This document shows, piece by piece, positions 1-64,000 of a DNA stretch of 64,000 nucleotides. The stretch's first letter is position 1. Each line of letters opens with the position of its first letter. The notes under the pieces were generated by a model. It made no database searches and was not told where the DNA came from. It saw nothing but the letters and a program-made list of their open reading frames with translations. Both the position numbers and the translations under genes were made by a program. This DNA comes from a virus: the IMG/VR virus record IMGVR_UViG_3300044633_000521; one strand, 5' to 3'.

Positions 1-1
1 A

Positions 2-1552
2 ACTGATACAGGTGCATTAATTGTAGCCGGTGGCGTGGGTATAGCTAAAAATGCCTACATCGGTGGTAACACTCACATTGCTTCTACTAAAGTATTAACC
101 GTTGGCAAGGATATTGCTAGCGGAGTTTATCCAGAAAGTGTAGCACAATTCACCAGCAACGCTAATTTACACAGTAGCGTAAGTATACAAAATCTAAGTA
201 GTGGCCCAGGAGCAGCGTCTGAGTTCACTGCTATTAATAATACAGGTTCAAATGCCAGCGGGTATATATCAGTTGGGATAGCCAGTACCGGATTTAACAA
301 TAACAGTGCCATTAAAGCCACTGACGGGTATGTATTTACTGGAGCCTACACAGGCAACTTAGTAATAGGTGCTGGTTCAGCTGATGTAGTAATTACTGCC
401 GGCGGAGTATCTGACGAAAAAATAATAGCAAGATTTGATGCCACACACGGTAACCTTTCAGTATTGTCAGCAGCTGAATCAGTATCGCCACTATCGGGTG
501 CTATAACAACAGCGGGTGGTATTGGTGTTGGCGGCAACTTATACGTAGCCAGAGGCGCAGTGTTTAATGAACAGTCGACTCCTCGAAACTTCACAGTCAA
601 AGGTGTTAACACTACAACATTAATACATGCTGATAGCAATTACGGAGCAGTAGTTATCGGCGGCAGTAACGCAACACCTACATTAGGTGCTGTGGTTAAA
701 TTTAACAGCTCAGATTCTATCCGAGTTCCGGTGGGTAGCACTGCTGATCGCCCAAGTAATACAGGCAATGTTGATGTTGCTGGTATGGTGCGTTTTAACA
801 CTACAAACTCATCACTTGAGTTTTATAATGGTACTGATTGGGCAGTTGCTGGTAGTGACAGTACATTTACTATTATTACAAGTGAACAGTTTACAGGCAA
901 CGGCCTGGCTAATGTTTACGCATTAGGCTCAAATACAACCACTAACGGTACTGTAGTTAGTATCAACGGTATCGTACAGATTCCAACACTTGCTTATAGC
1001 ATTACAGGATCCACACTAACATTCAGTGAAAATCCAGCAGACGGCGACTTAATTGATGTTCGTATATTAACAACTACACAAACAGCGGGCCAAGAAGTAT
1101 CTAGCTCAAGCGGGTTTAATACATTCAGTCCAGCAGACGGTGTAGGTTCATCGATATATTCAGGTTCAAGCTCAAAAATACTTCGTGTTACAATGACCGA
1201 GCCGGGAGTATGGACATACCAAGACAGTACTAAAACAGCGTATGATGTAACTGCCACCACAGTTAGTTCAGCAAGTGCTCCAGTAATAGTGGATCAATTT
1301 GCGACAACTGCTTACTCAAGCGCAAAATACATTGTACAAATTAAACAAAGTAGTGCTAACGTACAAATAATGGAAGCGTTAGTAGTTCACGACAGTAGTA
1401 ATGCGTATGTATCAACCTACGGTGTAGTTGATACTAATGGTTCATTAGGTACATTAACAGCCAACGTAGTTAGCGGTAATGTTCGACTATACTACACTAG
1501 CTCGTCGTTGACTAATAGCAATGTTAAAGTTGCTACTACTTATATTGTTTAA
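2..1552 (+). CDS. Virion structural/tail fibre-like protein, 5' truncated
   Basis: Frame open from window start; G/S/T/N-rich with GAxxxxGGxGVGGNLY repeats and a GMVRFNTT...EFYNG motif typical of T4-like fibre proteins. Confidence 0.7.
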   Translation, partial: TDTGALIVAGGVGIAKNAYIGGNTHIASTKVLTVGKDIASGVYPESVAQFTSNANLHSSVSIQNLSSGPGAASEFTAINNTGSNASGYISVGIASTGFNNNSAIKATDGYVFTGAYTGNLVIGAGSADVVITAGGVSDEKIIARFDATHGNLSVLSAAESVSPLSGAITTAGGIGVGGNLYVARGAVFNEQSTPRNFTVKGVNTTTLIHADSNYGAVVIGGSNATPTLGAVVKFNSSDSIRVPVGSTADRPSNTGNVDVAGMVRFNTTNSSLEFYNGTDWAVAGSDSTFTIITSEQFTGNGLANVYALGSNTTTNGTVVSINGIVQIPTLAYSITGSTLTFSENPADGDLIDVRILTTTQTAGQEVSSSSGFNTFSPADGVGSSIYSGSSSKILRVTMTEPGVWTYQDSTKTAYDVTATTVSSASAPVIVDQFATTAYSSAKYIVQIKQSSANVQIMEALVVHDSSNAYVSTYGVVDTNGSLGTLTANVVSGNVRLYYTSSSLTNSNVKVATTYIV

Positions 1553-1560
1553 GGACAATC

Positions 1561-2301
1561 ATGTTAAAGATCAATAAACTATATAGAAAGTTTTATCAAG
1601 GCGAAAATATTGTAGTTGAGCGTAACTACTCTGACGGAGTTTGGCACGACACTACAGAGGTAGTACCAAACGCTATCATTAATAATCAGATATCTAACCA
1701 AGCAGTAGTACTCGGAAATGGTCCTAGCAGATTAGCGTTTAATCTTAATTTAATTAAGAATCATCGTGGTGGTCTACTAGGATCTAGGGCATTGCAAAGT
1801 TACGGATGTAATGCGCTATACAGAGATTTTCAACCTAACTTTTTAGTAGCTACTGGCAATGTTAATTTAATTAACGAAATAGCCACTAGCGGATATACTG
1901 ATGAGAACATAGTTTATACAAATAGTATACACACACTAGAATACCCTGGAAAATTTTATTTAATTCCACATGACCCGTATGCTGATGCTGGCACTACTGC
2001 TGCATATCTTGCTGCGTTTGACGGCCATAAAAATATCTATATGCTAGGATTTGATTGGCAAGACACTCCTGGCCACAACTATAACGTCTATGCCGGAACA
2101 GCACACTACGATTCGTTGACGACAACTGTCTTAGACCAAAAGTGGAAAACTAATCTTAAACAGTTAATGCAGATATACAACGATGTAAATTTTGCTTTTG
2201 TTTATACAAAAGCAGGACATCCTTTGCCCGCAGAGTGGGCAGACTTAACAAATGTGCGTGCGATAAACCATAACACATTTGCGTTAGAAGCAGATTTATA
2301 G
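1561..2301 (+). CDS. Hypothetical protein, DUF115/GT29-like fold (VLGNGPS...YGCNA...GFD)
   Basis: Motif pattern in translated ORF; AAGGA SD. Confidence 0.55.
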   Translation: MLKINKLYRKFYQGENIVVERNYSDGVWHDTTEVVPNAIINNQISNQAVVLGNGPSRLAFNLNLIKNHRGGLLGSRALQSYGCNALYRDFQPNFLVATGNVNLINEIATSGYTDENIVYTNSIHTLEYPGKFYLIPHDPYADAGTTAAYLAAFDGHKNIYMLGFDWQDTPGHNYNVYAGTAHYDSLTTTVLDQKWKTNLKQLMQIYNDVNFAFVYTKAGHPLPAEWADLTNVRAINHNTFALEADL

Positions 2302-2724
2302 TATAGATTCTAAGGTTTTAATCTTAGCAATAACTTCTTTGAAATTAATAGTTCGCCAAACGCCAGGGTGTAGTGGTTTGGGATGATCATCTAATTTAAC
2401 CCAGCAGTATCCGCGATGTTCGTGATTTAATTGCGGAATAAATTCTTCAGTGATTGGCAATATGAATGTATGATAAGAAAAATTATTCTTATCGCTGGTA
2501 AATTTTTCTATCGGAATAAGTTTAACTCCAGAAAAATCTACTCCTAACTCTTCAGTTAACTCTCTATATAGTGAATCTAAAAGATTTTCGTTGTGTTCGA
2601 TGGTGCCACCTGCTAGACCCCATGTACCTGCGTATTTTTTAGTATTTCTTAATAAGAATAAGTAACGATGTGTAGTTACACAATAGATGAACGTGCCAAC
2701 ACCTTCTATAGCACTAGAGTCCAC
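2296..2724 (-). CDS. NUDIX hydrolase
   Basis: Nudix box GGTIEHNENLLDSLYRELTEELG; probable GTG start at 2724. Confidence 0.85.
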   Translation of the reverse strand: MDSSAIEGVGTFIYCVTTHRYLFLLRNTKKYAGTWGLAGGTIEHNENLLDSLYRELTEELGVDFSGVKLIPIEKFTSDKNNFSYHTFILPITEEFIPQLNHEHRGYCWVKLDDHPKPLHPGVWRTINFKEVIAKIKTLESIL

Positions 2725-4121
2725 AGTCCGTTTTTGTATTCGCCTTCCCAGCTTTTCACCCATTGAACACCATCCCACTTATATTGAGTCCCAGTATTGA
2801 GATTACTTACATATTCTACACTAGTTGCCTGTTGGTTGTCAAATGAAACGGCCCAATGTGTACCATTGTATTCAATGATGTCATTTGCTCGTGCCACTAG
2901 ATCTTGCCCGTCTGTTCCTCGCCATACGCTAGGCCCATCACCAGGCGCAGTATCCCAGCTGCCAATGTCATTTAATATCAAAAATCTAGATCCATTGGTA
3001 GCAGATGCTGCCATAGCAACCGCAGTGTTTTTTCTCGGGTCAATGATCGCATCTATAGGATTTAATGTATTTGCTGGATATGTATCTATATCTGCGTTGA
3101 ATATTAATAGACTATCATCAGTCGGGTGATAACTCACAGTACCAACAATTTCATTTATACCATCTGTGCTAGTTAACCGCACTTGGCTAATGCCATTTTC
3201 TATCACACCGTAGACATTAATTAAATTACGCCAAATATCTCTAGTACCGATCTTAACAGGGGTTTCGATTAACACCTGTCCGTGATCATCTCTAGGAGCT
3301 TCTACTTCGCTCACTTTAAGTAAAGTTAAGGTATTACCAATTAGTAATACAGCATAATCCATGGGAGTAAAATATTGTCTATTACCCAATAGGTTAGCTT
3401 CACTAAACAATGCTGAATTTAAATCGCCTTGCGCATCGTGTATACTAGAAATAATTTTTTGAATCACTCCAAGTTTTTTAACTTTAGCGGGCGGACTAAT
3501 CCATACAGGTAACTTAAATGTTAGCGTAGCAACATCAATCGGATCAGTGGTACCAATGGGTACTGATCGACTAGTCCAGTTAACATTTTCTAAATAAATT
3601 ACACTCAAGCTAGTCCAGTCGATATAATTGTCGGTACTTTGTATTTCTAATGCCGGATTAAACAATACCTGAAGTTGCTCAATTAACTGTAATTTTTGTT
3701 TAGTATTGCTAGTCCATATATCTAACTTAAGTTCTAACGTATATGGAACAGGCATCATACGTTCAATAGTAAATGCGTTTCCTTGACGTTGTTCGTACTC
3801 TTGCGTAGACTCGTTGTAGTAGCGTTGGCGAATATTCATCTTACCAACAAACGTAGGATCTTGAACACGGTCGCGATCGTAGGTTAATCCGTTGATATAC
3901 ACAGTCATAGCAGGGACAGGGGGTAGTGCGTTACCTGCTGAGTTATTCTGTAATATACTTGCTACCTGACGACTGCCGTCACCCCAGTAAACAGGCACAC
4001 GCTGTAAGGTAGTAGTACCAGTACGGTCCTTACCGAACTCTACTTGAAACCCTGACACCATACGAATGAACTGCGCTAAAAAGCGTTCGATTTGCGCATC
4101 ATAAAAAAATTGTTGAGCCAT
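2706..4121 (-). CDS. Tail completion/sheath stabilizer, T4 gp15-like with C-terminal extension
   Basis: FYD..I.R, VPV..G, YD..R, PVPY.L...L.I and QL.EQ...LFNP motifs. Confidence 0.8.
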   Translation of the reverse strand: MAQQFFYDAQIERFLAQFIRMVSGFQVEFGKDRTGTTTLQRVPVYWGDGSRQVASILQNNSAGNALPPVPAMTVYINGLTYDRDRVQDPTFVGKMNIRQRYYNESTQEYEQRQGNAFTIERMMPVPYTLELKLDIWTSNTKQKLQLIEQLQVLFNPALEIQSTDNYIDWTSLSVIYLENVNWTSRSVPIGTTDPIDVATLTFKLPVWISPPAKVKKLGVIQKIISSIHDAQGDLNSALFSEANLLGNRQYFTPMDYAVLLIGNTLTLLKVSEVEAPRDDHGQVLIETPVKIGTRDIWRNLINVYGVIENGISQVRLTSTDGINEIVGTVSYHPTDDSLLIFNADIDTYPANTLNPIDAIIDPRKNTAVAMAASATNGSRFLILNDIGSWDTAPGDGPSVWRGTDGQDLVARANDIIEYNGTHWAVSFDNQQATSVEYVSNLNTGTQYKWDGVQWVKSWEGEYKNGLWTLVL

Positions 4122-5551
4122 TAGTTATCCGCCGAAGGTCTTAGTGCGTCACTTAAACTTTGACGCTGGTATGTTACATTAGCATATACTGTGTATTCTA
4201 ATACATCGTTAGTATTGAGTGTATTAGACACTGTAAATGACAAATTACCACCAGTATTGGCTATGGTATTGGTAATAATTAAGCTATTAAGCACAGTTTT
4301 AACGCCATAGGTACTAACATACGGTGTTTTTGTAATTACAGTTTTGTTACTCAATGTGAATGAATTTGTGTGAGCTCCGGTGGACGGAGTATATGGACTT
4401 GCAACTTTAATAGCATCCCACCCTAGCGCATTTTTATAGTTAGCATCTGTATTATTAACGAAGCCACTACGTTGTGTTGTATTTGTAGCACCGGGTGTAA
4501 GATTTGTTCTCACGTTATCCTCAATTTTAATCCATCGACGTCCATCGTAACGGAATAGTCGATTGGGGATATAATCTAAACGTAGGTAATAGTCACCAAC
4601 AGTTGGTGTATTAGGAAAAGCGACACCAGCGGCTACTACACCGCCATTAGGTAATTGACCGTCACTGGTTAAATACCCCTGTACTTTACTCGACGAGGTT
4701 GTAGTAATAGCACTAGCATCACTGATGCTTTCGCTGGCATCTTCAGTGGCATTACTAGCATCTAAAGCACCGGGATCGCCCGGGTAGCCGGAGGCATCCT
4801 GTACAGGTTCGTGGTAGATAAAGCTAGTATCATACCCACTAGCCGGAACATCTGATTCAGCACGTGCTACCACCGCATCATTAATATCAATATATTTGTT
4901 ATAGGTACTTAATAACTCTCCTAACGACGGTTCACCTGGATCGAGTATACCGTTACCATTGGTATCAACTCCTGGAATGTTATTAAGAATATCTTTGTAT
5001 TCTTGGCTATCTACTAGCGGAGCAACTTTAACACGCCATAGGTGTGGGTACCAAGTCGGAGCAAATCCTTCGGCAGCACGAGTAGCATCTTGTACTACAT
5101 AGTAGCGTTTAAGTGCTGCGGCAATTCCCTCGTCTAGTGGATAAAAGTCCTTAAGGTGCGGCAATTCTAACACATCACCTATCATAATCTTGCGCCCTAA
5201 GTTCTCAACCATGTCATTTAAATGGAATACCATGAATATAGTATCGCCAGTTAGGAATAGACCGAATTGTGTTAGATCAAAATCATTATCGTTCATGCGA
5301 TAGATAGTACGCATAGTATATACACTAGTGTCGTACTTGCGATCGCGATTTTCTAAGAATAATAAGTCTTGAATAGTAGTAACACTAGTGCCACCGGGTT
5401 CGGTGTTGCTAGTAAATCCCTGATCTACAGGACCTAAGTATTTGTGAAGATTAATGTCAGTACCACCAGTGGTGAACATTTCACTAATTCTTCGATCAAA
5501 GAACTTGTAGTCATTGCCCTTATTTGGACGATAAAGTGAAAGACGTGGCAT
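4121..5551 (-). CDS. Neck/head-closure protein, gp14-like
   Basis: L.QFGL....D.I.M.FH and GDVLELPH motifs; adjacent to gp15-like gene. Confidence 0.65.
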   Translation of the reverse strand: MPRLSLYRPNKGNDYKFFDRRISEMFTTGGTDINLHKYLGPVDQGFTSNTEPGGTSVTTIQDLLFLENRDRKYDTSVYTMRTIYRMNDNDFDLTQFGLFLTGDTIFMVFHLNDMVENLGRKIMIGDVLELPHLKDFYPLDEGIAAALKRYYVVQDATRAAEGFAPTWYPHLWRVKVAPLVDSQEYKDILNNIPGVDTNGNGILDPGEPSLGELLSTYNKYIDINDAVVARAESDVPASGYDTSFIYHEPVQDASGYPGDPGALDASNATEDASESISDASAITTTSSSKVQGYLTSDGQLPNGGVVAAGVAFPNTPTVGDYYLRLDYIPNRLFRYDGRRWIKIEDNVRTNLTPGATNTTQRSGFVNNTDANYKNALGWDAIKVASPYTPSTGAHTNSFTLSNKTVITKTPYVSTYGVKTVLNSLIITNTIANTGGNLSFTVSNTLNTNDVLEYTVYANVTYQRQSLSDALRPSADN

Positions 5552-5582
5552 TACTATATCCTATTATCTAGTATTTAGCTGA

Positions 5583-5611
5583 TTGACAACTAGAAGAAAT
5601 GATAGTATACT
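5583..5611 (+). promoter_or_regulatory. Sigma70-type early promoter
   Basis: TTGACA-N17-TATACT. Confidence 0.8.
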
Positions 5612-5620
5612 TATGAAACT

Positions 5621-5890
5621 ATGAAACATCAAATACAGACAAGTTTAGATTGGCCTGTTGTACAAACAGCACTTGAAGCTCCACTACACCGTATGAAAAA
5701 GTATACACACGAAATGTGGAACATCAGTCATAATATTGGCTTAATGGTTAAAGATATAAGTAAAGAAGAAATCAATTGTCGCAGGCATCAAAAGCAAACT
5801 AGACTACATAAAGAATTAGTTGACAAAGTCAATGAAGAGATAGCAAACTATGAACGCATGATAACGTTTGCTGTATTATTAACAGGTTGA
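5621..5890 (+). CDS. Hypothetical protein
   Basis: ORF directly downstream of promoter. Confidence 0.65.
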   Translation: MKHQIQTSLDWPVVQTALEAPLHRMKKYTHEMWNISHNIGLMVKDISKEEINCRRHQKQTRLHKELVDKVNEEIANYERMITFAVLLTG

Positions 5891-5915
5891 CAAATTACCA
5901 AAAAGGCTATATAAT
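5887..5915 (+). promoter_or_regulatory. Sigma70-type early promoter
   Basis: TTGACA-N17-TATAAT. Confidence 0.85.
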
Positions 5916-5922
5916 GTTAATT

Positions 5923-6102
5923 ATGACAATAGAAGAAGCATACGCAGAAGTACAAGGGTTTGGAGAAATGAGCGGTGTCTGTAACCTGTGGGCGGCACTT
6001 AAGGCAATCGAAACTGAATGGGATGACATAGACACCCACACAAAAACAGCCTATAAAATGGTTAAACGCGAGTTAGAAAAGGAAATAACAAATGGCAATT
6101 AA
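5923..6102 (+). CDS. Hypothetical protein (probably leaderless)
   Basis: ATG 5923 lies at the expected start site of the 5887 promoter. Confidence 0.55.
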   Translation: MTIEEAYAEVQGFGEMSGVCNLWAALKAIETEWDDIDTHTKTAYKMVKRELEKEITNGN

Positions 6103-7285
6103 AGTAGATGGCGCAAAGAAAAAAGCTAAAACAGCAACACGTGATCCTATTTTTGCTGATGAGAAAGCGATGGGCGGTGAACCAGTTTGGGATACTGAGC
6201 GTGCTCTTAAAATGGATGAAGCAGATTTTGACCATCATATGCGCGAAAGTCTGCGCTATTATAACTATTTCTATTCTAGCAAAGAACTTAAAAAGTATTT
6301 GGTAGATTGGTTAAAACAAACAGCGGGTATTGCCCATAAACTAGATGCGGCAACTATTACACGCTTTGCTAAAAGCACAGACGGGTATACTCCATTAACT
6401 GCTCCTGCACTAATTAAAGCACACACTAAAGGTATGCCGTTGTTGGCCAGACACATCAAATACATCGTTGATACGGTACATAAAACACTAGCGTTAGATG
6501 ACGCAGATGAAAAAGTAGTTGAGGAAGTAGCCGATAAAACTAAACCAGCTGTTAAAGTTATTACAATTCAAGACCGTATGAATGATATCATGAAGACTCA
6601 TATCCTACACTTTGAAGAACTTGAAGATAAACTATACGAGGGTGAAACAATTGACCCTAAAGCATACGATTATCTAAGCGGTAAAAGCGTACCACAGGCA
6701 ATGCTGGGTAAAATACAGGCTGTGTTTGAACGCCGGTATGCTGAAATTACAGAAGCCAAAACAACTAAAGACGAAGATCTTAAAGATGCTTATGCTTATA
6801 TGAAAACAGCAGATTGGAAACGCTATGATGCGTTTTATACAAAACTGTTTGAGGGACTAACACAGTACGGACAAGTTAAGAAGGCAACTAAGAAAGCGGC
6901 AGTACGTAAGCCGCCACAAAAAGAGAAATTAGTCGCTAAACTTAAGTATCTTAAAAATGACCCTACTACTAAATTAGTAAGTATTAGCCCAGTTGATATC
7001 ATCGGCGCACAAGAGCTTTGGGTATATAATACCAAGACACGCAAACTAGGCAAGTACGTGGCGGAAGCAATGGGTGGAGCACTAGGCGTTAAAGGTACTG
7101 CTATAACAGGTTTTAACGAGTCTACAAGCGTACAAAAAACTTTACGTAAGCCAGAGCTACAGTTAAAAGAGTTTATGGCCGCAGGAAAGATCCAATTACG
7201 TAAGTTCTTAGATGATATCAAAGCAACTGATATTAAATTAAACGGACGTATCAATCAAGACACTATCTTACTCAGAGTAGCATAA
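6092..7285 (+). CDS. Hypothetical protein (basic)
   Basis: 397 aa ORF with AAGGA SD; no recognised function. Confidence 0.8.
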   Translation: MAIKVDGAKKKAKTATRDPIFADEKAMGGEPVWDTERALKMDEADFDHHMRESLRYYNYFYSSKELKKYLVDWLKQTAGIAHKLDAATITRFAKSTDGYTPLTAPALIKAHTKGMPLLARHIKYIVDTVHKTLALDDADEKVVEEVADKTKPAVKVITIQDRMNDIMKTHILHFEELEDKLYEGETIDPKAYDYLSGKSVPQAMLGKIQAVFERRYAEITEAKTTKDEDLKDAYAYMKTADWKRYDAFYTKLFEGLTQYGQVKKATKKAAVRKPPQKEKLVAKLKYLKNDPTTKLVSISPVDIIGAQELWVYNTKTRKLGKYVAEAMGGALGVKGTAITGFNESTSVQKTLRKPELQLKEFMAAGKIQLRKFLDDIKATDIKLNGRINQDTILLRVA

Positions 7286-7290
7286 ACCTA

Positions 7291-7336
7291 ATATTATCCT
7301 GTTGTTGGACATAAATACACAATAATAGGATAATAT
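7291..7336 (+). promoter_or_regulatory. RBS-sequestering hairpin with late promoter (ATAAATA) in its loop
   Basis: 17-bp stem 7291-7307/7320-7336 covers the AGGA SD and part of the ATG. Confidence 0.75.
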
Positions 7337-8255
7337 GATGGCCGACTTACCAGCAAATGTAACAGCAACAACTGATTTAACATCTCATCTCAGTCTAACT
7401 ACTAAATCTTTATTTGACCCAGTCGCAGGTACAGGTGCTGGCCATATCGCGTTTGATCAAAATTTACAAGATCAGCTTGAGACAGTAGCTAAACAACGGA
7501 ACGATATCATTGACTATATTCGCTTTAGATTGGGTGATGGTATGGTTGATGTTGAAGCAGACAAAGAGCACTTTGATATGGGGATTACCCAGGCATTATT
7601 GCGCTATCGTCAGAAGAGTTCTAACTCAGTAGAAGAAAGTTACGCTTTCTTAGATGTCTATCCTGAAACGCAAGAATATATTCTTCCTAAAGAAATTATG
7701 AATGTACGTGCTATGTACCGTCGTGGTATTGGATCAGTTACAGGCACGACTGCTAGTCAGTTTGAACCATTTGCTAGTGGGTATCTAAACACTTATATGC
7801 TAGTAGCAGGTCGTGTTGGTGGTTTGGTGAACTACGAATTATTTGTAGACTATCAAAAGCTAGCTATGCGTATGTTTGGTGGATTTATTCAGTTTTCATT
7901 TAATCGCACTACTAAAAAATTAGTACTAACTCGTAAAATTCCAAATTTTGGACAAAACTATAATGAAAATATCAGTGAAAGCGTTCTACTACATGTAGAT
8001 AACTATAAACCCGATATTATGTTGTTTAATGACACACACGCATTGCCTTGGATCCAAGACTACGCTCTAGCATTTGTCATGATTAGTATCGGTAATGCTC
8101 GCGAAAAGTTTGCGCAAATTGCTGGCCCACAAGGAGGTACCACTCTAAATGGTACACAACTTAAAACAGAAGGCGCTGCCTTGTTAGAGCGATTAGATGA
8201 AGACGTTAAAAATTATGCTGATGGGGGAACACCCTTAACCTGGTTTATGGGCTAG
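7335..8255 (+). CDS. Neck protein/head-tail adaptor, gp13-like
   Basis: DYIRFRLG..MVDVE and REKFAQIAGPQGGTTLNG motifs. Confidence 0.85.
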   Translation: MMADLPANVTATTDLTSHLSLTTKSLFDPVAGTGAGHIAFDQNLQDQLETVAKQRNDIIDYIRFRLGDGMVDVEADKEHFDMGITQALLRYRQKSSNSVEESYAFLDVYPETQEYILPKEIMNVRAMYRRGIGSVTGTTASQFEPFASGYLNTYMLVAGRVGGLVNYELFVDYQKLAMRMFGGFIQFSFNRTTKKLVLTRKIPNFGQNYNENISESVLLHVDNYKPDIMLFNDTHALPWIQDYALAFVMISIGNAREKFAQIAGPQGGTTLNGTQLKTEGAALLERLDEDVKNYADGGTPLTWFMG

Positions 8256-8262
8256 TGATGGC

Positions 8263-9525
8263 ATGACTACGCATGTCATAGATTTGTATGAGCTATTTTC
8301 GGGGTTATACCAGCCTAATTTAGATATAGGTATAGATTCAATATTTGATAATTATAGAGCAAATCAAACTTCTCAGCCCGATCGTGTAGTCTTATTATGG
8401 CATCATGATTTTAATACAGAATTTTTTTACACTGTTCCGTATACGTTAGAAAAATTTACAATTAAATTTGCTTCTATTGGCATCACAGATTTAATCTTTA
8501 CTGTTAGTGACTTGGCGAAAGATTTTAGATCAGAGCTAAGTGCTTACAATGTAATATATCTCAGCAGTGTCATCTCAATGATAGATTATTACAATCCAAT
8601 TATACCGACACCCAATCGAATCGAATACAAAAATAAATTTTTATTTCTACCCGGTAAGTTAGATAAATTTAACAGGATAGGATTGTTGTCAGAACTGTAT
8701 AAACATAATCTAATAGATGATAGATACGGTGAAATAAAAATTTCTACGCAACAACTATCATTGGACCTTGCTTTGTTTGTTGCGGCAGACATTGACTTTA
8801 ACAAATTCATAAATCATCTAACTTCTTTTAAATCGACCGAATATTTAGACAAGAAGTTTTCATATTTTGATTTAGCTGTTGATCTTCATAAAAAGACTAA
8901 ATTTAGTTTAATTGCTGAAACTGAATTTAATACTAATAACAAACAATTTATTTCAGAAAAAACATTTAAGGCTATAGTTAATAAGCATCCGTTTGTGTTA
9001 GCTGCCAATGTTGGTGTGCTATCGACACTTAAAAAAATGGGATTTAGGACTTTTGAAAATTACTTGCCTGTATCGGATTATGATTCAATAACTGATCCTA
9101 ATCTAAGATTAACAGCTATTGTAAAAAATGTCCAAGGCATATTAGATATGTCTGATGACGAATTTTTACCGCTTAAACAAGACGCAGAGCATAACTTTAA
9201 TATATTCGCAGAATTGGTACTTAATAATCGAGCAGAGCTAGCGGCAACAATTAATGAAACGAATATTAGTACTTTGCTAGATAATAAATCTATAATAGAA
9301 CTTTTACATAGCAAAGCATTATATTACTACAACAATTTAGATAAGCTACAGACTCTAATAGAAAAAAATAATCAAACCCACCGTATCTATGATGATATGA
9401 TCAACTGGCGAATATTTTATTCTTCGGTAAAAGGAGAAAACTGGCCAAAGTTTTGTGAACAAGATAAAATCAACACATTACCAGAATGGATTCAAAAAGA
9501 AATAAAAGAATTCCAAAATAGCTAG
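8263..9525 (+). CDS. Hypothetical protein, possible glycosyltransferase-like (IAETEF...ISEKTFKAI..HPF)
   Basis: Long AT-rich ORF; motif pattern only. Confidence 0.55.
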   Translation: MTTHVIDLYELFSGLYQPNLDIGIDSIFDNYRANQTSQPDRVVLLWHHDFNTEFFYTVPYTLEKFTIKFASIGITDLIFTVSDLAKDFRSELSAYNVIYLSSVISMIDYYNPIIPTPNRIEYKNKFLFLPGKLDKFNRIGLLSELYKHNLIDDRYGEIKISTQQLSLDLALFVAADIDFNKFINHLTSFKSTEYLDKKFSYFDLAVDLHKKTKFSLIAETEFNTNNKQFISEKTFKAIVNKHPFVLAANVGVLSTLKKMGFRTFENYLPVSDYDSITDPNLRLTAIVKNVQGILDMSDDEFLPLKQDAEHNFNIFAELVLNNRAELAATINETNISTLLDNKSIIELLHSKALYYYNNLDKLQTLIEKNNQTHRIYDDMINWRIFYSSVKGENWPKFCEQDKINTLPEWIQKEIKEFQNS

Positions 9526-9574
9526 ACTTTGTGATATTTTTGTAATAAAATATACATATCAATTAGGAGTTTTT

Positions 9575-10237
9575 ATGAGTTCTATCATCGCTATCTGCGG
9601 CTTTATGGGATCTGGCAAAGATACTATAGCCGATTATCTAGTTAATTTCCACGGTTACAAACGCGAGAGCTTTGCTAACAGCCTCAAAGATGCTATAAGT
9701 GTGATATTTGGATGGGACCGTGAGCTATTAGAAGGCCGTACTAAACAATCTAGAGAATGGCGAGAAACTCGAGACGAGTGGTGGAGTGCTCGCTTAAAGC
9801 AAGACATCACACCGCGATATATTTTACAATATTGGGGCACAGAAGTAGTACGTAGGGGCTTCCACAATGATATGTGGGTAGCGAGCTTAGAAAATAGGCT
9901 ACTTAACAGCAAAGACGATATTGTTATTACTGACTGCCGTTTTCCAAATGAAATTAAAGCCCTTAAAAACATTGGTGCTAAGGTGCTTAGAGTCAAACGT
10001 GGAGTAGAACCCGAATGGTATGAGCATGCTAAGAACTATAATAAAGGAATGAAGCGTATTGGCTGGGCAATAGGCAAGGATGTATTAGAAAAAGCTAATG
10101 TTCATGCCAGCGAGTACAGTTGGGTGGGCAGTAAGTTTGATCGAGTTATTGAAAATGATGGAACCATCGAAGAGTTGTATGCGCAGGTAGAAGCACTATT
10201 AAAAGTCGGGAACGAGGTCGCCCTGGCGCCAGCCTAG
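9575..10237 (+). CDS. Deoxynucleoside monophosphate kinase, T4 gp1-like
   Basis: P-loop GFMGSGKDT; TPR..LQ..GTE; ITDCRFPNE. Confidence 0.92.
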   Translation: MSSIIAICGFMGSGKDTIADYLVNFHGYKRESFANSLKDAISVIFGWDRELLEGRTKQSREWRETRDEWWSARLKQDITPRYILQYWGTEVVRRGFHNDMWVASLENRLLNSKDDIVITDCRFPNEIKALKNIGAKVLRVKRGVEPEWYEHAKNYNKGMKRIGWAIGKDVLEKANVHASEYSWVGSKFDRVIENDGTIEELYAQVEALLKVGNEVALAPA

Positions 10238-10549
10238 CCCGTCACGAGCTACTTCGTATTGGCAGTTGGCACATATTGTTCTTAAATTGGATAGACTATT
10301 ATTGTTAAGATTACCATCAGTGTAGTAAACAAATAGTTGCTCTTTATATTTTGCCTTAAAGCCGCACTTTTCACAGTGCGGTTTCTTTTTGTAACCTGCC
10401 TTGTGCCAACTTGGCACAGGTGCGGCTTTATTTTTCTTTTTACGTATACAACTGTCACAACGAGTCCTATAATAGGTTACGCCTTCACGTTTATAGTTGA
10501 TCGCTGCGGGTTTTTTGCCGCAAACCTCACATAATTTTCGCCATTGCAT
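10199..10549 (-). CDS. Zn-finger/HNH-like protein
   Basis: CxxC pairs and DGNLNNN...NL.TICANC; catalytic His appears replaced. Confidence 0.7.
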   Translation of the reverse strand: MQWRKLCEVCGKKPAAINYKREGVTYYRTRCDSCIRKKKNKAAPVPSWHKAGYKKKPHCEKCGFKAKYKEQLFVYYTDGNLNNNSLSNLRTICANCQYEVARDGLGWRQGDLVPDF

Positions 10550-10649
10550 ACATCTATTTAGTTGAACCTTTTAAAGGGCACCTAACAGCACCGATTTTGA
10601 TAATATAAAATAAATAGTTTAAAGTATTATTATAAAAGGATACTATACT

Positions 10650-13600
10650 ATGGCACTAATTTCCCCAGGCGTACAAGTTACAGTTACTGACGAAAGTCAA
10701 TACCAACCAACTGCAGCTGGTACTATACCTTTAATTCTTCTTGCAACAGCGCAAGACAAATTTAATCCCAGTGGCACACTAGCCACGGGCACTACAACAG
10801 TTAACTCTGATAAATTAATTACTATTACAAGTCAACGAGAACTTATTAGTACATTTGGTTACCCATCATTCCAATTAGATGCGAATGGCAACCCAATCAA
10901 TGCTAGTGAACTTAACGAATATGGTTTATTGGCCGCTTACAGCGCATTGGGCGTGGCCAATCGTGTTTATGTACAACGTGCTAATGTTGATTTAAATCAA
11001 CTAACAGGCACAAGCGTTCGTCCAACAGGAGAACCATCTGATGGAGTTTATTGGTTAGATCAATCATTAACTACACTAGGTCTATTTGAATTCGATGCGT
11101 CGACTGGCGGATTTACAAATACTACAGTTACACCTATTACTGATACAGCATACTTGTCAGGGGCAACACCAATTAGTTCATACGGTGCTATTGGCGACTA
11201 CGCTATTAATAGTACAGACGGAACAAATCCTTTATACTATAAACGATACGACAATACATGGACACTAGTTGGTTCTGCTCCATGGCAGTTGTCTCAATCA
11301 ACAATTACAGGTACTAGTATCCCTAGTGGTGGTACTGCGTTACAAATTGGTGACGCTTTGTGGATTAATAATGCTCAGGTTGCTATTTCAGGTACAACAG
11401 TAGCAGATGTAGCCGCAGATATTACAGCCGCACACATTAAAGGTGTTATTGCTACAGTTGATGCTGCTGGTTACTTAGAAATTCGTGCTAATGCGGCTGC
11501 TATTACTACAGGTAACGTTTCAGCTACACCTGATGGTAATGTTCGTATTAAATCAGATTTAACTTCCGATTGTGCTGTTAAATTGGGATTGTTTACTACT
11601 GCTGAAGTTACTGCTAATATTCACATATCAGGTAAAACTATAGCAACACCAACAATCCAATATGGCGATTATCGCGATACACCAGCATGGTTAGCTACAG
11701 ATGCTTTACCAAGACCAACTGGTAGTGTATGGTTTAAAACAACGGCAATTGGCAACGGCGCCAATTGGGCATTTAAACAATACAATTCTTCTGCTTCTGC
11801 GTTCGGTTCAGTTAGTGCTCCGCTATACGCAAATGATAACGCTGCTATATTAGGACTAGATCCAACAGGTGGCGGCACACAAATTTCAGTAGGTGCTGTG
11901 TATGTAAGATACGACACAGCAGAGAACAACACAGCTAAATTTACAGCCTATGTAAAAGACGTGGCCGGTTTACTAAAAATTACAGGTACAGCTACTAGCC
12001 CAACATTTAACGCTAGTCATGATCTTACTATTGAAGTTTCGGTTCCGGGTACAGTATCAACATCAAGTGCTACTATCAATTTAAGCGGTACTACAGCACA
12101 GAGTTTAGTGGCAGATATTTTAGCCGCTAATTTGCCTAATCTAGTAGCTAACGTAGAGTCGACTGGCGCAATTAGTTTAACACACCTAGCTGGTGGTACT
12201 ATTCGACTTACTGATGTTGGCTCAGGAACTACCGTAGCTACTGCTGGTTGGAATAATGACAGTAATGTTACACTAGTTGGCACTAAAGAATATTTGGCAA
12301 GCCCATTTATTCCACTAACCTACACATTCTCTTCATCTGCTCCATATAGCGACCCAAACAATGGTACATTATGGTATTATAATGATGCTACAGAAGTAGA
12401 TATTATGATTAATGATGGCGCAGGATGGAAAGGATATAGCACAGTAAATAACGATGCTCGTGGTTATGATCTAACTGCTACTGACTCAGCAGGTCCTATT
12501 ATTAGTACTTCTGCTCCTACAGTACAAAGTAATGGTAATCCGATTGTTGCTGGTGACTTGTGGATTGATACAAGTAACCTATTTGCTTTCCCTGTAATTT
12601 ATCGCTATGATGGCGCGGAATGGAATCTAGTTGATAACACAGATCAAATTAGTTCAAACGGAATTACATTTGCTGATGTTCGTTGGGGTGTTGATGGAAC
12701 AGAAGATCCGATCGTTGATACTTTACCACTAATTTCAGATTTACTAAATTCATCTTACATCGACAGTGATGCTCCTGATTACGCATTATCACCACGTGGC
12801 GGCCTATTGTTTAATACACGTCGTAGCGGTTTCAATGTTAAACGTTTCGAGGGTAATTACTTAACAGACCACGCAAGTGTTGGCGCTAATTTTGTAGCGG
12901 CTACTTGGGTAACTCATAGTGGTGTTAATACTACTACAGGTGTTCCGTACTTTGGCGGATTTGCTCAACGTAATACAGTAGTCGAAGCATTAAAAGCGTC
13001 AGTTGAATCAAGTACAAATGTACGTGAAGAGCGTGTCGAATTTAACTTAATTTGTGCTCCGGGTTACCCAGAACTAATTCAAAACATGATTACTTTAAAT
13101 AACGATCGTAAACAAACAGCATTTGTTATTGGTGATAGTCCAATGACGTTACAAAGTAACTCGACAGAAATCACTAATTGGGCCACTAATGCCGGCTTAG
13201 CTGCTGAAAATGGTTTATTTGGTCTTGTAAGTCGTAGCGAATACTTGGGTGTTTACTACCCAAGTGGTTTAGCTACTAACTTAGACGGCAACAGCGTAGT
13301 TGTTCCTCCAAGCCACGCAATGTTACGTGCTATTATCCGTAGCGACAATCAAAGCTATCCGTGGTTTGCTCCAGCAGGTGTGCGTCGTGGCGTATTGGAT
13401 AATATTACAGCTATTGGTTATGTAGATGTTCTTGATAACTTTACATTTAAGAGCATTGGCGTAACAGTAGGCCTGCGTGATACATTGTATGAAAACAATG
13501 TTAACCCGTTAACAGTATTACCAGGTGTTGGTTTAGTGGCATACGGTCAAAAAACACGTGCTAGTTCAACTACTGCGTTAGATCGTATTAACGTAGCCCG

Positions 13601-13901
13601 TTTAGTTTGTTATTTACGTCTAGTGCTTGATAAAACTGCTCGTCCGTATATATTTGAACCAAATGACACGATTACACGTAATCAAGTTAAATCATCATTC
13701 GAAGCAGTGTTAAATGACTTAGTTGCTAAACGTGGTATCTACGACTACGTAGTGCAATGTGATGAAACAAACAACACACCAGATCGTATCGATCGTAATG
13801 AGTTGTATGTTGATATTGCTATTGAACCAGTTAAAGCAATCGAATTCATCTATATCCCAGTTCGCATTAAAGGTACTGGCGAGATAGCTGCTGGACTATA
13901 A
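10650..13901 (+). CDS. Contractile tail sheath protein, gp18-like
   Basis: ISPGVQVTVTDES N-terminus; PWFAPAG.RRG, DRINVARL, FEPND and IEPVKAIEFI C-terminus. Confidence 0.95.
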   Translation: MALISPGVQVTVTDESQYQPTAAGTIPLILLATAQDKFNPSGTLATGTTTVNSDKLITITSQRELISTFGYPSFQLDANGNPINASELNEYGLLAAYSALGVANRVYVQRANVDLNQLTGTSVRPTGEPSDGVYWLDQSLTTLGLFEFDASTGGFTNTTVTPITDTAYLSGATPISSYGAIGDYAINSTDGTNPLYYKRYDNTWTLVGSAPWQLSQSTITGTSIPSGGTALQIGDALWINNAQVAISGTTVADVAADITAAHIKGVIATVDAAGYLEIRANAAAITTGNVSATPDGNVRIKSDLTSDCAVKLGLFTTAEVTANIHISGKTIATPTIQYGDYRDTPAWLATDALPRPTGSVWFKTTAIGNGANWAFKQYNSSASAFGSVSAPLYANDNAAILGLDPTGGGTQISVGAVYVRYDTAENNTAKFTAYVKDVAGLLKITGTATSPTFNASHDLTIEVSVPGTVSTSSATINLSGTTAQSLVADILAANLPNLVANVESTGAISLTHLAGGTIRLTDVGSGTTVATAGWNNDSNVTLVGTKEYLASPFIPLTYTFSSSAPYSDPNNGTLWYYNDATEVDIMINDGAGWKGYSTVNNDARGYDLTATDSAGPIISTSAPTVQSNGNPIVAGDLWIDTSNLFAFPVIYRYDGAEWNLVDNTDQISSNGITFADVRWGVDGTEDPIVDTLPLISDLLNSSYIDSDAPDYALSPRGGLLFNTRRSGFNVKRFEGNYLTDHASVGANFVAATWVTHSGVNTTTGVPYFGGFAQRNTVVEALKASVESSTNVREERVEFNLICAPGYPELIQNMITLNNDRKQTAFVIGDSPMTLQSNSTEITNWATNAGLAAENGLFGLVSRSEYLGVYYPSGLATNLDGNSVVVPPSHAMLRAIIRSDNQSYPWFAPAGVRRGVLDNITAIGYVDVLDNFTFKSIGVTVGLRDTLYENNVNPLTVLPGVGLVAYGQKTRASSTTALDRINVARLVCYLRLVLDKTARPYIFEPNDTITRNQVKSSFEAVLNDLVAKRGIYDYVVQCDETNNTPDRIDRNELYVDIAIEPVKAIEFIYIPVRIKGTGEIAAGL

Positions 13902-13913
13902 TCAATTAAGTAC

Positions 13914-13940
13914 GCAGATAATGGCCACGCCATTATCTGC
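13914..13940 (+). promoter_or_regulatory. Intergenic hairpin between sheath and tube genes
   Basis: GCAGATAATGGC-CAC-GCCATTATCTGC perfect 12-bp inverted repeat, no U-tract, followed by CTAAATA. Confidence 0.55.
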
Positions 13941-13973
13941 TAAAATGGCTAAATATATAAAAGGAATAACAAA

Positions 13974-14615
13974 ATGGCAACAGCGTCATTAAATAAATTT
14001 ACAGTACCGTTGAGTACAAACCAAAGCGCAAGCGCACAAGGTTTGTTGATGCCTAAACTTAAATTCCGCTTCCGCGTGACATTTGAGAGCTTTGGCGTTA
14101 GTTCACCGAGTACTGAACTAACAAAACAAGTTATGGATTTTAAACGTCCAACACTAACATTTGATCCTATCGAGATCCCAATTTACAACAGCAGAGTTTA
14201 CTATGCTGGTAAACCAACTTGGGAAACAGTTACTTGTCAACTACGCGATGATGCAGGTGGCGAAGTTACTCGTCGTGTTGGCGAGCAACTACAAAAACAA
14301 TTTGACTTTATGGAACAATCTAGCGCCGCTACTGGTGTTGACTATAAATTCTTAACACGGTTTGAAGTATTAGACGGCGGCAACGGAGCAGATACTCCAT
14401 TAACATTAGAAACGTGGGAAATGTACGGTTGTTTCTTGACTAGTGTTGATTATGCTAATGCTGAATATAGTTCAAACGACCCTATGACAATCCAACTAAC
14501 TATTCGTTATGATAACGCAATCCAGTACAAAGAAGGCAAAGTAGATGGCGTTGGCTTTGCGATAGGTCAAGAAGCTGTGAAATCAGTCAAAGGCGTAGGT
14601 TCTATTACTGGTTAA
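13974..14615 (+). CDS. Tail tube protein, gp19-like
   Basis: YAGKPTWE and TIQLTIRYD motifs; follows sheath gene. Confidence 0.9.
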   Translation: MATASLNKFTVPLSTNQSASAQGLLMPKLKFRFRVTFESFGVSSPSTELTKQVMDFKRPTLTFDPIEIPIYNSRVYYAGKPTWETVTCQLRDDAGGEVTRRVGEQLQKQFDFMEQSSAATGVDYKFLTRFEVLDGGNGADTPLTLETWEMYGCFLTSVDYANAEYSSNDPMTIQLTIRYDNAIQYKEGKVDGVGFAIGQEAVKSVKGVGSITG

Positions 14616-14640
14616 TCCAGACGAAAAATATAATAATAGT

Positions 14641-14668
14641 AAAGCCCGGTTAAAACCCGGGCTTTTTT
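14641..14668 (+). terminator. Rho-independent terminator
   Basis: AAAGCCCGG-loop-CCGGGCTTTTTT. Confidence 0.85.
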
Positions 14669-14700
14669 ATCTCGATAAATAATATAAACAGGATTAATAT

Positions 14701-15801
14701 ATGGCTGGTTTTTTAAACCAATTCTTTCAAGGGGTAAGCACCGGGACTGATCTAAAAGATTATCAGCATGCAGCCCGTACCTTTGTTGATGGTTTGTATC
14801 GTTTGGGCCCAAAATCTGGGGCAATGTTCCATGTGTTCATTGATGTTAACCCTCAAATTTACCAACAAGACAATGCCAATCCTAGTACATTGTATGAAAT
14901 AGGACTACTAGCAAAAACAGCAACCTTGCCGAAATTTACAGTACAGAATAAAGTACTAAATGCCTACAATAGAAAAAATATAATACAAGAAAGAATTACA
15001 TACGATCCAATAACATTAACGTTTCATGATGATAGTAGTGATATCGTTCGTAATTTTTGGTACGGCTATTATTCGTATTACTATAGAGACTCTGACCACT
15101 CAGAGGAATTATATCATCAAGCTCACAAATACACAACACGTCAGGCAACCTCGTGGGGATACACTCCGTTGGGTACGGATGCGCCAAATTATATAAACAG
15201 TATTAGAATTTACAGCCTACATCAAAAAAGTTTTAGTTCATATATATTGATAAATCCTACTATTACAAGTTTTCAACATGGGCAACACCAACAAGGTGAA
15301 TATAATACCCTAGAACATTCGATGTCATTGGCGTACGAAGCTGTACAGTACGAGTACGGTCCAGTAACTGATGGCACAGTTAGAGGCTTTAATATGGGTC
15401 ACTATGACAATAGTCCTAGTCCACTGACTGCTTTGGGTGGGGGTACACAAAGTATACTAGGTCCCGGCGGCCTGGTTGAAGGGGTGGGCGGCATTCTTAC
15501 TAATTTACAAAGTGGTAATTTTGCTACAGCAGCAGTAACAGCGGCTAGAATGGGTACAAATTTTAAAGGAGCAAATCTTAAAACTATTGCTACCCAAGAA
15601 TTTAATCAATTAGCAAAAGATGTTATCCGTGGGCAAAATACACAAAGTACAATATTTGTACCAACTCAAGCATCAGCGCAAAACGGTAGATCTACATCAA
15701 TTTATGGTATACCCAAGGCCGCTAGTGCCAATAAAGTACTTAATATGAATTCAGCGGATTCATTAATACCGTCGATTGGGTTAGGTAGAATAGATTTATA
15801 A
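14701..15801 (+). CDS. Tube-like baseplate/tail tube initiator, gp54/gp48-like
   Basis: LPKF...YDPITLTFHDD and L.NP.ITSF tube-fold motifs. Confidence 0.65.
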   Translation: MAGFLNQFFQGVSTGTDLKDYQHAARTFVDGLYRLGPKSGAMFHVFIDVNPQIYQQDNANPSTLYEIGLLAKTATLPKFTVQNKVLNAYNRKNIIQERITYDPITLTFHDDSSDIVRNFWYGYYSYYYRDSDHSEELYHQAHKYTTRQATSWGYTPLGTDAPNYINSIRIYSLHQKSFSSYILINPTITSFQHGQHQQGEYNTLEHSMSLAYEAVQYEYGPVTDGTVRGFNMGHYDNSPSPLTALGGGTQSILGPGGLVEGVGGILTNLQSGNFATAAVTAARMGTNFKGANLKTIATQEFNQLAKDVIRGQNTQSTIFVPTQASAQNGRSTSIYGIPKAASANKVLNMNSADSLIPSIGLGRIDL

Positions 15802-15810
15802 GGATCAAAT

Positions 15811-16440
15811 ATGGCCGCAGTTGTTGGAAATTTACCCGTTGTTACTGTAAACAACGTTACAGATGACTATTTTACTAATTTTTTCAAATCAGAAGTGAGT
15901 ATTGATCCTAATGCTAACGAAGCTGTAATCGGATTCTTTCAGGCATTTACTGGCGATAAAGAAACAGGCAAATTGCTCGCAGCATCTGTAGTCTATACAG
16001 CATCTACACGGGGTGTAGATCCTATGTCAATCATCGATGAATTGCGCCGCCTAAAAACAGGTAGAAAGACTGAAGTTAAAACCCCTGTTGATTCAGAAAT
16101 GTTTATTAGTAGTTATACTTCTTACCAAACTGCTAATGCTGATAGAACTAACTATACAGCAGGCCAGTTGTTTTATATCCCTCTATTAAATGTGTTTTAT
16201 GAATTAACTGAAAACTATAGACTAATAGCCTCTACAAAATATAAGGCAGAGTTAGTTACTGGTCCTCAAATAGAAGACCCTATATACAATTATTATGAAG
16301 TTCAATACAATTTTGAAGAAAATGAACTTAATGCTTACCTATGTATGTTTTTGAATTTAGATCGTGTTAATACTAGCCTATTAGGAATTAACAACAGCCC
16401 AAAAACTAACAAATACATTCAACGTGCCATCTTACCATAA
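15811..16440 (+). CDS. Hypothetical virion-associated protein
   Basis: ORF in structural operon. Confidence 0.6.
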   Translation: MAAVVGNLPVVTVNNVTDDYFTNFFKSEVSIDPNANEAVIGFFQAFTGDKETGKLLAASVVYTASTRGVDPMSIIDELRRLKTGRKTEVKTPVDSEMFISSYTSYQTANADRTNYTAGQLFYIPLLNVFYELTENYRLIASTKYKAELVTGPQIEDPIYNYYEVQYNFEENELNAYLCMFLNLDRVNTSLLGINNSPKTNKYIQRAILP

Positions 16441-16871
16441 TGAGCAAATACGCCAACGGCAAATATCAAATAAAGAACATAGAAAAGTACATAGGTAAAA
16501 GGTCACCCACGTATCGTAGTAGTTGGGAATTTACTTTTTGTAATTTCTGTGATAATAATCCTGCTGTAGTTAGCTGGGCTAGTGAAGCTATTCAGATCCC
16601 ATACTTTAATCCAGTTAGCGGTAAACAAACAATCTATGTGCCTGACTTTTTGGTAGTATACGTAGACAAAAATCAACGTAAGCATACAGAACTAGTAGAA
16701 ATCAAACCAAGTACACAAACTACAATGGAATCAGCTAAAAGCTATCGCGATAAACTAAGCGTAGCTATTAATATGGCCAAGTGGGCCGCTGCTGATGCCT
16801 GGTGTCGTGCTAACAATATACGATTTCGTGTAATCACAGAATACGATATCTTTAAAAATCTTAAACGATAA
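16440..16871 (+). CDS. Head completion nuclease, gp4-like (TnsA-type)
   Basis: YRSSWE, WASE, YVPDF, EIKP and KW.AA motifs. Confidence 0.9.
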   Translation: MSKYANGKYQIKNIEKYIGKRSPTYRSSWEFTFCNFCDNNPAVVSWASEAIQIPYFNPVSGKQTIYVPDFLVVYVDKNQRKHTELVEIKPSTQTTMESAKSYRDKLSVAINMAKWAAADAWCRANNIRFRVITEYDIFKNLKR

Positions 16872-16897
16872 TCTATAATAGTGTAAATAGTATTACT

Positions 16898-17401
16898 ATG
16901 ACACAAAAACTATCCGAACTTTTTAACCTTCCTACTGAGGAAGAAACTACAGTAGAAGAAGCAGAAACAACCATTGAAGAAAATCGTGAGATGATCGAAG
17001 CTGTGGATACTGCTATTGATAAAATTGATGCTGCTTTACCGTTTGTTCATGATTTGGACGTCGGTGATAAAGAGCTTGATGAACTAAGCGACTTAGCTAA
17101 AGAAAAGTTCCAAGACTTAATTGACTTGGGTATGAATGTAGAGGCACGCTTTAGTGGGCACATATTAGCCACTGCTGGCACATTACTAGGCCATGCTATT
17201 ACAGCTAAACAAGCTAAACTAGATCGCAAGATGCGTACTATTGATCTACAACTTAAAAAAATGCGTTTAGATCAGCAGGCCGCCAAGGATGCTAACAAAA
17301 ATGACGGTGATAAGTTGCTAGATGCAGAAGATGGGCAAGGCGTAGTCATTGACCGAAATGAACTACTGAAGCAAATATTATTAAACAACACTAAGAAGTA
17401 A
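16898..17401 (+). CDS. Possible terminase small subunit
   Basis: Helical 167 aa protein ending DRNELLK, upstream of the large subunit; inference. Confidence 0.45.
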   Translation: MTQKLSELFNLPTEEETTVEEAETTIEENREMIEAVDTAIDKIDAALPFVHDLDVGDKELDELSDLAKEKFQDLIDLGMNVEARFSGHILATAGTLLGHAITAKQAKLDRKMRTIDLQLKKMRLDQQAAKDANKNDGDKLLDAEDGQGVVIDRNELLKQILLNNTKK

Positions 17402-17445
17402 AGTTGTCAAATTAGCATAAATAACACTATACAGGACCTATAGGT

Positions 17446-18042
17446 ATGAAAAACTTTTTAGAACATTTAACTCAATCACAAAAAACATACGAATTTCGTA
17501 TTAAACTAGCCAATATCGATCCAGCAGAAACAGTAGATCGTTTAAAAACTGCGTTAGATTCGTATGGTTTAGAAAGTCTTAGTGAAGCTAAACGCTTACC
17601 AATAATGGAAAGTGATATCGATTTCCCTAGCATGAAAAATTGTCAAATTTATCTAATGGATGCGGTGTTAACATATCCAGTAACTGATCAACAATTACGT
17701 GCTATAATTGCAGAACGTGCCGGATACCCGTCAGCTAATATAGTTGTAGTTCCTACTAACCATCCGGAAGAAGCCTGGCGCTGGAACTTAGAGGGTAATG
17801 AACTTCGTGAATTTAAAAAAGGCGAAGCAGTATTAGATAAACCTCTTGAGGAAACTTCTAATGGTGCTGGTAAATCATACGCAGAAGCAGGTACCTTGTT
17901 AAAAGAACTAAGCAAAGTAACATTTGATATAGCCGGCAACGATGAAACTAAGTCACAAACCTTAAATGATATTCCAACAGGCAACACAAGCCCAGTTGGC
18001 AGCACAAAAAATAAAATCCCATCAGCGGTAAAAGGACAATAA
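17446..18042 (+). CDS. Hypothetical, putative internal head protein
   Basis: N-terminus MKNFLEHLTQ resembles the T4 capsid-targeting sequence. Confidence 0.5.
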   Translation: MKNFLEHLTQSQKTYEFRIKLANIDPAETVDRLKTALDSYGLESLSEAKRLPIMESDIDFPSMKNCQIYLMDAVLTYPVTDQQLRAIIAERAGYPSANIVVVPTNHPEEAWRWNLEGNELREFKKGEAVLDKPLEETSNGAGKSYAEAGTLLKELSKVTFDIAGNDETKSQTLNDIPTGNTSPVGSTKNKIPSAVKGQ

Positions 18043-18043
18043 A

Positions 18044-20128
18044 ATGAGCAACAGTAACAACATCTATAACATCTTAGGCAAATTAAAAGGTATCACTGAT
18101 ACTGCGGCCTTAACACCAGAAACACCGGTAGAAAAAATCTATGAGAGTGTAGAAGCCAAAGGCGATATTATGGAGGCTGTTCGAAGCCTGGAATCTAAAT
18201 TTCAAACTTTTAAAGAATCTGCTAAACCAGACTTCTTAGATATGGACAAAGACGGCGACAAGAAAGAGCCAATGAAGAAAGCCGCTAAGGAAAAAAAAGC
18301 TAAACCGTTTAGTAGCGACGACTACGATGAATACGGTGTACGTCACTCCTCATCTTTTAATCAACCACCTAAGAAAGCAGTTAAAGATAAAAACAATGCC
18401 AAAGGTGCGTTTAAAGATATGTTTGGCGGTGACGCAAAAGATCTAACCAGCAAACTAAAAATTAAAGAAGGTCAAGGTCCATATACACTTGATGATCCTA
18501 AGCACCCTAAGTTCAAAGCAAACTACGAAAAATTTAAAAAATCCAACCCTGACTGTAAACTGGCAGACTTTGTTGCGGCTATGAAGAAGAAAGAAAAAAA
18601 TCTTAGCGAAGCGGCCTACGATGAACCAGAAGCGCCAAATGCTGATGCCATTGCTAAACGTAAACGTCTACAAGCACTAAAAGACCGTCAAGAAGACGAA
18701 CGTGCTGAGCGTGGTGGTAGCAATACAAACACCCCAATCCGTAAAGTTGCTGGTAAAGCCTACGGTGGCGCTGCACAAAAAGATGATGTTAGTGATTTAG
18801 ATGAAGTGGCACCTCCGGGCAAGAAAGCCGAACGTATGGTTAAACACATTAAGAAAGGTTATGCTAAAGACGGTAATCTATCTAAGAAAGAAAAAGGCAT
18901 TGCTTATGCTACCGCGTGGAAAGCTAAAAAAGCCGGACATGTAGAAGAAGGCTGTAAATTTGGTGACACCATTGAAAACTCTGCTCCTAAGATGAAAAAA
19001 TCTAAACTAGCTAAACTTAAAGAAGCACGTGTTATGGAAGAAACCGATTACTTCTACGAACAAATTGCTAAAGCATTGGCTGGTGTAAATCCACATTTAG
19101 ACACAGCAGGTCCTGAGTTTGTTGATGCCGTACGTAAAGAAATGGTAGCACAAGGTATTGCTCCTAATAAAGCTAGAAACATTCTATTAATGGACGAAGA
19201 TTTCTTAGGTGACGTAGCAACATCATACGGTCACTATTGTAAAGATGTAGCAGAGTGTGGTGCTCCAATGAATAGTCATTTAGGCGGTGTAGAAGAGTTA
19301 GATGAGATTGCTAAACTAGCGGGCTTAACTGCTCCCACAGTAGAGCAATCTACAGGATTAGAACAATCAGATGACGTGATGGATGAAGGTAATGCGTTTA
19401 CTGGTAAACTAGCTGCCACACCACAGGGCGAAAAGTTTGAGCTAGGCACCAAGGAGTTTACTGACACTAGTACCATTGAAGAGGCCGCAAGCCGTAAAGA
19501 CTTCCGTATGGTAGCAGATTTAATTAAAAATATTCCAGATGAGGCTAAACGTAAAGAGTTAGCACAACATCACGCTGATATATTTAAACAACAAAACCCA
19601 CGCTTCAGCCATGATAAATTCTATGCTGCCGCAGATGTTGTTAATGAAGCTGATATGGCAGAAGGCAACGAATTTTCAGGCGCATTAGCGGCTGCTAAAG
19701 CCAGCGGTGCTAAAGAGTTTGAAGTTGACGGTAAACGTTACACAGTTAAAGAAGATATCAACGTTAGCATTACTGCTAATGGTCAAGAAGATGCGCTTAA
19801 CTTATTCCGTAAGTTAGCAGGCATGGAAGAAGTAGAAGCTCCAACAGCACTTGCGGTTGAATTGCCGCATGACGCAGAAACAGCGATCGCACAAGGCATT
19901 GTTGAACCTGTTGAAGTAGAAGTTGATGAAGAACGTGATATTGAATATACTAATACACCAAACGAAAAAATTGGCCCAGTAAGTGCTGCTATTCCTAGCG
20001 GTGATGATTTACATCGTAGCAAGGAACAATTCCGCAAAGAATACCCAGGTGACAATCCGATGGCTGTTAGAGAAGACAGCAACTTATGGAAAAAATACAC
20101 AGGCATGTTAAAAGGATTATTAAAATGA
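18044..20128 (+). CDS. Putative prohead core/internal head protein
   Basis: Charged, low complexity; many (ILVM)xE-(A/G/D/S) sites. Confidence 0.55.
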   Translation: MSNSNNIYNILGKLKGITDTAALTPETPVEKIYESVEAKGDIMEAVRSLESKFQTFKESAKPDFLDMDKDGDKKEPMKKAAKEKKAKPFSSDDYDEYGVRHSSSFNQPPKKAVKDKNNAKGAFKDMFGGDAKDLTSKLKIKEGQGPYTLDDPKHPKFKANYEKFKKSNPDCKLADFVAAMKKKEKNLSEAAYDEPEAPNADAIAKRKRLQALKDRQEDERAERGGSNTNTPIRKVAGKAYGGAAQKDDVSDLDEVAPPGKKAERMVKHIKKGYAKDGNLSKKEKGIAYATAWKAKKAGHVEEGCKFGDTIENSAPKMKKSKLAKLKEARVMEETDYFYEQIAKALAGVNPHLDTAGPEFVDAVRKEMVAQGIAPNKARNILLMDEDFLGDVATSYGHYCKDVAECGAPMNSHLGGVEELDEIAKLAGLTAPTVEQSTGLEQSDDVMDEGNAFTGKLAATPQGEKFELGTKEFTDTSTIEEAASRKDFRMVADLIKNIPDEAKRKELAQHHADIFKQQNPRFSHDKFYAAADVVNEADMAEGNEFSGALAAAKASGAKEFEVDGKRYTVKEDINVSITANGQEDALNLFRKLAGMEEVEAPTALAVELPHDAETAIAQGIVEPVEVEVDEERDIEYTNTPNEKIGPVSAAIPSGDDLHRSKEQFRKEYPGDNPMAVREDSNLWKKYTGMLKGLLK

Positions 20129-20430
20129 GTTCAGACTTATTAAAAAAATATGCGATGATTGTTGAAAACGGTAGTTCATTAGAACAGCCAGTCCAAGAAG
20201 CACTTTGGGATGATGAAGGCACTAGCCACGCGGCTGATCTAATAGATCAACTCGAGGAAGCATTATCGGAAGCGGTTAGAATTGCGAATCAACTTGAATC
20301 TACTAAAGAAGTAGGTAATGTTGTTGGTGCATACACTCGCCCGTGGCTTGAAGCATTTTTGCGTAGTAATAGTCAAACAGGTTCTGTAACTGATCTACGT
20401 GGTAGACTAGAAGAAGAAGACGAATATTAA
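20125..20430 (+). CDS. Hypothetical protein
   Basis: ORF coupled to neighbours; ATG 20125. Confidence 0.65.
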   Translation: MSSDLLKKYAMIVENGSSLEQPVQEALWDDEGTSHAADLIDQLEEALSEAVRIANQLESTKEVGNVVGAYTRPWLEAFLRSNSQTGSVTDLRGRLEEEDEY

Positions 20431-20783
20431 TGAAAATTAATGAAATAGTTACTGAAGGTGATATTAGGAAGGGTTCTAAAAATGCTCTTCCTAATCTTCA
20501 GTCTTTTCCTCATTTAGATAATAACGCTAATCCGTACCTAGCATACCGCTTTGGTATTGAGCTAGCAGGCGCTCCTGATGTAGATGCTGATCAACGTGCC
20601 GGCACAGGCAGTGACTTTGTAACAATAGGCTACAGTGCTGCCGATCAAGAAATAATTGATCATGCTAGTAAGAAGTTTGGCCTTAAACGCAAAACACATG
20701 GCGGCAAAGGTAGTGTTGAATCTAACAAAGCAAACAAAGTTAGTCCTGTAGCTAAACCTAAGAAAAACAAATACGGCGTATAA
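20430..20783 (+). CDS. Hypothetical, putative internal head protein
   Basis: MKINEIVTE-G N-terminus. Confidence 0.6.
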   Translation: MKINEIVTEGDIRKGSKNALPNLQSFPHLDNNANPYLAYRFGIELAGAPDVDADQRAGTGSDFVTIGYSAADQEIIDHASKKFGLKRKTHGGKGSVESNKANKVSPVAKPKKNKYGV

Positions 20784-21010
20784 TGGACGAATTAGAACAA
20801 CTTAGAGTGATGGCTGGCATCGGTAATAAAGCTGATCTTCAAGAATATAGTGGCTATGGTAGTGTAGCAAAAACAGAAGGCAGTAATCCTAGCATTACAG
20901 CTAACGAAAAAATTCAATACCAAAACAACAATAACATCCAACCAGGCACACCAGAGTGGTTTAAACTTTGGTTTAGTATGCCTCATCTAACAGGCGAAAA
21001 GCCCTGGTAA
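20783..21010 (+). CDS. Hypothetical protein
   Basis: ELEQLRVMAGI and PGTPEWFKLWF motifs; translationally coupled. Confidence 0.65.
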   Translation: MDELEQLRVMAGIGNKADLQEYSGYGSVAKTEGSNPSITANEKIQYQNNNNIQPGTPEWFKLWFSMPHLTGEKPW

Positions 21011-21046
21011 TTTAACTCTCTAAACCAAGCCAGGATAAGTAACTAT

Positions 21047-22615
21047 ATGGCAACAGCAAAAGGTACAGATAATGTTCTAGTAAAGAAACCTCATCAGCAG
21101 GATTCGTTTACACACGAACAACTACAAGAATTTGCAAGGTGCGCAGATCCTATAACAGGACCCGAGTACTTTATGAGTAATTACTTTTATATCCAGCATC
21201 CCACTAAAGGGCGCATGCTATATCAACCGTTTACTTATCAAAAGCGTTTAATTGACGCCTATCACAACTATCGTTATAGTATATCATTGATGCCACGTCA
21301 AACCGGTAAGTCAACAAGTGCCGCGGGTTATTTGTTATGGTACGCAATGTTTGTGTCAGATAGTACTATTCTTATTGCCGCACATAAGTTTACAGGTTCG
21401 CAAGAAATCATGCAGCGTATACGCTACGCTTATGAAAGTGTACCGGACCACATACGTGCTGGAGCGGTAAGTTATAACAAAGGTAGTATAGACTTTGATA
21501 ATGGAAGTCGTATTGTAAGTGCTACAACTACTGAAAACACCGGTCGTGGTATGTCTATATCACTACTGTATTGCGATGAGTTTGCGTTCGTTCGCCCTAC
21601 CATAGGACGAGAATTTTGGACTTCTATTAGTCCCACACTAGCCACTGGTGGTAAATGTATTATTACTTCAACTCCCAACAGCGATGAAGACCAGTTTGCT
21701 ACCCTATGGAAAGGTGCTAATAAAACACTTGATGAGTTTGGTAATACTACAGAACTAGGTGTAAACGGATTTAGAGCATTTCGTAGTTATTGGAGAGAAC
21801 ATCCAGATCGAGATGAAAAATGGGCCAGCGAGCAACGTGCGCAATTAGGCGATGAGCGTTTCCGCCGAGAAATGGACTGTGAGTTTATTATTTGGGACGA
21901 AACACTGATTAATCCTGGCCACTTAGTTGAAATGGCAGGAATAGAGCCAATAGAACGACAAGGGCAAGTGCGTTGGTATAAAAAACCAAATCCTAGCATG
22001 ACTTATATGATAGCGTTGGATCCTAGTCTAGGTACAGGCGGTGATCCTGCAGCTATACAGATATTTGAATTACCTAGTTTCCAGCAAGTCGGTGAGTGGC
22101 AACATAATCGCACTATGGTACAACGTCAAATCGGTATCCTCAGCGAAATTACTAAGTATCTAGCAGAAACAGTACCAGTGAATAGCATTTACTACTCAAT
22201 GGAAAACAATACCTTAGGTGAGGCAGCACTTATTAGTGTAAGTGAACTTGGTGAAGAAAACATTAAAGGTACATTCTTAAGTGAACCTAAGCAGTCTAGT
22301 TCTGGAAGAAGATATCGTAAAGGATTTAACACTACTAACAAGTCAAAACTAAGTGCCTGCGCTAAATTAAAAAATTTAATTGAAAGTAAACGCATGACTA
22401 TTTGTAGTAAAAACTTAATTTCAGAACTTAAAACGTTTGTAGCCAATGGCCCTAGTTATGCTGCTAAACCGGGCGAAACCGACGATCTAGTAATGAGCTT
22501 GCTACTAGTAGTACGTATGGCAATGATGCTTCAATCATTCGACAGTCAGTTAGACAATGCAATGCGCGACACAATGGATGATGTGATTGAGCCAATGCCC
22601 TTTATAATGTTTTAA
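21047..22615 (+). CDS. Terminase large subunit, gp17-like
   Basis: Walker A PRQTGKS, Walker B LLYCDEFAFV, ITSTPN, nuclease DPS.G.G.D and DDLVM. Confidence 0.97.
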   Translation: MATAKGTDNVLVKKPHQQDSFTHEQLQEFARCADPITGPEYFMSNYFYIQHPTKGRMLYQPFTYQKRLIDAYHNYRYSISLMPRQTGKSTSAAGYLLWYAMFVSDSTILIAAHKFTGSQEIMQRIRYAYESVPDHIRAGAVSYNKGSIDFDNGSRIVSATTTENTGRGMSISLLYCDEFAFVRPTIGREFWTSISPTLATGGKCIITSTPNSDEDQFATLWKGANKTLDEFGNTTELGVNGFRAFRSYWREHPDRDEKWASEQRAQLGDERFRREMDCEFIIWDETLINPGHLVEMAGIEPIERQGQVRWYKKPNPSMTYMIALDPSLGTGGDPAAIQIFELPSFQQVGEWQHNRTMVQRQIGILSEITKYLAETVPVNSIYYSMENNTLGEAALISVSELGEENIKGTFLSEPKQSSSGRRYRKGFNTTNKSKLSACAKLKNLIESKRMTICSKNLISELKTFVANGPSYAAKPGETDDLVMSLLLVVRMAMMLQSFDSQLDNAMRDTMDDVIEPMPFIMF

Positions 22616-22628
22616 GATAAATAATACT

Positions 22629-24518
22629 ATGAGAGAAATTAATAAAATAGCCGAATCATTATTTGAAAAGATCCGTGATCGTTTCGAAGATGTCACGCTC
22701 GGTGACGAAAACGCCAAAGCTACACAAGAACCAGAAGAAGCGCGGTTTTTTAACTTTGACTATGTATCTGAAGGACACGACTACGGTAACATCACACTTA
22801 GTCTAATTGATGAAAATAGCCTTAAAGTCTACTTCAGCAAAAACATTAGCTCAGATCTAGACGAAGAACAAAAAAACACATGGTACGGATTCCTACGTGA
22901 ACTACGTGAGTTTGCTAAACGTAACTTATTGAGCTTTGAGCCACGTGATATTACACGTAGTACACTAAAACATCGTGACCTACAACAAGTAAGTAAGTCA
23001 GACAGCACATACGCCAAAGATGAAGTTGTATCTGAAAGTCGCTTACACGGCACTAGTCGTAGCAGTTACGAAAATGACGGTAATGTGCGTATTATAGTAC
23101 GTCATAGCCAGCCTGTAGTAGATGAAGTTAGAGGCGCACGTGCTCGTCACATTAATAGTATTTTTGTTGAAACACACGACGGCGAACGATTCAAATTACC
23201 ACACAATAACTTAAAGTATGCTCGTGCTATGGCACGTCATATTAGTGAAGGCGGCAGTCTAATGGATGACTTTGGTCAACACATTACACGTATTGCTGAA
23301 GAATGTGGTAAACTACGTCCTTTTAAATCAGCAATGGTTCGTAGAACATTTGAAGATGCTGAAACACAATCGATGGTTGAAGCAGCATTTGAATACCACG
23401 GTTTATTAAATAATGCTCTTAAACGTATTGGTGGTCGAAAAGGCTATGCTGCGTGTAAAGAACATTTCCACAATGAAGAACATACATTGATGGACGATTA
23501 CGACGCAGACAGTATGCGTGAACGTTTTGTTAAACGTACTTATAACGATAAAATGGAAGATGCGCTACCTCTAGTGCAAAAGGCTTATAAAATGAAAAAA
23601 GAAAATAAATTTGCAGAACAGTTTGAAAGTTGGGCTAACAATGTAGCTGAAGGTACTTGGGCTAAACCAGAAGGTGAAGACCAAGTTTCGGAACTAATTG
23701 ACCTATTAAGTGAACCACTTATTGTTGGAGTTGATGCGCAAAACGCTACCAACGCACTGTATAATATTATAGGTGATGATAGATTATTTGATCAATTGGG
23801 TGAATTGGCAGAAGCAAATCCCGATGCCGATGCTCGTGATGTAGTTATGGTCTGGGTAGAAGAAAACATGCCAGAAATTTACGGGCAAATTATGTCTACT
23901 ATTGGCGACGAAGATACTCCTGATCAATACAGTGAAGGTGATACTTATGGTGCTAGTGGTATGGATGACCCAGTAGTTGACGAAGATAATAGCAGCAGTG
24001 ATTGTTGTGAAGCTGTTCAATCAGCAATTATTCGTCGTATTATTAACCAACACAAAGACTTATTAGTACAACACGGCCCACAAGCAATTATGGATGCGGC
24101 TAGAGATGTTGCTGAATGGGTAGGTGATGTTGAAGAAATCGGTTCTAGCGATGTTAGTGCTTATGTTCAACAAGTTGTTGATCAGTTAGAAGGCAGTGGC
24201 GAACTAGCAGAAGGCAAAATGAAAGAAGTTGACATGGATCTTACAGAACTGTCAGACGAAGAATTCCAGGCAAAATATGGCAAATCTAAAGAAGAAATGA
24301 AAGCAGCACTGGCAGAAGGTTACGAAGACCACGTTAACAAAGATGAAAAACTAAAACGTATGGGCGCAAAAGACTTAAACTTTTTAGACAAACTTAAAAC
24401 TATTCCTCATGGTATTAAGGCAATAGCTAAAGATGAACCAGAAGACGATGTATCATTATATAACAAACAGTTTGATGAAGATATTGCGCAGATGCGCAGA
24501 ATAGCAGGTTTAAAGTAA
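22629..24518 (+). CDS. Hypothetical protein, probably head-associated
   Basis: Acidic C-half with xxE-G sites; ends MRRIAGLK. Confidence 0.65.
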   Translation: MREINKIAESLFEKIRDRFEDVTLGDENAKATQEPEEARFFNFDYVSEGHDYGNITLSLIDENSLKVYFSKNISSDLDEEQKNTWYGFLRELREFAKRNLLSFEPRDITRSTLKHRDLQQVSKSDSTYAKDEVVSESRLHGTSRSSYENDGNVRIIVRHSQPVVDEVRGARARHINSIFVETHDGERFKLPHNNLKYARAMARHISEGGSLMDDFGQHITRIAEECGKLRPFKSAMVRRTFEDAETQSMVEAAFEYHGLLNNALKRIGGRKGYAACKEHFHNEEHTLMDDYDADSMRERFVKRTYNDKMEDALPLVQKAYKMKKENKFAEQFESWANNVAEGTWAKPEGEDQVSELIDLLSEPLIVGVDAQNATNALYNIIGDDRLFDQLGELAEANPDADARDVVMVWVEENMPEIYGQIMSTIGDEDTPDQYSEGDTYGASGMDDPVVDEDNSSSDCCEAVQSAIIRRIINQHKDLLVQHGPQAIMDAARDVAEWVGDVEEIGSSDVSAYVQQVVDQLEGSGELAEGKMKEVDMDLTELSDEEFQAKYGKSKEEMKAALAEGYEDHVNKDEKLKRMGAKDLNFLDKLKTIPHGIKAIAKDEPEDDVSLYNKQFDEDIAQMRRIAGLK

Positions 24519-24542
24519 AATAACAATTATAATATCAATTAG

Positions 24543-24570
24543 AAAAAGGCACTTTTATAGTGCCTTTTTT
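24543..24570 (+). terminator. Rho-independent terminator
   Basis: AAAAAGGCACT-loop-AGTGCCTTTTTT. Confidence 0.85.
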
Positions 24571-24590
24571 GTTGGCTGATAAGTATTATT

Positions 24591-25943
24591 ATGAATGTAG
24601 TTGTCTGCAACTTCCCACCAATGCCAAGTTGGAACTTACCGGGTGCCCCTGCTGTCTTATTAGGGGCAACTAAGTGGTTAGGTCTATCAGCGGCATTTCT
24701 TGATTTCAATAAAGACCCCAACGGTACTGTGTCATTCTGGGCAGAACAAATATTAGCGTTTGATCCAGAAGTAGTTGCTTTAAGTGTATTTACTTACAAG
24801 AGCAAACCCAAAGCACAGGAATTAGTAACGTTATTAAAACAGTTAAATCCCAAAATAACAATAGTAGCCGGCGGCAGTGGCATTAAAGATAGTATAAACG
24901 GCAAAGTGGCAATGACTGCTGACGTTTGTATAGAAGGTGACGGCGAGGTGCAGTGGCCAAAGTTTCTAACAGAGTTCTTTGGTATTGATAGACAATTAGA
25001 TTTTACTCCAATGACAGCTCCCTATCTACCGTATTACGGTGATTACGATGTTAACTTTTATAAACAAGAAGCTGAGAAAGTTGAACAACCGATCTGGGTT
25101 CCTATATCAGGATCTAGGGGGTGTGTACGTAAATGTACATTCTGTGAAATACACGAGCATTGGAAGTTTTCTCAACGTGCGCCCAAATCTATTGCGGCTG
25201 AAATAGAGCAGATCCTAACAACATTTGATCATGCCCATATCCATTTTACTGACAGTTTAGTTAACGGATCACTGCCGGCATTTTATGAGTTGTTAGATCA
25301 TCTGATTGAAATTAAACAGCGTTTCCCTAAATTTTCGTGGGGCAGCCAGTTTATTATAAGAAACGCTAGTCAGTCTAATGAAGATTACTGGCGCAAAATT
25401 GCAGCCTCTGGCAACATTGTTTTAGAGATAGGGGTAGAAACAGGCAGTGATAATCTTAGGCAGCAAATGAAAAAGAACTTTACTAATGCTGATTTAGATC
25501 ATAGTTTAGAATACATGGATAAGTTGGGCCTTCGTGCCATTTTACTTATGTTTGTTGGTTACCCTACAGAAACACTCGACGACTTTCATCAAACCCTAGC
25601 AATGCTAGAACGTTACAAGCATCTAGTAGGTAAAACAATTATAGAGTTACAGGCAGGCTACAATCTAAGTATCCACCCAGGCACACCGTTGTATACTACT
25701 AGTCGAGCAGATCCTAACATGATATTAACAAAAGAAGTAGGTATATGGTATAATAAGTCAAACCCTACATTAACTGCGGAAGAAAGAGTGCGCAGACGCA
25801 AACAGCTACAAGAAGTAGCAGTATCGTTGGGATATACTATGACATACGATAATACTATTGCTATTAAAGAATTAGAAGGGCAACTCAAGCGTGATGCTAT
25901 TATCATCGACATAGTAGAACGTAAGATTGGTAAAAATAGTTAG
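24591..25943 (+). CDS. Cobalamin-binding (class B-like) radical SAM protein
   Basis: SRGCVRKCTFC, GVETGS, VGYPTET; N-terminal B12-binding-like domain. Confidence 0.85.
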   Translation: MNVVVCNFPPMPSWNLPGAPAVLLGATKWLGLSAAFLDFNKDPNGTVSFWAEQILAFDPEVVALSVFTYKSKPKAQELVTLLKQLNPKITIVAGGSGIKDSINGKVAMTADVCIEGDGEVQWPKFLTEFFGIDRQLDFTPMTAPYLPYYGDYDVNFYKQEAEKVEQPIWVPISGSRGCVRKCTFCEIHEHWKFSQRAPKSIAAEIEQILTTFDHAHIHFTDSLVNGSLPAFYELLDHLIEIKQRFPKFSWGSQFIIRNASQSNEDYWRKIAASGNIVLEIGVETGSDNLRQQMKKNFTNADLDHSLEYMDKLGLRAILLMFVGYPTETLDDFHQTLAMLERYKHLVGKTIIELQAGYNLSIHPGTPLYTTSRADPNMILTKEVGIWYNKSNPTLTAEERVRRRKQLQEVAVSLGYTMTYDNTIAIKELEGQLKRDAIIIDIVERKIGKNS

Positions 25944-26041
25944 AAATATCTCTTGCGAGATAAATATATATAACGTATAGTATATAGATGCTTATACGTT
26001 TTAGGCATATTAAAGACCAACTTAACATAAAGGAAATTATC

Positions 26042-27061
26042 ATGGCAACATCATTAGCAGAAATCAGAGCAAAACTACAAGCCCAAGAAAACCGTAGCAG
26101 CGGCAACGGTCAATCACAAGGCGACAACGCAATCTACGCACACTGGAACATTCCAGAGGGTTCAAACGCTAGAGTGCGCTTTCTTCCAAACGCAAATCCA
26201 AAAAACGACTTCTTCTGGGAAGAACGTTTAATGATCAACTTGTCTTTCGCAGGCATTAAAGGTCAAACAGACAGCAAACCAGTAACAGTACAAGTACCAT
26301 GTGTAGAAATGTATGGTGAATCTTGCCCTGTACTAGCAGAAGTACGTACATGGTTCAAGGATCCAAGTTTAGAAGAGATGGGTCGTAAATATTGGAAAAA
26401 GAAATCATACTTGTTCCAAGGTTTTGTTCGTGAAAATCCACTAACAGATGACCAAGCACCTGCGAATCCAATTCGTCGCTTTATCATCAGCCCACAAATC
26501 TTTAACTTAATCAAGTCAGCGTTACTTGATCCTGAGTTAGAAAACTTACCAACAGACTACCAAGGTGGTTTGGACTTTACAGTTAGCAAAACATCAAAAG
26601 GTGGATATGCTGACTACTCAACTTCAAAATGGTCACGCAAAGAATCTGCGCTAACAGCAGAAGAAGCTGAATCTATCGAGAAGCACGGTTTGTATAATCT
26701 TAGCGAATTCCTTCCTAAGAAACCAAGCGATGTTGAGCTTAAAGTTATCAAAGAGATGTTTGAAGCATCAGTTGATGGTCAACCATACGATACAGAACGT
26801 TGGGGTGCTTACTATCGCCCACGTGGTGTGGCAGCAACAGCAGCTCCGGCAGCAACAGCTACAGCAGCTCCAGTAACGGCAGATCGCGCAGTAGAAAGTG
26901 AACACGTAGAAAGTAACCCTCCGTTCACTCCTGATCCTGTTGTAGTGGAAGATGAAGTGGCAGTTAGTGCTCCAACAGCACCAATAGCTACTCCAGCAGC
27001 TGGCGGCCAACGTGCTGAAGACATCCTAGCGATGATTCGTAACCGTCAAAAAACTAACTAG
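26042..27061 (+). CDS. Single-stranded DNA-binding protein, gp32-like
   Basis: VRFLP, CPV, G.DF...K..KGGYADYSTS motifs; SD before ATG 26042. Confidence 0.88.
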   Translation: MATSLAEIRAKLQAQENRSSGNGQSQGDNAIYAHWNIPEGSNARVRFLPNANPKNDFFWEERLMINLSFAGIKGQTDSKPVTVQVPCVEMYGESCPVLAEVRTWFKDPSLEEMGRKYWKKKSYLFQGFVRENPLTDDQAPANPIRRFIISPQIFNLIKSALLDPELENLPTDYQGGLDFTVSKTSKGGYADYSTSKWSRKESALTAEEAESIEKHGLYNLSEFLPKKPSDVELKVIKEMFEASVDGQPYDTERWGAYYRPRGVAATAAPAATATAAPVTADRAVESEHVESNPPFTPDPVVVEDEVAVSAPTAPIATPAAGGQRAEDILAMIRNRQKTN

Positions 27062-27071
27062 TAGTATATAG

Positions 27072-27716
27072 ATGTTATCTAGGTTAGATGAAATAATCTT
27101 TCCTAACCGCTGTGAAGTATTAGAAATAGTACCGTCACAGCGGTACGTCTACCCCATCTTTAAAAATGGTAGCAGTTCCTTAGCAACGGAAGCTATAATA
27201 CAGGGCTGGCGACCATTGCTAAATCAGCAGATCCGAAAGTTGGGTAGGATCGAAGTATTCCTCAGAGAGCCGTCTGTTCGGTTTATCTCTGGGGTTAATA
27301 CTTTTATTACTGAAACTCTAATCCTAGAACCCAATCTAGATCCTAAAACAATACTATATTTTGCTGAAAACTATCTATTTTTAGATAGACATTTTTTACC
27401 ACAATTCCATTGGCTAATTCAGTTAGCAAGATACGCAGATCCTAACGTAATATTGTATCTTAGAGATATTGCTGAATTATCTGAGCTAACTACAGCTAAA
27501 GAAAACCAGCAAGAAGTCAATGAAGACCTACGATTACACCTGCTAAACAATCAACACATTATCAAATACAATAATTTAGATCGTGTGCTGATAGATAATT
27601 TTATAGGTAAAGAAACTACCTTAATAGAAATTGTAACATATATACAAAATACACAACCTGTGCTATTCAATAAAATAATTAAACATAGTCGAGATATCGT
27701 TAATGTACTGCCCTAG
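27072..27716 (+). CDS. Hypothetical protein, sulfotransferase-like motifs
   Basis: IFKNGSSS, LREP..RFISG, D.HF.PQ. Confidence 0.5.
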   Translation: MLSRLDEIIFPNRCEVLEIVPSQRYVYPIFKNGSSSLATEAIIQGWRPLLNQQIRKLGRIEVFLREPSVRFISGVNTFITETLILEPNLDPKTILYFAENYLFLDRHFLPQFHWLIQLARYADPNVILYLRDIAELSELTTAKENQQEVNEDLRLHLLNNQHIIKYNNLDRVLIDNFIGKETTLIEIVTYIQNTQPVLFNKIIKHSRDIVNVLP

Positions 27717-28587
27717 ACTTGATCATTTTGTACGCTTTAATCCTAACGGTACTGTAGGCCGTTGTGGTCACATGATTGAGTCACCGCAGTTTGAAAATTT
27801 AACTGCTATGGATAGTAGTACGTGGCTTAAGAATATTAAACAAGAGTTTGCTGATGATACGTGGCCCATAGAATGCGTTCGTTGCAAAGAAACAGAAGCA
27901 ATTAATAGTTCTAGTATTAGACTAAATGCTATTAAATTTGATAGAATACAACAGCAACCTGACTATTTGATAGTAGGCGGGGTGCTAGACAATGTATGTA
28001 ACAGTGCTTGCCTAACCTGTGATGAAAATCACAGCACATTAATTGGCGGATTAAAAAGCAAAACGTACACTATAGTGGATAATTCAAATAAGTTTTGGGA
28101 ATTGCCACTAGATAGAATTGTACATTTAGACATCAATGGCGGCGAACCTAGCTATAGTAAAAACTATAAACATATACTAGCTAACTTACCTACTAGCATT
28201 AAGTCAGTTAGACTAAACACAAACTGTAGCACAGTGTTAGAAGAACTATTACCGTTAGCTGATCGCGGAGTTGACATCACAGTAACCGTTAGTTTAGACG
28301 GCATAGGCCCTGTACACGATCTTGTACGTTATCCCATCAAATGGGCCAAGTTCTATGCTAACCTACAGCGTTATATGGAAATGCCTGTAAAGTTGAATAC
28401 ATGGACTACTGTTAGCGTATTAAACATAGACGATTTACCTAACATATTAGCGTTCGTTAAAGAGCATAAGTTAGATCACAGTTATGCTTATTTAAAACAT
28501 CCATCTGAGTTAGATGTTAAAAATAAAGACACCCCGGAATCCTTGGCATACATACAACAACAAAAACAATTACGAGGAATAGAATGA
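27703..28587 (+). CDS. Radical SAM protein with N-terminal SPASM/twitch-like domain
   Basis: CNSACLTC, GGEP, NTN, SLDG. Confidence 0.85.
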   Translation: MYCPRLDHFVRFNPNGTVGRCGHMIESPQFENLTAMDSSTWLKNIKQEFADDTWPIECVRCKETEAINSSSIRLNAIKFDRIQQQPDYLIVGGVLDNVCNSACLTCDENHSTLIGGLKSKTYTIVDNSNKFWELPLDRIVHLDINGGEPSYSKNYKHILANLPTSIKSVRLNTNCSTVLEELLPLADRGVDITVTVSLDGIGPVHDLVRYPIKWAKFYANLQRYMEMPVKLNTWTTVSVLNIDDLPNILAFVKEHKLDHSYAYLKHPSELDVKNKDTPESLAYIQQQKQLRGIE

Positions 28588-29138
28588 AAATAGCTATTAC
28601 AGGACATACCGCAGGAATAGGACAAGCATTGGCTAACGTGTATGCTGCCCGCGGCCACGAGATTGTAGGGCTAAGTCGTCGTAGTGGATACAACATTAAA
28701 ATACCTGCTAAGATCTTAGAGCAAGCAGCAAGCTGTGATATGTTTATCAGTAATGCTCAAGCAGGATTTGCTCAAGTTGAATTATTGTACAAACTAGCAG
28801 CGGCGTGGCAAGGGCAACGTCATAAACGCATCATGGTAATTAGTACTGCGTCAACATTATGCCCGGTTAGTCCCCAACCCGGGCTTGGTATGGATGAATA
28901 TCGCACACAAAAGGTAGCATTAGAAGAAGCTGCCAGGCAGTTAGCTTGGCAAAACATAGGTCCTAGACTTCTATTAGTTAAACCCGGTGGTGTAGCAACA
29001 CAGCCGGGCGATGTTAGTCCGTGGCCGGCCGCTGATGTCAATGAATGGGCAACTAAGTTAGTAGACTGTATTGAGTTAGTTGAACCTAATTTAGAAATTG
29101 TAGAAATAACCCTATTATCCAAGGATCCTACTAGATAA
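28584..29138 (+). CDS. Short-chain dehydrogenase/reductase
   Basis: TGHTAGIG and YRTQK catalytic motif. Confidence 0.85.
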   Translation: MKIAITGHTAGIGQALANVYAARGHEIVGLSRRSGYNIKIPAKILEQAASCDMFISNAQAGFAQVELLYKLAAAWQGQRHKRIMVISTASTLCPVSPQPGLGMDEYRTQKVALEEAARQLAWQNIGPRLLLVKPGGVATQPGDVSPWPAADVNEWATKLVDCIELVEPNLEIVEITLLSKDPTR

Positions 29139-30298
29139 TGGAAGCTAAAGAATACCTAACTAATAAACATTTTTGTCCACTGCCGTGGTCGGGGTTGGTG
29201 TATAATCCGGATGGCACAGTGGCAAATTGTACAAGAAGTAATGGCTTACTAGGTAATATTAAAGACAACACCATTGAAGAAATATTACATAGTTCGAAAA
29301 ACATAGGTATCAAAGAACTAATGTTAGCAGATGAGCCTGGTCCGGACTGCTACGGTTGTTATGACAAAGAACGTGGCAAGAATAGTTTTGAAATCATTAG
29401 CGATCGTATATTCTATCTTAAAGAACTGCGAGAAGTCGATCGAACGCTGTACACCGACCCAATAAATTACAATTTACATAAGATAGATGTACGCTGGAGT
29501 AACTTATGTAACTTTGCTTGTGTATATTGCGGGCCAGAGTTGAGCAGTAAATGGGCTACAGAATTAGATATGCCCGTCGAAAGGCCCTCGGCGGATAAGT
29601 TAGATCAACTTAAAGCCTATATATTTGAGCATGCTAGCGATCTTAAACATGTGTACCTAGCTGGCGGCGAACCGCTATTAATGAAGGAAAACTTTGAATT
29701 ACTTACATTATTACGTAAAGTTAATCCCGGTGTACATCTTAGAGTTAATACTAACCTAAGTAAAGTTGATACTAGAATATTTAATTTAGTCTGTGAGTTC
29801 AAAAATGTACATTGGATAGTAAGTGTAGAAGCAATTGAGGACGAATACGAATATATACGCTACGGCGGCGAATGGCAGACCTTTTTAGATAATCTAAAAA
29901 TTATTAGTAGTTTGGATCACAAAATAACATTTAATATGTTACACTTTGTATTAAACTATCGATCTATTTTTGATTGTGTTGACTTTTTATCAGCACAGGG
30001 GTTTCACAATAATAGTTTTGTCATATCAAATTTAACTGGCCCTTCCCAATTAGATGTTAGAAATCTACCCGATAGTGTATTAAAAGTAGTAGCAACAGCA
30101 ATACAAGATCGTATTAGCCAAAATCCAAAGTTTTTACTTGAAGATGGGCTAAAGAATATGTTACAATACATACATAAACCATTTGTAAAGAATATAGATT
30201 CTAGTTTACAATTTTTATCTCAACTAGATCAAAGAAGAAATATAAGTAGTAGGAATACATTTAAAGAATTATATAGTTTAATAGAGAGAGGCAAATAA
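29138..30298 (+). CDS. Radical SAM protein with SPASM/twitch-like domain
   Basis: FCPLPW, CNFACVYC, GGEPL. Confidence 0.88.
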   Translation: MEAKEYLTNKHFCPLPWSGLVYNPDGTVANCTRSNGLLGNIKDNTIEEILHSSKNIGIKELMLADEPGPDCYGCYDKERGKNSFEIISDRIFYLKELREVDRTLYTDPINYNLHKIDVRWSNLCNFACVYCGPELSSKWATELDMPVERPSADKLDQLKAYIFEHASDLKHVYLAGGEPLLMKENFELLTLLRKVNPGVHLRVNTNLSKVDTRIFNLVCEFKNVHWIVSVEAIEDEYEYIRYGGEWQTFLDNLKIISSLDHKITFNMLHFVLNYRSIFDCVDFLSAQGFHNNSFVISNLTGPSQLDVRNLPDSVLKVVATAIQDRISQNPKFLLEDGLKNMLQYIHKPFVKNIDSSLQFLSQLDQRRNISSRNTFKELYSLIERGK

Positions 30299-30300
30299 TC

Positions 30301-31407
30301 ATGGCAAAACCGTTTGATATTAGTAAGTTTAGAAAGAGTATTACCAAGAGCATTGAAGGTCTGGGCATTGGCTTTAATGATCCGACTGATTGGATCTCAA
30401 CAGGCAACTACACATTAAACTACCTACTCAGCGGAGACTTTAACAAAGGCATCCCAATGGGTAAGGTAACTGTGTTTGCTGGTGAATCAGGCGCGGGTAA
30501 ATCATTTATCTGTTCAGGTAATATTGTGCGCCACGCACAAGAGCAAGGCATTTATGTTATCTTAATTGATACAGAAAACGCACTTGACGAAGCATGGTTA
30601 CACGCACTAGGCGTAGATACTACAGAAGACAAATTGCTAAAACTGAACATGGCTATGATTGATGATGTGGCTAAAGTTATCAGTGACTTTGTTAAAGAAT
30701 ATCGCACACTACCAGAAGAAGACCGCCCTAAAGTGTTGTTTGTTCTAGACTCACTTGGTATGATGCTTACTCCAACAGATGTTAACCAGTTTGAAGCAGG
30801 CGAAATGAAAGGTGACATGGGTCGTAAACCTAAAGCACTTACAGCACTTGTACGTAACTGTGTAAACATGTTTGGTACATTAAACTTGGGCTTAGTAGCA
30901 ACTAACCACACATACGCTTCACAAGATATGTTTGACCCAGATGATAAAATTTCAGGTGGTCAAGGTTTTATCTACGCATCAAGTATTGTAGTTGCTATGC
31001 GTAAACTTAAACTTAAAACAGACGCTGATGGTAATAAGACTACAACTGTTAACGGTATCCGTGCTGCTTGTAAGATTATGAAAACACGTTATGCTAAACC
31101 GTTTGAGTCGGTACAAGTAGAAATTCCATATGAAACTGGTATGAGTCCTTACTCAGGTATGGTAGATATGCTAGAAGCTAAGAACTTGCTTAAGAAAGAA
31201 GGCAACAGCTTAGTCTATACACTATCAGATGGTGTTGTTATTAAAAAGTTCCGTAAAGCATGGGAACGTAATGAAGATGAGTGTCTAGACAAAGTAATGG
31301 CAGAAATTTCAGCTAATGTTAACCCTTTGCTAAGTACTGAAGCTGTTGAAGCCTCAGATGAGGACTTAAGTGAAAACGTAGCACCAGAACAAGGAACAGA
31401 AGAATGA
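30301..31407 (+). CDS. uvsX: UvsX RecA-like recombinase
   Basis: GESGAGKS, IDTENA, LDSLG, TNHTY, SGG.G..YASS. Confidence 0.95.
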   Translation: MAKPFDISKFRKSITKSIEGLGIGFNDPTDWISTGNYTLNYLLSGDFNKGIPMGKVTVFAGESGAGKSFICSGNIVRHAQEQGIYVILIDTENALDEAWLHALGVDTTEDKLLKLNMAMIDDVAKVISDFVKEYRTLPEEDRPKVLFVLDSLGMMLTPTDVNQFEAGEMKGDMGRKPKALTALVRNCVNMFGTLNLGLVATNHTYASQDMFDPDDKISGGQGFIYASSIVVAMRKLKLKTDADGNKTTTVNGIRAACKIMKTRYAKPFESVQVEIPYETGMSPYSGMVDMLEAKNLLKKEGNSLVYTLSDGVVIKKFRKAWERNEDECLDKVMAEISANVNPLLSTEAVEASDEDLSENVAPEQGTEE

Positions 31408-31646
31408 GCTTAGAAGTAGATATCTTAGGCGAAATGTGGTTAACGACAAAAGAGTATATTAATTCTAAAGATCGTCAAGCAGCCGCAGACCATGTGATCA
31501 GTGTAGTAGCTGATCACAGCATCACAGAAGCAGACCTTAAAAAGTTTGGTGGCACAGATGCATACCTTAAACGTGCTGTTGAAGAATATTTAGGTGAAGA
31601 TGACGCAGCTGAATATGATGACGACGATGGAAGTGACGACTATTAA
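31404..31646 (+). CDS. Hypothetical acidic protein
   Basis: Coupled ORF between uvsX and uvsY. Confidence 0.7.
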   Translation: MSLEVDILGEMWLTTKEYINSKDRQAAADHVISVVADHSITEADLKKFGGTDAYLKRAVEEYLGEDDAAEYDDDDGSDDY

Positions 31647-32101
31647 TGTGGTATAACCGAGTAGTTCAGAATATTGCCAATCTCCCCGACTTTATAGATT
31701 ACTACACTAATGAATTAGCTGTAGCTAAAAAAGAAGTTGGAGTGTACGGTAATATTGAAAAGAACTTAGCCGCACTACCAGGCATTACTGAGCAACGCTT
31801 TAATCAACTACAAGAGATTGAAGCTGTGCTTAATCTTCTTAACATTCGCTTAAGAAAAATCCGCAAGGAACACTTTAAAAAATACCTAGAAGCATACGCA
31901 CGTGCGTTAACCTCACGTGATGCTGAAAAGTATGTAGACGGTGAAGATGAAGTCATTGATATGGAAACTATCATCAATGAAGTGGCCTTACTACGTAACA
32001 AATGGCTAGGTATTATGAAAGGCCTAGAAAGTAAGAACTTTATGTTAGGTCACGTAACCCGTTTGCGTACCGCCGGTATGGAAGATGCCTCAATCAATTA
32101 A
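31646..32101 (+). CDS. uvsY: UvsY recombination mediator
   Basis: AEKYVDGEDEV...KGLESKNFML...LRTAG. Confidence 0.85.
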   Translation: MWYNRVVQNIANLPDFIDYYTNELAVAKKEVGVYGNIEKNLAALPGITEQRFNQLQEIEAVLNLLNIRLRKIRKEHFKKYLEAYARALTSRDAEKYVDGEDEVIDMETIINEVALLRNKWLGIMKGLESKNFMLGHVTRLRTAGMEDASIN

Positions 32102-32354
32102 CGAACTCTTAGAAGAGTGGGAACAAATAAAACAATTAGGTTGCCCGACTGCTGTTGATATTATAGATGTAAGTGGATATGCCCATGCTAAAAATCAAGT
32201 TGATATACTAGCACAAGAGATACGCAATAGCAGATTACTCAATGATCAATCTAAAGAACTACGCAGTACTGCTAAATTTATAGAGGCTTATTGTGATTTT
32301 AGTAGAGATTTCTTATTTAGGACCCTAAAAAATGACCGAAAGACACAGTCTTAA
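32085..32354 (+). CDS. Hypothetical protein
   Basis: Overlapping ORF in operon. Confidence 0.55.
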   Translation: MPQSINELLEEWEQIKQLGCPTAVDIIDVSGYAHAKNQVDILAQEIRNSRLLNDQSKELRSTAKFIEAYCDFSRDFLFRTLKNDRKTQS

Positions 32355-33234
32355 AATATTAAATCAGCTATACGAGTACGATAGTTTCCTAGACAGTATT
32401 CATACGATTGCCGACATGGGCTGTGGTTCAGGCGAAGATACTCTATGGTGGGCAACTTTAACTACCCGTGACGACCCTCCACAACCTCATAATTACACAG
32501 TCTATGCCGTGGATCGAGACCCTGGAAAGTTAGCGCAGGTGCCCGACCTTCCAAACATTGTTAAACGAGAAAAAGATTTTACAGAGCTATGTCTGCCCAT
32601 TAAAGTTGATTTTATGTGGGCACACGATAGCCTACAGTATGCCACTAACCCATTAGACACATTGCGATTATGGAATAGTATGCTAAATGTAAACGGTATG
32701 TTGGTTATTTGTGTGCCTCAGCATAGCGGAGTTGCTGACAACAAGTACTACAGTAGATCGCACAGCGGGTGCTTCTATCATTATACACCCGTTAACCTAT
32801 TGTACATGTTAGCAGTTAATGGATTTGACTGTCGTGATGCTTATCTATTAAAACAATTTAATGATTCTTGGCTACACATAGCAGTATATAAATCCTCAGT
32901 GGCTCCGATGGATCCAAAAACAACCACATGGTATGATCTAGTAGACAGCGGCCTACTGCACACTACCTTAGTTAACAGTATTAACAGTTACGGTCATCTC
33001 AGACAAGAGGACATATTGTACCCGTGGCTAGATCGCGAAAACTATTTTGTTGACTATGTTAGCCAATGGACAGAAATTCCTGAAGAAGCAGGTGAACCGT
33101 CAATTACTGGGGTATTTAATACTAGCGAAGAATCTAACATCTCAATTATTAAACAAGCAAAAGAAACTACAATCGGCACTAAAATAGCCAAACCAATTGG
33201 CGTTATGCGCCCTCCAAAGAAAAAATATGATTAA
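32332..33234 (+). CDS. Class I SAM-dependent methyltransferase
   Basis: ADMGCGSG motif I. Confidence 0.8.
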   Translation: MTERHSLKILNQLYEYDSFLDSIHTIADMGCGSGEDTLWWATLTTRDDPPQPHNYTVYAVDRDPGKLAQVPDLPNIVKREKDFTELCLPIKVDFMWAHDSLQYATNPLDTLRLWNSMLNVNGMLVICVPQHSGVADNKYYSRSHSGCFYHYTPVNLLYMLAVNGFDCRDAYLLKQFNDSWLHIAVYKSSVAPMDPKTTTWYDLVDSGLLHTTLVNSINSYGHLRQEDILYPWLDRENYFVDYVSQWTEIPEEAGEPSITGVFNTSEESNISIIKQAKETTIGTKIAKPIGVMRPPKKKYD

Positions 33235-33988
33235 TCGAGTTGTACTAGTTACTGGAGGATTTGACCCACTTCACAGCGGGCACATAGAATACTTCAAAGC
33301 TGCTCGAGCACTTGGCAACATACTGGTTGTTGGCATTAATAGCGATGCGTGGCTAGAACGTAAGAAAGGTCGTGCGTTTATGCCCGGCACAGAACGTATT
33401 GCTATTATACAGAACCTAAAGATGGTTGATCATTGTATATTGTTTAACGATGACGACGGCAGTGCTGTGGAAGCAATTAATAATGTTAAGATGCTGTATC
33501 CTAATAGTCACATTGTATTTGCCAATGGCGGCGACCGTACTGCTAAGAACATTCCGGAAATGAAGTGTAAAGATGTTGAGTTTGTCTTCGGGATCGGTGG
33601 AGCAAACAAGCTCAACAGTAGCAGCTGGATTTTAGAGGAGTGGAAAGCGCCTAAAACCATTCGATCTTGGGGCTATTATCGTGTATTACACGACGTTTCT
33701 GGCACCAAAGTGAAGGAATTAACCATCGACCCAGGTAAGAGCTTATCAATGCAACGTCATATGTTTCGTAGTGAGGATTGGTTAGTTACTGAAGGCAAGT
33801 GCGCAGTACGTCAATTTGAAAGAGTATCGGGGCAGATAATCGAACAACAATTTAGTAGACACCAACGAGTCCACATAACTATTGAATCATGGCATCAACT
33901 AAGCAATCCGTTTGCTGAACCTTGCCGCATAGTGGAACTACAATATGGCGCACGTTGTTCGGAGAATGACATTGAACGAAAAGAATAA
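33227..33988 (+). CDS. Cytidylyltransferase fused to mannose-6-P isomerase-type cupin
   Basis: GGFDPLHSGH, FANGGDR; R.WG.Y..L and LSMQRH..RSE.W. Confidence 0.88.
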   Translation: MINRVVLVTGGFDPLHSGHIEYFKAARALGNILVVGINSDAWLERKKGRAFMPGTERIAIIQNLKMVDHCILFNDDDGSAVEAINNVKMLYPNSHIVFANGGDRTAKNIPEMKCKDVEFVFGIGGANKLNSSSWILEEWKAPKTIRSWGYYRVLHDVSGTKVKELTIDPGKSLSMQRHMFRSEDWLVTEGKCAVRQFERVSGQIIEQQFSRHQRVHITIESWHQLSNPFAEPCRIVELQYGARCSENDIERKE

Positions 33989-33998
33989 ATACAATACT

Positions 33999-35114
33999 AT
34001 GAAAATATTTGAAGTTGTACAAAAAATAGCAGAGGGTGGCGGTACTGGACCTGTTCGTTATAACAGCGAAGTTGGTCTGCTATTTGGCCTTATAGGACAG
34101 GGTCAATTTGACCCACAAAATCCAGAAGCAAGTATACCTGCGGCTAGATTGGCAAATCCTGTACAGACCTACAATGATATTAAAAAACTTTTAATTCCTA
34201 ACTTTGACCCTAAGATTTTTACACAATGGGCAAGCCTTGCGCAACAAATTATGCCCAAAATTAAAGCCAAATCTGGCGGCCTGCCTACTAAACTAGGTTG
34301 GGCAGGCGGCGCCAACATTGCGGGCGGCGTCGCTGATATTAGCTTTGCGCAAAGTACTACATTAGGTATTAGTATTAAAGCGGAAGGCGGTATTACGCTG
34401 GCTAATCTAACACCTAAGAAATTAGGTATTGCTACTGCTAAGGGCGTAGATGTATTCAAATTCCACGCAGAACAAGAATACAATACTATGAAGCAGGCAG
34501 TATTTGCTGATGTTATTGCTGAAGCCAAAGCAAGCCCAGATCAAGAAATTATTCCTATTAGTCGCTACAGTATTAAATTTAATAGCTCACGCGGTGAGTT
34601 TGAGATTGTATACAAAAAAGGAAAATCATTAGTTTCAACCAGTGTAAGCGAAGAATTTATTTTAAATAACATCGGTAAGAACTCGACATGGCAACGTGTA
34701 TTTGGTGATTGGTTCCAAAAAAACTGGCAAACAAAGAAAAGCTACGCTACTCCATTATATTCTAAGATTGCCAAGGCATTTGAATTAATAATTGAAAACC
34801 ATCTACGAGAAAGCGGTGAATTAACGCAGATGCTACGTTTTGGGGCAGAACCTTACTATTATCTTACTCCACAAAATTTGTACTATGTTCCAACTATCGA
34901 TCAAGTAGCACAGCTAACTATCAAACGTTTACGCTATGCTGAGCCAGATGGTACTAGTCAACGCTTTATTGCTGAGATTGGTCGCCCAGACAGTAAAGAA
35001 AACGCAGAGTTGGACATATACGTGCGCTATGCTAATGGTATGTTTGCTTGTAATCCTACGGTACGTATTCAAAGTTTAAAAAATCCACAGTTTATCAGCT
35101 GGGAACTATTGTAA
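33999..35114 (+). CDS. Putative PD-(D/E)xK-type endonuclease with capsid-targeting-like N-terminus
   Basis: ADISF...GISIK motif; MKIFEVVQKIAE-G start after ATAAATA. Confidence 0.45.
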   Translation: MKIFEVVQKIAEGGGTGPVRYNSEVGLLFGLIGQGQFDPQNPEASIPAARLANPVQTYNDIKKLLIPNFDPKIFTQWASLAQQIMPKIKAKSGGLPTKLGWAGGANIAGGVADISFAQSTTLGISIKAEGGITLANLTPKKLGIATAKGVDVFKFHAEQEYNTMKQAVFADVIAEAKASPDQEIIPISRYSIKFNSSRGEFEIVYKKGKSLVSTSVSEEFILNNIGKNSTWQRVFGDWFQKNWQTKKSYATPLYSKIAKAFELIIENHLRESGELTQMLRFGAEPYYYLTPQNLYYVPTIDQVAQLTIKRLRYAEPDGTSQRFIAEIGRPDSKENAELDIYVRYANGMFACNPTVRIQSLKNPQFISWELL

Positions 35115-35142
35115 TTTAATTCAACTGACTGTATAATACAGT

Positions 35143-36084
35143 ATGACTCTCAAACCTGTTAACGCACATCTAGATAGTGTTACCATCAGTGATATTGAAC
35201 TTCACAAATTAATCACGACTGCTGAACTAGATAAAGATCTAAAGAATCTAGACAAGTTTGATGCTGACACCAACGCCAATAACTTTGCTGGCAATCCGTT
35301 CCTATACCACTTTCAATTTAAGAATCTACTTAAATGTCGCAGACAAGATGGCAAAACAATCTACGACATTGCTAACGATTCAACAGAATGGGCTAAGTTA
35401 ATAGACAGCACACGCAAACGTAATCGTGGCGGTCGCACAGCGGCAGGTAATGTGTTTGAATGTTTCCGTATTAACTTAGGCAGTATTGTTATGTTCAAAG
35501 CAACTACTGCCAAATACCTATATAAGAAGTATCGAGCAAAGAGTGTACTAGATCCTACAGCAGGATGGGGCGGACGTATGTTAGGTGCTTGGAGTTTGGG
35601 CATCGACTATACAGGCATAGACACTAACATAGAAATGAAACCTGCTTATGAAAGCATGATCACATTCTTAGATGAGTATACAGGATTTAAGAATAAAAAC
35701 TTTAAAGTCGAACGTGCTGGACTGCGTCAAATGATATGGGATAGCTGTTTAGCAGTAGACTTTAGTAAATTAGACTATGACTTTGTACTTACTAGCCCGC
35801 CGTATATCAACTTAGAGATATACGAGCACATGGAATTATGGGACAGTGACACTGCGTTCTATAAAGAGTTCTTTATACCCTTGTGGCAGAAATGTGTAGA
35901 TAATATCAAGCAAGGCGGGCATGTTTGTTTTAACATTAGTCCTAAGATGTACGAAGACGCTGTAAAGAATGGACTTACACCTTGCGATGAAGAAGAGGAT
36001 CTATTACAGCAAATGGGTCAGAAGAAAGAGTTGCTGACCACAGGTAAAAAGAAACATGATAAGATTTACATCTGGCACTGTTAA
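35143..36084 (+). CDS. DNA amino-methyltransferase (N4C/N6A)
   Basis: VLDPTAGWGGR motif I and TSPPY motif IV. Confidence 0.85.
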   Translation: MTLKPVNAHLDSVTISDIELHKLITTAELDKDLKNLDKFDADTNANNFAGNPFLYHFQFKNLLKCRRQDGKTIYDIANDSTEWAKLIDSTRKRNRGGRTAAGNVFECFRINLGSIVMFKATTAKYLYKKYRAKSVLDPTAGWGGRMLGAWSLGIDYTGIDTNIEMKPAYESMITFLDEYTGFKNKNFKVERAGLRQMIWDSCLAVDFSKLDYDFVLTSPPYINLEIYEHMELWDSDTAFYKEFFIPLWQKCVDNIKQGGHVCFNISPKMYEDAVKNGLTPCDEEEDLLQQMGQKKELLTTGKKKHDKIYIWHC

Positions 36085-36089
36085 AATGA

Positions 36090-36118
36090 TTGACACTGAT
36101 CAATAAAGGTGTTATAAT
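36090..36118 (+). promoter_or_regulatory. Sigma70-type promoter
   Basis: TTGACA-N17-TATAAT. Confidence 0.85.
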
Positions 36119-36149
36119 AGTTTTTTAAATGATAATTTAGGACAATAAA

Positions 36150-36392
36150 ATGGCCGCAACAAAAAGTTCAGTAGAGGTTTATAATATCGACGATGCGCTA
36201 GCAGTATTTGATAATAATCAATTTAAGTTAATACTTGCGGCTGCTATACGTGCTCGTGAAATTGCTACTGCTCGTACTATAGCCGAACGTGCTGGCTCTA
36301 AAGTTAAATATGCTAATCGTGCCAATGTATCTGCAATTATTGAATTTGCTGAAGGTAAGATTGGTAAAGAGTATCTAGACAAGGTACGATAA
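36150..36392 (+). CDS. rpoZ: RNA polymerase omega subunit homolog
   Basis: DDALAVFDNNQFKLILAAAIRAREI...AIIEFAEGKI matches the omega pattern NRFDLVLVAARRARQ...ALREIEEG. Confidence 0.85.
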   Translation: MAATKSSVEVYNIDDALAVFDNNQFKLILAAAIRAREIATARTIAERAGSKVKYANRANVSAIIEFAEGKIGKEYLDKVR

Positions 36393-36398
36393 GAATTT

Positions 36399-36477
36399 GG
36401 GCCCGAAGCTTAAACCTGGTATAAGCACTCGGCTCATAACCGAAAGACAGTGAGTTCAAATCTCACCAGGCCCACCA
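36399..36477 (+). tRNA. tRNA with CAT anticodon (Ile2 or elongator Met)
   Basis: Cloverleaf, GGGCCC acceptor, loop CTCATAA, encoded CCA. Confidence 0.85.
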
Positions 36478-36491
36478 AATAAAGGACAAGT

Positions 36492-36665
36492 ATGACAAAC
36501 GAAGAATATGAACAAGCAATGAAAGAGTTTTTAGCCACCGGCGGAGAAATCAAACAAATCGCTCGCGGTGTACAAAGTGAAACAGCAACAACTAACTTCT
36601 GGGGCGCACCTAAAAAGAAACCAAAAGAAGTTGAAGTAATACCAGGGACAGATTTAGAAGTATAA
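36492..36665 (+). CDS. SutA-like RNAP-binding small protein (57 aa, absent from ORF track)
   Basis: AAGGA SD; EQAMKEFLATGGEIKQIARG resembles SutA AMEEFLSRGGKVQEI. Confidence 0.7.
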   Translation: MTNEEYEQAMKEFLATGGEIKQIARGVQSETATTNFWGAPKKKPKEVEVIPGTDLEV

Positions 36666-36695
36666 ATAAAAGATATAAATAAATTAACAAACAGG

Positions 36696-36724
36696 TTGAC
36701 AGGCTAATAAATAGACTGTATAAT
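36696..36724 (+). promoter_or_regulatory. Sigma70-type promoter of leader/tRNA operon
   Basis: TTGACA-N17-TATAAT with extended TG. Confidence 0.9.
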
Positions 36725-36767
36725 AGTTGTTATAGTAAGAAATTAATTAAAGGAATGCGAAAGCAAA

Positions 36768-36899
36768 ATGTTTAACCAGCTACATCAATTTAATATATCA
36801 AAACAAGTGTGCGCACTTGCCACGATGTCTTATTGGTCAGCGATTGAGACATTAGGCAATGATCGCACACCGAATAGTATCTATGGGGATCTTAATTAG
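36768..36899 (+). CDS. Putative attenuator leader peptide, 43 aa, all 20 amino acids
   Basis: MFNQLHQFNISKQVCALATMSYWSAIETLGNDRTPNSIYGDLN*; AAGGA SD; stop codon lies within the antiterminator 5' strand. Confidence 0.7.
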   Translation: MFNQLHQFNISKQVCALATMSYWSAIETLGNDRTPNSIYGDLN

Positions 36900-36940
36900 A
36901 GTTTATATATAATATAAGTTAATTTTAATTAAGAACCCTA
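36884..36940 (+). promoter_or_regulatory. Antiterminator hairpin
   Basis: TGGGGATCTTAATTAGA (36884-36900) pairs 16/17 with TTTAATTAAGAACCCTA (36924-36940), which includes the terminator left arm. Confidence 0.75.
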
Positions 36941-36969
36941 AGATCGAAAGACTTAGGGTTTTTTGTTTT
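36931..36969 (+). terminator. Rho-independent terminator (attenuator) upstream of tRNA array
   Basis: AACCCTAAG-A-TC-GAAA-GA-CTTAGGGTT followed by TTTTGTTTT. Confidence 0.85.
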
Positions 36970-37070
36970 ATGTGTCTCGGAAACGAGGTCCAACAAGGCA
37001 CATTAAAGATAGTTTGTAAACGGGCGGACAAGTGGATGGCATGTTCTTATGTGAACAGAAAATACTTGTT
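36970..37070 (+). ncRNA. Candidate structured RNA, unknown family
   Basis: Stems ATGTGTCT/AGGCACAT, CTCG-GAAA-CGAG, GACAAGT/ACTTGTT, TGTTC/GAACA; possible GTCC/GGAC pseudoknot. Confidence 0.4.
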
Positions 37071-37140
37071 ATAATAAAGTACACTGCGTCAAGAGCAAAG
37101 CGTCTTCTGATTTCAAGGGTCAACCAGTGTATTTTATTAT
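37071..37140 (+). ncRNA. Long hairpin (16-bp stem, 38-nt loop)
   Basis: ATAATAAAGTACACTG...CAGTGTATTTTATTAT. Confidence 0.45.
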
Positions 37141-37163
37141 ACGCTTTCATATGAGAGCGTCGA

Positions 37164-37247
37164 GGAGTGGAAGCATCAACGGTGATGCAGTGGACTGTAA
37201 ATCCGCCGCCTATGGCACGCCTGGTTCGATCCCAGGACACTCCACCA
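37164..37247 (+). tRNA. tRNA-Tyr(GTA)
   Basis: Cloverleaf with long variable arm; CTGTAAA loop; CCA. Confidence 0.93.
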
Positions 37248-37252
37248 GTAAT

Positions 37253-37329
37253 GCGGTGTTAGCTCAGTTGGTTAGAGCGCCAGCCTGTCACGTTGGAGGC
37301 CGTGGGTTCGAGCCCCATACACCGCGCCA
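37253..37329 (+). tRNA. tRNA-Asp(GTC)
   Basis: CTGTCAC loop; G73; CCA. Confidence 0.95.
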
Positions 37330-37337
37330 AAGTTTCT

Positions 37338-37414
37338 CTGCCCATAGCTCAGCTGGATAGAGCACAAAGCTTCTACCTTTGGTGTCGGGAGTTCGAATCT
37401 CTCTGGGCAGGCCA
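37338..37414 (+). tRNA. tRNA-Arg(TCT)
   Basis: CAAAG-CTTCTAC-CTTTG arm; CCA. Confidence 0.92.
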
Positions 37415-37439
37415 GTTTTAAATCCTTTAGTAGTTTTTT

Positions 37440-37515
37440 TGGCATATAGCTCAGTTGGTAGAGCAGCGGACTGTTAATCCGCGTGTCCCTGGTTCGAGCC
37501 CAGGTTTGCCAGCCA
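37440..37515 (+). tRNA. tRNA-Asn(GTT)
   Basis: CTGTTAA loop; G73; CCA. Confidence 0.93.
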
Positions 37516-37520
37516 AATAT

Positions 37521-37594
37521 TCCGGTGTAGTATAATGGCAGTGCGATGGTCTCCAAAACCATTAGTGGGAGTTCGATTCTCTCCACCGGAGCCA
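37521..37594 (+). tRNA. tRNA-Trp(CCA)
   Basis: CTCCAAA loop; CCA. Confidence 0.93.
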
Positions 37595-37663
37595 AACATA
37601 AAGTATATAAAGATGTATATTAAACATATAAAAACCTTTAATATACATAATTATGTACATTAC

Positions 37664-37740
37664 GCAACGGTACCAGAGTGGCCCAATGGCAGGGACTGCA
37701 AATCCTTTGTACGTCGGTTCAAATCCGACCCGTTGCTCCA
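37664..37740 (+). tRNA. tRNA-Cys(GCA)
   Basis: CTGCAAA loop; U73; CCA. Confidence 0.93.
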
Positions 37741-37743
37741 AAT

Positions 37744-37818
37744 GCCCTGTTAGTTCAACGGATAGAATTAGAGTCTTCGAAACTCAGGATGGGGGTTCGA
37801 TTCCCTCACAGGGCTCCA
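37744..37818 (+). tRNA. tRNA-Arg(TCG)
   Basis: CTTCGAA loop; CCA. Confidence 0.88.
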
Positions 37819-37890
37819 AATATTACTGCTCAGTAACATTTCTAGTCAAAACTGACTAAATCAATGAAAATATTACTGCTCAGTAAGATT
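37818..37890. repeat. 23-bp direct repeat with palindromic core, two copies, 27-bp spacer
   Basis: AAATATTACTGCTCAGTAA[C/G]ATT at 37818-37840 and 37868-37890. Confidence 0.85.
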
Positions 37891-37895
37891 ATAAT

Positions 37896-37969
37896 GCGGG
37901 TATGATGTAATGGTAACCTACGACTTTGCCAAAGTTGAATTGCGAGTTCAATTCTCGCTACCCGCTCCA
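37896..37969 (+). tRNA. tRNA-Gly(GCC)
   Basis: GCGGG acceptor; TTGCCAA loop; TCCA. Confidence 0.93.
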
Positions 37970-37975
37970 GTTTAC

Positions 37976-38058
37976 GTTGCTTTGCTGGTTCGAGTCCAGC
38001 TTGTAGGTCAAGCGAAATAGCAGCCTACGGTAGTTTAATGGTAAAACAGCAACCTCTA
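37976..38058 (+). ncRNA. Circularly permuted tRNA-like RNA (YrlA-like topology)
   Basis: Order: GTTGC, T-arm, acceptor 3' strand, loop, acceptor 5' strand, D-arm, GCAAC. Confidence 0.75.
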
Positions 38059-38059
38059 T

Positions 38060-38134
38060 GGTGTCTATAGTGTAGTGGTAACACTCAGGATTGTGATTCC
38101 TGCATCACGGGTTCGAACCCCGTTAGACACCCCA
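38060..38134 (+). tRNA. tRNA-His(GTG)
   Basis: G-1:C73; TTGTGAT loop; CCA. Confidence 0.94.
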
Positions 38135-38135
38135 T

Positions 38136-38164
38136 TTGACAAGTCAACTAAATGACTGTATAAT
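38136..38164 (+). promoter_or_regulatory. Sigma70-type promoter
   Basis: TTGACA-N17-TATAAT, 6 nt before ATG 38171. Confidence 0.85.
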
Positions 38165-38170
38165 ACGCTT

Positions 38171-38431
38171 ATGACCGAAGAACAACAATTAGCCTGGGAT
38201 ATACTAAGCACGCCAAATAATGCGGACTTTAAGAATTATCGCAGACAGCATCGTATGACATGGTTAACTAAAGATCGCAAGATATTGTTAATTAGAGACA
38301 TGGAAACGGCACATATCATAAGTTGCGTCAATATGTTAGAAGCATTGGGGCAAGAAGAAACCTTGGCCTATAATGGCCTAATAGATGAACTAAGAAAGCG
38401 AGGAGAGCACGATGATGAAACCGTGGATTGA
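38171..38431 (+). CDS. Hypothetical protein
   Basis: WLTKD...LIRDMET.HI motif; leaderless start. Confidence 0.65.
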   Translation: MTEEQQLAWDILSTPNNADFKNYRRQHRMTWLTKDRKILLIRDMETAHIISCVNMLEALGQEETLAYNGLIDELRKRGEHDDETVD

Positions 38432-38831
38432 AAATATCAGTCTTGATGATGTACGCAAGGGCTATCATTACGACCCAGGTTTCAACAGTATGCTAATACA
38501 GATCGTAGATCCTGGTGTAGAGTTTCCAAAGCCTAAATATGACTTTCGCCGAGTACATCAGTTCTACTTCTTAGATGTAGAAGAAAGCGACAGCGAAAAG
38601 TTTTACTATGCGGCAGCCATTACCAACGCTGATGCTAAGGGTATTGCCGAAGCATTAAAAGAAGCATGGAACGAAAGTATGAATGTAGTGGTACACTGCC
38701 ATATGGGGGTAGCACGTAGTGGTGCCGTGGCAGAAGTTGGGCATATGATTGGGTTTAGAGATACAGAAAAATATCGTATACCAAACCTTATGGTAAAACA
38801 TAAGTTAATGTACTACTTGGATTTAGTGTAA
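38412..38831 (+). CDS. Cys-based (PTP/DSP-like) phosphatase
   Basis: VVHCHMGVARS CX5R motif. Confidence 0.85.
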   Translation: MMKPWIENISLDDVRKGYHYDPGFNSMLIQIVDPGVEFPKPKYDFRRVHQFYFLDVEESDSEKFYYAAAITNADAKGIAEALKEAWNESMNVVVHCHMGVARSGAVAEVGHMIGFRDTEKYRIPNLMVKHKLMYYLDLV

Positions 38832-38856
38832 TAGTAAATACAATAAAGGGCAGTAT

Positions 38857-39327
38857 ATGAAAAAACTGAATTTCGACGAAGTGCGTGATTTTATTAACGC
38901 ACAAACTCCAGAAACTAAAATATACATTGGCGGCGATAGTACACGCTTTCGTAAGAACGGACAATGGCATGCCGAATATACTTTGGCTATTGTAGTTCAT
39001 ATTGATGGGAAACATGGTTGTAAGATATTTGGTGAAACATCAACCGAAGTAGATTACGACCAAAAGCGCAATCGACCAAGTATGCGTCTAATGAACGAAG
39101 TATATAAAATTTCAGAATTATATTTGAAATTACACGAAGTATTAGAAGGGCGCGATGTTGCTGTTCACTTGGATATCAATCCAAACGAAGCGCACGGTTC
39201 GAGCTGTGTAGTAACACAGGCAATTGGTTACATTCGCGGTACTTGTAATGTTATCCCAATGGTTAAACCCAACGCCTGGGCCGCTAGTTATGCTGCAGAC
39301 CGTTTACATCACGTATTAGCAGCATAA
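38857..39327 (+). CDS. RNase H-like YkuK/DUF458 family protein
   Basis: IYIGGDS, RLMNEV, VHLDIN, ASYAAD. Confidence 0.8.
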   Translation: MKKLNFDEVRDFINAQTPETKIYIGGDSTRFRKNGQWHAEYTLAIVVHIDGKHGCKIFGETSTEVDYDQKRNRPSMRLMNEVYKISELYLKLHEVLEGRDVAVHLDINPNEAHGSSCVVTQAIGYIRGTCNVIPMVKPNAWAASYAADRLHHVLAA

Positions 39328-39332
39328 ATAGG

Positions 39333-39361
39333 TTGACAATAGTGTGTGTTGACTATATAAT
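39333..39361 (+). promoter_or_regulatory. Sigma70-type promoter of second tRNA cluster
   Basis: TTGACA-N17-TATAAT. Confidence 0.85.
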
Positions 39362-39374
39362 ATTATTATACTGA

Positions 39375-39449
39375 CGCGGTGGTGGAGCAATTGGCAGCTC
39401 GCGAGCCTCATAAGCTCGAGACCAGGTTCGAGTCCTGCGACCGCAACCA
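39375..39449 (+). tRNA. tRNA-fMet-like (CAT), atypical
   Basis: C1:A72 mismatch, GGAGC D-stem, CTCATAA loop, CCA; lacks the three G-C anticodon pairs. Confidence 0.75.
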
Positions 39450-39453
39450 ACAC

Positions 39454-39650
39454 TAGGGTTACACTTTTACTTTATGAAAGTGGGTCATTGCCAATACCAT
39501 AACGGCACAGTGCATACGTTCTACTGCAAGGCTCCATTTCCGAGCGACTTGAGAAATACGTAGGGGTTTTATTGTTTCGTACCAGATGGAAACAGTCGGA
39601 CAGGGTAACTACTCAGTTTAGGGCCAGGTAGTGCTGGTAGCTAGACACCT
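39454..39650 (+). ncRNA. Candidate ~195-nt multi-stem RNA, unknown family
   Basis: No ORF; at least seven complementary stems between two tRNAs. Confidence 0.55.
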
Positions 39651-39651
39651 T

Positions 39652-39727
39652 GCTCCCATCGTCTAGAGGCCTAGGACACCCGCCTTTCACGCAGGTAACA
39701 CGAGTTCGAATCTCGTTGGGAGTACCA
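39652..39727 (+). tRNA. tRNA-Glu(TTC)
   Basis: CTTTCAC loop; CCA. Confidence 0.9.
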
Positions 39728-39735
39728 AGTTTTAA

Positions 39736-39811
39736 GCCGGTTTAGCTCAGCAGGTAGAGCAGCGCACTTGTAATGCGAAGGTCAACAGTTCGATTCCGTT
39801 AACCGGCACCA
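39736..39811 (+). tRNA. tRNA-Thr(TGT)
   Basis: CTTGTAA loop; CCA. Confidence 0.92.
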
Positions 39812-39821
39812 AAAGTTTTAT

Positions 39822-39895
39822 GCGGGATTGGTGTAATGGTAGCACAAGAGTTTTCCAAACTTTTAGCGAGGGTTCGATCCCCTTATCCCGCTCCA
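39822..39895 (+). tRNA. tRNA-Gly(TCC)
   Basis: TTTCCAA loop; TCCA. Confidence 0.92.
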
Positions 39896-39906
39896 TAGGA
39901 ATATAA

Positions 39907-41013
39907 ATGACTAAAGTCTATTGCGCAGCTCCGTGGAGAGGCTTACATATTACAACCGAAGGTGATGTTAAACCTTGTTGTTCTGGAGCATACGGATTTG
40001 GTAATATCAATGAACAAAATATTAAAGAAATATTAAATTCATTGAGCTGGCAAGAATTGCGAGAGCAAATTGCCAGTAATGATATTCCTAATTATTGTAT
40101 AGGCTGTAAACAGCAAGGTGATGTCACTACTAGCGAACGTAACTGGCATAACAATAATAGTTTGGATATAAATGACTTAGGTTCTAATTATCATGCTCCT
40201 GCTATATTAGATGTACGTTGGAGCAATGCTTGTAATTTGATGTGCGTGTACTGTAATCCAAACGATAGTAGTATGTGGGCCAAAAAGTTAAGTATCCCAC
40301 TACAGACTAAACGCAAAGAATATTATACTAATGTCATTGATTATATAACTGCTCATCAACAAAATCTTAAAACTGTGGCATTAATTGGTGGTGAGCCTTT
40401 GTTAATTCCGCAATGCGCAGACCTGCTTGACAATATACCGGACACAGTTGATATTCATGTAATTTCAAATTTAAGTTTAAACTTAGAAAACAATCCGGTA
40501 TTTCAGCGCCTATCTACTAGAAAGAAAGTGCGCTGGAGTGTGAGTTTTGAAAATGTAGGAAAACAGTTTGAATTTGTGCGTAGAGGAGCAAGTTGGGAAC
40601 AGTTGACTAAAAATTTAGATTTGCTATTGGGCTTAGAAAGAACGCAGGGCCATATTATAGACATACATGCTATTCTCAATATATTAAGCCTAAGTGCTTT
40701 TAAAGTATTGACTGATTTTGCCTTTGACAAACGTATTAAAATTGTATTTCAATTTTTAGATCAGCCTGCGGAATTGGATCTGCGTAAATTTCCTAAGCAT
40801 ATAGTTAATACTATTAAAACACAAGCAGAAAATGTATACAAAGATATTCAAACTGAATGGGATGAGCATAATACAATTGTTCAATATTTTGCTGCTGACC
40901 AAATTGAAGTACCTGATCAAATAGATAATTTTTATAAATTTGTAAATGAGTGCAGCACTGAAGATTTAAAATTTAATCAACTGTGGCCCGAACTAGATCA
41001 ATTACTCCGCTAG
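39907..41013 (+). CDS. Radical SAM protein with SPASM/twitch-like domain
   Basis: YCAAPW, KPCC, CNLMCVYC, GGEPL. Confidence 0.88.
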   Translation: MTKVYCAAPWRGLHITTEGDVKPCCSGAYGFGNINEQNIKEILNSLSWQELREQIASNDIPNYCIGCKQQGDVTTSERNWHNNNSLDINDLGSNYHAPAILDVRWSNACNLMCVYCNPNDSSMWAKKLSIPLQTKRKEYYTNVIDYITAHQQNLKTVALIGGEPLLIPQCADLLDNIPDTVDIHVISNLSLNLENNPVFQRLSTRKKVRWSVSFENVGKQFEFVRRGASWEQLTKNLDLLLGLERTQGHIIDIHAILNILSLSAFKVLTDFAFDKRIKIVFQFLDQPAELDLRKFPKHIVNTIKTQAENVYKDIQTEWDEHNTIVQYFAADQIEVPDQIDNFYKFVNECSTEDLKFNQLWPELDQLLR

Positions 41014-41568
41014 ATACCTTAAGGGTTCGTTGGCAAAGGTACAGCTTAGTACTATTCTAGGAGTAAGATTATTACCTAACATAACAACTTCGTGTGGTAT
41101 GCGACTGTTAAACACAATTGGGTTCATCATATTATGATATTCGCCTACTAATGTTAATTTCTCTTTGGGGAAGTTGGTCATATCTTCGTGAAAGTATCCG
41201 TCCTTGGCAACATCGGATATCTTAGGTAAGTTTTGAAAATCTTCGTCGGACATTGTGTACCAACGGTTTACTGTATTCTTAGTGTTAAGTACAGGAAAGT
41301 TTATTTTAGCTACAACCGGTGGGCTGTCGATATGAACGGCAAAATTGTTATAGCAGATAGTAACAGCCATATCGCGTGGGACTAGATGATATAGTTTAAA
41401 AAAGTCTAATAAAGTTGGACAACTAGCAATTACACTATTGCGATCTAAGTAATGCCATTCTTGATCGTGCGTTTTCTCTAATAAGTCAGTATTAGAATGT
41501 AAATATTCATAGACTTCGTGACTTATTTGGTTAACGTTAGTATACTCTAGTTCGTAGTACGGTTTCAT
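41002..41568 (-). CDS. 2OG-Fe(II) oxygenase-like protein
   Basis: HID...INFP...PH.V...R triad; start 41568 after CTAAATA. Confidence 0.7.
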   Translation of the reverse strand: MKPYYELEYTNVNQISHEVYEYLHSNTDLLEKTHDQEWHYLDRNSVIASCPTLLDFFKLYHLVPRDMAVTICYNNFAVHIDSPPVVAKINFPVLNTKNTVNRWYTMSDEDFQNLPKISDVAKDGYFHEDMTNFPKEKLTLVGEYHNMMNPIVFNSRIPHEVVMLGNNLTPRIVLSCTFANEPLRYLAE

Positions 41569-41706
41569 AAAAATATTTAGTGTATAGCACACTGTAAAGA
41601 ATTCTTTAATCGCGTAGAGTTTGGGGTAAGCGGCACTCGGTAGTAGTTGAAAAACCCTTGTAGAGAATAGCCGACACAGCATGGAAAGAATCACAACCAA
41701 TTTAGG

Positions 41707-41736
41707 TTGACGATAGTCGCGATGGCATGCTATAAT
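41707..41736 (+). promoter_or_regulatory. Sigma70-type promoter
   Basis: TTGACG-N18-TATAAT with extended TG. Confidence 0.65.
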
Positions 41737-41757
41737 AGTTTTATTAGTTTTAAAATT

Positions 41758-41928
41758 TGGAAGAAAGCCGGTACATTATGTATTCGAGGTTAGGAGAGAC
41801 CGGCAAACCGTCCATATAAAGACCAGACCTCAATCTCGTAAGAGACAATTCTGGTTCCGCTGACGCGAAAAGAGGATGGGCTGCGCTCACGGGGTTTGTT
41901 AGGTTCCTGACACAAAAATACCTAACAC
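41758..41928 (+). ncRNA. Candidate pseudoknotted RNA, unknown family
   Basis: GCCGGT/ACCGGC, CCGTCC/GGATGG, ACCAGA/TCTGGT, TCTC-GTAA-GAGA, TGTTAGGT/ACCTAACA; GAGGT/ACCTC loop pairing. Confidence 0.55.
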
Positions 41929-41936
41929 TTGATTTC

Positions 41937-42030
41937 GGAGAGCTGGCCGAGTGGTCGAAGGCACTTCCCTGCTAAGGAAGCATACGGGCTTAAATCTGTA
42001 TCGAGGGTTCGAATCCCTCGCTCTCCGCCA
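41937..42030 (+). tRNA. tRNA-Ser(GCT)
   Basis: Long variable arm; CTGCTAA loop; G73; CCA. Confidence 0.95.
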
Positions 42031-42069
42031 ATTACTTTTTTCACCCTTTTGTAGTAAATAAATATTGCT

Positions 42070-42309
42070 ATGAATGTCTTAACAAAACTCAAACAATTAA
42101 TAGTACCAACTAAAACTTATGAAATACAAAAAGTAGCATCCAACGATCTACTTATAACGCACCGTAGTGGTGTAGTAATACAAATTAAAGAAGATGGCAC
42201 TGTGTTAGTAGCAAGTCCAAGTAACTTAGAACTATATGCCAAGGGCAACCTACAAATTACATCAGGTACCCACATCGGGTTAGTAGCGCCAAGGATTGAT
42301 TTAAATTGA
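42070..42309 (+). CDS. Small gp5 C-terminal beta-helix-like spike protein
   Basis: HRSG..IQIKEDG...APRIDLN pattern of gp5/VgrG C-termini. Confidence 0.55.
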   Translation: MNVLTKLKQLIVPTKTYEIQKVASNDLLITHRSGVVIQIKEDGTVLVASPSNLELYAKGNLQITSGTHIGLVAPRIDLN

Positions 42310-42740
42310 ATCGTGAACAAGCAAACGAACGCTTATGGCAATTTAAACCTGTACACACTCAGGTTGAAGCAGATGAGTTTGTAGGAGTAACTCCATTTCA
42401 ACCTACTGATATTACAGTAACTAAGCAAGACGATTGCTATGTTATAGAAGGTAGTTACGGTATAGATATATTCTCTAATCATAAGTTTACTGTGTTAGTC
42501 AATGGCAAACTAGTAACATACACTCGCTTAGAAGATATACCGTTTGAGATTGACAATGTAATTAACTTTGCCCCAGATGACACACACGACATCACATTCA
42601 CTTACACGTTCAAACGGCAAGATGAATTAATTAAATACACACACTGGATACATCATGACATGAGCCCATGGGAAAAGATATTGCCAGAATTAGTAGCTAG
42701 AGAAACAAACGGAGGATGGAATCGTGCCCGCAGTAACTAG
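42306..42740 (+). CDS. Hypothetical protein
   Basis: ORF between spike-like and PAAR genes. Confidence 0.65.
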   Translation: MNREQANERLWQFKPVHTQVEADEFVGVTPFQPTDITVTKQDDCYVIEGSYGIDIFSNHKFTVLVNGKLVTYTRLEDIPFEIDNVINFAPDDTHDITFTYTFKRQDELIKYTHWIHHDMSPWEKILPELVARETNGGWNRARSN

Positions 42741-43011
42741 AGTTGGTGACGCAGACGTAACACACTGTTCGGGTATGACACGTGCCGTCGGTAGTCCGGA
42801 TACGTTCTGTAATGGTATTCCTATTAGCCGTCAAGGCGATGTAAATACAGGACATTTATTACCAGGAGCACCTTGCCCCGGCCATTCGGCACCGATAGCT
42901 GCTGGTAGTGCTACTGTATTTGTTAATGGTAAGGGTATGGGTCGAGTAGGTGATGCTATCGCTGGGTGTACTGCGGTAGCTGCTGGTTCGGGCGATACGT
43001 TTGCTGGTTAA
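42724..43011 (+). CDS. PAAR-repeat spike tip protein, gp5.4-like
   Basis: PAVTRVGD, PISRQGD, GMGRVGD; His/Cys metal site. Confidence 0.93.
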   Translation: MPAVTRVGDADVTHCSGMTRAVGSPDTFCNGIPISRQGDVNTGHLLPGAPCPGHSAPIAAGSATVFVNGKGMGRVGDAIAGCTAVAAGSGDTFAG

Positions 43012-43607
43012 TGTTTTTTAGCAGTATTCATAAAAATAAGAAAATACAAGCTGTAACGATCTTTGTCTGCTGTACGGTTGAACCCTTCGTGCCACGCATC
43101 GTTTGTATTAGCAGCAAACCACCCCTGGGCATAACCTGTAGGTATACGTAACGGATTATTTCCGTTTTTATCGGAATAGAAGAAAGTACTTTGGTTAGGA
43201 TCGTCTCCCTCAGTGAAGAATATCATGCCGTTTCCTATTATACGCCGATTGTCTAGATGCGTAGCAGCATGATACCCGGGCTTATCTAAAGTCCAAAGAG
43301 CACTAGAATGCGTAATGTTATCAAGCTCTTCAGCTGACAATTTCCACTCATTGAAGTATTCTTCGTCTTGATACATATTTTTAATTATTTTAAGGCAAGC
43401 AGAATCTTGTGTAAACCATTCAATGATGTATTTTAATTTTTCACTCTTGAGAGTTGGCGCACGAAACTTGCCCAATAAACCCTCAGATTCTGAGCTGATC
43501 CAATCCTCTTGTTTAAGGTCAGTTAACAGCTCTTCATAACTATAAGGGAATTCAGTTAAGAATGTTTCGTATACAAAATTACGTTTTTTGTCAAATATAA
43601 TATCCAT
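43008..43607 (-). CDS. 2OG-Fe(II) oxygenase
   Basis: HLD...WH...RYS; start 43607. Confidence 0.8.
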   Translation of the reverse strand: MDIIFDKKRNFVYETFLTEFPYSYEELLTDLKQEDWISSESEGLLGKFRAPTLKSEKLKYIIEWFTQDSACLKIIKNMYQDEEYFNEWKLSAEELDNITHSSALWTLDKPGYHAATHLDNRRIIGNGMIFFTEGDDPNQSTFFYSDKNGNNPLRIPTGYAQGWFAANTNDAWHEGFNRTADKDRYSLYFLIFMNTAKKH

Positions 43608-43634
43608 ACTAATATTTACCCAATAAATAACAAC

Positions 43635-44267
43635 ATGAAAATAGAATTCAGTCAAGCAAGATATTTGCTATCGTCGATTAAATTTGACCCAGGTGTAGAT
43701 CACACAACGTTAATAGAAGAACTTAAAAAACAAAAGTGGACTAGTTGGGGAGAAAGTGTTCCTATGGGACACGAAAACTATAACTGGAGTCGACGCTACA
43801 GATTAATGCGTGAAGATATAACTAGTCCTTTGTTAAAACAAATACACGATTTCTTACAAAGCATCGACACGCACGAACCTTTATTAGAAGCACTATATTC
43901 TTTTAATCCCGGATTCGAAGGTATGTGGAGCCTATCGAAAGATCAAATGCGCAAGTGGGCAACACTACACATGGAATTTATGTTAGACAAACCTGGATTT
44001 AAATTAGAACCACACAACGACTATCGTAGACTTGTCGGCGCAGGCATGATATATTTTACAGAACATAATGACCCTGATGTAGCTACAACATTTTACGAAG
44101 ATCGCCAATTAACTAATCCTGTAGTAATGAACACAGAGTTTGGCTCAGGCTGGTTTGCGGCAAATGCTTATGAGAATTACCACAGTGGTATTAATAATAG
44201 CAACTACGATAGATATAGTGTCTTATTAGGCCTAACAATTAAAACTCCGGATGAATATGACCGATAA
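43635..44267 (+). CDS. 2OG-Fe(II) oxygenase
   Basis: HND...YH...RYS; paralog of divergent neighbour. Confidence 0.8.
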   Translation: MKIEFSQARYLLSSIKFDPGVDHTTLIEELKKQKWTSWGESVPMGHENYNWSRRYRLMREDITSPLLKQIHDFLQSIDTHEPLLEALYSFNPGFEGMWSLSKDQMRKWATLHMEFMLDKPGFKLEPHNDYRRLVGAGMIYFTEHNDPDVATTFYEDRQLTNPVVMNTEFGSGWFAANAYENYHSGINNSNYDRYSVLLGLTIKTPDEYDR

Positions 44268-45588
44268 TCGCAAAGTATGGCCAATAAAATCAGATACCTC
44301 ATGCTACCTTAAATGGTCATGGAGTACGATCTATCTCAATCGTGCTACTACTGCTAGTTGTCATCGCACAGTACACAACGATTTAACTGTAGAAAACTTT
44401 GATAATTTCCACAACCTACCTAAAAAGTTAGATGACCGTAAGCGTATGCTTGCTGGTGGGTGGCCTGAGGAAAGTGAAACAGATAAGTTCGGCCTTAACG
44501 GCTGTACATATTGTAAGCACATGGAAGACAAAGGCGGAGTTAGTGATCGCCTAGTGCAACTGCGTAATCTTAAAGGTGTGTTTGAAACCCACACCAACGT
44601 ACTGCCTCCGGAACTTATCGAAAATCCAGAAGCCATAGAAGTTACTCCTACTATTGTAGAAGTCTACTTTAACAATGTATGTAACATGGCCTGCTTGTAC
44701 TGTGGTCCGCATTTCAGTACCATGTGGGAAGAAGAGAATCGCAAATTTAGTGCTGTGGAAGATGGCATTTTAGTTAACCCAAGTTGGGAACGTGATCAAA
44801 CTCGCTATGATGATATGCGTGATAAGTTGTTTGAGTGGTTACGCATTCACGGGCATAAGATCTGGAACTTTGGTATGTTGGGTGGCGAACCCTTCTTCCA
44901 AAAAGAATTTGACATGGTCTTAGATCATTGGGACAACTATCCTAACCCAGACCTGTTCTTTACTATTGTTACCAATCTTAAAGTAGAGCATAAGCGTTTT
45001 GTTGGCTATATTGATAGACTTAAACGTATGGTTGACGATAAAAAGATTAAACATCTTAATATCAGTGCTAGCATGGACTGTTGGGGTCCGCAGGCAGAAT
45101 ACATTCGTTGGGGATTAAAACTTAGCGAATGGGAAAAGAACTTTGAGTACATGGCCAAACAAGAATGGATTATTCTTAATGTTAATCTAACCATTACTCC
45201 ACTTAGTATTAAAACTCTACCCGAGCTTATTGAGAAACTAAATGCTTTAGATAAGTTTAGAGCACCTACTAAGCATATCTGTATTAGTTTTATGCACGTC
45301 TTACAACCTACACAGTTAAACCCCTTGTGGTTTGGCCCTGGTGTATTTACTGAAGATATGCAGAGAGTCATTGACGTCATGCCTACGGTCACAGAATATC
45401 AGCGGAACTTTAAAGAGTATATGGCAGGTATTGCTAACAGCATAGAAAAGACACCGCGTGATCCTAGTAAAATTCTTATGCTAGAAACCTACTTAAATGA
45501 AATGGATCGTCGCAGGGGCACTAACTGGCGAGATTTGTGGCCTTGGTTAGAAGATCAATTTGCGCAAGCGCACCAGGAAGTGTTGTAA
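44257..45588 (+). CDS. Radical SAM protein
   Basis: CYLKW, SCHR, CNMACLYC, GGEPF. Confidence 0.88.
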   Translation: MTDNRKVWPIKSDTSCYLKWSWSTIYLNRATTASCHRTVHNDLTVENFDNFHNLPKKLDDRKRMLAGGWPEESETDKFGLNGCTYCKHMEDKGGVSDRLVQLRNLKGVFETHTNVLPPELIENPEAIEVTPTIVEVYFNNVCNMACLYCGPHFSTMWEEENRKFSAVEDGILVNPSWERDQTRYDDMRDKLFEWLRIHGHKIWNFGMLGGEPFFQKEFDMVLDHWDNYPNPDLFFTIVTNLKVEHKRFVGYIDRLKRMVDDKKIKHLNISASMDCWGPQAEYIRWGLKLSEWEKNFEYMAKQEWIILNVNLTITPLSIKTLPELIEKLNALDKFRAPTKHICISFMHVLQPTQLNPLWFGPGVFTEDMQRVIDVMPTVTEYQRNFKEYMAGIANSIEKTPRDPSKILMLETYLNEMDRRRGTNWRDLWPWLEDQFAQAHQEVL

Positions 45589-45708
45589 AAATACAACATT
45601 TTATCAAACTATGTTGTCAAAAGGCAACACTCTGTTAACGACTACGATAAATACGTATACACTGATAGTATAACATTAGTGTTATCCATTAAAAGGAGAA
45701 GTAAAGTA

Positions 45709-46920
45709 ATGAAGAAATTATTATTAGCAACATTATTAGCTGGTATGTACTCTACAGCAAACGCAGGTATTCAAGTTCCGGCAGGTGATTGGACATTAGA
45801 CATTGGTGGCGTTGTTAACGCTTACTATACAAACACACGCGGCACAGGTAGTGCAGTGGTTGGTGGTCTAGGTGGTCCTAATGCCAATGCTCAACGTAAC
45901 GAATCAAACATTACAACAGGCTTGTTACCAAACGTATTATCAATTTCTGGTAAATCACGTCAAAATGATTTAGACATTGGTTTTACAATCGCTATTAACC
46001 CAGGTGCTTCAACAACACAGGGTGGCGATCAAGGTGCTAATCAAGAAAATCGTCAAGCATTTTTAACTATCGGTGATAAATCATGGGGTAGTGTAAAACT
46101 AGGTAAAGACCTGGGTATTTTTGCTAGTGATGCTATCTTAAACGATATGACATTGTTAGGTGTTGGTGCAGGTGCTGGCGCACTAGCTGGTAACACAACT
46201 ACATTAGGTCGTATCGGTAGTGGCTTTATGTATGCTGACTGGAAATCACAAGTTGCTTACACATCACCAAACTTTGACGGCTTCCAATTCACAGTAGGTG
46301 TAACACAGGCATGGAACGCTCAAACAGCTGATCTAAATGCCGTAACTGCTGGCGTACAAGCTGCTTCAGCTACATCAACAGGACGCGGTGGTGCTCAACC
46401 AGCATTTGAAGGTAAAGTATCTTACTCATTAGAAGGTCCTATTGCTGCTAAAGTATGGTCAAGTGCTATTTCACAAAAAGTTGAAGGTGTAACTGGCTCT
46501 GCCGCAGATGACCGCGCTTATGCTTGGGACGTTGGTACTAATTTAGCTGCTGGTCCATATGGCTTAACTGCTTACTACTATGATGGTAAAGGTATTGGTC
46601 GTACTATTCAATTAGTAGACGGGTTTGATACTACAGGTCGTCGTCGTGATTCAAACGGTGGCTACGTTCAAGGTACATACACATTGCCTACAGCAACTAA
46701 ACTTGGCGTAAGCTGGGGTCAAAGTAAACTAGGCCGTAACAGTGGTGAAACAGCTACCGCATTGGTTTCGAAAAACGAAATGTGGACTGTTGGTGCTTAT
46801 CACCCACTCACAAAACACGTGAACTTAGTAGCTGAATACTCAGACGTTAAATCAGAAGCACAAAACGGTGCTGAAGGTAAATCACGTTCAGTATCGGCAG
46901 GCGCTATCTTATTCTTCTAA
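45709..46920 (+). CDS. Outer-membrane porin (Gram-negative type)
   Basis: Signal peptide MKKLLLATLLAGMYSTANA; R.A...I....WGSVKLGK; YTSP.F.GF; C-terminal Phe. Confidence 0.9.
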   Translation: MKKLLLATLLAGMYSTANAGIQVPAGDWTLDIGGVVNAYYTNTRGTGSAVVGGLGGPNANAQRNESNITTGLLPNVLSISGKSRQNDLDIGFTIAINPGASTTQGGDQGANQENRQAFLTIGDKSWGSVKLGKDLGIFASDAILNDMTLLGVGAGAGALAGNTTTLGRIGSGFMYADWKSQVAYTSPNFDGFQFTVGVTQAWNAQTADLNAVTAGVQAASATSTGRGGAQPAFEGKVSYSLEGPIAAKVWSSAISQKVEGVTGSAADDRAYAWDVGTNLAAGPYGLTAYYYDGKGIGRTIQLVDGFDTTGRRRDSNGGYVQGTYTLPTATKLGVSWGQSKLGRNSGETATALVSKNEMWTVGAYHPLTKHVNLVAEYSDVKSEAQNGAEGKSRSVSAGAILFF

Positions 46921-46938
46921 GAATAATTTAGTTTAACC

Positions 46939-46968
46939 AAAAAAGCTCACTTCGGTGAGCTTTTTTTT
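46939..46968 (+). terminator. Rho-independent terminator
   Basis: GCTCAC-TTCG-GTGAGC-T8. Confidence 0.92.
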
Positions 46969-47001
46969 GACTATAAATAATAAAGCATATATAATAGTAT
47001 C

Positions 47002-47820
47002 ATGATAAAAATTAGTCTAGACACCAAAGTAAAAATGTTGCAAACGTTTGCCTATGTTGGTTTTATTTACACCATGGCATATCAATTTAATTTAATATAT
47101 CTGCTATTAAGTTTGGCATTTAGCTGGATATTATTCCTAATAGGCGCTAGCATGGGCCTACACAAATACAGTAGTCATAAAAGTTTTGAATGTAAACACC
47201 CTGCCTTTAAGGTGATTATGTTATTTTGTAGTTCTATCCTTAGCCTAGGTAGCAATATTAGTTGGGCCGCTACTCACCGTAAACATCATCAGTTCAGTGA
47301 TAAACCAGAAGACCCACACAGTCCTAACACTCATGGCGGTGGAGTTTGGCGCAGTATTAAACTTTGGTTTTATTATTTCCCTACCTATCATATTAACCCA
47401 AGAACAGTTAAAGACTTGATGTCAGACTCTACACATAAATTTTTCCATCATCATTATTTTAAAATTGTGCTAGGGTATGTATTGCTGCTGTCTCTAATAG
47501 ATATTAAGTTAGCCTGTTACCTTTACTTTGTTCCGGTAATTTACGGATTTACTGCTATCAGTTATATCACAGTGCTAGCACACAATACTTGGTTGTCTCG
47601 GTTTGGCTATAAGAATTTTGATAGTCGAGATTTAAGTTTTAACAGTCGTGTGGCTAGTGTTTTTGTGCCAGGCGACGGCAATCATAATAATCATCATGCT
47701 AGACCAGGCGCCGCCCGCAATAAGTTCACAGATCAAGATTGGGATTTGGGTTTTTGGCTAATCAAATTGATTGGGCGTGTGCCAAATAGAGTTCAGTACA
47801 ACCAACACTTTCCTACTTAA
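47002..47820 (+). CDS. Membrane fatty-acid desaturase (delta-9-like)
   Basis: His boxes HKYSSH, HRKHH, HNNHH; DPHSP. Confidence 0.9.
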   Translation: MIKISLDTKVKMLQTFAYVGFIYTMAYQFNLIYLLLSLAFSWILFLIGASMGLHKYSSHKSFECKHPAFKVIMLFCSSILSLGSNISWAATHRKHHQFSDKPEDPHSPNTHGGGVWRSIKLWFYYFPTYHINPRTVKDLMSDSTHKFFHHHYFKIVLGYVLLLSLIDIKLACYLYFVPVIYGFTAISYITVLAHNTWLSRFGYKNFDSRDLSFNSRVASVFVPGDGNHNNHHARPGAARNKFTDQDWDLGFWLIKLIGRVPNRVQYNQHFPT

Positions 47821-48607
47821 GAAAACGGATGATCCAACCAGCTGGATCAAAGCGTTCATTAACTTCTTGATAATTGTATTTTCCGGGATAGACATGGTGG
47901 CTGTGGTGATATCCTTCTCCAGCAAACAATACTGTAAAGAACAAACTATCCCAGCTGTGGTCTAGTTCGTTGTAACTGTTTGTGCCATTAAACAATTTCT
48001 TCCATCGAGGGCTGTGCGCTACAACAGTGACATAGCTCATCCCTAAAAATACATACACTGCCGGTAAAGCAAAGAAATACACAAAGTACATTGGACCAAC
48101 TAACAATAGACTAGCAGGAACCACTGACCATATTGTCCAATAGTTTTTATGAAAGAATTTGTAATCGCTATCGGCTGTTAGGTCTTTAACTATTCTGGGA
48201 CTAATAGTGCTAGTAGGGAAATGATAGAACCACAACTTAATATTGTGCCATAAACTATCAGTCAATATAAACGGATCAGTCGGACCGTCACTATCTCTAT
48301 GATGTTGACGATGCCCAGCAGCAAATCCTATACTAGTACCTAGAGTTGTTTGCGTACCTGCCCATAATAGGAATAACTTTATTAATCTATTACGCGGCTC
48401 AAATGTTCGATGACTTGCCCATTTGTGTAAACTAATACTAACTCCAACGCAAAATAATACCCAACCTATTAATAATCCCCATAAGAATAACTCTAAGTCA
48501 AAGACAAATACTAATGTAAATAATACCGTTAGATATAACAGTGATTGGACAATCAAAGTCTGCTGATAGTTTGACAAGTTTTTTACATGATAGTATAATT
48601 TAAGCAT
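47813..48607 (-). CDS. Membrane fatty-acid desaturase (delta-9-like)
   Basis: HKWASH, HRQHH, GEGYHHSHH. Confidence 0.9.
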   Translation of the reverse strand: MLKLYYHVKNLSNYQQTLIVQSLLYLTVLFTLVFVFDLELFLWGLLIGWVLFCVGVSISLHKWASHRTFEPRNRLIKLFLLWAGTQTTLGTSIGFAAGHRQHHRDSDGPTDPFILTDSLWHNIKLWFYHFPTSTISPRIVKDLTADSDYKFFHKNYWTIWSVVPASLLLVGPMYFVYFFALPAVYVFLGMSYVTVVAHSPRWKKLFNGTNSYNELDHSWDSLFFTVLFAGEGYHHSHHVYPGKYNYQEVNERFDPAGWIIRFLK

Positions 48608-48623
48608 AATTATATTTACTTAT

Positions 48624-49337
48624 ATGACAATCACTGACAAAAAATCACCATTGGTAATTATCGGCTGTAGACAAACGTGGGACTTTATAGTCGACACCTG
48701 CGCGGCCTTAGATATAGAAGTTCTGGGATTCTTAGATCAATACTATGCTGGTCGTATTGAGTCAGTCGACGGACTACCTTGCTTAGGTAGTGAACTTGAT
48801 CTAATATCAAATCCTAAAAAATTCAATGACGCTAAATTCTTTGTAGGTAACTTCTGGGATGGTAATAGTAACCTAGGCAGTGACGTCCTAAGTGGCTATC
48901 AATTACGCCTACAACGAATTAAGTTTATAGATGATCTACAGCTACCGTTACATACTTTAATAGATCCACGCAGTCTTTTAAGTAAAAATGTAGAATTCGG
49001 ACCAGGAACATTTGTTAGCCGAGGTGTAAACATCAGAGGTGGGGCACGTGTAGGCCAACATTGTAACCTATTGGACAATTCAGGTTTTGCCAACGACGTT
49101 ACAGTTGGTGACAACTGTATACTAAGTGCTGGTGCGTACTTAATGAGCAATGTTATCTTGGGCAATAATGTTTATGTGGGTACTAAGGCCACAGTGTTAA
49201 ATGGACATAGTGCTAAACAGCCTAACGTAACGATTGGCGACAATTGTAAAATTTACGCACATGAACTGGTAACAAAAGACATGGAGCCTGGAACTACTGC
49301 GGCCTATGGAAAATTATTAAAAAGAACTGATCTGTGA
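48624..49337 (+). CDS. Sugar acetyltransferase, NeuD/PglD-like
   Basis: N-terminal Rossmann-like domain plus hexapeptide repeats. Confidence 0.8.
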   Translation: MTITDKKSPLVIIGCRQTWDFIVDTCAALDIEVLGFLDQYYAGRIESVDGLPCLGSELDLISNPKKFNDAKFFVGNFWDGNSNLGSDVLSGYQLRLQRIKFIDDLQLPLHTLIDPRSLLSKNVEFGPGTFVSRGVNIRGGARVGQHCNLLDNSGFANDVTVGDNCILSAGAYLMSNVILGNNVYVGTKATVLNGHSAKQPNVTIGDNCKIYAHELVTKDMEPGTTAAYGKLLKRTDL

Positions 49338-50407
49338 TATTATTATTCAATGTAAAAATTACCAGCCAAGGACTAAGTTATTATCATCGCAGTGACTGGT
49401 TACCTAAATATAGTCGAATGGACATATTTAAATATTGCCTGGCTAGTTACGCAGCAATGCTACCAGTAATTTCTAAATGTATTTTCTACATTCAAATTGA
49501 AGCTGAGTTTGCTAATCGTAAACAAGAGCTAGAAGAATATATCTACACGTTGTTTCCTGATGTAGAGCTACATTGGCACCGTATCAATCATACCAGAGAC
49601 TGGCGTACACTATGCGAACAGTTTACAGATGACAATGAACTAATCTTCTTTGCTGGCAATGACGACCATATCTTCATTGACAGTAGTTTGGATATGCTAC
49701 GTGCTGGTATTAAAAATCTACAACAAGACCCTAATCCCTACAGTGTAATCTATTACAGCCATTGGCCTGAACAGATGCGATTGAGTAAGCACCATAACTG
49801 TGAACTTACAGCAGATGGGAACTATGTCAAATATACTTGGCGTACCTTTGATGCTATACGTATTCTTAAGGTAGCACGCTTTAAGAAGTATTGGGCAGAC
49901 AATGAATACGGCGATGAAGTGGTATTCCGCACAGATACACTGTGGCACAAAGGTTACGAGCTAACCGCTCCAGTATACGCACCATTGCGCGAGCTAGTCA
50001 GACATTACGACGGATACAGTCACGTAAGCCCACAGATAATTAACGTTGCTCCGCCGTTGGTTATCCCGGATGGCTTCTTTGGTACTGGTATGGAAATACG
50101 TATCGGCTACACTGAAAGAGATAACACCTGGACTAATTTTAATCCTACTAGCCAATGGCTCTATGCTGCCCAACCCACAGGTACTGATTATCGTTGGGTT
50201 CAAGAAGATATTCCTTTATTTTGGAAGGATAAGATTGTTTGGGTTGACACAAATGAAGACTATGATCAACTAGCAATGAAACAAGCACGTGATGCAGCCT
50301 ATATAGCTAGCACACGTGTACCTATGCATTGTTATAGCACCGACTTTGATCATACCAATAGCATACCAGTTGAATGGCTAACTCCACATTTGAGATCACG
50401 TGGCTAA
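49334..50407 (+). CDS. Hypothetical, glycosyltransferase-like
   Basis: GNDDHIF DxD-like motif; cluster context. Confidence 0.45.
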   Translation: MILLFNVKITSQGLSYYHRSDWLPKYSRMDIFKYCLASYAAMLPVISKCIFYIQIEAEFANRKQELEEYIYTLFPDVELHWHRINHTRDWRTLCEQFTDDNELIFFAGNDDHIFIDSSLDMLRAGIKNLQQDPNPYSVIYYSHWPEQMRLSKHHNCELTADGNYVKYTWRTFDAIRILKVARFKKYWADNEYGDEVVFRTDTLWHKGYELTAPVYAPLRELVRHYDGYSHVSPQIINVAPPLVIPDGFFGTGMEIRIGYTERDNTWTNFNPTSQWLYAAQPTGTDYRWVQEDIPLFWKDKIVWVDTNEDYDQLAMKQARDAAYIASTRVPMHCYSTDFDHTNSIPVEWLTPHLRSRG

Positions 50408-51140
50408 CTTAATAAAAACATTTCGTGGCTTTAGCGGCAATCAAATATTCCTAATGGAAAACGAGCAGGGCTTGTTTGTTAGGAAAGTTGGGGCAGTTGG
50501 CCGAAACGTAGAACGACTAACAGCCTTAAGATTAGGTGGATATCCTGTGCCTTATATAATTAGGAATAGTGATATTACCCTAGACATGGAATACATACAC
50601 GGCCTAGATATTAAAACATATCTTAAGAGCCATCAACCTAATCGTCTACTACAATTTTTAATTGAACTTATAGCACAACTAATGGGAGATCAATCGCTTA
50701 AAGACTATACCGAAGTTTATAAATCTAAACTATCTGAAATAGACTTTACTCTACTACCATTTACTGCTGAAGAACTTATAGCCAGATTGCCCACACACTT
50801 ACCACATAGCAATTATGTAGGTGACCTGACATTAGAAAATATCATTTACACAGAAGGTGGATTTTATCTAATTGACTGTGCTACTATAGAATATGACAGT
50901 TACGTATTTGACATTGCTAAATTGTGTCAAGACTTGGATTTACATTGGTTTACTCGTAACGATGATATTGTATTAGATGTTAAAACAAATTACATCAGTC
51001 AGCAACTTAAGTTATGCTATCCAGAAGCAGATAATGATTACTTGTTAATCCTAATGCTACTACGTGTTTATAGACATGCTCAACGAGGTACGTTTGAGCA
51101 TATATTTTTATTAGAAGGAATTAAACGATTATGGAAATAA
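50400..51140 (+). CDS. APH/choline-kinase-like phosphotransferase
   Basis: G.SG, MEYIHG, GDLTLENII, LID, DIAKL. Confidence 0.75.
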   Translation: MANLIKTFRGFSGNQIFLMENEQGLFVRKVGAVGRNVERLTALRLGGYPVPYIIRNSDITLDMEYIHGLDIKTYLKSHQPNRLLQFLIELIAQLMGDQSLKDYTEVYKSKLSEIDFTLLPFTAEELIARLPTHLPHSNYVGDLTLENIIYTEGGFYLIDCATIEYDSYVFDIAKLCQDLDLHWFTRNDDIVLDVKTNYISQQLKLCYPEADNDYLLILMLLRVYRHAQRGTFEHIFLLEGIKRLWK

Positions 51141-52153
51141 TTGTACCAGCCGCAGGATTAAGTACACGCTTTCCGGGTATGCGCCCTAAGTACAGTCTTG
51201 CTGACTATACTGGTGACATGATGTTTGAACGTAGTATTGCTCCTTACCTGGGTAAGCATCACATCACAATAGGGTTGATAGAAGAAAATGAACAACGGTA
51301 TTCGGTTGTAGATTATATTCTAGACAAATATCCCAACGACATTACTGTTATTGTTTTACCTAATCGTACAACTGGCCCAGCCGACACAGTATATCAGATC
51401 ATCAAAGCCGCAGAAATTGCCCCAAGTACGGAGATATTAGTTAAAGACTGCGATAGTTTCTTTAACCACGAATACCAAGAAGGCAATTATGTCTGTGTAA
51501 GCAGTATTAAAGATCACGACGTGCTTAAGAAGTTAGGCAGTAAAAGTTTTATTATCAGCAACGATCAAGGTATTATTACTAGCATTATTGAAAAACAAGT
51601 GATCAGTGATAAATTCTGCGTTGGCGGCTATAAGTTTGCTAGTGCTAGTATGTTTGTTGACGCATATAATCGCCTTAATGCGGCTAATGTAAAAGAAATC
51701 TTTGTTAGCCACGTTATCGAACAGTGCCTAAATGATCAACACATTTTTAAAGAATCATTAGTCACTGACTATGACGATGTGGGCACCGCTGAAGATTGGT
51801 TTGAGTATAATGACAAAGCAGTGGTGTTCTGTGATATAGACGGTACAATTATTGTGGCGCAGAATCGTATGAAGGATGATCCAGTTACACCATTGCCTAA
51901 AAACATTGAACGAGTTAAACAACTAGTAGCCAACGGCGGCCAATTAATCTTTACCACAGCTAGGCCCGAAAGCCGTCGCAAAGAGGATATCGCCATGCTT
52001 AAGAGCTTGGGCTTTGTTGACTTTGAATTAATCAGTGGGTTAAAGAATGTTAAACGTATCCTTATTAATGATTATAATGAAGCAAATCGGTATCCGCGTG
52101 CTATTGCTGTTAATTTAAAACGTGATAGTGATAATTTAACAGATTTTATTTGA
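51131..52153 (+). CDS. Nucleotidyltransferase fused to HAD phosphatase
   Basis: PAAGLSTRF...PK; DVGT; CDIDGTI. Confidence 0.85.
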   Translation: MEIIVPAAGLSTRFPGMRPKYSLADYTGDMMFERSIAPYLGKHHITIGLIEENEQRYSVVDYILDKYPNDITVIVLPNRTTGPADTVYQIIKAAEIAPSTEILVKDCDSFFNHEYQEGNYVCVSSIKDHDVLKKLGSKSFIISNDQGIITSIIEKQVISDKFCVGGYKFASASMFVDAYNRLNAANVKEIFVSHVIEQCLNDQHIFKESLVTDYDDVGTAEDWFEYNDKAVVFCDIDGTIIVAQNRMKDDPVTPLPKNIERVKQLVANGGQLIFTTARPESRRKEDIAMLKSLGFVDFELISGLKNVKRILINDYNEANRYPRAIAVNLKRDSDNLTDFI

Positions 52154-52178
52154 CTTATTCACAGATATAAGGTATACT
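52150..52178 (+). promoter_or_regulatory. Sigma70-type promoter
   Basis: TTGACT-N17-TATACT, 6 nt before ATG. Confidence 0.7.
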
Positions 52179-52184
52179 AATTAT

Positions 52185-52424
52185 ATGAAATATACACAAG
52201 AAGAAATCATACAACTTGCTAAAGAAGTAGAACTTAGTGATGAAATTGATTGGGAAGGCCTACCTTTAGAAAAGGACAGGATCTATCAATTAGTTGGCAG
52301 TCAAGCGTATGAGTTATATCAACATTACACGCAAAGTGACGATGGCGAAGCAATATTGTTAGCAACAGTAACTAAACTGTTAGTAGAGAATTTTGTATTA
52401 AATCTAAAAGTAAACTCAATCTAA
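52185..52424 (+). CDS. Hypothetical protein
   Basis: ORF at promoter start site. Confidence 0.7.
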   Translation: MKYTQEEIIQLAKEVELSDEIDWEGLPLEKDRIYQLVGSQAYELYQHYTQSDDGEAILLATVTKLLVENFVLNLKVNSI

Positions 52425-52434
52425 GGAGAGCAAC

Positions 52435-52629
52435 ATGGCAAAAACAAACGCAACATTTAAATTTGGTAAAATGAACAAGATTCAATTGGGTGGGATATTA
52501 GATCCAGAGGCACGTCGCATTTATAAAAACGCAATGGTTGATGCTCAGTCAAGTTTTACGGCCAGCAAAAATCGTAAGTTTAGTGAATTGCGTTCTAGCA
52601 ATACTCCGCAATTACCTAAGGCTGAATAA
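52435..52629 (+). CDS. Hypothetical protein
   Basis: AAGGAG SD. Confidence 0.7.
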
Positions 52630-52630
52630 T

Positions 52631-53917
52631 ATGGATTATAAAGTCGCAGACATTGGCCTAGCCGCATGGGGCCATAAAGAAATAGCAATTGCGGAAACGG
52701 AAATGCCGGGATTAATGGCAGTTAGAGAAGAATACCGACTACAGCAACCACTTGCGGGTGCTCGTATCGTAGGGTCATTACATATGACTATTCAAACTGC
52801 GGTGCTAGTACAGACACTTATCGCCTTAGGTGCTGATGTACGCTGGTCAAGCTGTAACATCTTTAGTACACAGGATCATGCGGCAGCTGCCTTAGCTGAA
52901 CAAGGTGTTCCTGTGTATGCGTGGAAAGGTGAAACAGAAGCTGATTACTGGTGGTGTATTGAACAGACAATCAGTGGTAAAGAAGGTTGGACACCAAATA
53001 TGATCTTAGATGACGGCCATGACCTAACTTGGTATATTCATCAAAACTATCCAAACTTACTAGCAGGCATTCGCGGAGTTACAGAAGAAACCACAACAGG
53101 TATCCATAAGATCAACGAAGCTATTGCCAACGGCAGTTTTAAACTACGTGCTATTAACGTTAACGATAGTGTAACTAAAACTAAATTTGATAACTTATAC
53201 GGATGTCGTGAAAGTTTAGTTGATGGTATTAAACGTGCTACTGATGTTATGATCGCAGGCAAGATTGCTGTGGTAGCAGGGTTTGGAGATGTGGGCAAAG
53301 GTAGTGCGGCTGCATTACGTGCCTTAAGTGCTCAGGTTTGGGTAACTGAAGTAGATCCAATCTGCGCACTACAGGCCGCAATGGAAGGCTATCGTGTGGT
53401 TACTATGGACTATGCCGCAGACAAAGCAGACATCTTTGTAACAGCCACAGGTAACATCAACGTTATCACTCACGATCATATGACGGCTATGAAGAACAAT
53501 GCTATCGTATGTAACATTGGTCACTTTGACAGCGAGATTGACATTGCTAGTATTGCTGGCTACGAGTGGGATGAGATTAAACCACAGGTAGATCATGTGA
53601 CCATGCCAAGTGGCCGTAAGATTATTGTTCTAGCCAAAGGTCGACTAGTAAACTTAGGTTGTGGTACAGGACATCCTAGCTTTGTTATGTCAAACAGCTT
53701 TACTAATCAAGTGTTAGCACAAATTGAAATGTTCCAGAACTGGGAAGACTACAATACTGGTAGTATTCATTTGTTGCCTAAACACCTAGATGAAAAAGTG
53801 GCTAAACTACACCTAGCACAAATTGGTGCGCAACTAACAGAGTTGTCAACGGATCAGGCTAACTATATTGGCGTTAGAGTTGAAGGACCGTTCAAACCAG
53901 ACACTTATCGCTATTAA
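52631..53917 (+). CDS. ahcY: S-adenosylhomocysteine hydrolase
   Basis: [48 protein letters not shown] end. Confidence 0.98.
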
Positions 53918-53935
53918 TCTAGCCAAAAAGTAAAG

Positions 53936-53962
53936 AAAAAGGCATCTTATGGTGCCTTTTTT
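53936..53962 (+). terminator. Rho-independent terminator
   Basis: GGCATC-TTAT-GGTGCC-T6. Confidence 0.85.
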
Positions 53963-54031
53963 GTTGACTATTGATTCAATTGGTGTTACTATTGTAGAGT
54001 AAGAGTTTATAATCAATTAAGGAATTATATA

Positions 54032-54187
54032 ATGTTTGAATCAATTGAAATTCGTAAGGTAACTAACGGTTTTATTGTTATCCTAAACACAGAAGACGAA
54101 GCAAAAGAGTTTGTGTTTGATACAAGCCGTAAAGCAATTAAATTTATTAAAGAATACGTTGAAGCCAAAGTTGCCCAAACGGCATAA
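54032..54187 (+). CDS. Hypothetical protein, 51 aa (absent from ORF track)
   Basis: MFESIEIRKVTNGFIV...; AAGGA SD; TTGACT-N17-TACTAT at 53964-53992. Confidence 0.7.
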   Translation: MFESIEIRKVTNGFIVILNTEDEAKEFVFDTSRKAIKFIKEYVEAKVAQTA

Positions 54188-54255
54188 TTTTTCCACTGAA
54201 TAGTGTTAAAATAAATACGTTATAGCAAGAAATTCAACGAAAAGTGGAGAAATCA

Positions 54256-55284
54256 ATGTCAAAGACCGTTCTAGTAACTGGCGGCGCAGGCTTTATCGCG
54301 CACCACGTTATTGAAAACCTATTAAGAAATACCGATTGGAATATTGTAAGTTTAGATCGCCTAGACTTTAGTGGCAACTTAAATCGCCTAAGTGATATGA
54401 TGGCAAACTTCGATACAGAAACACGCAAACGTGTTAAAGTTGTGTTCCATGATCTACGTGCTGAATTAAATCCAATGGTTGCTCGCGACATTGGTGACGT
54501 TAACTACATCCTACACCTGGCGGCAGGATCGCACGTTGATCGCTCAATTGAGTTCCCAATGGAGTTTGTTTGGGACAATGTGGTTGGCACAGGCCACATC
54601 TTAGAGTTTGCTCGCAAACTACCTAACCTAGAACGCTTTATCTACTTCTCAACAGATGAAGTATTTGGTCCAGCACCAAATGGCGTAAACTACGGTGAGC
54701 GTGATCGTTACAATAGTTCAAATCCATACTCAGCAACCAAAGCCGGCGGTGAAGAATTAGCTGTAGCGTTTGAAAATACCTACAAGATGCCTATTTACAT
54801 TACACATACAATGAATGTGTTTGGTCAACGTCAACACCCAGAAAAGTTTATTCCAATGTGTATTCGTAAGGTAAATGATGGCGATGCTATTACTATCCAC
54901 AGCGACAGCACACGTACAATTCCAGGCAGTCGTTTTTACATCCATGCCGCAGACGTAGCTGATGCTATGTTCTTCTTGCTAGGCCTAGACTCAACTAAAC
55001 TTAAACCAGACTACGGTGATGCTAAATGTCCTAAGTTCAATCTAGTAGGCAAGCAAGAGATCAACAACTTACAGTTGGCACAGATCATCGCTGATGCTCA
55101 GGGCAAAGAACTTAAGTATGAAATGGTCGACTTCCATAGCAGTCGTCCAGGGCATGACCTACGTTACGCACTAAGCGGTGACTACATGCGTGAATTGGGT
55201 TGGGAACCTAAGGTTAGCCTAACAGAACGTATCGGTGAAGTAGTACAATGGACACTTGACAATGAGAGATGGTTACGATGCTAA
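54256..55284 (+). CDS. dTDP-glucose 4,6-dehydratase-like (RfbB/RmlB family)
   Basis: TGGAGFI, SHVDRSI, STDEV, YSATK, RPGHDLRY. Confidence 0.92.
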   Translation: MSKTVLVTGGAGFIAHHVIENLLRNTDWNIVSLDRLDFSGNLNRLSDMMANFDTETRKRVKVVFHDLRAELNPMVARDIGDVNYILHLAAGSHVDRSIEFPMEFVWDNVVGTGHILEFARKLPNLERFIYFSTDEVFGPAPNGVNYGERDRYNSSNPYSATKAGGEELAVAFENTYKMPIYITHTMNVFGQRQHPEKFIPMCIRKVNDGDAITIHSDSTRTIPGSRFYIHAADVADAMFFLLGLDSTKLKPDYGDAKCPKFNLVGKQEINNLQLAQIIADAQGKELKYEMVDFHSSRPGHDLRYALSGDYMRELGWEPKVSLTERIGEVVQWTLDNERWLRC

Positions 55285-55940
55285 TTGATATTTTTAATAA
55301 TTTAGAGCGACACTGTGGTAAATGGAGTCATTACTTTGACATCTATGAACAACACTTCAGCAAGTATGTTGGCCGCAAACCTGTAGTAGTTGAAGTTGGT
55401 ATCTGTCGTGGTGGCAGTGCTGAAATGTGGCAAAAGTATTACGGCGATGGCGCAACTATTGTTGGTATTGACATTGATCCTAATGCGTTTAAACCCGAGC
55501 ACCAAACTCCGGGTTGTATTCAGGTCAACGGTAACCAAGGCGATCCTACGTTCTGGGACGAGTTCTTAAAAGAATACCCCGTTATTGATGTGTTCTTAGA
55601 CGATGGTAGTCATCGTGTAGATCATCAGATCCTAACCTTACAAAAGGTATGGCCACATATCAGCCAAGGTGGTGTTTATATGTGTGAAGATACACACACT
55701 AACTATTGGCCAGAATATGGTGGCGGACTTAAAAATCCTAGCACATTCTTACAGTATGCTAAACTAGTATCAGACACTATGAATAGTAGCTATTACAAAG
55801 GTATGGACCAGCATCCAGACAATATGATGTTTGCTGACTTCTACAAAGATCTAGTAGGCATGCACTTCTATGACAGCGTAGTAGTAATGGACAAAAATGT
55901 CAAACAACCAATCACTAACCTATTGAGTACACCAGTATGA
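55278..55940 (+). CDS. SAM-dependent sugar O-methyltransferase-like protein
   Basis: KW.HYF.IYE, EVG...GGS, LDDGSH, GGVY..ED. Confidence 0.85.
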   Translation: MLIDIFNNLERHCGKWSHYFDIYEQHFSKYVGRKPVVVEVGICRGGSAEMWQKYYGDGATIVGIDIDPNAFKPEHQTPGCIQVNGNQGDPTFWDEFLKEYPVIDVFLDDGSHRVDHQILTLQKVWPHISQGGVYMCEDTHTNYWPEYGGGLKNPSTFLQYAKLVSDTMNSSYYKGMDQHPDNMMFADFYKDLVGMHFYDSVVVMDKNVKQPITNLLSTPV

Positions 55941-56677
55941 GTAAACACACAGTTCTAATTACATCGGCGGTATACAGTAACTATGGTATCTATACACCAG
56001 AACAACGTATACAACAAACATTGGATACAGCACGTAGCGCACGTAAGTATCTACCGGACGCAACAGTAATCTTAGTTGACAACAGCAAAGTTGATGTACA
56101 AAACGACGATAGTCCCGAGTTCAATGAACTACTAGATACAGTCGACTACTATATTGACAACAGCGATGATAAAGATATTCAATACTTCCATAACAATGTT
56201 CAAAACTTTGACATTGGTAAAAATGCTATGGAATGTTTGGGTATGGCCAAGGCCTTAGCATACATCCAGTCTGATGAGGATATCATGAAAGATATCAATG
56301 AGTCAGCACGTATTTTTAAACTAAGTGGTCGTTATCTATTAACTGATAAATTTGATATCACTAAGTTTGACAACGAAGATACCAAAGACAAGTATGTGTT
56401 TAAGAAAGCACAAGCGGCTTGGATTCCCCAAGCAGAAACAGGCACAAACATTTTGTTACAAACACGTTTGTGGTCATTTACTCCAAGTTTATTAGTCGAC
56501 ACAGCAGTTTTGTTTAAGACTATTCTTGACAATATGTTTGCTACATTTAATCAACAAAAATATATTGATGTTGAGCACAGCATGGGCAAATATATTCCTA
56601 AAGACCAATTAGTTGAACTTGAGTCAGTTGGCCTTCAAGGCAACATTGCTCCAAATGGCATGATGATTATTGACTAA
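55937..56677 (+). CDS. Hypothetical, glycosyltransferase-like
   Basis: ITSA, R..QT..T, FKLSGRY motifs; cluster context. Confidence 0.5.
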   Translation: MSKHTVLITSAVYSNYGIYTPEQRIQQTLDTARSARKYLPDATVILVDNSKVDVQNDDSPEFNELLDTVDYYIDNSDDKDIQYFHNNVQNFDIGKNAMECLGMAKALAYIQSDEDIMKDINESARIFKLSGRYLLTDKFDITKFDNEDTKDKYVFKKAQAAWIPQAETGTNILLQTRLWSFTPSLLVDTAVLFKTILDNMFATFNQQKYIDVEHSMGKYIPKDQLVELESVGLQGNIAPNGMMIID

Positions 56678-57603
56678 TGAAAAACATCTTAATCATTGGC
56701 GGTAATGGTTACGTTGGATCTAGACTTAAACAAGTATTAGCACCAATCTACACTGTGGCTAGTGTAGACTGTTGCTGGTACAATTATGATAACGACTCAC
56801 GTAGACTTGACTACCACAAACTTGATTCAACATACCTAGGTCAATTTGATGCTGTGGTACTCTTAGCAGGACATAGTAGTGTGGCCAGTTGTGTTGGTCC
56901 TATTCAAGGTCCCTGGTTAAACAACGTTACTAACTTTACTGATCTAGTAGCCAAACTAAGTTTTAACGGTATTCCTTTAATTTACGCTAGTTCAGCTAGT
57001 GTCTATGGTAATAGTGAGCCAGGGCAACTGTTCACAGAAGCCAATCGTCAGTTCATTCCTGTAAACAACTATGACATTACCAAATATACTTTAGACCTAG
57101 AAGCTAAGATTGCTATCAGTAACGGACATACAGTAATGGGTCTACGTTTTGGTACAGTAAATGGTTGGGCACCCAACCTACGTGCTGATGTTATGATTAA
57201 TGCCATGTACGATGCTGCCAGAACACAAGGTAAGATCACAGTAACCAACAAGCACATCAATCGTGCCTTGCTGGGTATAGAAGATTTATGCCGCGGCATT
57301 ACACATTGTATAGAACGACCTACTCCTGGTATTTACAATATGGCTAGTTTCAATGCTACTGTTGAATCGATAGCCAACACTGTAGCTAAGGAACTGGCTG
57401 TGAGTGTAGTTGACAAAGGCACAACCGCTAATGCCTACGACTTTGGCCTAGATACTACCTTATTTGAACAAACGTTTGGCTTTACATTTACTGAAACACC
57501 TGCTACAATAGTAGACAGCTTAATAAAAAAGTACAGTGAGTCGCACGTTGAACGTCGCGACAACTATATGATATATCAATGGGAAAAAGAATATGATCGA
57601 TAA
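56677..57603 (+). CDS. NAD-dependent epimerase/reductase
   Basis: GGNGYVG, YASSASVYG, YDITK. Confidence 0.88.
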   Translation: MKNILIIGGNGYVGSRLKQVLAPIYTVASVDCCWYNYDNDSRRLDYHKLDSTYLGQFDAVVLLAGHSSVASCVGPIQGPWLNNVTNFTDLVAKLSFNGIPLIYASSASVYGNSEPGQLFTEANRQFIPVNNYDITKYTLDLEAKIAISNGHTVMGLRFGTVNGWAPNLRADVMINAMYDAARTQGKITVTNKHINRALLGIEDLCRGITHCIERPTPGIYNMASFNATVESIANTVAKELAVSVVDKGTTANAYDFGLDTTLFEQTFGFTFTETPATIVDSLIKKYSESHVERRDNYMIYQWEKEYDR

Positions 57604-58807
57604 CGCAAAAGAGCTCACTGAATGCTTATGTTGCGGCAGTAAGCAATTAGAACTAACCTTAGACTTGGGCGTTCAACCGATGGCAAACAGTTTCATTAAT
57701 ACAGAAGATGAAGCTGAATTGACTTTCCCGTTGGTTCTAAATCGTTGTACAGAATGTAGTCACTTACAATTAAGTCATGCGGTTAACCCAGACTTACTAT
57801 TCCGTAACTACCTATATGTAAGTGGTACTAGTCAAACACTTCGTGATTATTTTGATTGGTTTGCTAATTACAGTTTAGAATTTTTTACAGAGAAACCAAA
57901 GTCGGTGTTAGACATTGCCTGTAACGATGGTACACAATTAGATTCATTTAAGAAGGTTGGGCTAACAACCTACGGTGTTGATCCTGCTACTAATCTACAT
58001 CCAATTAGCAGTAAGAATCATGAAGTTATCTTAGATTACTTTACTGCTGAACACGTAGCGGGATTAAAAGCTAAACATATTGATATTATTAATGCACAGA
58101 ATGTATTTGCTCATAATAGCTATCCGTTGGACTTTTTACTACAATGTAAAGAAATCATGCACGACAGTAGTGTACTGTTTATTCAAACTAGTCAAGCCGA
58201 CATGGTTAAGAACAACGAGTTTGACACTATCTATCACGAACACCTAAGTTTCTTCTGTGCGAACAGCATGAATGAACTGGCTCGACGTGCTGGCTTATAT
58301 CTAATAGATATTACTAAAACACCTATCCATGGTAACAGCTATGTATTCGTGTTTAGTAAAGTAGCAGGCGATGCTAGCCGGGTAGAACAAGTCTTAGCCG
58401 AAGAGCGTGCGCAAGGTTTACAAGATCCGCAGACTTACATTGAGTATGCCCGTAAGGCCCAACAGGTGGTAGTTGACTTGAAAGAAACAATTAAAGAATA
58501 CCGTGGCCGAGGTTATGTTATTGCTGGTTATGGTGCCGCTGCTAAGGGTATGACCTTAGTTAACTTCGGTGACATACACTTAGACTTTATCATCGACGAC
58601 AATCCACTCAAACAAGGTAAGTTTACTCCAGGTACGCATGATCCTGTTGAGTCAATTGATGTACTAGATGAGTGTCAGGATCTTAATGTAGCATTTGTTC
58701 CTTTAGCATGGAACTTCTTCACAGAGATAAGTACAAAGATCAAAACAAAACGTGATAAACAAGGCGATGTGTTTATCCGTTATTTCCCAACTATAAAGGT
58801 AGAATAA
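57593..58807 (+). CDS. NDP-hexose C-methyltransferase
   Basis: Zn site CLCC/CTEC, LG.QP.AN, NDGT.L, FDTIYHEH, YGAAAKG. Confidence 0.92.
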   Translation: MIDNAKELTECLCCGSKQLELTLDLGVQPMANSFINTEDEAELTFPLVLNRCTECSHLQLSHAVNPDLLFRNYLYVSGTSQTLRDYFDWFANYSLEFFTEKPKSVLDIACNDGTQLDSFKKVGLTTYGVDPATNLHPISSKNHEVILDYFTAEHVAGLKAKHIDIINAQNVFAHNSYPLDFLLQCKEIMHDSSVLFIQTSQADMVKNNEFDTIYHEHLSFFCANSMNELARRAGLYLIDITKTPIHGNSYVFVFSKVAGDASRVEQVLAEERAQGLQDPQTYIEYARKAQQVVVDLKETIKEYRGRGYVIAGYGAAAKGMTLVNFGDIHLDFIIDDNPLKQGKFTPGTHDPVESIDVLDECQDLNVAFVPLAWNFFTEISTKIKTKRDKQGDVFIRYFPTIKVE

Positions 58808-58809
58808 GA

Positions 58810-59472
58810 ATGACCGCAGAAGAATTAGTTCAGGCACGCATAGAAGCGATTGCCAATAAAGAAATATTAGCCAACAGCCAAATGAGTGAATACATTAAAC
58901 CTCTAGCAGAATATGCCAAGGGCTGTGATCACATCACCGAGATGGGTGTGGCAATTGTCTGTAGTACATGGGCATGGCTAAGTGCTAAACCTAAACGCCT
59001 GGTAAGTGTAGACATTGACCACTTATGTCCAGTAGAAGAAGTGCGTGGTGTTGCCAAAGACCTAGGTATCGACTTTGAGTTTGTGGCAGGTGACACCAAT
59101 CACGGAGTTACAGCAGAGTTAAACACACACTGTCATTGGTTAAACAATGAAGAACATCGTGGTGAATGGAATGCCGGTAAACCAATTCCTTACTACAACT
59201 GCGAGCCCACTGATTTACTGTTCATCGACACTTACCATCACTATGCTAGCCTAGCACGTGAGTTTGAACTTCACGCACCTAAGGCTAAGAAATACATCAT
59301 TCTACATGACACAGTGACATTTGGTCGTCGTGGTGAAGGTGATGACCATAAAGGTCTAATGGCTGCCGTTGAAGAATTCTTAGCGGCTAACCCACAGTGG
59401 GCCACTGAAAAGGTATATGAGTCAGCACCTGGCTTGTATATTATGAAACGTGTAGGACCAGATCCAGTTTAA
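58810..59472 (+). CDS. SAM-dependent methyltransferase (Methyltransf_24-like)
   Basis: TEMGV, DLLFIDTYH, ILHDT. Confidence 0.75.
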   Translation: MTAEELVQARIEAIANKEILANSQMSEYIKPLAEYAKGCDHITEMGVAIVCSTWAWLSAKPKRLVSVDIDHLCPVEEVRGVAKDLGIDFEFVAGDTNHGVTAELNTHCHWLNNEEHRGEWNAGKPIPYYNCEPTDLLFIDTYHHYASLAREFELHAPKAKKYIILHDTVTFGRRGEGDDHKGLMAAVEEFLAANPQWATEKVYESAPGLYIMKRVGPDPV

Positions 59473-59473
59473 C

Positions 59474-60229
59474 ATGAAGAAAACAATTCTTTGTCACTTC
59501 TATAACGAAGAATACATGTTGCCGTGGTTCTTAAATCACCATAAGGGTATTTTTGATCATGGCATTATGATCGACTATCACAGCACTGATCGTAGCCGTG
59601 AGATTATCAAAGAAATATGTCCAACCTGGGACATAGTAATGAGTCGTAATCCTAACTTCCAAGCAGATACAATTGATTATGAAGTTATGGATTTAGAAAA
59701 GTCTATTGAAGGTTGGCGCATTTGTCTTAATGTAACAGAACTATTGATTGGAGATTATTCAATCTTAGACGAACAGCCGGGGCAACACTTACTACCTAGT
59801 GTCTTTTTTGTAGATTGTGACAGAACAAGACCAGTTAGCCAAGATAAGCCTTTATACGAGCAAAAGACAGATGGATTTAGCTTTAATACACACGTAGACT
59901 TTATGGAACGTCGCGCTCGTAGTATTCATAATGTTCCTATACAATATCCTGTTCCGGGTAGACATTATGGCAACTATACAACGGACAAGTTAGTTGTGTT
60001 TTACTACGGTTGGTGCCCATTTAATGAAGAAACACTAGCACGTAAGCTACAGATCCAAACTCAGATCCCTTTAATTGATCGTCAACGCAATTGGGGCTTC
60101 CATCATATAACAACTAAAGAAACATTGGAGTATAGACTTGAAAACGAGTTTATGCCTAGATGTCGAGACTTAACAGAGGAAATAACACAGTATGTCACTA
60201 AACATAAAAATATATCAACTGTACTTTAA
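59474..60229 (+). CDS. Glycosyltransferase, GT2/GT92-like
   Basis: YNEEYMLPWFL.HH and IDY.STD.S. Confidence 0.75.
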   Translation: MKKTILCHFYNEEYMLPWFLNHHKGIFDHGIMIDYHSTDRSREIIKEICPTWDIVMSRNPNFQADTIDYEVMDLEKSIEGWRICLNVTELLIGDYSILDEQPGQHLLPSVFFVDCDRTRPVSQDKPLYEQKTDGFSFNTHVDFMERRARSIHNVPIQYPVPGRHYGNYTTDKLVVFYYGWCPFNEETLARKLQIQTQIPLIDRQRNWGFHHITTKETLEYRLENEFMPRCRDLTEEITQYVTKHKNISTVL

Positions 60230-61028
60230 AAACGAACAACGCAACTATATAGATTTTGAGTATTTTACACCTTACGATAATACAAAAAATCCTCGTCCAG
60301 AACTTCGCGAGTGGTATATATGGGATAAAGAACATGACAAACGTGTTAGTGAGGGGTTAGACTATTGGGGATATGTCAGTTGGAAATTTGGTGAAAAGAC
60401 TAGCCTCATGGCAAAACAGTTCACAGACTTTATTGCTGCTAATCCGGGCTATGATGTTTACTTTGTTAATCCGGCACTAATCAACGAAGCCTGTTTTGTC
60501 AACAGTTGGGAACAAGGTGATCTACATCATCCTAACATCAGTGAAATTGCTAATACATTCTTAAAGAAAATTGGCTACGAGGATGTTGGTGTTAAAGAAA
60601 TGGTTCTTGATCGCAATGTGACTATGTACGCTAACTATGTTGTTGGTAGTCGTGCGTTCTGGGATAAGTTCATGGAATTCAGTCGTAAACTATTCACAGA
60701 AGCAGAAAAGGATCCAGAGTTTAAACAATTAGTGTTTGGAGAAGGCCTAAGTAACTACGCTCACGACAAATCATTGCCAAACTTTATATTCTTAATTGAG
60801 CGATTAATACCTACATTTATTGATTTAGAAGGATTTAAATCACTGCCTTATCAGTACACAGCCGAAACATTGCCACAGAAATATCACAAATATGCGGGTG
60901 ATCTATCGGCTCTGAGTAACTTAAAAGTACTGATAAACCAGTACGAAAGTGACGAAATATACAGCATTTGGAACTATTATCGCCACAAATTCCTCCAAGA
61001 TAATCCTGGAATTTTAGGCCTAGAGTAG
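60192..61028 (+). CDS. Hypothetical, glycosyltransferase-like
   Basis: IYQ.Y, DN..N....RE, G..SWKF..KT, F..ERL motifs. Confidence 0.5.
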   Translation: MSLNIKIYQLYFKNEQRNYIDFEYFTPYDNTKNPRPELREWYIWDKEHDKRVSEGLDYWGYVSWKFGEKTSLMAKQFTDFIAANPGYDVYFVNPALINEACFVNSWEQGDLHHPNISEIANTFLKKIGYEDVGVKEMVLDRNVTMYANYVVGSRAFWDKFMEFSRKLFTEAEKDPEFKQLVFGEGLSNYAHDKSLPNFIFLIERLIPTFIDLEGFKSLPYQYTAETLPQKYHKYAGDLSALSNLKVLINQYESDEIYSIWNYYRHKFLQDNPGILGLE

Positions 61029-61110
61029 TTATCCTATCTTAACGCGAGTTAAGTGTGTACTAAAAGAGAGAACTTCGAACAATATATAAACTACGTTCGG
61101 AGGATAATGG

Positions 61111-61338
61111 ATGACAAAATCTATTGAACCAGAAGTACAGGTATTAAATAGTAGTGGTGGCGGGTTAGGTTATTATTGCGCAGGTCGTCATTGCGCAAAA
61201 CGTGACAAGTGCCATAGACATACAGCAAGTAGTGGATTATCCAACGCTGTATATGACGACTACGATGTCTTAATGCTTTCAGAAGGAAGTTGTAGATTTT
61301 TTGTTAACGTCAATACAGCAAATCAAATAGGCGAATAG
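61111..61338 (+). CDS. Small Cys-rich hypothetical protein
   Basis: GGAGG SD; C-x4-C-x5-C...C. Confidence 0.6.
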   Translation: MTKSIEPEVQVLNSSGGGLGYYCAGRHCAKRDKCHRHTASSGLSNAVYDDYDVLMLSEGSCRFFVNVNTANQIGE

Positions 61339-61383
61339 CCTAGTATCAATTAATAAAACGTTAAAAACCAAGGAGGTTTATGT

Positions 61384-61908
61384 ATGAGAGTGATCTCAAA
61401 AGTAATGACCTGGGCAATAATGTCCTTATGTATTATAGCATCAATTAGCAGTGTAGAAGCAAAAGAAGACCTAGCAACAAACCAGCAGGTGATGTGTCTT
61501 GCTAAAAATATCTATTACGAAGCAGGGCTAGAGAGCTTCGAAGGTAAAGTTGCTGTGGCGCAGGTTACTATTAATCGCACGGAAGACAGCAAGTTTCCAA
61601 AGACTATATGCGGGGTAGTACATCAAAAAACTCAAGTGGCTAATCGAGTCATATGCCAATTTAGTTGGGTATGTAATCCAGTGAGCAAAATTAAATATGT
61701 AAGCGATCGTTGGAAAGATAGTTTAAATATTGCCCGTGATGTTGTACACAACGATCTACGGTTAGAAGAACTTGACGGGGCGCTGTATTTCCACAATACT
61801 CATGTTCGACCTAATTGGGGATTGGAACGTGTTGCCCGTATAGGTGGCCACATCTTTTACAGCGATGATCCGGCACCGAAAAAACGATTGACAGTCAGTC
61901 AAAAATAG
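61384..61908 (+). CDS. Cell wall hydrolase, SleB/Hydrolase_2 family
   Basis: CLAKNIYYEA, VA.VT.NR, CQFSW, IGGHIFY. Confidence 0.93.
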   Translation: MRVISKVMTWAIMSLCIIASISSVEAKEDLATNQQVMCLAKNIYYEAGLESFEGKVAVAQVTINRTEDSKFPKTICGVVHQKTQVANRVICQFSWVCNPVSKIKYVSDRWKDSLNIARDVVHNDLRLEELDGALYFHNTHVRPNWGLERVARIGGHIFYSDDPAPKKRLTVSQK

Positions 61909-61977
61909 TATATACTAGTGTTTTAATAAATACAGCAACGGTGCCAAAAGTGCCGTTGCTAATTTAAAGGACACACC

Positions 61978-62124
61978 ATGTCAACCACTACAGATACAGA
62001 ATTACCAACTAAAGCATTGATTGAATCATACAAACCAACTACACCAGAAATTCCAAATGTTTGCCAACCTGGCGACAAAGAATGTATAGCACGTTTAGTT
62101 CAGGCATTTTCAGACTGCGACTAA
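61978..62124 (+). CDS. Small Cys-containing peptide, 48 aa (absent from ORF track)
   Basis: AAAGGA SD; ends CQPGDKECIARLVQAFSDCD. Confidence 0.65.
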   Translation: MSTTTDTELPTKALIESYKPTTPEIPNVCQPGDKECIARLVQAFSDCD

Positions 62125-62131
62125 AAAACGG

Positions 62132-62160
62132 TTGACATTTTGGTAAAATGAACGTATAAT
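62132..62160 (+). promoter_or_regulatory. Sigma70-type promoter (repeat copy 1)
   Basis: TTGACA-TTTTGGTAAAATGAACG-TATAAT. Confidence 0.9.
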
Positions 62161-62191
62161 AGTATTTGTTTAGTTAATAAGGAATAGACAA

Positions 62192-62392
62192 ATGGCCTAC
62201 GTAGTTTTCCAAAACGGTAAAGAATACGGTGCTCGCAAGGGCCTAGAAGGTCCTTTTCACTATCCAAATGGTCGTGTCCTATACTACGATGCACCTGCCG
62301 GCGAGTATTACGATCCGACCACAGACTTCTACGTACCCAACGATGAAGTAGCTGAACTCCAACAAAGTATTTTCACAAAGTTAGCCCAATAG
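62192..62392 (+). CDS. Hypothetical protein
   Basis: GLEGPF...GRVLYYD...G.YYDP.TDFY; SD. Confidence 0.75.
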   Translation: MAYVVFQNGKEYGARKGLEGPFHYPNGRVLYYDAPAGEYYDPTTDFYVPNDEVAELQQSIFTKLAQ

Positions 62393-62405
62393 GAGCACGA
62401 CAATC

Positions 62406-62579
62406 ATGGCAGGCAAAGCAACTTCAGTATATCTAACAGTCAGCGTTAAAACAACACACACCACAGCATTTCACAAACAGTTCTTCAACATGAATGGGTT
62501 AAACCAGTACGTGGGCACAGAAGAATTTATCGCAAAATATCCTAAAGAAGAGTTCTACATCACGAAAGAAACTTACTAA
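62406..62579 (+). CDS. Hypothetical protein, 57 aa (absent from ORF track)
   Basis: AGGAG SD; MAGKATSVYLTV...KETY. Confidence 0.7.
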   Translation: MAGKATSVYLTVSVKTTHTTAFHKQFFNMNGLNQYVGTEEFIAKYPKEEFYITKETY

Positions 62580-62806
62580 TGGCCATTGAAGTCATTCGTG
62601 AAGTAACTGAGTGGAAGGTAGACTACCGCCAACCAAACCATGTTTACCTGATGAGTGGTGAACGGGTCATTGTCTGTCAGAAATGGGGCGAAGGTCTTCC
62701 TATCTACTTTGATCACAAAGCCAAGTTTGACAAACGCGGTCGCAAGTTTATTAAAGTTCCCATGAAAGAAAGTCCGTTTAATTTGGTTGACATTTTGGTA
62801 AAATGA
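62579..62806 (+). CDS. Hypothetical protein
   Basis: Coupled start; E.T.W...PNH.Y...F..RGRKF. Confidence 0.7.
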   Translation: MAIEVIREVTEWKVDYRQPNHVYLMSGERVIVCQKWGEGLPIYFDHKAKFDKRGRKFIKVPMKESPFNLVDILVK

Positions 62807-62815
62807 CTGTATAAT
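62787..62815 (+). promoter_or_regulatory. Sigma70-type promoter (repeat copy 2)
   Basis: TTGACA-TTTTGGTAAAATGACTG-TATAAT. Confidence 0.9.
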
Positions 62816-62848
62816 GCTACACATACACTAACAACACAGGAGCAACAA

Positions 62849-63199
62849 ATGAAAAAATTACTTATAGTAGTTGGTTTAATTACATTAACAGCATGTGATA
62901 ACTCTAAACTAATGACTGGTGCTGAATTTGCTAAAAATGACCCTACAGCAAACACTCCTATAGGTAAAGCATTGGTACAATCATTTGATCAAGATAACGG
63001 TAAGTTTTATTGTATCCCTAAAATGAATGATCAAGAAATGGGTGAATTTCAAGCTAAAATCGTAACAAATTCCATGGCTATGATTATGAACCCAGAAAAA
63101 TTTATTAGTAAAGATAATATTACTGTTTATGATGCCACTAAACCATTACAAAGTGGAATGCGCATAATGTTTGCTAAAGACTATCCTTGCTCTAAATAA
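62849..63199 (+). CDS. Putative lipoprotein
   Basis: MKKLLIVVGLITLTA-C lipobox. Confidence 0.75.
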   Translation: MKKLLIVVGLITLTACDNSKLMTGAEFAKNDPTANTPIGKALVQSFDQDNGKFYCIPKMNDQEMGEFQAKIVTNSMAMIMNPEKFISKDNITVYDATKPLQSGMRIMFAKDYPCSK

Positions 63200-63202
63200 T
63201 GG

Positions 63203-63231
63203 TTGACAACCTAACCAAATGATAGTATAAT
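63203..63231 (+). promoter_or_regulatory. Sigma70-type promoter
   Basis: TTGACA-N17-TATAAT. Confidence 0.85.
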
Positions 63232-63245
63232 AGCATTTGACAGTT

Positions 63246-63343
63246 AGGAAACGATTTCACAGTTTTAGGGTGCTGTTACATTTTAATTTTATTAACGTTA
63301 CTACTAAGGGTTGTTCCGGTCGTAACAGCACCCTAAATTTCCT
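63246..63343 (+). ncRNA. Candidate promoter-driven small hairpin RNA
   Basis: Perfect 16-bp stem 63264-63279/63322-63337 plus AGGAAA/TTTCCT; no credible ORF. Confidence 0.55.
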
Positions 63344-63353
63344 TATAAAGTAC

Positions 63354-63382
63354 TTGACAAACACACGCAGAGGTGTTATAAT
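63354..63382 (+). promoter_or_regulatory. Sigma70-type promoter
   Basis: TTGACA-N17-TATAAT. Confidence 0.85.
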
Positions 63383-63417
63383 TACACATAATAAGAAAAC
63401 AACAAAAGGAGCTATAA

Positions 63418-64000
63418 ATGACTGGTTTTGTTAAAATTAAAAATGGTACATACAGAAATACAGCGATTGCTAACGAAGTATTTCCACTTGTAAAACATTA
63501 CACTGTTGGTGCTAAAGGCGGTTTTATTACTGTTGATGGTACAGGGCAGTTTGGTAAAGATAAGATTAGAGTATTGGTAGAAAGTCCTACAGACATTGAG
63601 TTTGTACATGCTGACGAGTATACAGGTGTAGTAAAGACTAAAACAGTAGACACAACTAGCAAGCAGACAGATGAAGAACGTATTGCTGATATTGGCGCAC
63701 GTTTTGAAATGCTAGACGACATGACTAAGGCTGTGCTTAATGGTGACATTAGGGCAGTAATTGTGTCAGGTCCTCCAGGTGTAGGTAAGAGCTACACAGT
63801 AGAAGGACAAATTGAACGTGCTAATATGTTTGCTAACATTAGCAACACAAAACCCAAACACGAAGTAGTTAAGGGTAGTGCTAGTGCTATTGGTTTGTAC
63901 AAGAAATTGTACGAATACAGCGACGAGAACAGCGTGTTAGTGTTTGATGACTGTGATAGCATCTTGTTTGATGACGTTAGTTTGAACTTGCTAAAAGGTG
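63418..64000 (+). CDS. AAA+ ATPase, 3' truncated (absent from ORF track)
   Basis: AAGGAG SD; Walker A GPPGVGKS; Walker B VLVFDDCD. Confidence 0.9.
   Translation, partial: MTGFVKIKNGTYRNTAIANEVFPLVKHYTVGAKGGFITVDGTGQFGKDKIRVLVESPTDIEFVHADEYTGVVKTKTVDTTSKQTDEERIADIGARFEMLDDMTKAVLNGDIRAVIVSGPPGVGKSYTVEGQIERANMFANISNTKPKHEVVKGSASAIGLYKKLYEYSDENSVLVFDDCDSILFDDVSLNLLKG

What the first reader, a model, noticed from the sequence alone, without database searches (positions are those of the whole stretch)
36090..36665. RNAP-modulation cassette: omega homolog, tRNA(CAT) and SutA-like protein
Seen: one promoter drives an RpoZ homolog, a tRNA and an unannotated 57-aa ORF with the AMxEFLxxGGxIxxI motif, directly upstream of the attenuated tRNA operon. 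Known: proteobacterial omega forms ppGpp site 1 through its N-terminal MAR residues, and SutA binds RNAP and supports rRNA transcription in slow-growing Pseudomonas. The phage omega starts MAATK rather than MARVT. Inference: the cassette may make host RNAP less sensitive to ppGpp and active in starved cells.
Basis: partly seen in the sequence, partly recalled or inferred. Interest (0 to 1): 0.7.

Follow-up and report, generated by a model that had tools for sequence, protein, structure and literature searches.

The report
Phage-encoded RNA polymerase omega and SutA-like peptide
An uncultured giant lake phage, which has no RNA polymerase of its own, carries a diverged copy of the bacterial polymerase's smallest subunit (omega) next to a tiny peptide holding only the polymerase-binding helix of the regulator SutA, so it probably refits the host's polymerase, though no binding has been shown.

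Summary
A perfect sigma-70 promoter (36090-36118) precedes three genes:
- an 80-aa true but diverged RNAP omega homolog. Profile-profile probability against bacterial omegas is 99.1%, and the top 50 PDB fold matches are all omega.
- a real tRNA(CAT), Rfam 53.5 bits, probably an AUA-reading tRNA-Ile2 type.
- a 57-aa ORF that matches SutA only over its 21-residue RNAP-binding helix.

The order omega, tRNA(CAT), SutA-like recurs in diverged uncultured jumbo phages, at the head of their tRNA arrays. Of 23 viral loci with the peptide, 19 have omega within about 1 kb upstream.

A complete 329-kb relative has no recognisable beta or beta' gene. The window has ten perfect sigma-70 promoters against 0.09 expected by chance. 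Omega is therefore an orphan subunit that most likely docks on host RNAP. A phage porin 57-64% identical to Methylophilaceae porins points to that family as host.

The ppGpp-desensitisation idea is untested. The omega residues aligned with ppGpp-contacting Ala2-Arg3 are Glu-Val behind a conserved 7-residue extension. Against the idea:
- the peptide lacks SutA's activating acidic domain and wedge loop
- the phage promoters have A/T-rich discriminators
- SutA was not found in 61 Methylophilaceae genomes.

No paper on a phage-encoded omega was found.

The parts
36090..36118 (+). Sigma-70 consensus promoter: TTGACA, 17-bp spacer, TGT extended -10, TATAAT. The discriminator that follows is A/T-rich (agtttttt).
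   Evidence: 12/12 match. One of 10 perfect sites in the window against 0.09 expected. Discriminator. A TTGACA-N17-(TGT)TATAAT lies about 50 nt upstream of omega in L023-L025, L107-L109 and L112-L121.
36139..36142 (+). Shine-Dalgarno AGGA, 7 nt before the omega start codon
   Evidence: Read directly from the sequence.
36150..36392 (+). 80-aa orphan homolog of the RNA polymerase omega subunit (RpoZ), with a conserved 7-residue N-terminal extension (MAATKSS)
   Evidence: It is 34-43% identical to Methylophilaceae omegas over residues 12-78.
36399..36477 (+). tRNA with anticodon CAT and an encoded CCA end. It is not an initiator type (G1-C72) and its features resemble tRNA-Ile2 (lysidine).
   Evidence: Rfam RF00005 53.5 bits. 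Cloverleaf with 16 of 21 covarying pairs. C4-G69, C5-G68, U12-A23, C29-G41, A37, A38 and A73 read from the sequence. AUA makes up 24% of Ile codons.
36482..36486 (+). Shine-Dalgarno AAGGA, 5 nt before the start codon of the 57-aa ORF
   Evidence: Read directly from the sequence.
36492..36665 (+). 57-aa peptide in three parts: a SutA-type RNAP-binding helix (residues 3-27), an invariant phage-specific motif RGVQSETATTNFWGAPKKK (25-43), and a short acidic tail
   Evidence: The AF2 model shows a helix at residues 3-15 and the rest disordered.
36696..36724 (+). Next perfect sigma-70 promoter, heading the leader ORF, terminator and tRNA array. It marks the downstream boundary of the unit.

Best explanation
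This is an early transcription unit, read by host sigma-70 RNAP, of an uncultured T4-like jumbo phage whose host is probably a Methylophilaceae bacterium. It makes two small proteins that most likely bind the host RNA polymerase, plus a tRNA.

The 80-aa protein is an orphan omega subunit. It keeps the whole omega core that wraps beta', so it probably occupies the omega site on host core enzyme, either on newly assembled or omega-free RNAP or in competition with host omega. What it changes is the N-terminus that host omega contributes to ppGpp site 1.

The 57-aa peptide keeps the hydrophobic face, the Gly-Gly turn and the short strand of the SutA RNAP-binding domain. It probably anchors on the beta protrusion. 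From there its invariant TTNFWGAPKKK segment and acidic tail would point toward sigma region 3 and the promoter DNA. It cannot act as SutA does, because the wedge loop and acidic N-domain are missing.

The tRNA(CAT) is co-transcribed and cut out of the transcript. It probably reads AUA after lysidine modification.

Shown here: homology, fold, conserved synteny, expression signals, and the lack of recognisable phage beta or beta' genes. Inferred: binding to host RNAP, replacement of host omega, and any effect on ppGpp control or transcription rate.
For: Omega homology:
- hhalign 99.1%, E 5.8e-19, 66 aligned columns, 39% identity.
- All 22 PDB profile hits are omega.
- The top 50 Foldseek PDB hits are omega, TM 0.5-0.67.
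- A profile search of 1.84 billion representatives reaches genuine MARITVEDC-type omegas at about 1e-5.
- The core motifs are kept: NxF.L.LAA..RAR and V.A..E.A.G..G.EYL.

Orphan status and host RNAP use:
- No Pfam beta' or beta match in the 99.6-kb record, nor in a complete 329,321-bp relative with terminal repeats that carries the cassette.
- Ten perfect sigma-70 promoters against 0.09 expected.
- T4-like sheath, tube, terminase, gp32-like and UvsX-like genes.

SutA-like peptide:
- The profile hits SutA 7f0r_G at E 2.6e-4.
- Of the SutA residues whose mutation breaks beta-protrusion binding, M71, F74, L75, G78, G79 and I84 are identical in the phage peptide (M10, F13, L14, G17, G18, I23). L67 and V81 are conservatively replaced by Y6 and I20 (PMC9300723).
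- The 19-residue segment after the RBD lies in a disordered region and is almost entirely conserved, with 15 invariant and 4 nearly invariant positions, which implies a conserved partner.

Linkage:
- Omega lies within about 1 kb upstream, on the same strand, in 19 of 23 viral loci found through the peptide, and about 4 kb upstream in one more.
- tRNA(CAT) lies between the two genes in 15 of those 19.
- The promoter position is conserved.

Host: the window porin (45679-46920) is 57-64% identical to Methylophilaceae porins.
Against: - No binding evidence of any kind was obtained; the complex prediction never ran.
- The window protein falls below the curated cut-offs of Pfam PF01192 (21.1 against 26) and TIGR00690 (15.8 against 23.6).
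- Two positions that are invariant or nearly so in bacterial omegas are changed in the phage family. Arg16 of NRF becomes Gln24. Arg50 of ALRE becomes a variable, mostly hydrophobic residue at position 64. This could weaken or retarget binding.
- Many omega-carrying relatives (L002, L003, L006-L012, L014-L016) have no SutA-like gene or tRNA within 3 kb. The pair is therefore not obligatory.
- Similarity to SutA covers only 21 residues.
- Host assignment rests on one host-like gene.
- Pfam models could miss a very diverged phiKZ-type polymerase.
Confidence: 0.55

Rival explanations
1. By replacing host omega, the phage omega removes or blocks ppGpp site 1. With the SutA-like peptide, it keeps host RNAP transcribing phage genes and tRNAs in starved, high-ppGpp cells.
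For: - ppGpp's 5'-diphosphate is held mainly by omega Ala2 and Arg3 (PMC13192712).
- These align with invariant Glu9 and Val/Ile10 in the phage family. The free N-terminus is displaced by a conserved 7-residue extension.
- Omegas of the candidate host keep MARITV.
- Host beta' keeps R417, I619 and D622, and has K615R.
- Site 1 slows elongation broadly in vivo (PMC13192712), which would matter for a phage genome of about 330 kb.
- The stringent response restricts some phages (PMC13483052).
Against: - Nothing was measured.
- The extension is itself conserved (K5, S7, E9), so it may build a different site rather than destroy one.
- Host beta' has Lys at the guanine-stacking Arg362 position and Lys at Gln623, so site 1 is unproven in this host.
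- The phage promoters are consensus with A/T-rich discriminators, a class not directly inhibited by ppGpp/DksA in E. coli (my knowledge).
- ppGpp0 changes T4 transcription only modestly (PMC6024815).
- The peptide lacks the SutA parts required for activation.
Confidence: 0.2
2. The phage omega is simply an extra assembly and stability factor. It chaperones beta' folding so that more active host RNAP is available during infection, with no change in regulation. The peptide next to it is functionally unrelated.
For: - Omega's established role is to support beta' folding and core assembly; rpoZ mutants recruit GroEL instead (PMC5811629).
- The beta'-facing core motifs are the best conserved part of the phage protein.
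- Many relatives carry omega without the peptide nearby.
Against: - The host already has omega, so a plain chaperone role does not explain the conserved altered N-terminus.
- It also does not explain the divergence (34-43% identity to host-family omegas).
- Nor does it explain the repeated linkage with a second protein that resembles an RNAP binder.
Confidence: 0.15
3. The omega homolog is a subunit of a cryptic, highly diverged phage-encoded multisubunit RNA polymerase, as in phiKZ-like jumbo phages.
For: Some jumbo phages encode split beta/beta'-like polymerases that standard models detect poorly (PMC7598289).
Against: - No beta or beta' Pfam match at E <= 1 in a complete 329-kb relative or in the window's own record.
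- Dense perfect sigma-70 promoters.
- The jumbo-phage polymerase papers returned by the library search held no occurrence of 'omega subunit'; that known phiKZ-type enzymes lack an omega is my recollection.
Confidence: 0.03
4. One or both proteins act as decoys rather than RNAP subunits. The omega mimic could titrate a host factor that docks on omega. The RBD-only peptide could block a host SutA-type regulator.
For: - Regulators can act through omega: GafA of RcGTA binds omega directly (PMC9638019).
- An RBD without the activating domain has the form of a classic dominant-negative competitor.
Against: - SutA-RBD was not found in 61 Methylophilaceae genomes, although the same search finds it elsewhere.
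- No omega-binding host factor is known in this family.
Confidence: 0.05

Closest known systems
Bacterial RNA polymerase omega subunit (RpoZ; Pfam PF01192 RNA_pol_Rpb6; e.g. P. aeruginosa 7f0r_E, E. coli, V. cholerae 9gdo_E, Methylophilaceae omegas)
   Same: - The same four-helix fold.
- The same core motifs.
- Alignable over residues 12-78, at 34-43% identity to omegas of the candidate host family.
- About the same size.
   Different: - It is encoded by a phage with no recognisable beta or beta' gene.
- It has a conserved 7-residue N-terminal extension.
- Glu-Val stands where Ala2-Arg3 contact ppGpp.
- Gln replaces the conserved Arg of NRF.
- The conserved Arg of ALRE is lost.
- It scores below the curated family cut-offs.
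SutA of Pseudomonas aeruginosa (NF041490; Pfam PF20661 SutA-RBD; PDB 7xl3, 7xl4, 7f0r)
   Same: Shares the amphipathic helix, the GG turn and the short strand that bind the beta protrusion. Six of the mutation-tested interface residues are identical and two are conservatively replaced.
   Different: - No acidic N-terminal domain, no wedge loop, and no K60 or R64 equivalents.
- Only 57 aa.
- It carries an invariant TTNFWGAPKKK motif and an acidic C-tail that SutA lacks.
- It is phage-encoded.
- SutA was not found in the candidate host family.
PFL_1563 family small proteins (NCBIfam NF058628), uncharacterised bacterial RBD-only relatives of SutA
   Same: - A short protein made of the RBD plus a tail with a G[VI]S..T...G..K/R pattern, as in the bacterial example L126.
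- This is the best NCBIfam match (E 1e-7).
   Different: - The score of 31.5 is well below the 60-bit cut-off.
- The phage motif ETATTNFW was not found in 185,579 species genomes.
- The function of this bacterial family is unknown.
Small phage proteins that bind host RNAP (T7 Gp2, T4 AsiA and RpbA, Xp10 P7, lambda Orf73/TraR-like)
   Same: They are small proteins, several of them made early, that dock on host RNAP to reprogramme it. TraR homologs act on the ppGpp/DksA pathway (PMC9239242).
   Different: None of them is a homolog of an RNAP core subunit. Here the phage supplies its own version of a core subunit.
tRNA-Ile2 (anticodon CAU modified to lysidine by TilS; E. coli ileX/ileY type)
   Same: CAU anticodon, G1-C72, C4-G69, C5-G68, U12-A23, C29-G41, A37, A38 and A73. 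AUA is common in the phage's codon usage.
   Different: - A8 instead of U8.
- C6.A67 and C27.A43 mismatches.
- The identity rules are recalled from the literature on E. coli.
- An elongator tRNA-Met is not excluded.

Membership tests
RNAP omega (PF01192 / TIGR00690) | Score above the curated family cut-off | tested here: not met
   Pfam 21.1 bits against 26. TIGR00690 15.8 against 23.6. Many close relatives do carry a precomputed PF01192 hit.
RNAP omega (PF01192 / TIGR00690) | Homology to bacterial omegas over the whole core domain | tested here: met
   hhalign 99.1%, E 5.8e-19, 66 columns. All 22 PDB profile hits are omega. The profile search reaches genuine omegas.
RNAP omega (PF01192 / TIGR00690) | Omega fold | tested here: met
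   AF2 pLDDT 86.2. The top 50 Foldseek PDB matches are all omega chains, probability 0.5-1.0 (0.8 or more for the top 38), TM 0.46-0.71.
RNAP omega (PF01192 / TIGR00690) | Proteobacterial N-terminus MAR(I/V)T, which forms part of ppGpp site 1 | tested here: not met
   The N-terminus is MAATKSSVEVYN. Bacterial M1-A2-R3 align with V8-E9-V10.
RNAP omega (PF01192 / TIGR00690) | Encoded alongside beta and beta' and assembled on beta' in core RNAP | tested here: not met
   No beta or beta' match in the window's record or in a complete relative. Physical association with host beta' is not testable with these tools.
SutA (NF041490; PF20661 RBD) | RNAP-binding domain motif | tested here: inconclusive
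   28.8 bits against a 29.3 cut-off on the protein. 29.5 bits in the six-frame search, over the cut-off. Profile against 7f0r_G gives E 2.6e-4. Eight of ten interface residues are kept or conservatively replaced.
SutA (NF041490; PF20661 RBD) | Acidic N-terminal domain and wedge loop required for activation | tested here: not met
   The protein begins near SutA residue 62. NF041490 scores 17.5 bits against a 145 cut-off.
SutA (NF041490; PF20661 RBD) | Binds the beta protrusion of RNAP | not testable with these tools
   The complex job (host beta 1-520, alignment A4, with peptide alignment A2) was sent 14 times and never answered.
PFL_1563 family small protein (NF058628) | Score above the curated cut-off | tested here: not met
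   31.5 bits against 60.
tRNA (RF00005) | Covariance-model score above gathering, and a cloverleaf supported by covariation | tested here: met
   53.5 bits against 29. 16 of 21 pairs have compensatory changes.
tRNA-Ile2 (lysidine) | CAU anticodon, non-initiator acceptor end, and C4-G69 / C5-G68 (the TilS determinants in E. coli, recalled from the literature) | tested here: met
   G1-C72 in 7 of 7, C5-G68 in 7 of 7 and C4-G69 in 6 of 7 variants.
tRNA-Ile2 (lysidine) | C34 converted to lysidine, and charging by IleRS | not testable with these tools
   This needs biochemistry.

The most novel reading that the evidence does not exclude
A virus replaces a core subunit of its host's RNA polymerase with its own version. 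It exchanges omega to rewrite the alarmone pocket or the swivel-module interface. It also adds a second, SutA-derived clamp on the beta protrusion. Together these would turn a starving methylotroph's polymerase into a phage-tuned enzyme. This would be the first case of subunit substitution, as opposed to binding, covalent modification or sigma replacement, as a way for a phage to take over host transcription.
Probability: 0.3. Interest if true: 0.85.

Novelty: new variant of a known kind. Interest (0 to 1): 0.62.

Why it matters
Omega is the least understood subunit of bacterial RNAP. Its established roles are beta' assembly and ppGpp site 1. A natural, strongly conserved viral omega has an intact core and a redesigned N-terminus. 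That makes it a ready-made probe of what this N-terminus and site 1 do.

It would also add a new type to the known ways phages take over host transcription: supplying a substitute core subunit. The RBD-only peptides show that the SutA anchor is a portable module reused by viruses, here in a host family where SutA itself was not found. Both proteins are tiny and easy to express, so the question can be tested directly.

More than 50 omega clusters and about 80 peptide clusters (90% identity) turned up in metagenomes. The three largest peptide clusters in the ESM Atlas are all viral. These proteins are therefore a widespread trait of uncultured freshwater jumbo phages.

Tried and rejected
Steps that gave nothing:
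- Complex prediction (candidate-host beta 1-520, alignment A4, with peptide alignment A2) was sent 14 times. The machine did not complete, so there is no result.
- tblastn of the omega, of two diverged omega-like proteins and of the peptide against 50,697 GenBank phages found no match.
- A scan of 185,579 species genomes for the peptide's conserved motifs found no relative.
- A single-sequence phmmer of the peptide against the PDB gave only noise. The family profile was needed.
- The 'longer' protein search covers only 119 aa and up, so it skips the 100-118 aa range where SutA lies. It returned one over-called ORF.
- The record behind L002 (337 kb) is not held, so it could not be searched. G096 was used instead.
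- blastn of the tRNA against E. coli genomes found no match. Against phages it found only generic tRNA similarity.
- The PF00940 (T7-type RNAP) search found nothing, but no control genome rang either, so it is uninformative.
- A search for the peptide in five omega-carrying viral fragments is inconclusive, because they are only 2-32% complete.
- Literature searches for a phage-encoded omega found nothing relevant.

Ideas rejected:
- The tRNA as the phage initiator. It has G1-C72 and no run of three G-C pairs in the anticodon stem, and another CAT tRNA at 39375 was noted as the initiator type.
- TATAAATA as a general late-promoter signal in this window. There are 3 matches against 9.6 expected.
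Full report
**What is there.** The window is part of an IMG/VR viral record of 99.6 kb that CheckV rates 29% complete. Relatives reach 329-337 kb, so this is a jumbo phage. It carries T4-like tail sheath, tube, terminase, gp32-like SSB and UvsX-like genes.

At 36090-36118 lies TTGACA-17-TATAAT with a TGT extended -10. Ten such perfect promoters occur in the window, all on the + strand, against 0.09 expected by chance. The elements that follow are:
- an AGGA ribosome-binding site
- an 80-aa ORF (36150-36392)
- a tRNA (36399-36474, plus an encoded CCA)
- an AAGGA ribosome-binding site
- a 57-aa ORF (36492-36665).

No terminator-like site on the coding strand was found before the next perfect promoter at 36696. 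That promoter heads the leader and terminator of the tRNA array, as noted earlier by this scan (e1-5739727).

**The omega homolog.** Taken alone, the protein falls below the curated cut-offs: Pfam RNA_pol_Rpb6 21.1 bits against 26, and TIGR00690 15.8 against 23.6. Family-level evidence is decisive, however.
- It has 57 metagenomic relatives at 59-89% identity. JGI names many of them 'RNA polymerase subunit K/omega'.
- Their profile hits 22 PDB sequences, and all are omega.
- Against 1.84 billion representatives, the profile finds 130 clusters and reaches genuine MARITVEDC-type omegas at about 1e-5.
- hhalign against 12 such bacterial omegas gives 99.1% probability, E 5.8e-19, over 66 columns.
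- The AF2 model (pLDDT 86) has four helices, and its top 50 PDB matches are all omega chains.
- The core motifs NxF.L.LAA..RAR and V.A..E.A.G..G.EYL are invariant or nearly so.

The differences from bacterial omegas are also conserved within the phage family:
- a 7-residue extension (MAATKSS, with K5 nearly invariant and S7 invariant)
- invariant Glu9 and Val/Ile10 at the positions of bacterial Ala2 and Arg3
- Gln for the Arg of NRF
- loss of the Arg of ALRE.

**The SutA-like peptide.** Pfam SutA-RBD scores 28.8 bits against 29.3 on the protein, and 29.5 in the six-frame search. NCBIfam's best match is the 'PFL_1563 family small protein', at 31.5 bits against a 60-bit cut-off. Full-length SutA scores 17.5 against 145.

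A profile of 44 relatives hits P. aeruginosa SutA at E 2.6e-4, but only over 21 residues. The SutA cryo-EM paper lists residues whose mutation breaks binding to the beta protrusion: K60, R64, L67, M71, F74, L75, G78, G79, V81 and I84 (PMC9300723). In the phage peptide:
- M10, F13, L14, G17, G18 and I23 are identical to their SutA counterparts
- Y6 and I20 are conservative replacements
- the K60 and R64 positions are not matched (SutA R64 aligns with phage Asn3, and K60 falls before the phage start).

The peptide starts near SutA residue 62. It therefore lacks the wedge loop (residues 54-57) and the acidic N-domain, which that paper shows to be essential for activation.

Instead, the family has an almost entirely conserved RGVQSETATTNFWGAPKKK segment, followed by an acidic tail. 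AF2 leaves this segment disordered. That is the signature of a short binding motif with a conserved partner.

The motif was found in none of 185,579 species genomes. The nearest ESM Atlas clusters are 100% viral. A short bacterial relative (L126) shares a looser version of the tail.

**The tRNA.** Rfam scores it at 53.5 bits, although ARAGORN misses it. The miss is probably due to A8 and the C6.A67 and C27.A43 mismatches. Seven variants from the same position in relatives fold into a cloverleaf in which 16 of 21 pairs carry compensatory changes and the CTCATAA loop is invariant.

G1-C72 excludes an initiator. C4-G69, C5-G68, U12-A23, C29-G41, A37, A38 and A73 match the E. coli tRNA-Ile2/IleRS determinant set as I recall it. 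AUA makes up 24% of Ile codons here. I put tRNA-Ile2 at about 65% and elongator tRNA-Met at about 35%.

**Conservation of the arrangement.** Among 20 viral loci found through omega, the peptide follows omega in four: L004, L005, L013 and L017. The same holds in a more diverged clade (89-aa omega, E about 1e-26 to the profile), where the order is omega, tRNA(CAT), tRNA-Arg(TCT), peptide, tRNA array.

Searching from the peptide instead gave 23 viral loci:
- 19 have omega within about 1 kb upstream on the same strand
- one has it about 4 kb upstream
- two have none within 3 kb
- one lacks upstream DNA.

In 15 of the 19, tRNA(CAT) sits between the two genes. A TTGACA-N17-(TGT)TATAAT lies about 50 nt upstream of omega throughout that clade. 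In still more diverged contigs (L018-L022), omega-like genes sit inside tRNA arrays.

Conversely, many close omega relatives (L002, L003, L006-L012, L014-L016) have neither the peptide nor a tRNA nearby. The pairing is frequent and old, but it is not obligatory.

**Whose polymerase?** G096 is a complete genome of 329,321 bp with terminal repeats (CheckV 100%), and it carries the cassette. It has one omega and no Pfam match to beta' domain 2 or beta domain 6 at E <= 1. The window's own record has none either. With the dense perfect sigma-70 promoters, this makes omega an orphan subunit in a phage that relies on host RNAP. An earlier, unchecked note reports a gp55-like late sigma elsewhere in the genome (e1-5739710). 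That would fit T4-style use of the host core enzyme throughout infection.

**Host.** The window ORF at 45679-46920 is a porin, 87% identical to the one in relative L002. It is 57-64% identical to porins of Methylotenera, Methylophilus and Ca. Methylopumilus. The host is therefore probably a freshwater Methylophilaceae. Findings for that family:
- Their omegas are canonical (MARITVDDC..., about 70 aa) and 34-43% identical to the phage omega.
- SutA-RBD was not found in 61 genomes of the family. The same search finds the phage copy and two bacterial copies among 201 genomes of the class.
- In their beta', the E. coli site-1 residues are R362K, R417, K615R, I619, D622, Q623K and Y626 (Tyr or Asp). 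A site 1 is plausible but not assured.

**Mechanism.** The best-supported reading is that both proteins dock on host RNAP: omega at the beta' omega site, and the peptide on the beta protrusion. I give this about 0.55. It is inference from homology, retained interface residues, orphan status and linkage.

What they do once docked is open. The ppGpp idea has one real point in its favour. Ala2 and Arg3 make most of the 5'-diphosphate contacts (PMC13192712), and they are replaced by Glu-Val behind an extension. Site 1 also slows elongation globally, which would be relevant to transcribing 330 kb in a starving cell.

Against it:
- the extension is conserved, so it may have a function of its own
- the phage promoters have A/T-rich discriminators
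- ppGpp0 barely changes T4 transcription (PMC6024815)
- site 1 is unproven in the host
- the peptide cannot work like SutA.

I give the specific ppGpp version about 0.2, a plain chaperone role 0.15, decoy roles 0.05 and a cryptic phage polymerase 0.03.

**Novelty.** JGI and UniProt pipelines already label such proteins as omega. I found no paper describing a phage-encoded omega or a phage SutA-RBD protein, and none of 50,697 GenBank phage records has a match. The parts belong to known families. The viral, orphan, N-terminally remodelled omega, paired with an RBD-only SutA derivative, is a new variant of a known kind.

The scan had noted this same stretch once more (e1-5739719), with the same reading.

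Noticed in passing
window 45679-46920 (+): A phage-encoded outer-membrane porin (Porin_4 type), 57-64% identical to porins of Methylotenera, Methylophilus and Ca. Methylopumilus, and 87% identical to the copy in relative L002. It gives a host lead, and is also a possible superinfection or permeability function.
   Followed up: partly
window 36661-36681 (+): Two exact TATAAATA motifs (the T4 late-promoter consensus) lie 13 nt apart. They overlap the stop codon of the 57-aa ORF, just upstream of the sigma-70 promoter of the tRNA leader. The window holds only 3 such motifs, against 9.6 expected by chance.
   Followed up: no
window 5887, 36090, 36696, 38136, 39333, 48571, 62132, 62787, 63203, 63354 (+): Ten perfect TTGACA-N17-TATAAT promoters, all on the + strand and all with A/T-rich discriminators. 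Several share spacer motifs such as AAATGAnnG.
   Followed up: partly
window 37164-37244 (+): A weak tRNA match (Rfam 33.3 bits) with a long variable arm and a GTA anticodon. ARAGORN does not call it. It sits at the head of the tRNA array.
   Followed up: no
window 35143-36084 (+): A 313-aa DNA-methyltransferase-like ORF (N6_N4_Mtase, 25 bits, just below the cut-off) sits between the conserved 389-aa gene and omega. In relative L002 the corresponding 508-aa gene is followed directly by omega, so this is a local insertion.
   Followed up: no
L018-L022 (IMG/VR contigs): More diverged omega-like genes (34-48% identity) lie inside dense tRNA arrays of other uncultured phages. Linkage between omega and tRNA arrays is therefore wider than this clade.
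   Followed up: partly
proteins P0171-P0252: Many omega-like representatives of 70-115 aa share an N-terminal LSRGP.ID...C motif instead of MAR. Their source (phage or cell) was not determined. One of them has no match in GenBank phages.
   Followed up: partly
window 38412-39327, 39907-41013, 44251-45588, 47002-47820 (+): Genes interleaved with the tRNA genes: a dual-specificity-phosphatase-like ORF (below the cut-off), an RNaseH-like ORF, a SPASM radical SAM enzyme, a further ORF with a sub-threshold Radical_SAM match (25 bits against 29.5), and a fatty-acid desaturase.
   Followed up: no

Follow-up and report, generated by a model that had tools for sequence, protein, structure and literature searches.

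Organization of the leader and tRNA locus

The window analyzed in this work is a stretch of 64,000 nucleotides from an uncultured giant phage (virus record IMGVR_UViG_3300044633_000521). Between positions 36696 and 38134 it carries a short leader open reading frame (ORF) with its own promoter, followed by a terminator, a structured RNA and clustered tRNA genes. The features are the following:

36696–36724, plus strand: sigma-70 consensus promoter of the leader transcript (12/12 match, 17-nt spacer)
36750–36755, plus strand: Shine-Dalgarno sequence (SD) AAGGAA, a conserved block in the alignments, 12 nt from the AUG
36768–36899, plus strand: leader ORF, 43 codons plus TAG, with all 20 amino acids
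about 36809–36870, plus strand: long hairpin in the leader ORF (predicted fold; conserved in relatives)
36879–36903, plus strand: putative antiterminator 5′ strand, formed by the six final codons, the stop codon and the 4 nt after it (from constraint folds and counts of pairs)
36921–36944, plus strand: putative antiterminator 3′ strand, of which 36931–36944 doubles as the terminator 5′ strand
36931–36969, plus strand: intrinsic terminator, with stem 36931–36945/36950–36963, GAAA loop and T-rich tract 36959–36969
36970–37160, plus strand: conserved structured RNA with no assigned function, which would be the first product of read-through
37164–38134, plus strand: nine tRNA genes (Tyr, Asp, Arg-tct, Asn, Trp, Cys, Arg-tcg, Gly-gcc and His)

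An earlier note on this DNA, made from the letters alone, had described the consensus promoter, the SD with its 43-codon ORF and the nine tRNA genes after the terminator, and all of these were recovered at the positions listed. Eight of the tRNA genes were called by ARAGORN and the tRNA-Tyr gene (37164–37244) by Rfam only. The transcript is predicted to start near 36731. In 18/18 relatives the promoter keeps 11–12 of the 12 consensus positions and an unchanged distance. The next consensus promoter, after the tRNA block, is at 38136.

A tiny GAAA-loop hairpin lies between the SD and the AUG. The SD-to-AUG spacing is long and was counted against an attenuator reading of the locus.

The leader peptide contains each of the 20 amino acids one to five times, encoded by 32 distinct codons that include three kinds each for Ile, Ala, Leu and Ser; these counts agree with those given before. 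No run of codons for one regulatory amino acid occurs in the ORF. A complete set of 20 is present in 0.6% of real 43-residue windows from the proteins of this phage and in 1.3% of random peptides, and among the 78 small ORFs in the window the leader ORF alone possesses it. The ORF uses non-preferred codons to an unusual degree (2.6th percentile of RSCU), and the diversity of its codons is also unusual (top 2%). The many GC-ending codons that had also been pointed out are not striking in themselves, since the GC3 of the ORF (0.37) matches the genome GC (0.39).

Terminator and antiterminator

The terminator hairpin (stem 36931–36963) folds at −16 kcal/mol and is followed by the T-rich tract, as had been proposed; a simple terminator scan missed it owing to the loop rule of the scan. 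The pairing of 36884–36900 with 36924–36940, previously given as 16/17, was recounted with the same result and consists of 14 Watson-Crick pairs, two G-U pairs and one A·A mismatch. The duplex energy between the ORF tail and the left-arm region is −22.8 kcal/mol, against a mean of −6.3 (sd 2.5) for shuffled tails, and this value was reached by none of 2000 shuffles and by none of 660 other genomic 36-mers.

The two hairpins had been described as mutually exclusive; the A/U-rich inner antiterminator can be present alongside the terminator, so that true competition is limited to about 12 pairs, and one strand could be displaced quickly by the other. When the nascent RNA is folded, the GGG:CCC pairs of the antiterminator form with a probability of 0.99, and masking of a ribosome footprint at the stop codon leaves the terminator 5′ strand unpaired. 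At equilibrium the terminator is favoured in this window (pair probability 0.91 versus 0.09; −27.5 versus −21.3 kcal/mol). In the group B relatives both states have practically the same energy (−21.9 versus −21.8 kcal/mol).

An intrinsic terminator was found between the leader ORF and the downstream genes in the homologous loci read, and its stem covaries, for example from C-G to U-A in locus L061. The antiterminator is retained in three architectures, with compensatory changes at four, two and one positions within the groups and a re-registered pairing between them. These changes extend into the positions common to the antiterminator and the terminator 5′ strand, and in every case the leader stop codon lies inside the antiterminator. 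The earlier note would have considered its proposal refuted by homologous loci lacking the ORF and the antiterminator; the loci instead keep both, together with the terminator, so that this anatomy is conserved and supported by covariation.

Conservation among homologous leaders

A total of 57 distinct homologous leaders was found, all in uncultured jumbo phages, whose terminase is 54% identical to that of Pseudomonas phage PA5oct. Searches of cultured phage genomes with megablast, blastn and tblastn returned only tRNA similarity, and the leader family is so far known from metagenomic sequences only. The order leader, terminator, structured RNA of about 190 nt and tRNAs was observed in all 24 loci whose flank reaches 500 nt or more, and the gene upstream of the leader differs between loci.

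The constraints on the leader are of a translation type. The SD and the AUG are retained, no homologue has an interrupted frame, and the indels in codons 1–35 are all of 3 nt (4/4); elsewhere, indels divisible by three amount to 0/6 in the 5′UTR and 2/13 in the 3′ region. The pN/pS ratio is 0.68 in the N-terminal codons, 0.68 in the core, 0.76 in the middle and 1.35 in the tail. Taken together, these patterns indicate that translation of the leader matters, and not its peptide product.

The 19 amino acids other than Cys are present in 57/57 peptides and all 20 in 43 of them, Cys being absent from 14 variants. Tree-aware simulation gave means of 29 and 19, respectively, and the observed counts were reached in 0 of 1500 simulations. 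Full coverage upstream of the tRNA arrays of relatives, which the earlier note had asked about, is thus kept beyond what the tree-aware simulation allows, which shows selection for a complete repertoire and not an accident of one sequence. Across nine clade representatives, Cys is found in six alignment columns and His in three, and the wider homologues add further positions.

The signal is weaker when only the codons up to Pro35 are considered (p = 0.005 for 19 or more kinds, no significance for the full 20), and a strict footprint model, in which sensing is limited to these codons, is only weakly supported by composition. Tail codons are the sole source of Cys in 18/57 variants, of Phe in 6/57 and of His in 5/57. 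These variants fit poorly, because a ribosome stalled in the last five or six codons would cover the antiterminator 5′ strand and favour termination; tail codons probably cannot signal by stalling.

Proposed mechanism and alternative explanations

We propose, with a confidence somewhat better than even and without expression or ribosome data, that the leader acts as a ribosome-mediated transcription attenuator and controls whether transcription from a strong early promoter reads through into the structured RNA and the phage tRNA block. RNA polymerase would start near 36731, and a ribosome would translate the 43-codon leader. Once transcribed, 36921–36944 would pair with the end of the ORF (36879–36903), and the resulting antiterminator would sequester the terminator 5′ strand. 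If the ribosome were already at the last codons or the stop, the antiterminator 5′ strand would be covered or unwound, the terminator stem 36931–36963 would form, and transcription would end in the T-tract to give a leader transcript about 240 nt long. If the ribosome were late or never loaded, the antiterminator would stay and the polymerase would continue into 36970–38134. This kinetic race and the response of read-through to ribosome progress are inferred. So is the direction of regulation: the phage probably makes the structured RNA and the tRNAs when ribosomes lag, for which there is no bench test.

What the switch would sense is also an inference. Because the leader samples 20 amino acids with 32 codons, nearly any charged tRNA in short supply would be sensed; such a shortage, or a general inhibition of translation, may delay the ribosome and lead to more tRNA synthesis. 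We consider tentatively, and as somewhat short of an even chance, that the leader was selected to hold every amino acid, reads elongation on all tRNA families and answers with tRNA genes and a structured RNA. If this is true, the phage would have an inherent answer to amino-acid starvation, host shut-off or tRNA-cleaving defence nucleases, although the anticodon-nuclease scenario is itself inferred.

The same RNA switch could report merely the loading or movement of ribosomes, as in early infection, host shut-off or the presence of translation inhibitors, with the repertoire not being sensed. The anatomy requires just a ribosome that arrives or not, and the weak repertoire signal in the footprint-competent zone, the residues found only in the tail and the loss of Cys from 14/57 variants are all in accordance with it. 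We regard this explanation as unlikely, given that it does not account for 19 kinds in every peptide and 20 in 43 of them at a pN/pS of about 0.7, nor for the relocation of Cys and His instead of their disappearance.

That the leader is an ordinary small phage gene is improbable. Such a gene would be transcribed from a promoter of its own and end in a leaky terminator, the hairpin before that terminator would merely stabilise the 3′ end, and the tRNAs would come from constitutive read-through. The combination of promoter, small ORF and terminator is indeed common here, the promoters at 36090 and 38136 also preceding small ORFs, and the MFE fold presents the pre-terminator hairpin and the terminator side by side. 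Protein-like purifying selection is missing (pN/pS 0.68–1.35), though, and searches with the leader peptide found no family in PHROGs or in Pfam (E up to 10). The compensatory changes in positions shared with the terminator and the constant placement of the stop codon within the helix also contradict it.

The ORF itself contains a further conserved element. Two hairpins had been noted inside it; the second (about 36831–36876) is merged by folding into a single hairpin of about 36809–36870, and the small one at 36804–36819 is not predicted, because part of it pairs as the outer stem of the long hairpin in the MFE fold. The apex of the long hairpin (36831–36848, 18 nt) is nearly invariant in nucleotides, wobble positions included, with one synonymous change seen across the loci read (GCG to GCA in locus L070). 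Synonymous divergence (pS) is 0.11 in the core and 0.43 in the N-terminal codons, and the whole leader folds much better than shuffles (z = −4.6). The apex is a candidate pause or recognition element. This invariance and the folding would fit a protein or RNA that binds the core hairpin and thereby decides between terminator and antiterminator, or a terminated 240-nt RNA acting in trans, translation being secondary in both cases. We find this quite improbable: no target complementary to the invariant core was found within the window, no Rfam family was matched, and it is left unexplained why the frame stays open, why its indels are of 3 nt, why the helix encloses the stop codon and why the repertoire is kept.

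A further explanation, likewise quite improbable, is an arrest peptide of the TnaC kind, in which the conserved segment YWSAIE...DRxP stalls the ribosome at Pro35 on a ligand, short of the antiterminator, and allows read-through. Stalling in TnaC requires W12, D16 and P24 (PMC8450073). The phage leader, which also precedes a terminator, likewise has a Trp, an acidic residue four positions on and a Pro 12 on, and with Pro35 in the P site the ribosome would extend to about 36884, where the pairing of the antiterminator begins. Membership in the TnaC type, which calls for a fixed W-x3-D-x7-P spacing and a Pro at the stop or adjacent to it, was rejected, since the W-to-P spacing is 12 or 13 between variants, Pro is missing in three, eight codons and not a stop follow it, Glu replaces Asp, the terminator is intrinsic and not Rho-dependent, Pfam gives no match, and the core constraint falls on the RNA rather than the peptide, its synonymous sites being as conserved as the non-synonymous ones (pS 0.11, pN/pS 0.68).

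Comparison with known systems

The attenuator that we propose has its closest counterparts in the enterobacterial leader-peptide attenuators of trp, his, leu, thr, ilvGMEDA and pheA, and of pheST for a synthetase; the ilv and thr leaders sense several amino acids at once. Like these, the phage locus has a short promoter-proximal ORF with an SD, an intrinsic terminator before the regulated genes and an alternative hairpin that shares the terminator 5′ strand, with the ribosome position predicted to select the hairpin. Unlike them, it lacks regulatory codon runs, presenting 20 amino acids one to five times each, and its targets would be tRNA genes and an uncharacterised RNA, not biosynthetic genes. 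Its design is also three-stranded (ORF tail, shared strand and terminator 3′ strand), and therefore absent translation should give read-through and not super-attenuation.

Stalling on the upstream ORF of toiL (E. coli topAI-yjhQ, PMC12121999) and of the vmlR leader of B. subtilis (PMC9226507) restructures the RNA that follows and thereby lifts premature termination; with toiL, several classes of antibiotic that target the ribosome cause stalls, and all of these are effective. Both resemble the phage leader in a short ORF that couples ribosome stalling to termination; they differ in that they respond to antibiotics in host genes, and toiL also in that it acts via Rho and via translation of the downstream gene. 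We know of no report of a complete amino-acid repertoire in either leader, and no publication on such leader cassettes before giant-phage tRNA arrays was found.

Phage tRNA genes are usually attributed to codon usage or to the replacement of tRNAs destroyed by host defences, and to our knowledge the control of their expression is largely unknown. If the proposal is true, phages regulate tRNA supply on demand, through feedback from ribosome progress on an all-amino-acid leader. Classical attenuation, which senses one to three amino acids and controls biosynthetic genes, would then be extended to all twenty and to tRNA genes, and the leader would be a small natural device for sensing decoding capacity as a whole.

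Downstream RNA and tRNA genes

The direct target of the switch is inferred to include also the conserved structured RNA between the terminator and the tRNAs. Compensatory changes were observed in 12 of its 36 predicted pairs. A search of Rfam over 36725–37170 (E up to 10) returned chance-level matches only, with no curated model, T-box or other riboswitch, for the leader or the downstream RNA. A strongly covarying RNA of 190 nt tied to the same signal would offer a handle on its function.

An independent promoter downstream of the terminator would have counted against the proposal, and no conserved one is present: in 17/18 relatives the promoter of the leader is the sole sigma-70-like site with a match of at least 10/12 between the leader and the first tRNA. 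The TATAAT at 37070–37075 was rejected as a conserved promoter, since it forms one side of a covarying helix of 19 bp; the TG upstream of it disappears precisely where the partner strand of the helix changes. In this window, TGTTATAAT (37067–37075) could act as a weak extended −10 promoter.

The complete 329-kb relative G001 has an 11/12 promoter after its first tRNA, and therefore only part of its array would be gated. It encodes tRNAs for 12 amino acids and has a leader with all 20, and the possibility that the leader mirrors the downstream tRNAs was rejected.

Anatomy of the leader

The region upstream of the tRNA array contains a leader for which the best reading, on comparative evidence only, is a three-strand, ribosome-mediated attenuator. 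Its elements, all on the strand presented, are the following.

36696-36724, sigma-70 promoter
36750-36755, Shine-Dalgarno sequence (SD)
36768-36899, leader ORF, 43 codons and TAG
36831-36848, core of the ORF, codons for YWSAIE
36879-36903 with 36921-36944, antiterminator (ORF tail and stop codon with the downstream strand)
36931-36969, terminator, 5′ strand shared with the antiterminator
36970-37160, structured RNA
37164-38134, block of nine tRNA genes

Much of this anatomy had been proposed in an earlier note and was recovered here. The promoter matches 12/12 consensus positions, and the ORF encodes all 20 amino acids with 32 distinct codons, including three codon kinds each for Ile, Ala, Leu and Ser. 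Pairing is found at 16 of the 17 positions between 36884-36900 and 36924-36940. The terminator is a hairpin of -16 kcal/mol with a T-rich tract at its 3′ side, unseen by a simple scan only because of the scan's loop rule, and the nine tRNA genes comprise eight found by ARAGORN and tRNA-Tyr (37164-37244), found by Rfam. The claim on codons stood in part: the leader is not notably rich in GC-ending codons, its GC3 being equal to the genome GC, but its choice of codons is unusual both in avoiding preferred ones (2.6th percentile) and in diversity (top 2%). Windows of 43 residues with all 20 kinds make up 0.6% of those in the phage's own proteins. Over a wider region, the duplex between the ORF tail and the left arm of the terminator reaches -22.8 kcal/mol; shuffled tails average -6.3 kcal/mol, and not one of the 2000 shuffles or of 660 other genomic 36-mers reached the value.

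Homologues and constraint on the peptide

The window is a portion of a 99.6-kb IMG/VR virus record with a completeness of 29% (CheckV), whose large terminase shares 54% identity with its counterpart in PA5oct, a jumbo phage of Pseudomonas. One relative is available as a complete genome of 329 kb that bears terminal repeats; the leader was not found in any record in the cultured phage genomes searched. Homologous loci were gathered from viral contigs through neighbouring proteins and a peptide profile, and more members came from large protein collections; of five of these traced to their contigs, four yielded DNA. In total, 57 distinct leader peptides were obtained, with identity falling to about 40%.

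The promoter is kept (11-12/12) at unchanged distance in all 18 relatives scanned, SD and AUG are conserved, and the reading frame is open in every locus. In the nucleotide alignment, the four indels within codons 1-35 are all of 3 nt, and indels divisible by three are 0/6 in the 5′UTR and 2/13 in the 3′ region. The pN/pS ratio is 0.68 for both the N-terminal codons and the core, 0.76 for the middle codons and 1.35 for the tail; judged from these alignments, the peptide sequence is hardly constrained. A frame kept open with no selection of the protein type is the hallmark of regulatory leaders, in which being translated counts and not the product.

Terminator and antiterminator

The earlier note would have been refuted by homologous loci lacking the small ORF and the antiterminator; instead, ORF, terminator and antiterminator are all kept, with compensatory changes. 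The terminator stem covaries among relatives. The ORF tail pairs with the terminator 5′ strand in 23/23 variants examined, and the helix encloses the stop codon in every one. These variants represent three architectures, distinguished by re-registered helices or an inserted hairpin, within which compensatory double changes occur at 4, 2 and 1 antiterminator positions. Some of these positions belong to the terminator stem as well, and one compensation is made by a synonymous change within the ORF (GUU to GUC).

Predicted folds of the leader in the window
Nascent RNA, terminator 3′ strand unmade: antiterminator GGG:CCC pair probability 0.99
Ribosome footprint masked at the stop codon: terminator 5′ strand free, terminator forms
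Full-length equilibrium: terminator pairs 0.91, antiterminator pairs 0.09

For one of the groups of relatives, the terminator and antiterminator states come out isoenergetic. Given this and the equilibrium folds of the window, regulation, if present, must rest on kinetics, as it does in the classical attenuators. The A/U-rich inner antiterminator helix can coexist with the terminator in the fold, which counts as a misfit for the switch.

The core hairpin

By folding, the core is the apex of a long hairpin inside the ORF (36809-36870). With its flanks, it varies little even at synonymous sites (pS 0.11; N-terminal codons, 0.43) and is therefore an RNA element. The constraint on 36831-36848 acts at the RNA or codon level. 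The hairpin may be a pause element synchronising polymerase and ribosome, which is an inference. These 18 nt are nearly invariant, including wobble positions, in homologues differing by up to 60% elsewhere; one synonymous change was seen, at locus L070.

Amino-acid repertoire

The 19 amino acids other than Cys are present in 57/57 peptides, and all 20 kinds in 43; the other 14 lack Cys only. Cys is found in six alignment columns and His in three among nine clade representatives, with further positions among wider homologues; Phe, Lys and Pro relocate as well. In 1500 simulations on the family tree, each site evolved at its parsimony-minimum rate, gaps were placed as observed and replacements followed BLOSUM62 weighted by the phage proteome. 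On average, 29/57 simulated peptides had 19 kinds and 19/57 had 20; no run reached the observed counts. The p-value is rough, given a simple model and a tree built on short peptides, but the direction is clear: as inferred from this family, completeness of the repertoire is maintained while residue positions drift. The signal is weaker when limited to codons up to Pro35 (codon 35).

Proposed mechanism and alternatives

We propose that a ribosome reaching the ORF end in time would remove the antiterminator and transcription would stop, while with a late or absent ribosome the antiterminator would stay and transcription run on. With a full repertoire, the delay would respond to any of the amino acids or tRNA families. 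Stalling within the final five or six codons would be expected to promote termination, and the residues found only in the tail (Cys in 18 variants, Phe in 6, His in 5) do not fit.

A general sensor of ribosome availability would have the same anatomy but leaves the repertoire unexplained. For the invariant core, an RNA that is bound by a factor or acts in trans stays possible; no target of the core was seen in the window. An arrest peptide like TnaC, whose stalling requires W12, D16 and P24 (PMC8450073), fails, since here the spacing is variable, Pro is lost in three variants, constraint lies on the RNA rather than the peptide, and there is no family match. The pN/pS values, the stop codon enclosed in a helix and covariation reaching into the strand shared with the terminator are at odds with a plain small gene.

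The attenuator proposed here resembles in working principle the multivalent leader-peptide attenuators and uORFs in which many codons can report translation stress (PMC12121999, PMC9226507). It differs from these systems in three respects: it lacks codon runs, its complete repertoire appears to be under selection, and it would gate phage tRNA genes. No account of phage tRNA genes controlled in this way emerged from full-text literature searches, which does not prove that none exists.

Structured RNA and tRNA genes

Leader, terminator, structured RNA and first tRNA follow in this order in each of the 24 distinct loci whose flanks are long enough. The first tRNA starts 345-656 nt beyond the core, and the gene 5′ of the leader differs between loci. 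The structured RNA (36970-37160, about 190 nt) has no Rfam match and shows compensatory changes at 12/36 predicted pairs. Since read-through always yields this RNA first, the switch may be aimed at it as much as at the tRNAs.

An independent promoter driving the tRNAs would also have spoken against the earlier note; other sites of at least 10/12 are absent between leader and first tRNA in 17/18 relatives, and the next consensus promoter in the window lies at 38136, past the ninth tRNA. The complete 329-kb relative has a sigma-70 promoter matching 11/12 (L073:7001-7029) directly past its first tRNA (Pro), and there the gated unit is thus the structured RNA and tRNA-Pro only. This genome has 13 tRNAs covering 12 amino acids, yet its leader encodes all 20 kinds, so a reading in which the leader mirrors the tRNA array behind it does not apply here. 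The extended -10-like TGTTATAAT (37067-37075) forms one strand of the 19-bp helix in the structured RNA and was rejected as a conserved promoter because loss of its TG coincides exactly with changes in the partner strand.

Two tRNA genes missed by ARAGORN were matched by Rfam, at 36399-36474 (53.5 bits) and 37164-37244 (33.3 bits), the latter, tRNA-Tyr, having a long variable arm and opening the array. The gap between tRNA-Gly and tRNA-His (37970-38060) holds tRNA-like fragments, with no gene called by either program. In L042 (3420-3545), L045 and L056-L058, about 90 nt between structured RNA and tRNA-Pro form a tRNA-like element that ARAGORN does not call; it shows a T-arm motif and a stem like that of an acceptor arm.

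About ten relatives (L045, L048, L051, L053, L055, L059, L060, L065, L069 and L071) carry an extra small ORF with a strong SD between terminator and structured RNA, e.g. L045:3194-3350. It starts within the terminator T-tract, with 38-43 codons called in L069 and L071, and could be translatable only upon read-through. Near the leader of two relatives, ORFs of 60-62 aa match PF20661 (SutA RNAP-binding domain; one match weak), their homology to a 57-aa ORF of the window not being established. The latter (36492-36665) and an 80-aa ORF (36150-36392) lie upstream of the leader behind a consensus promoter at 36090, with the tRNA gene 36399-36474 between them.
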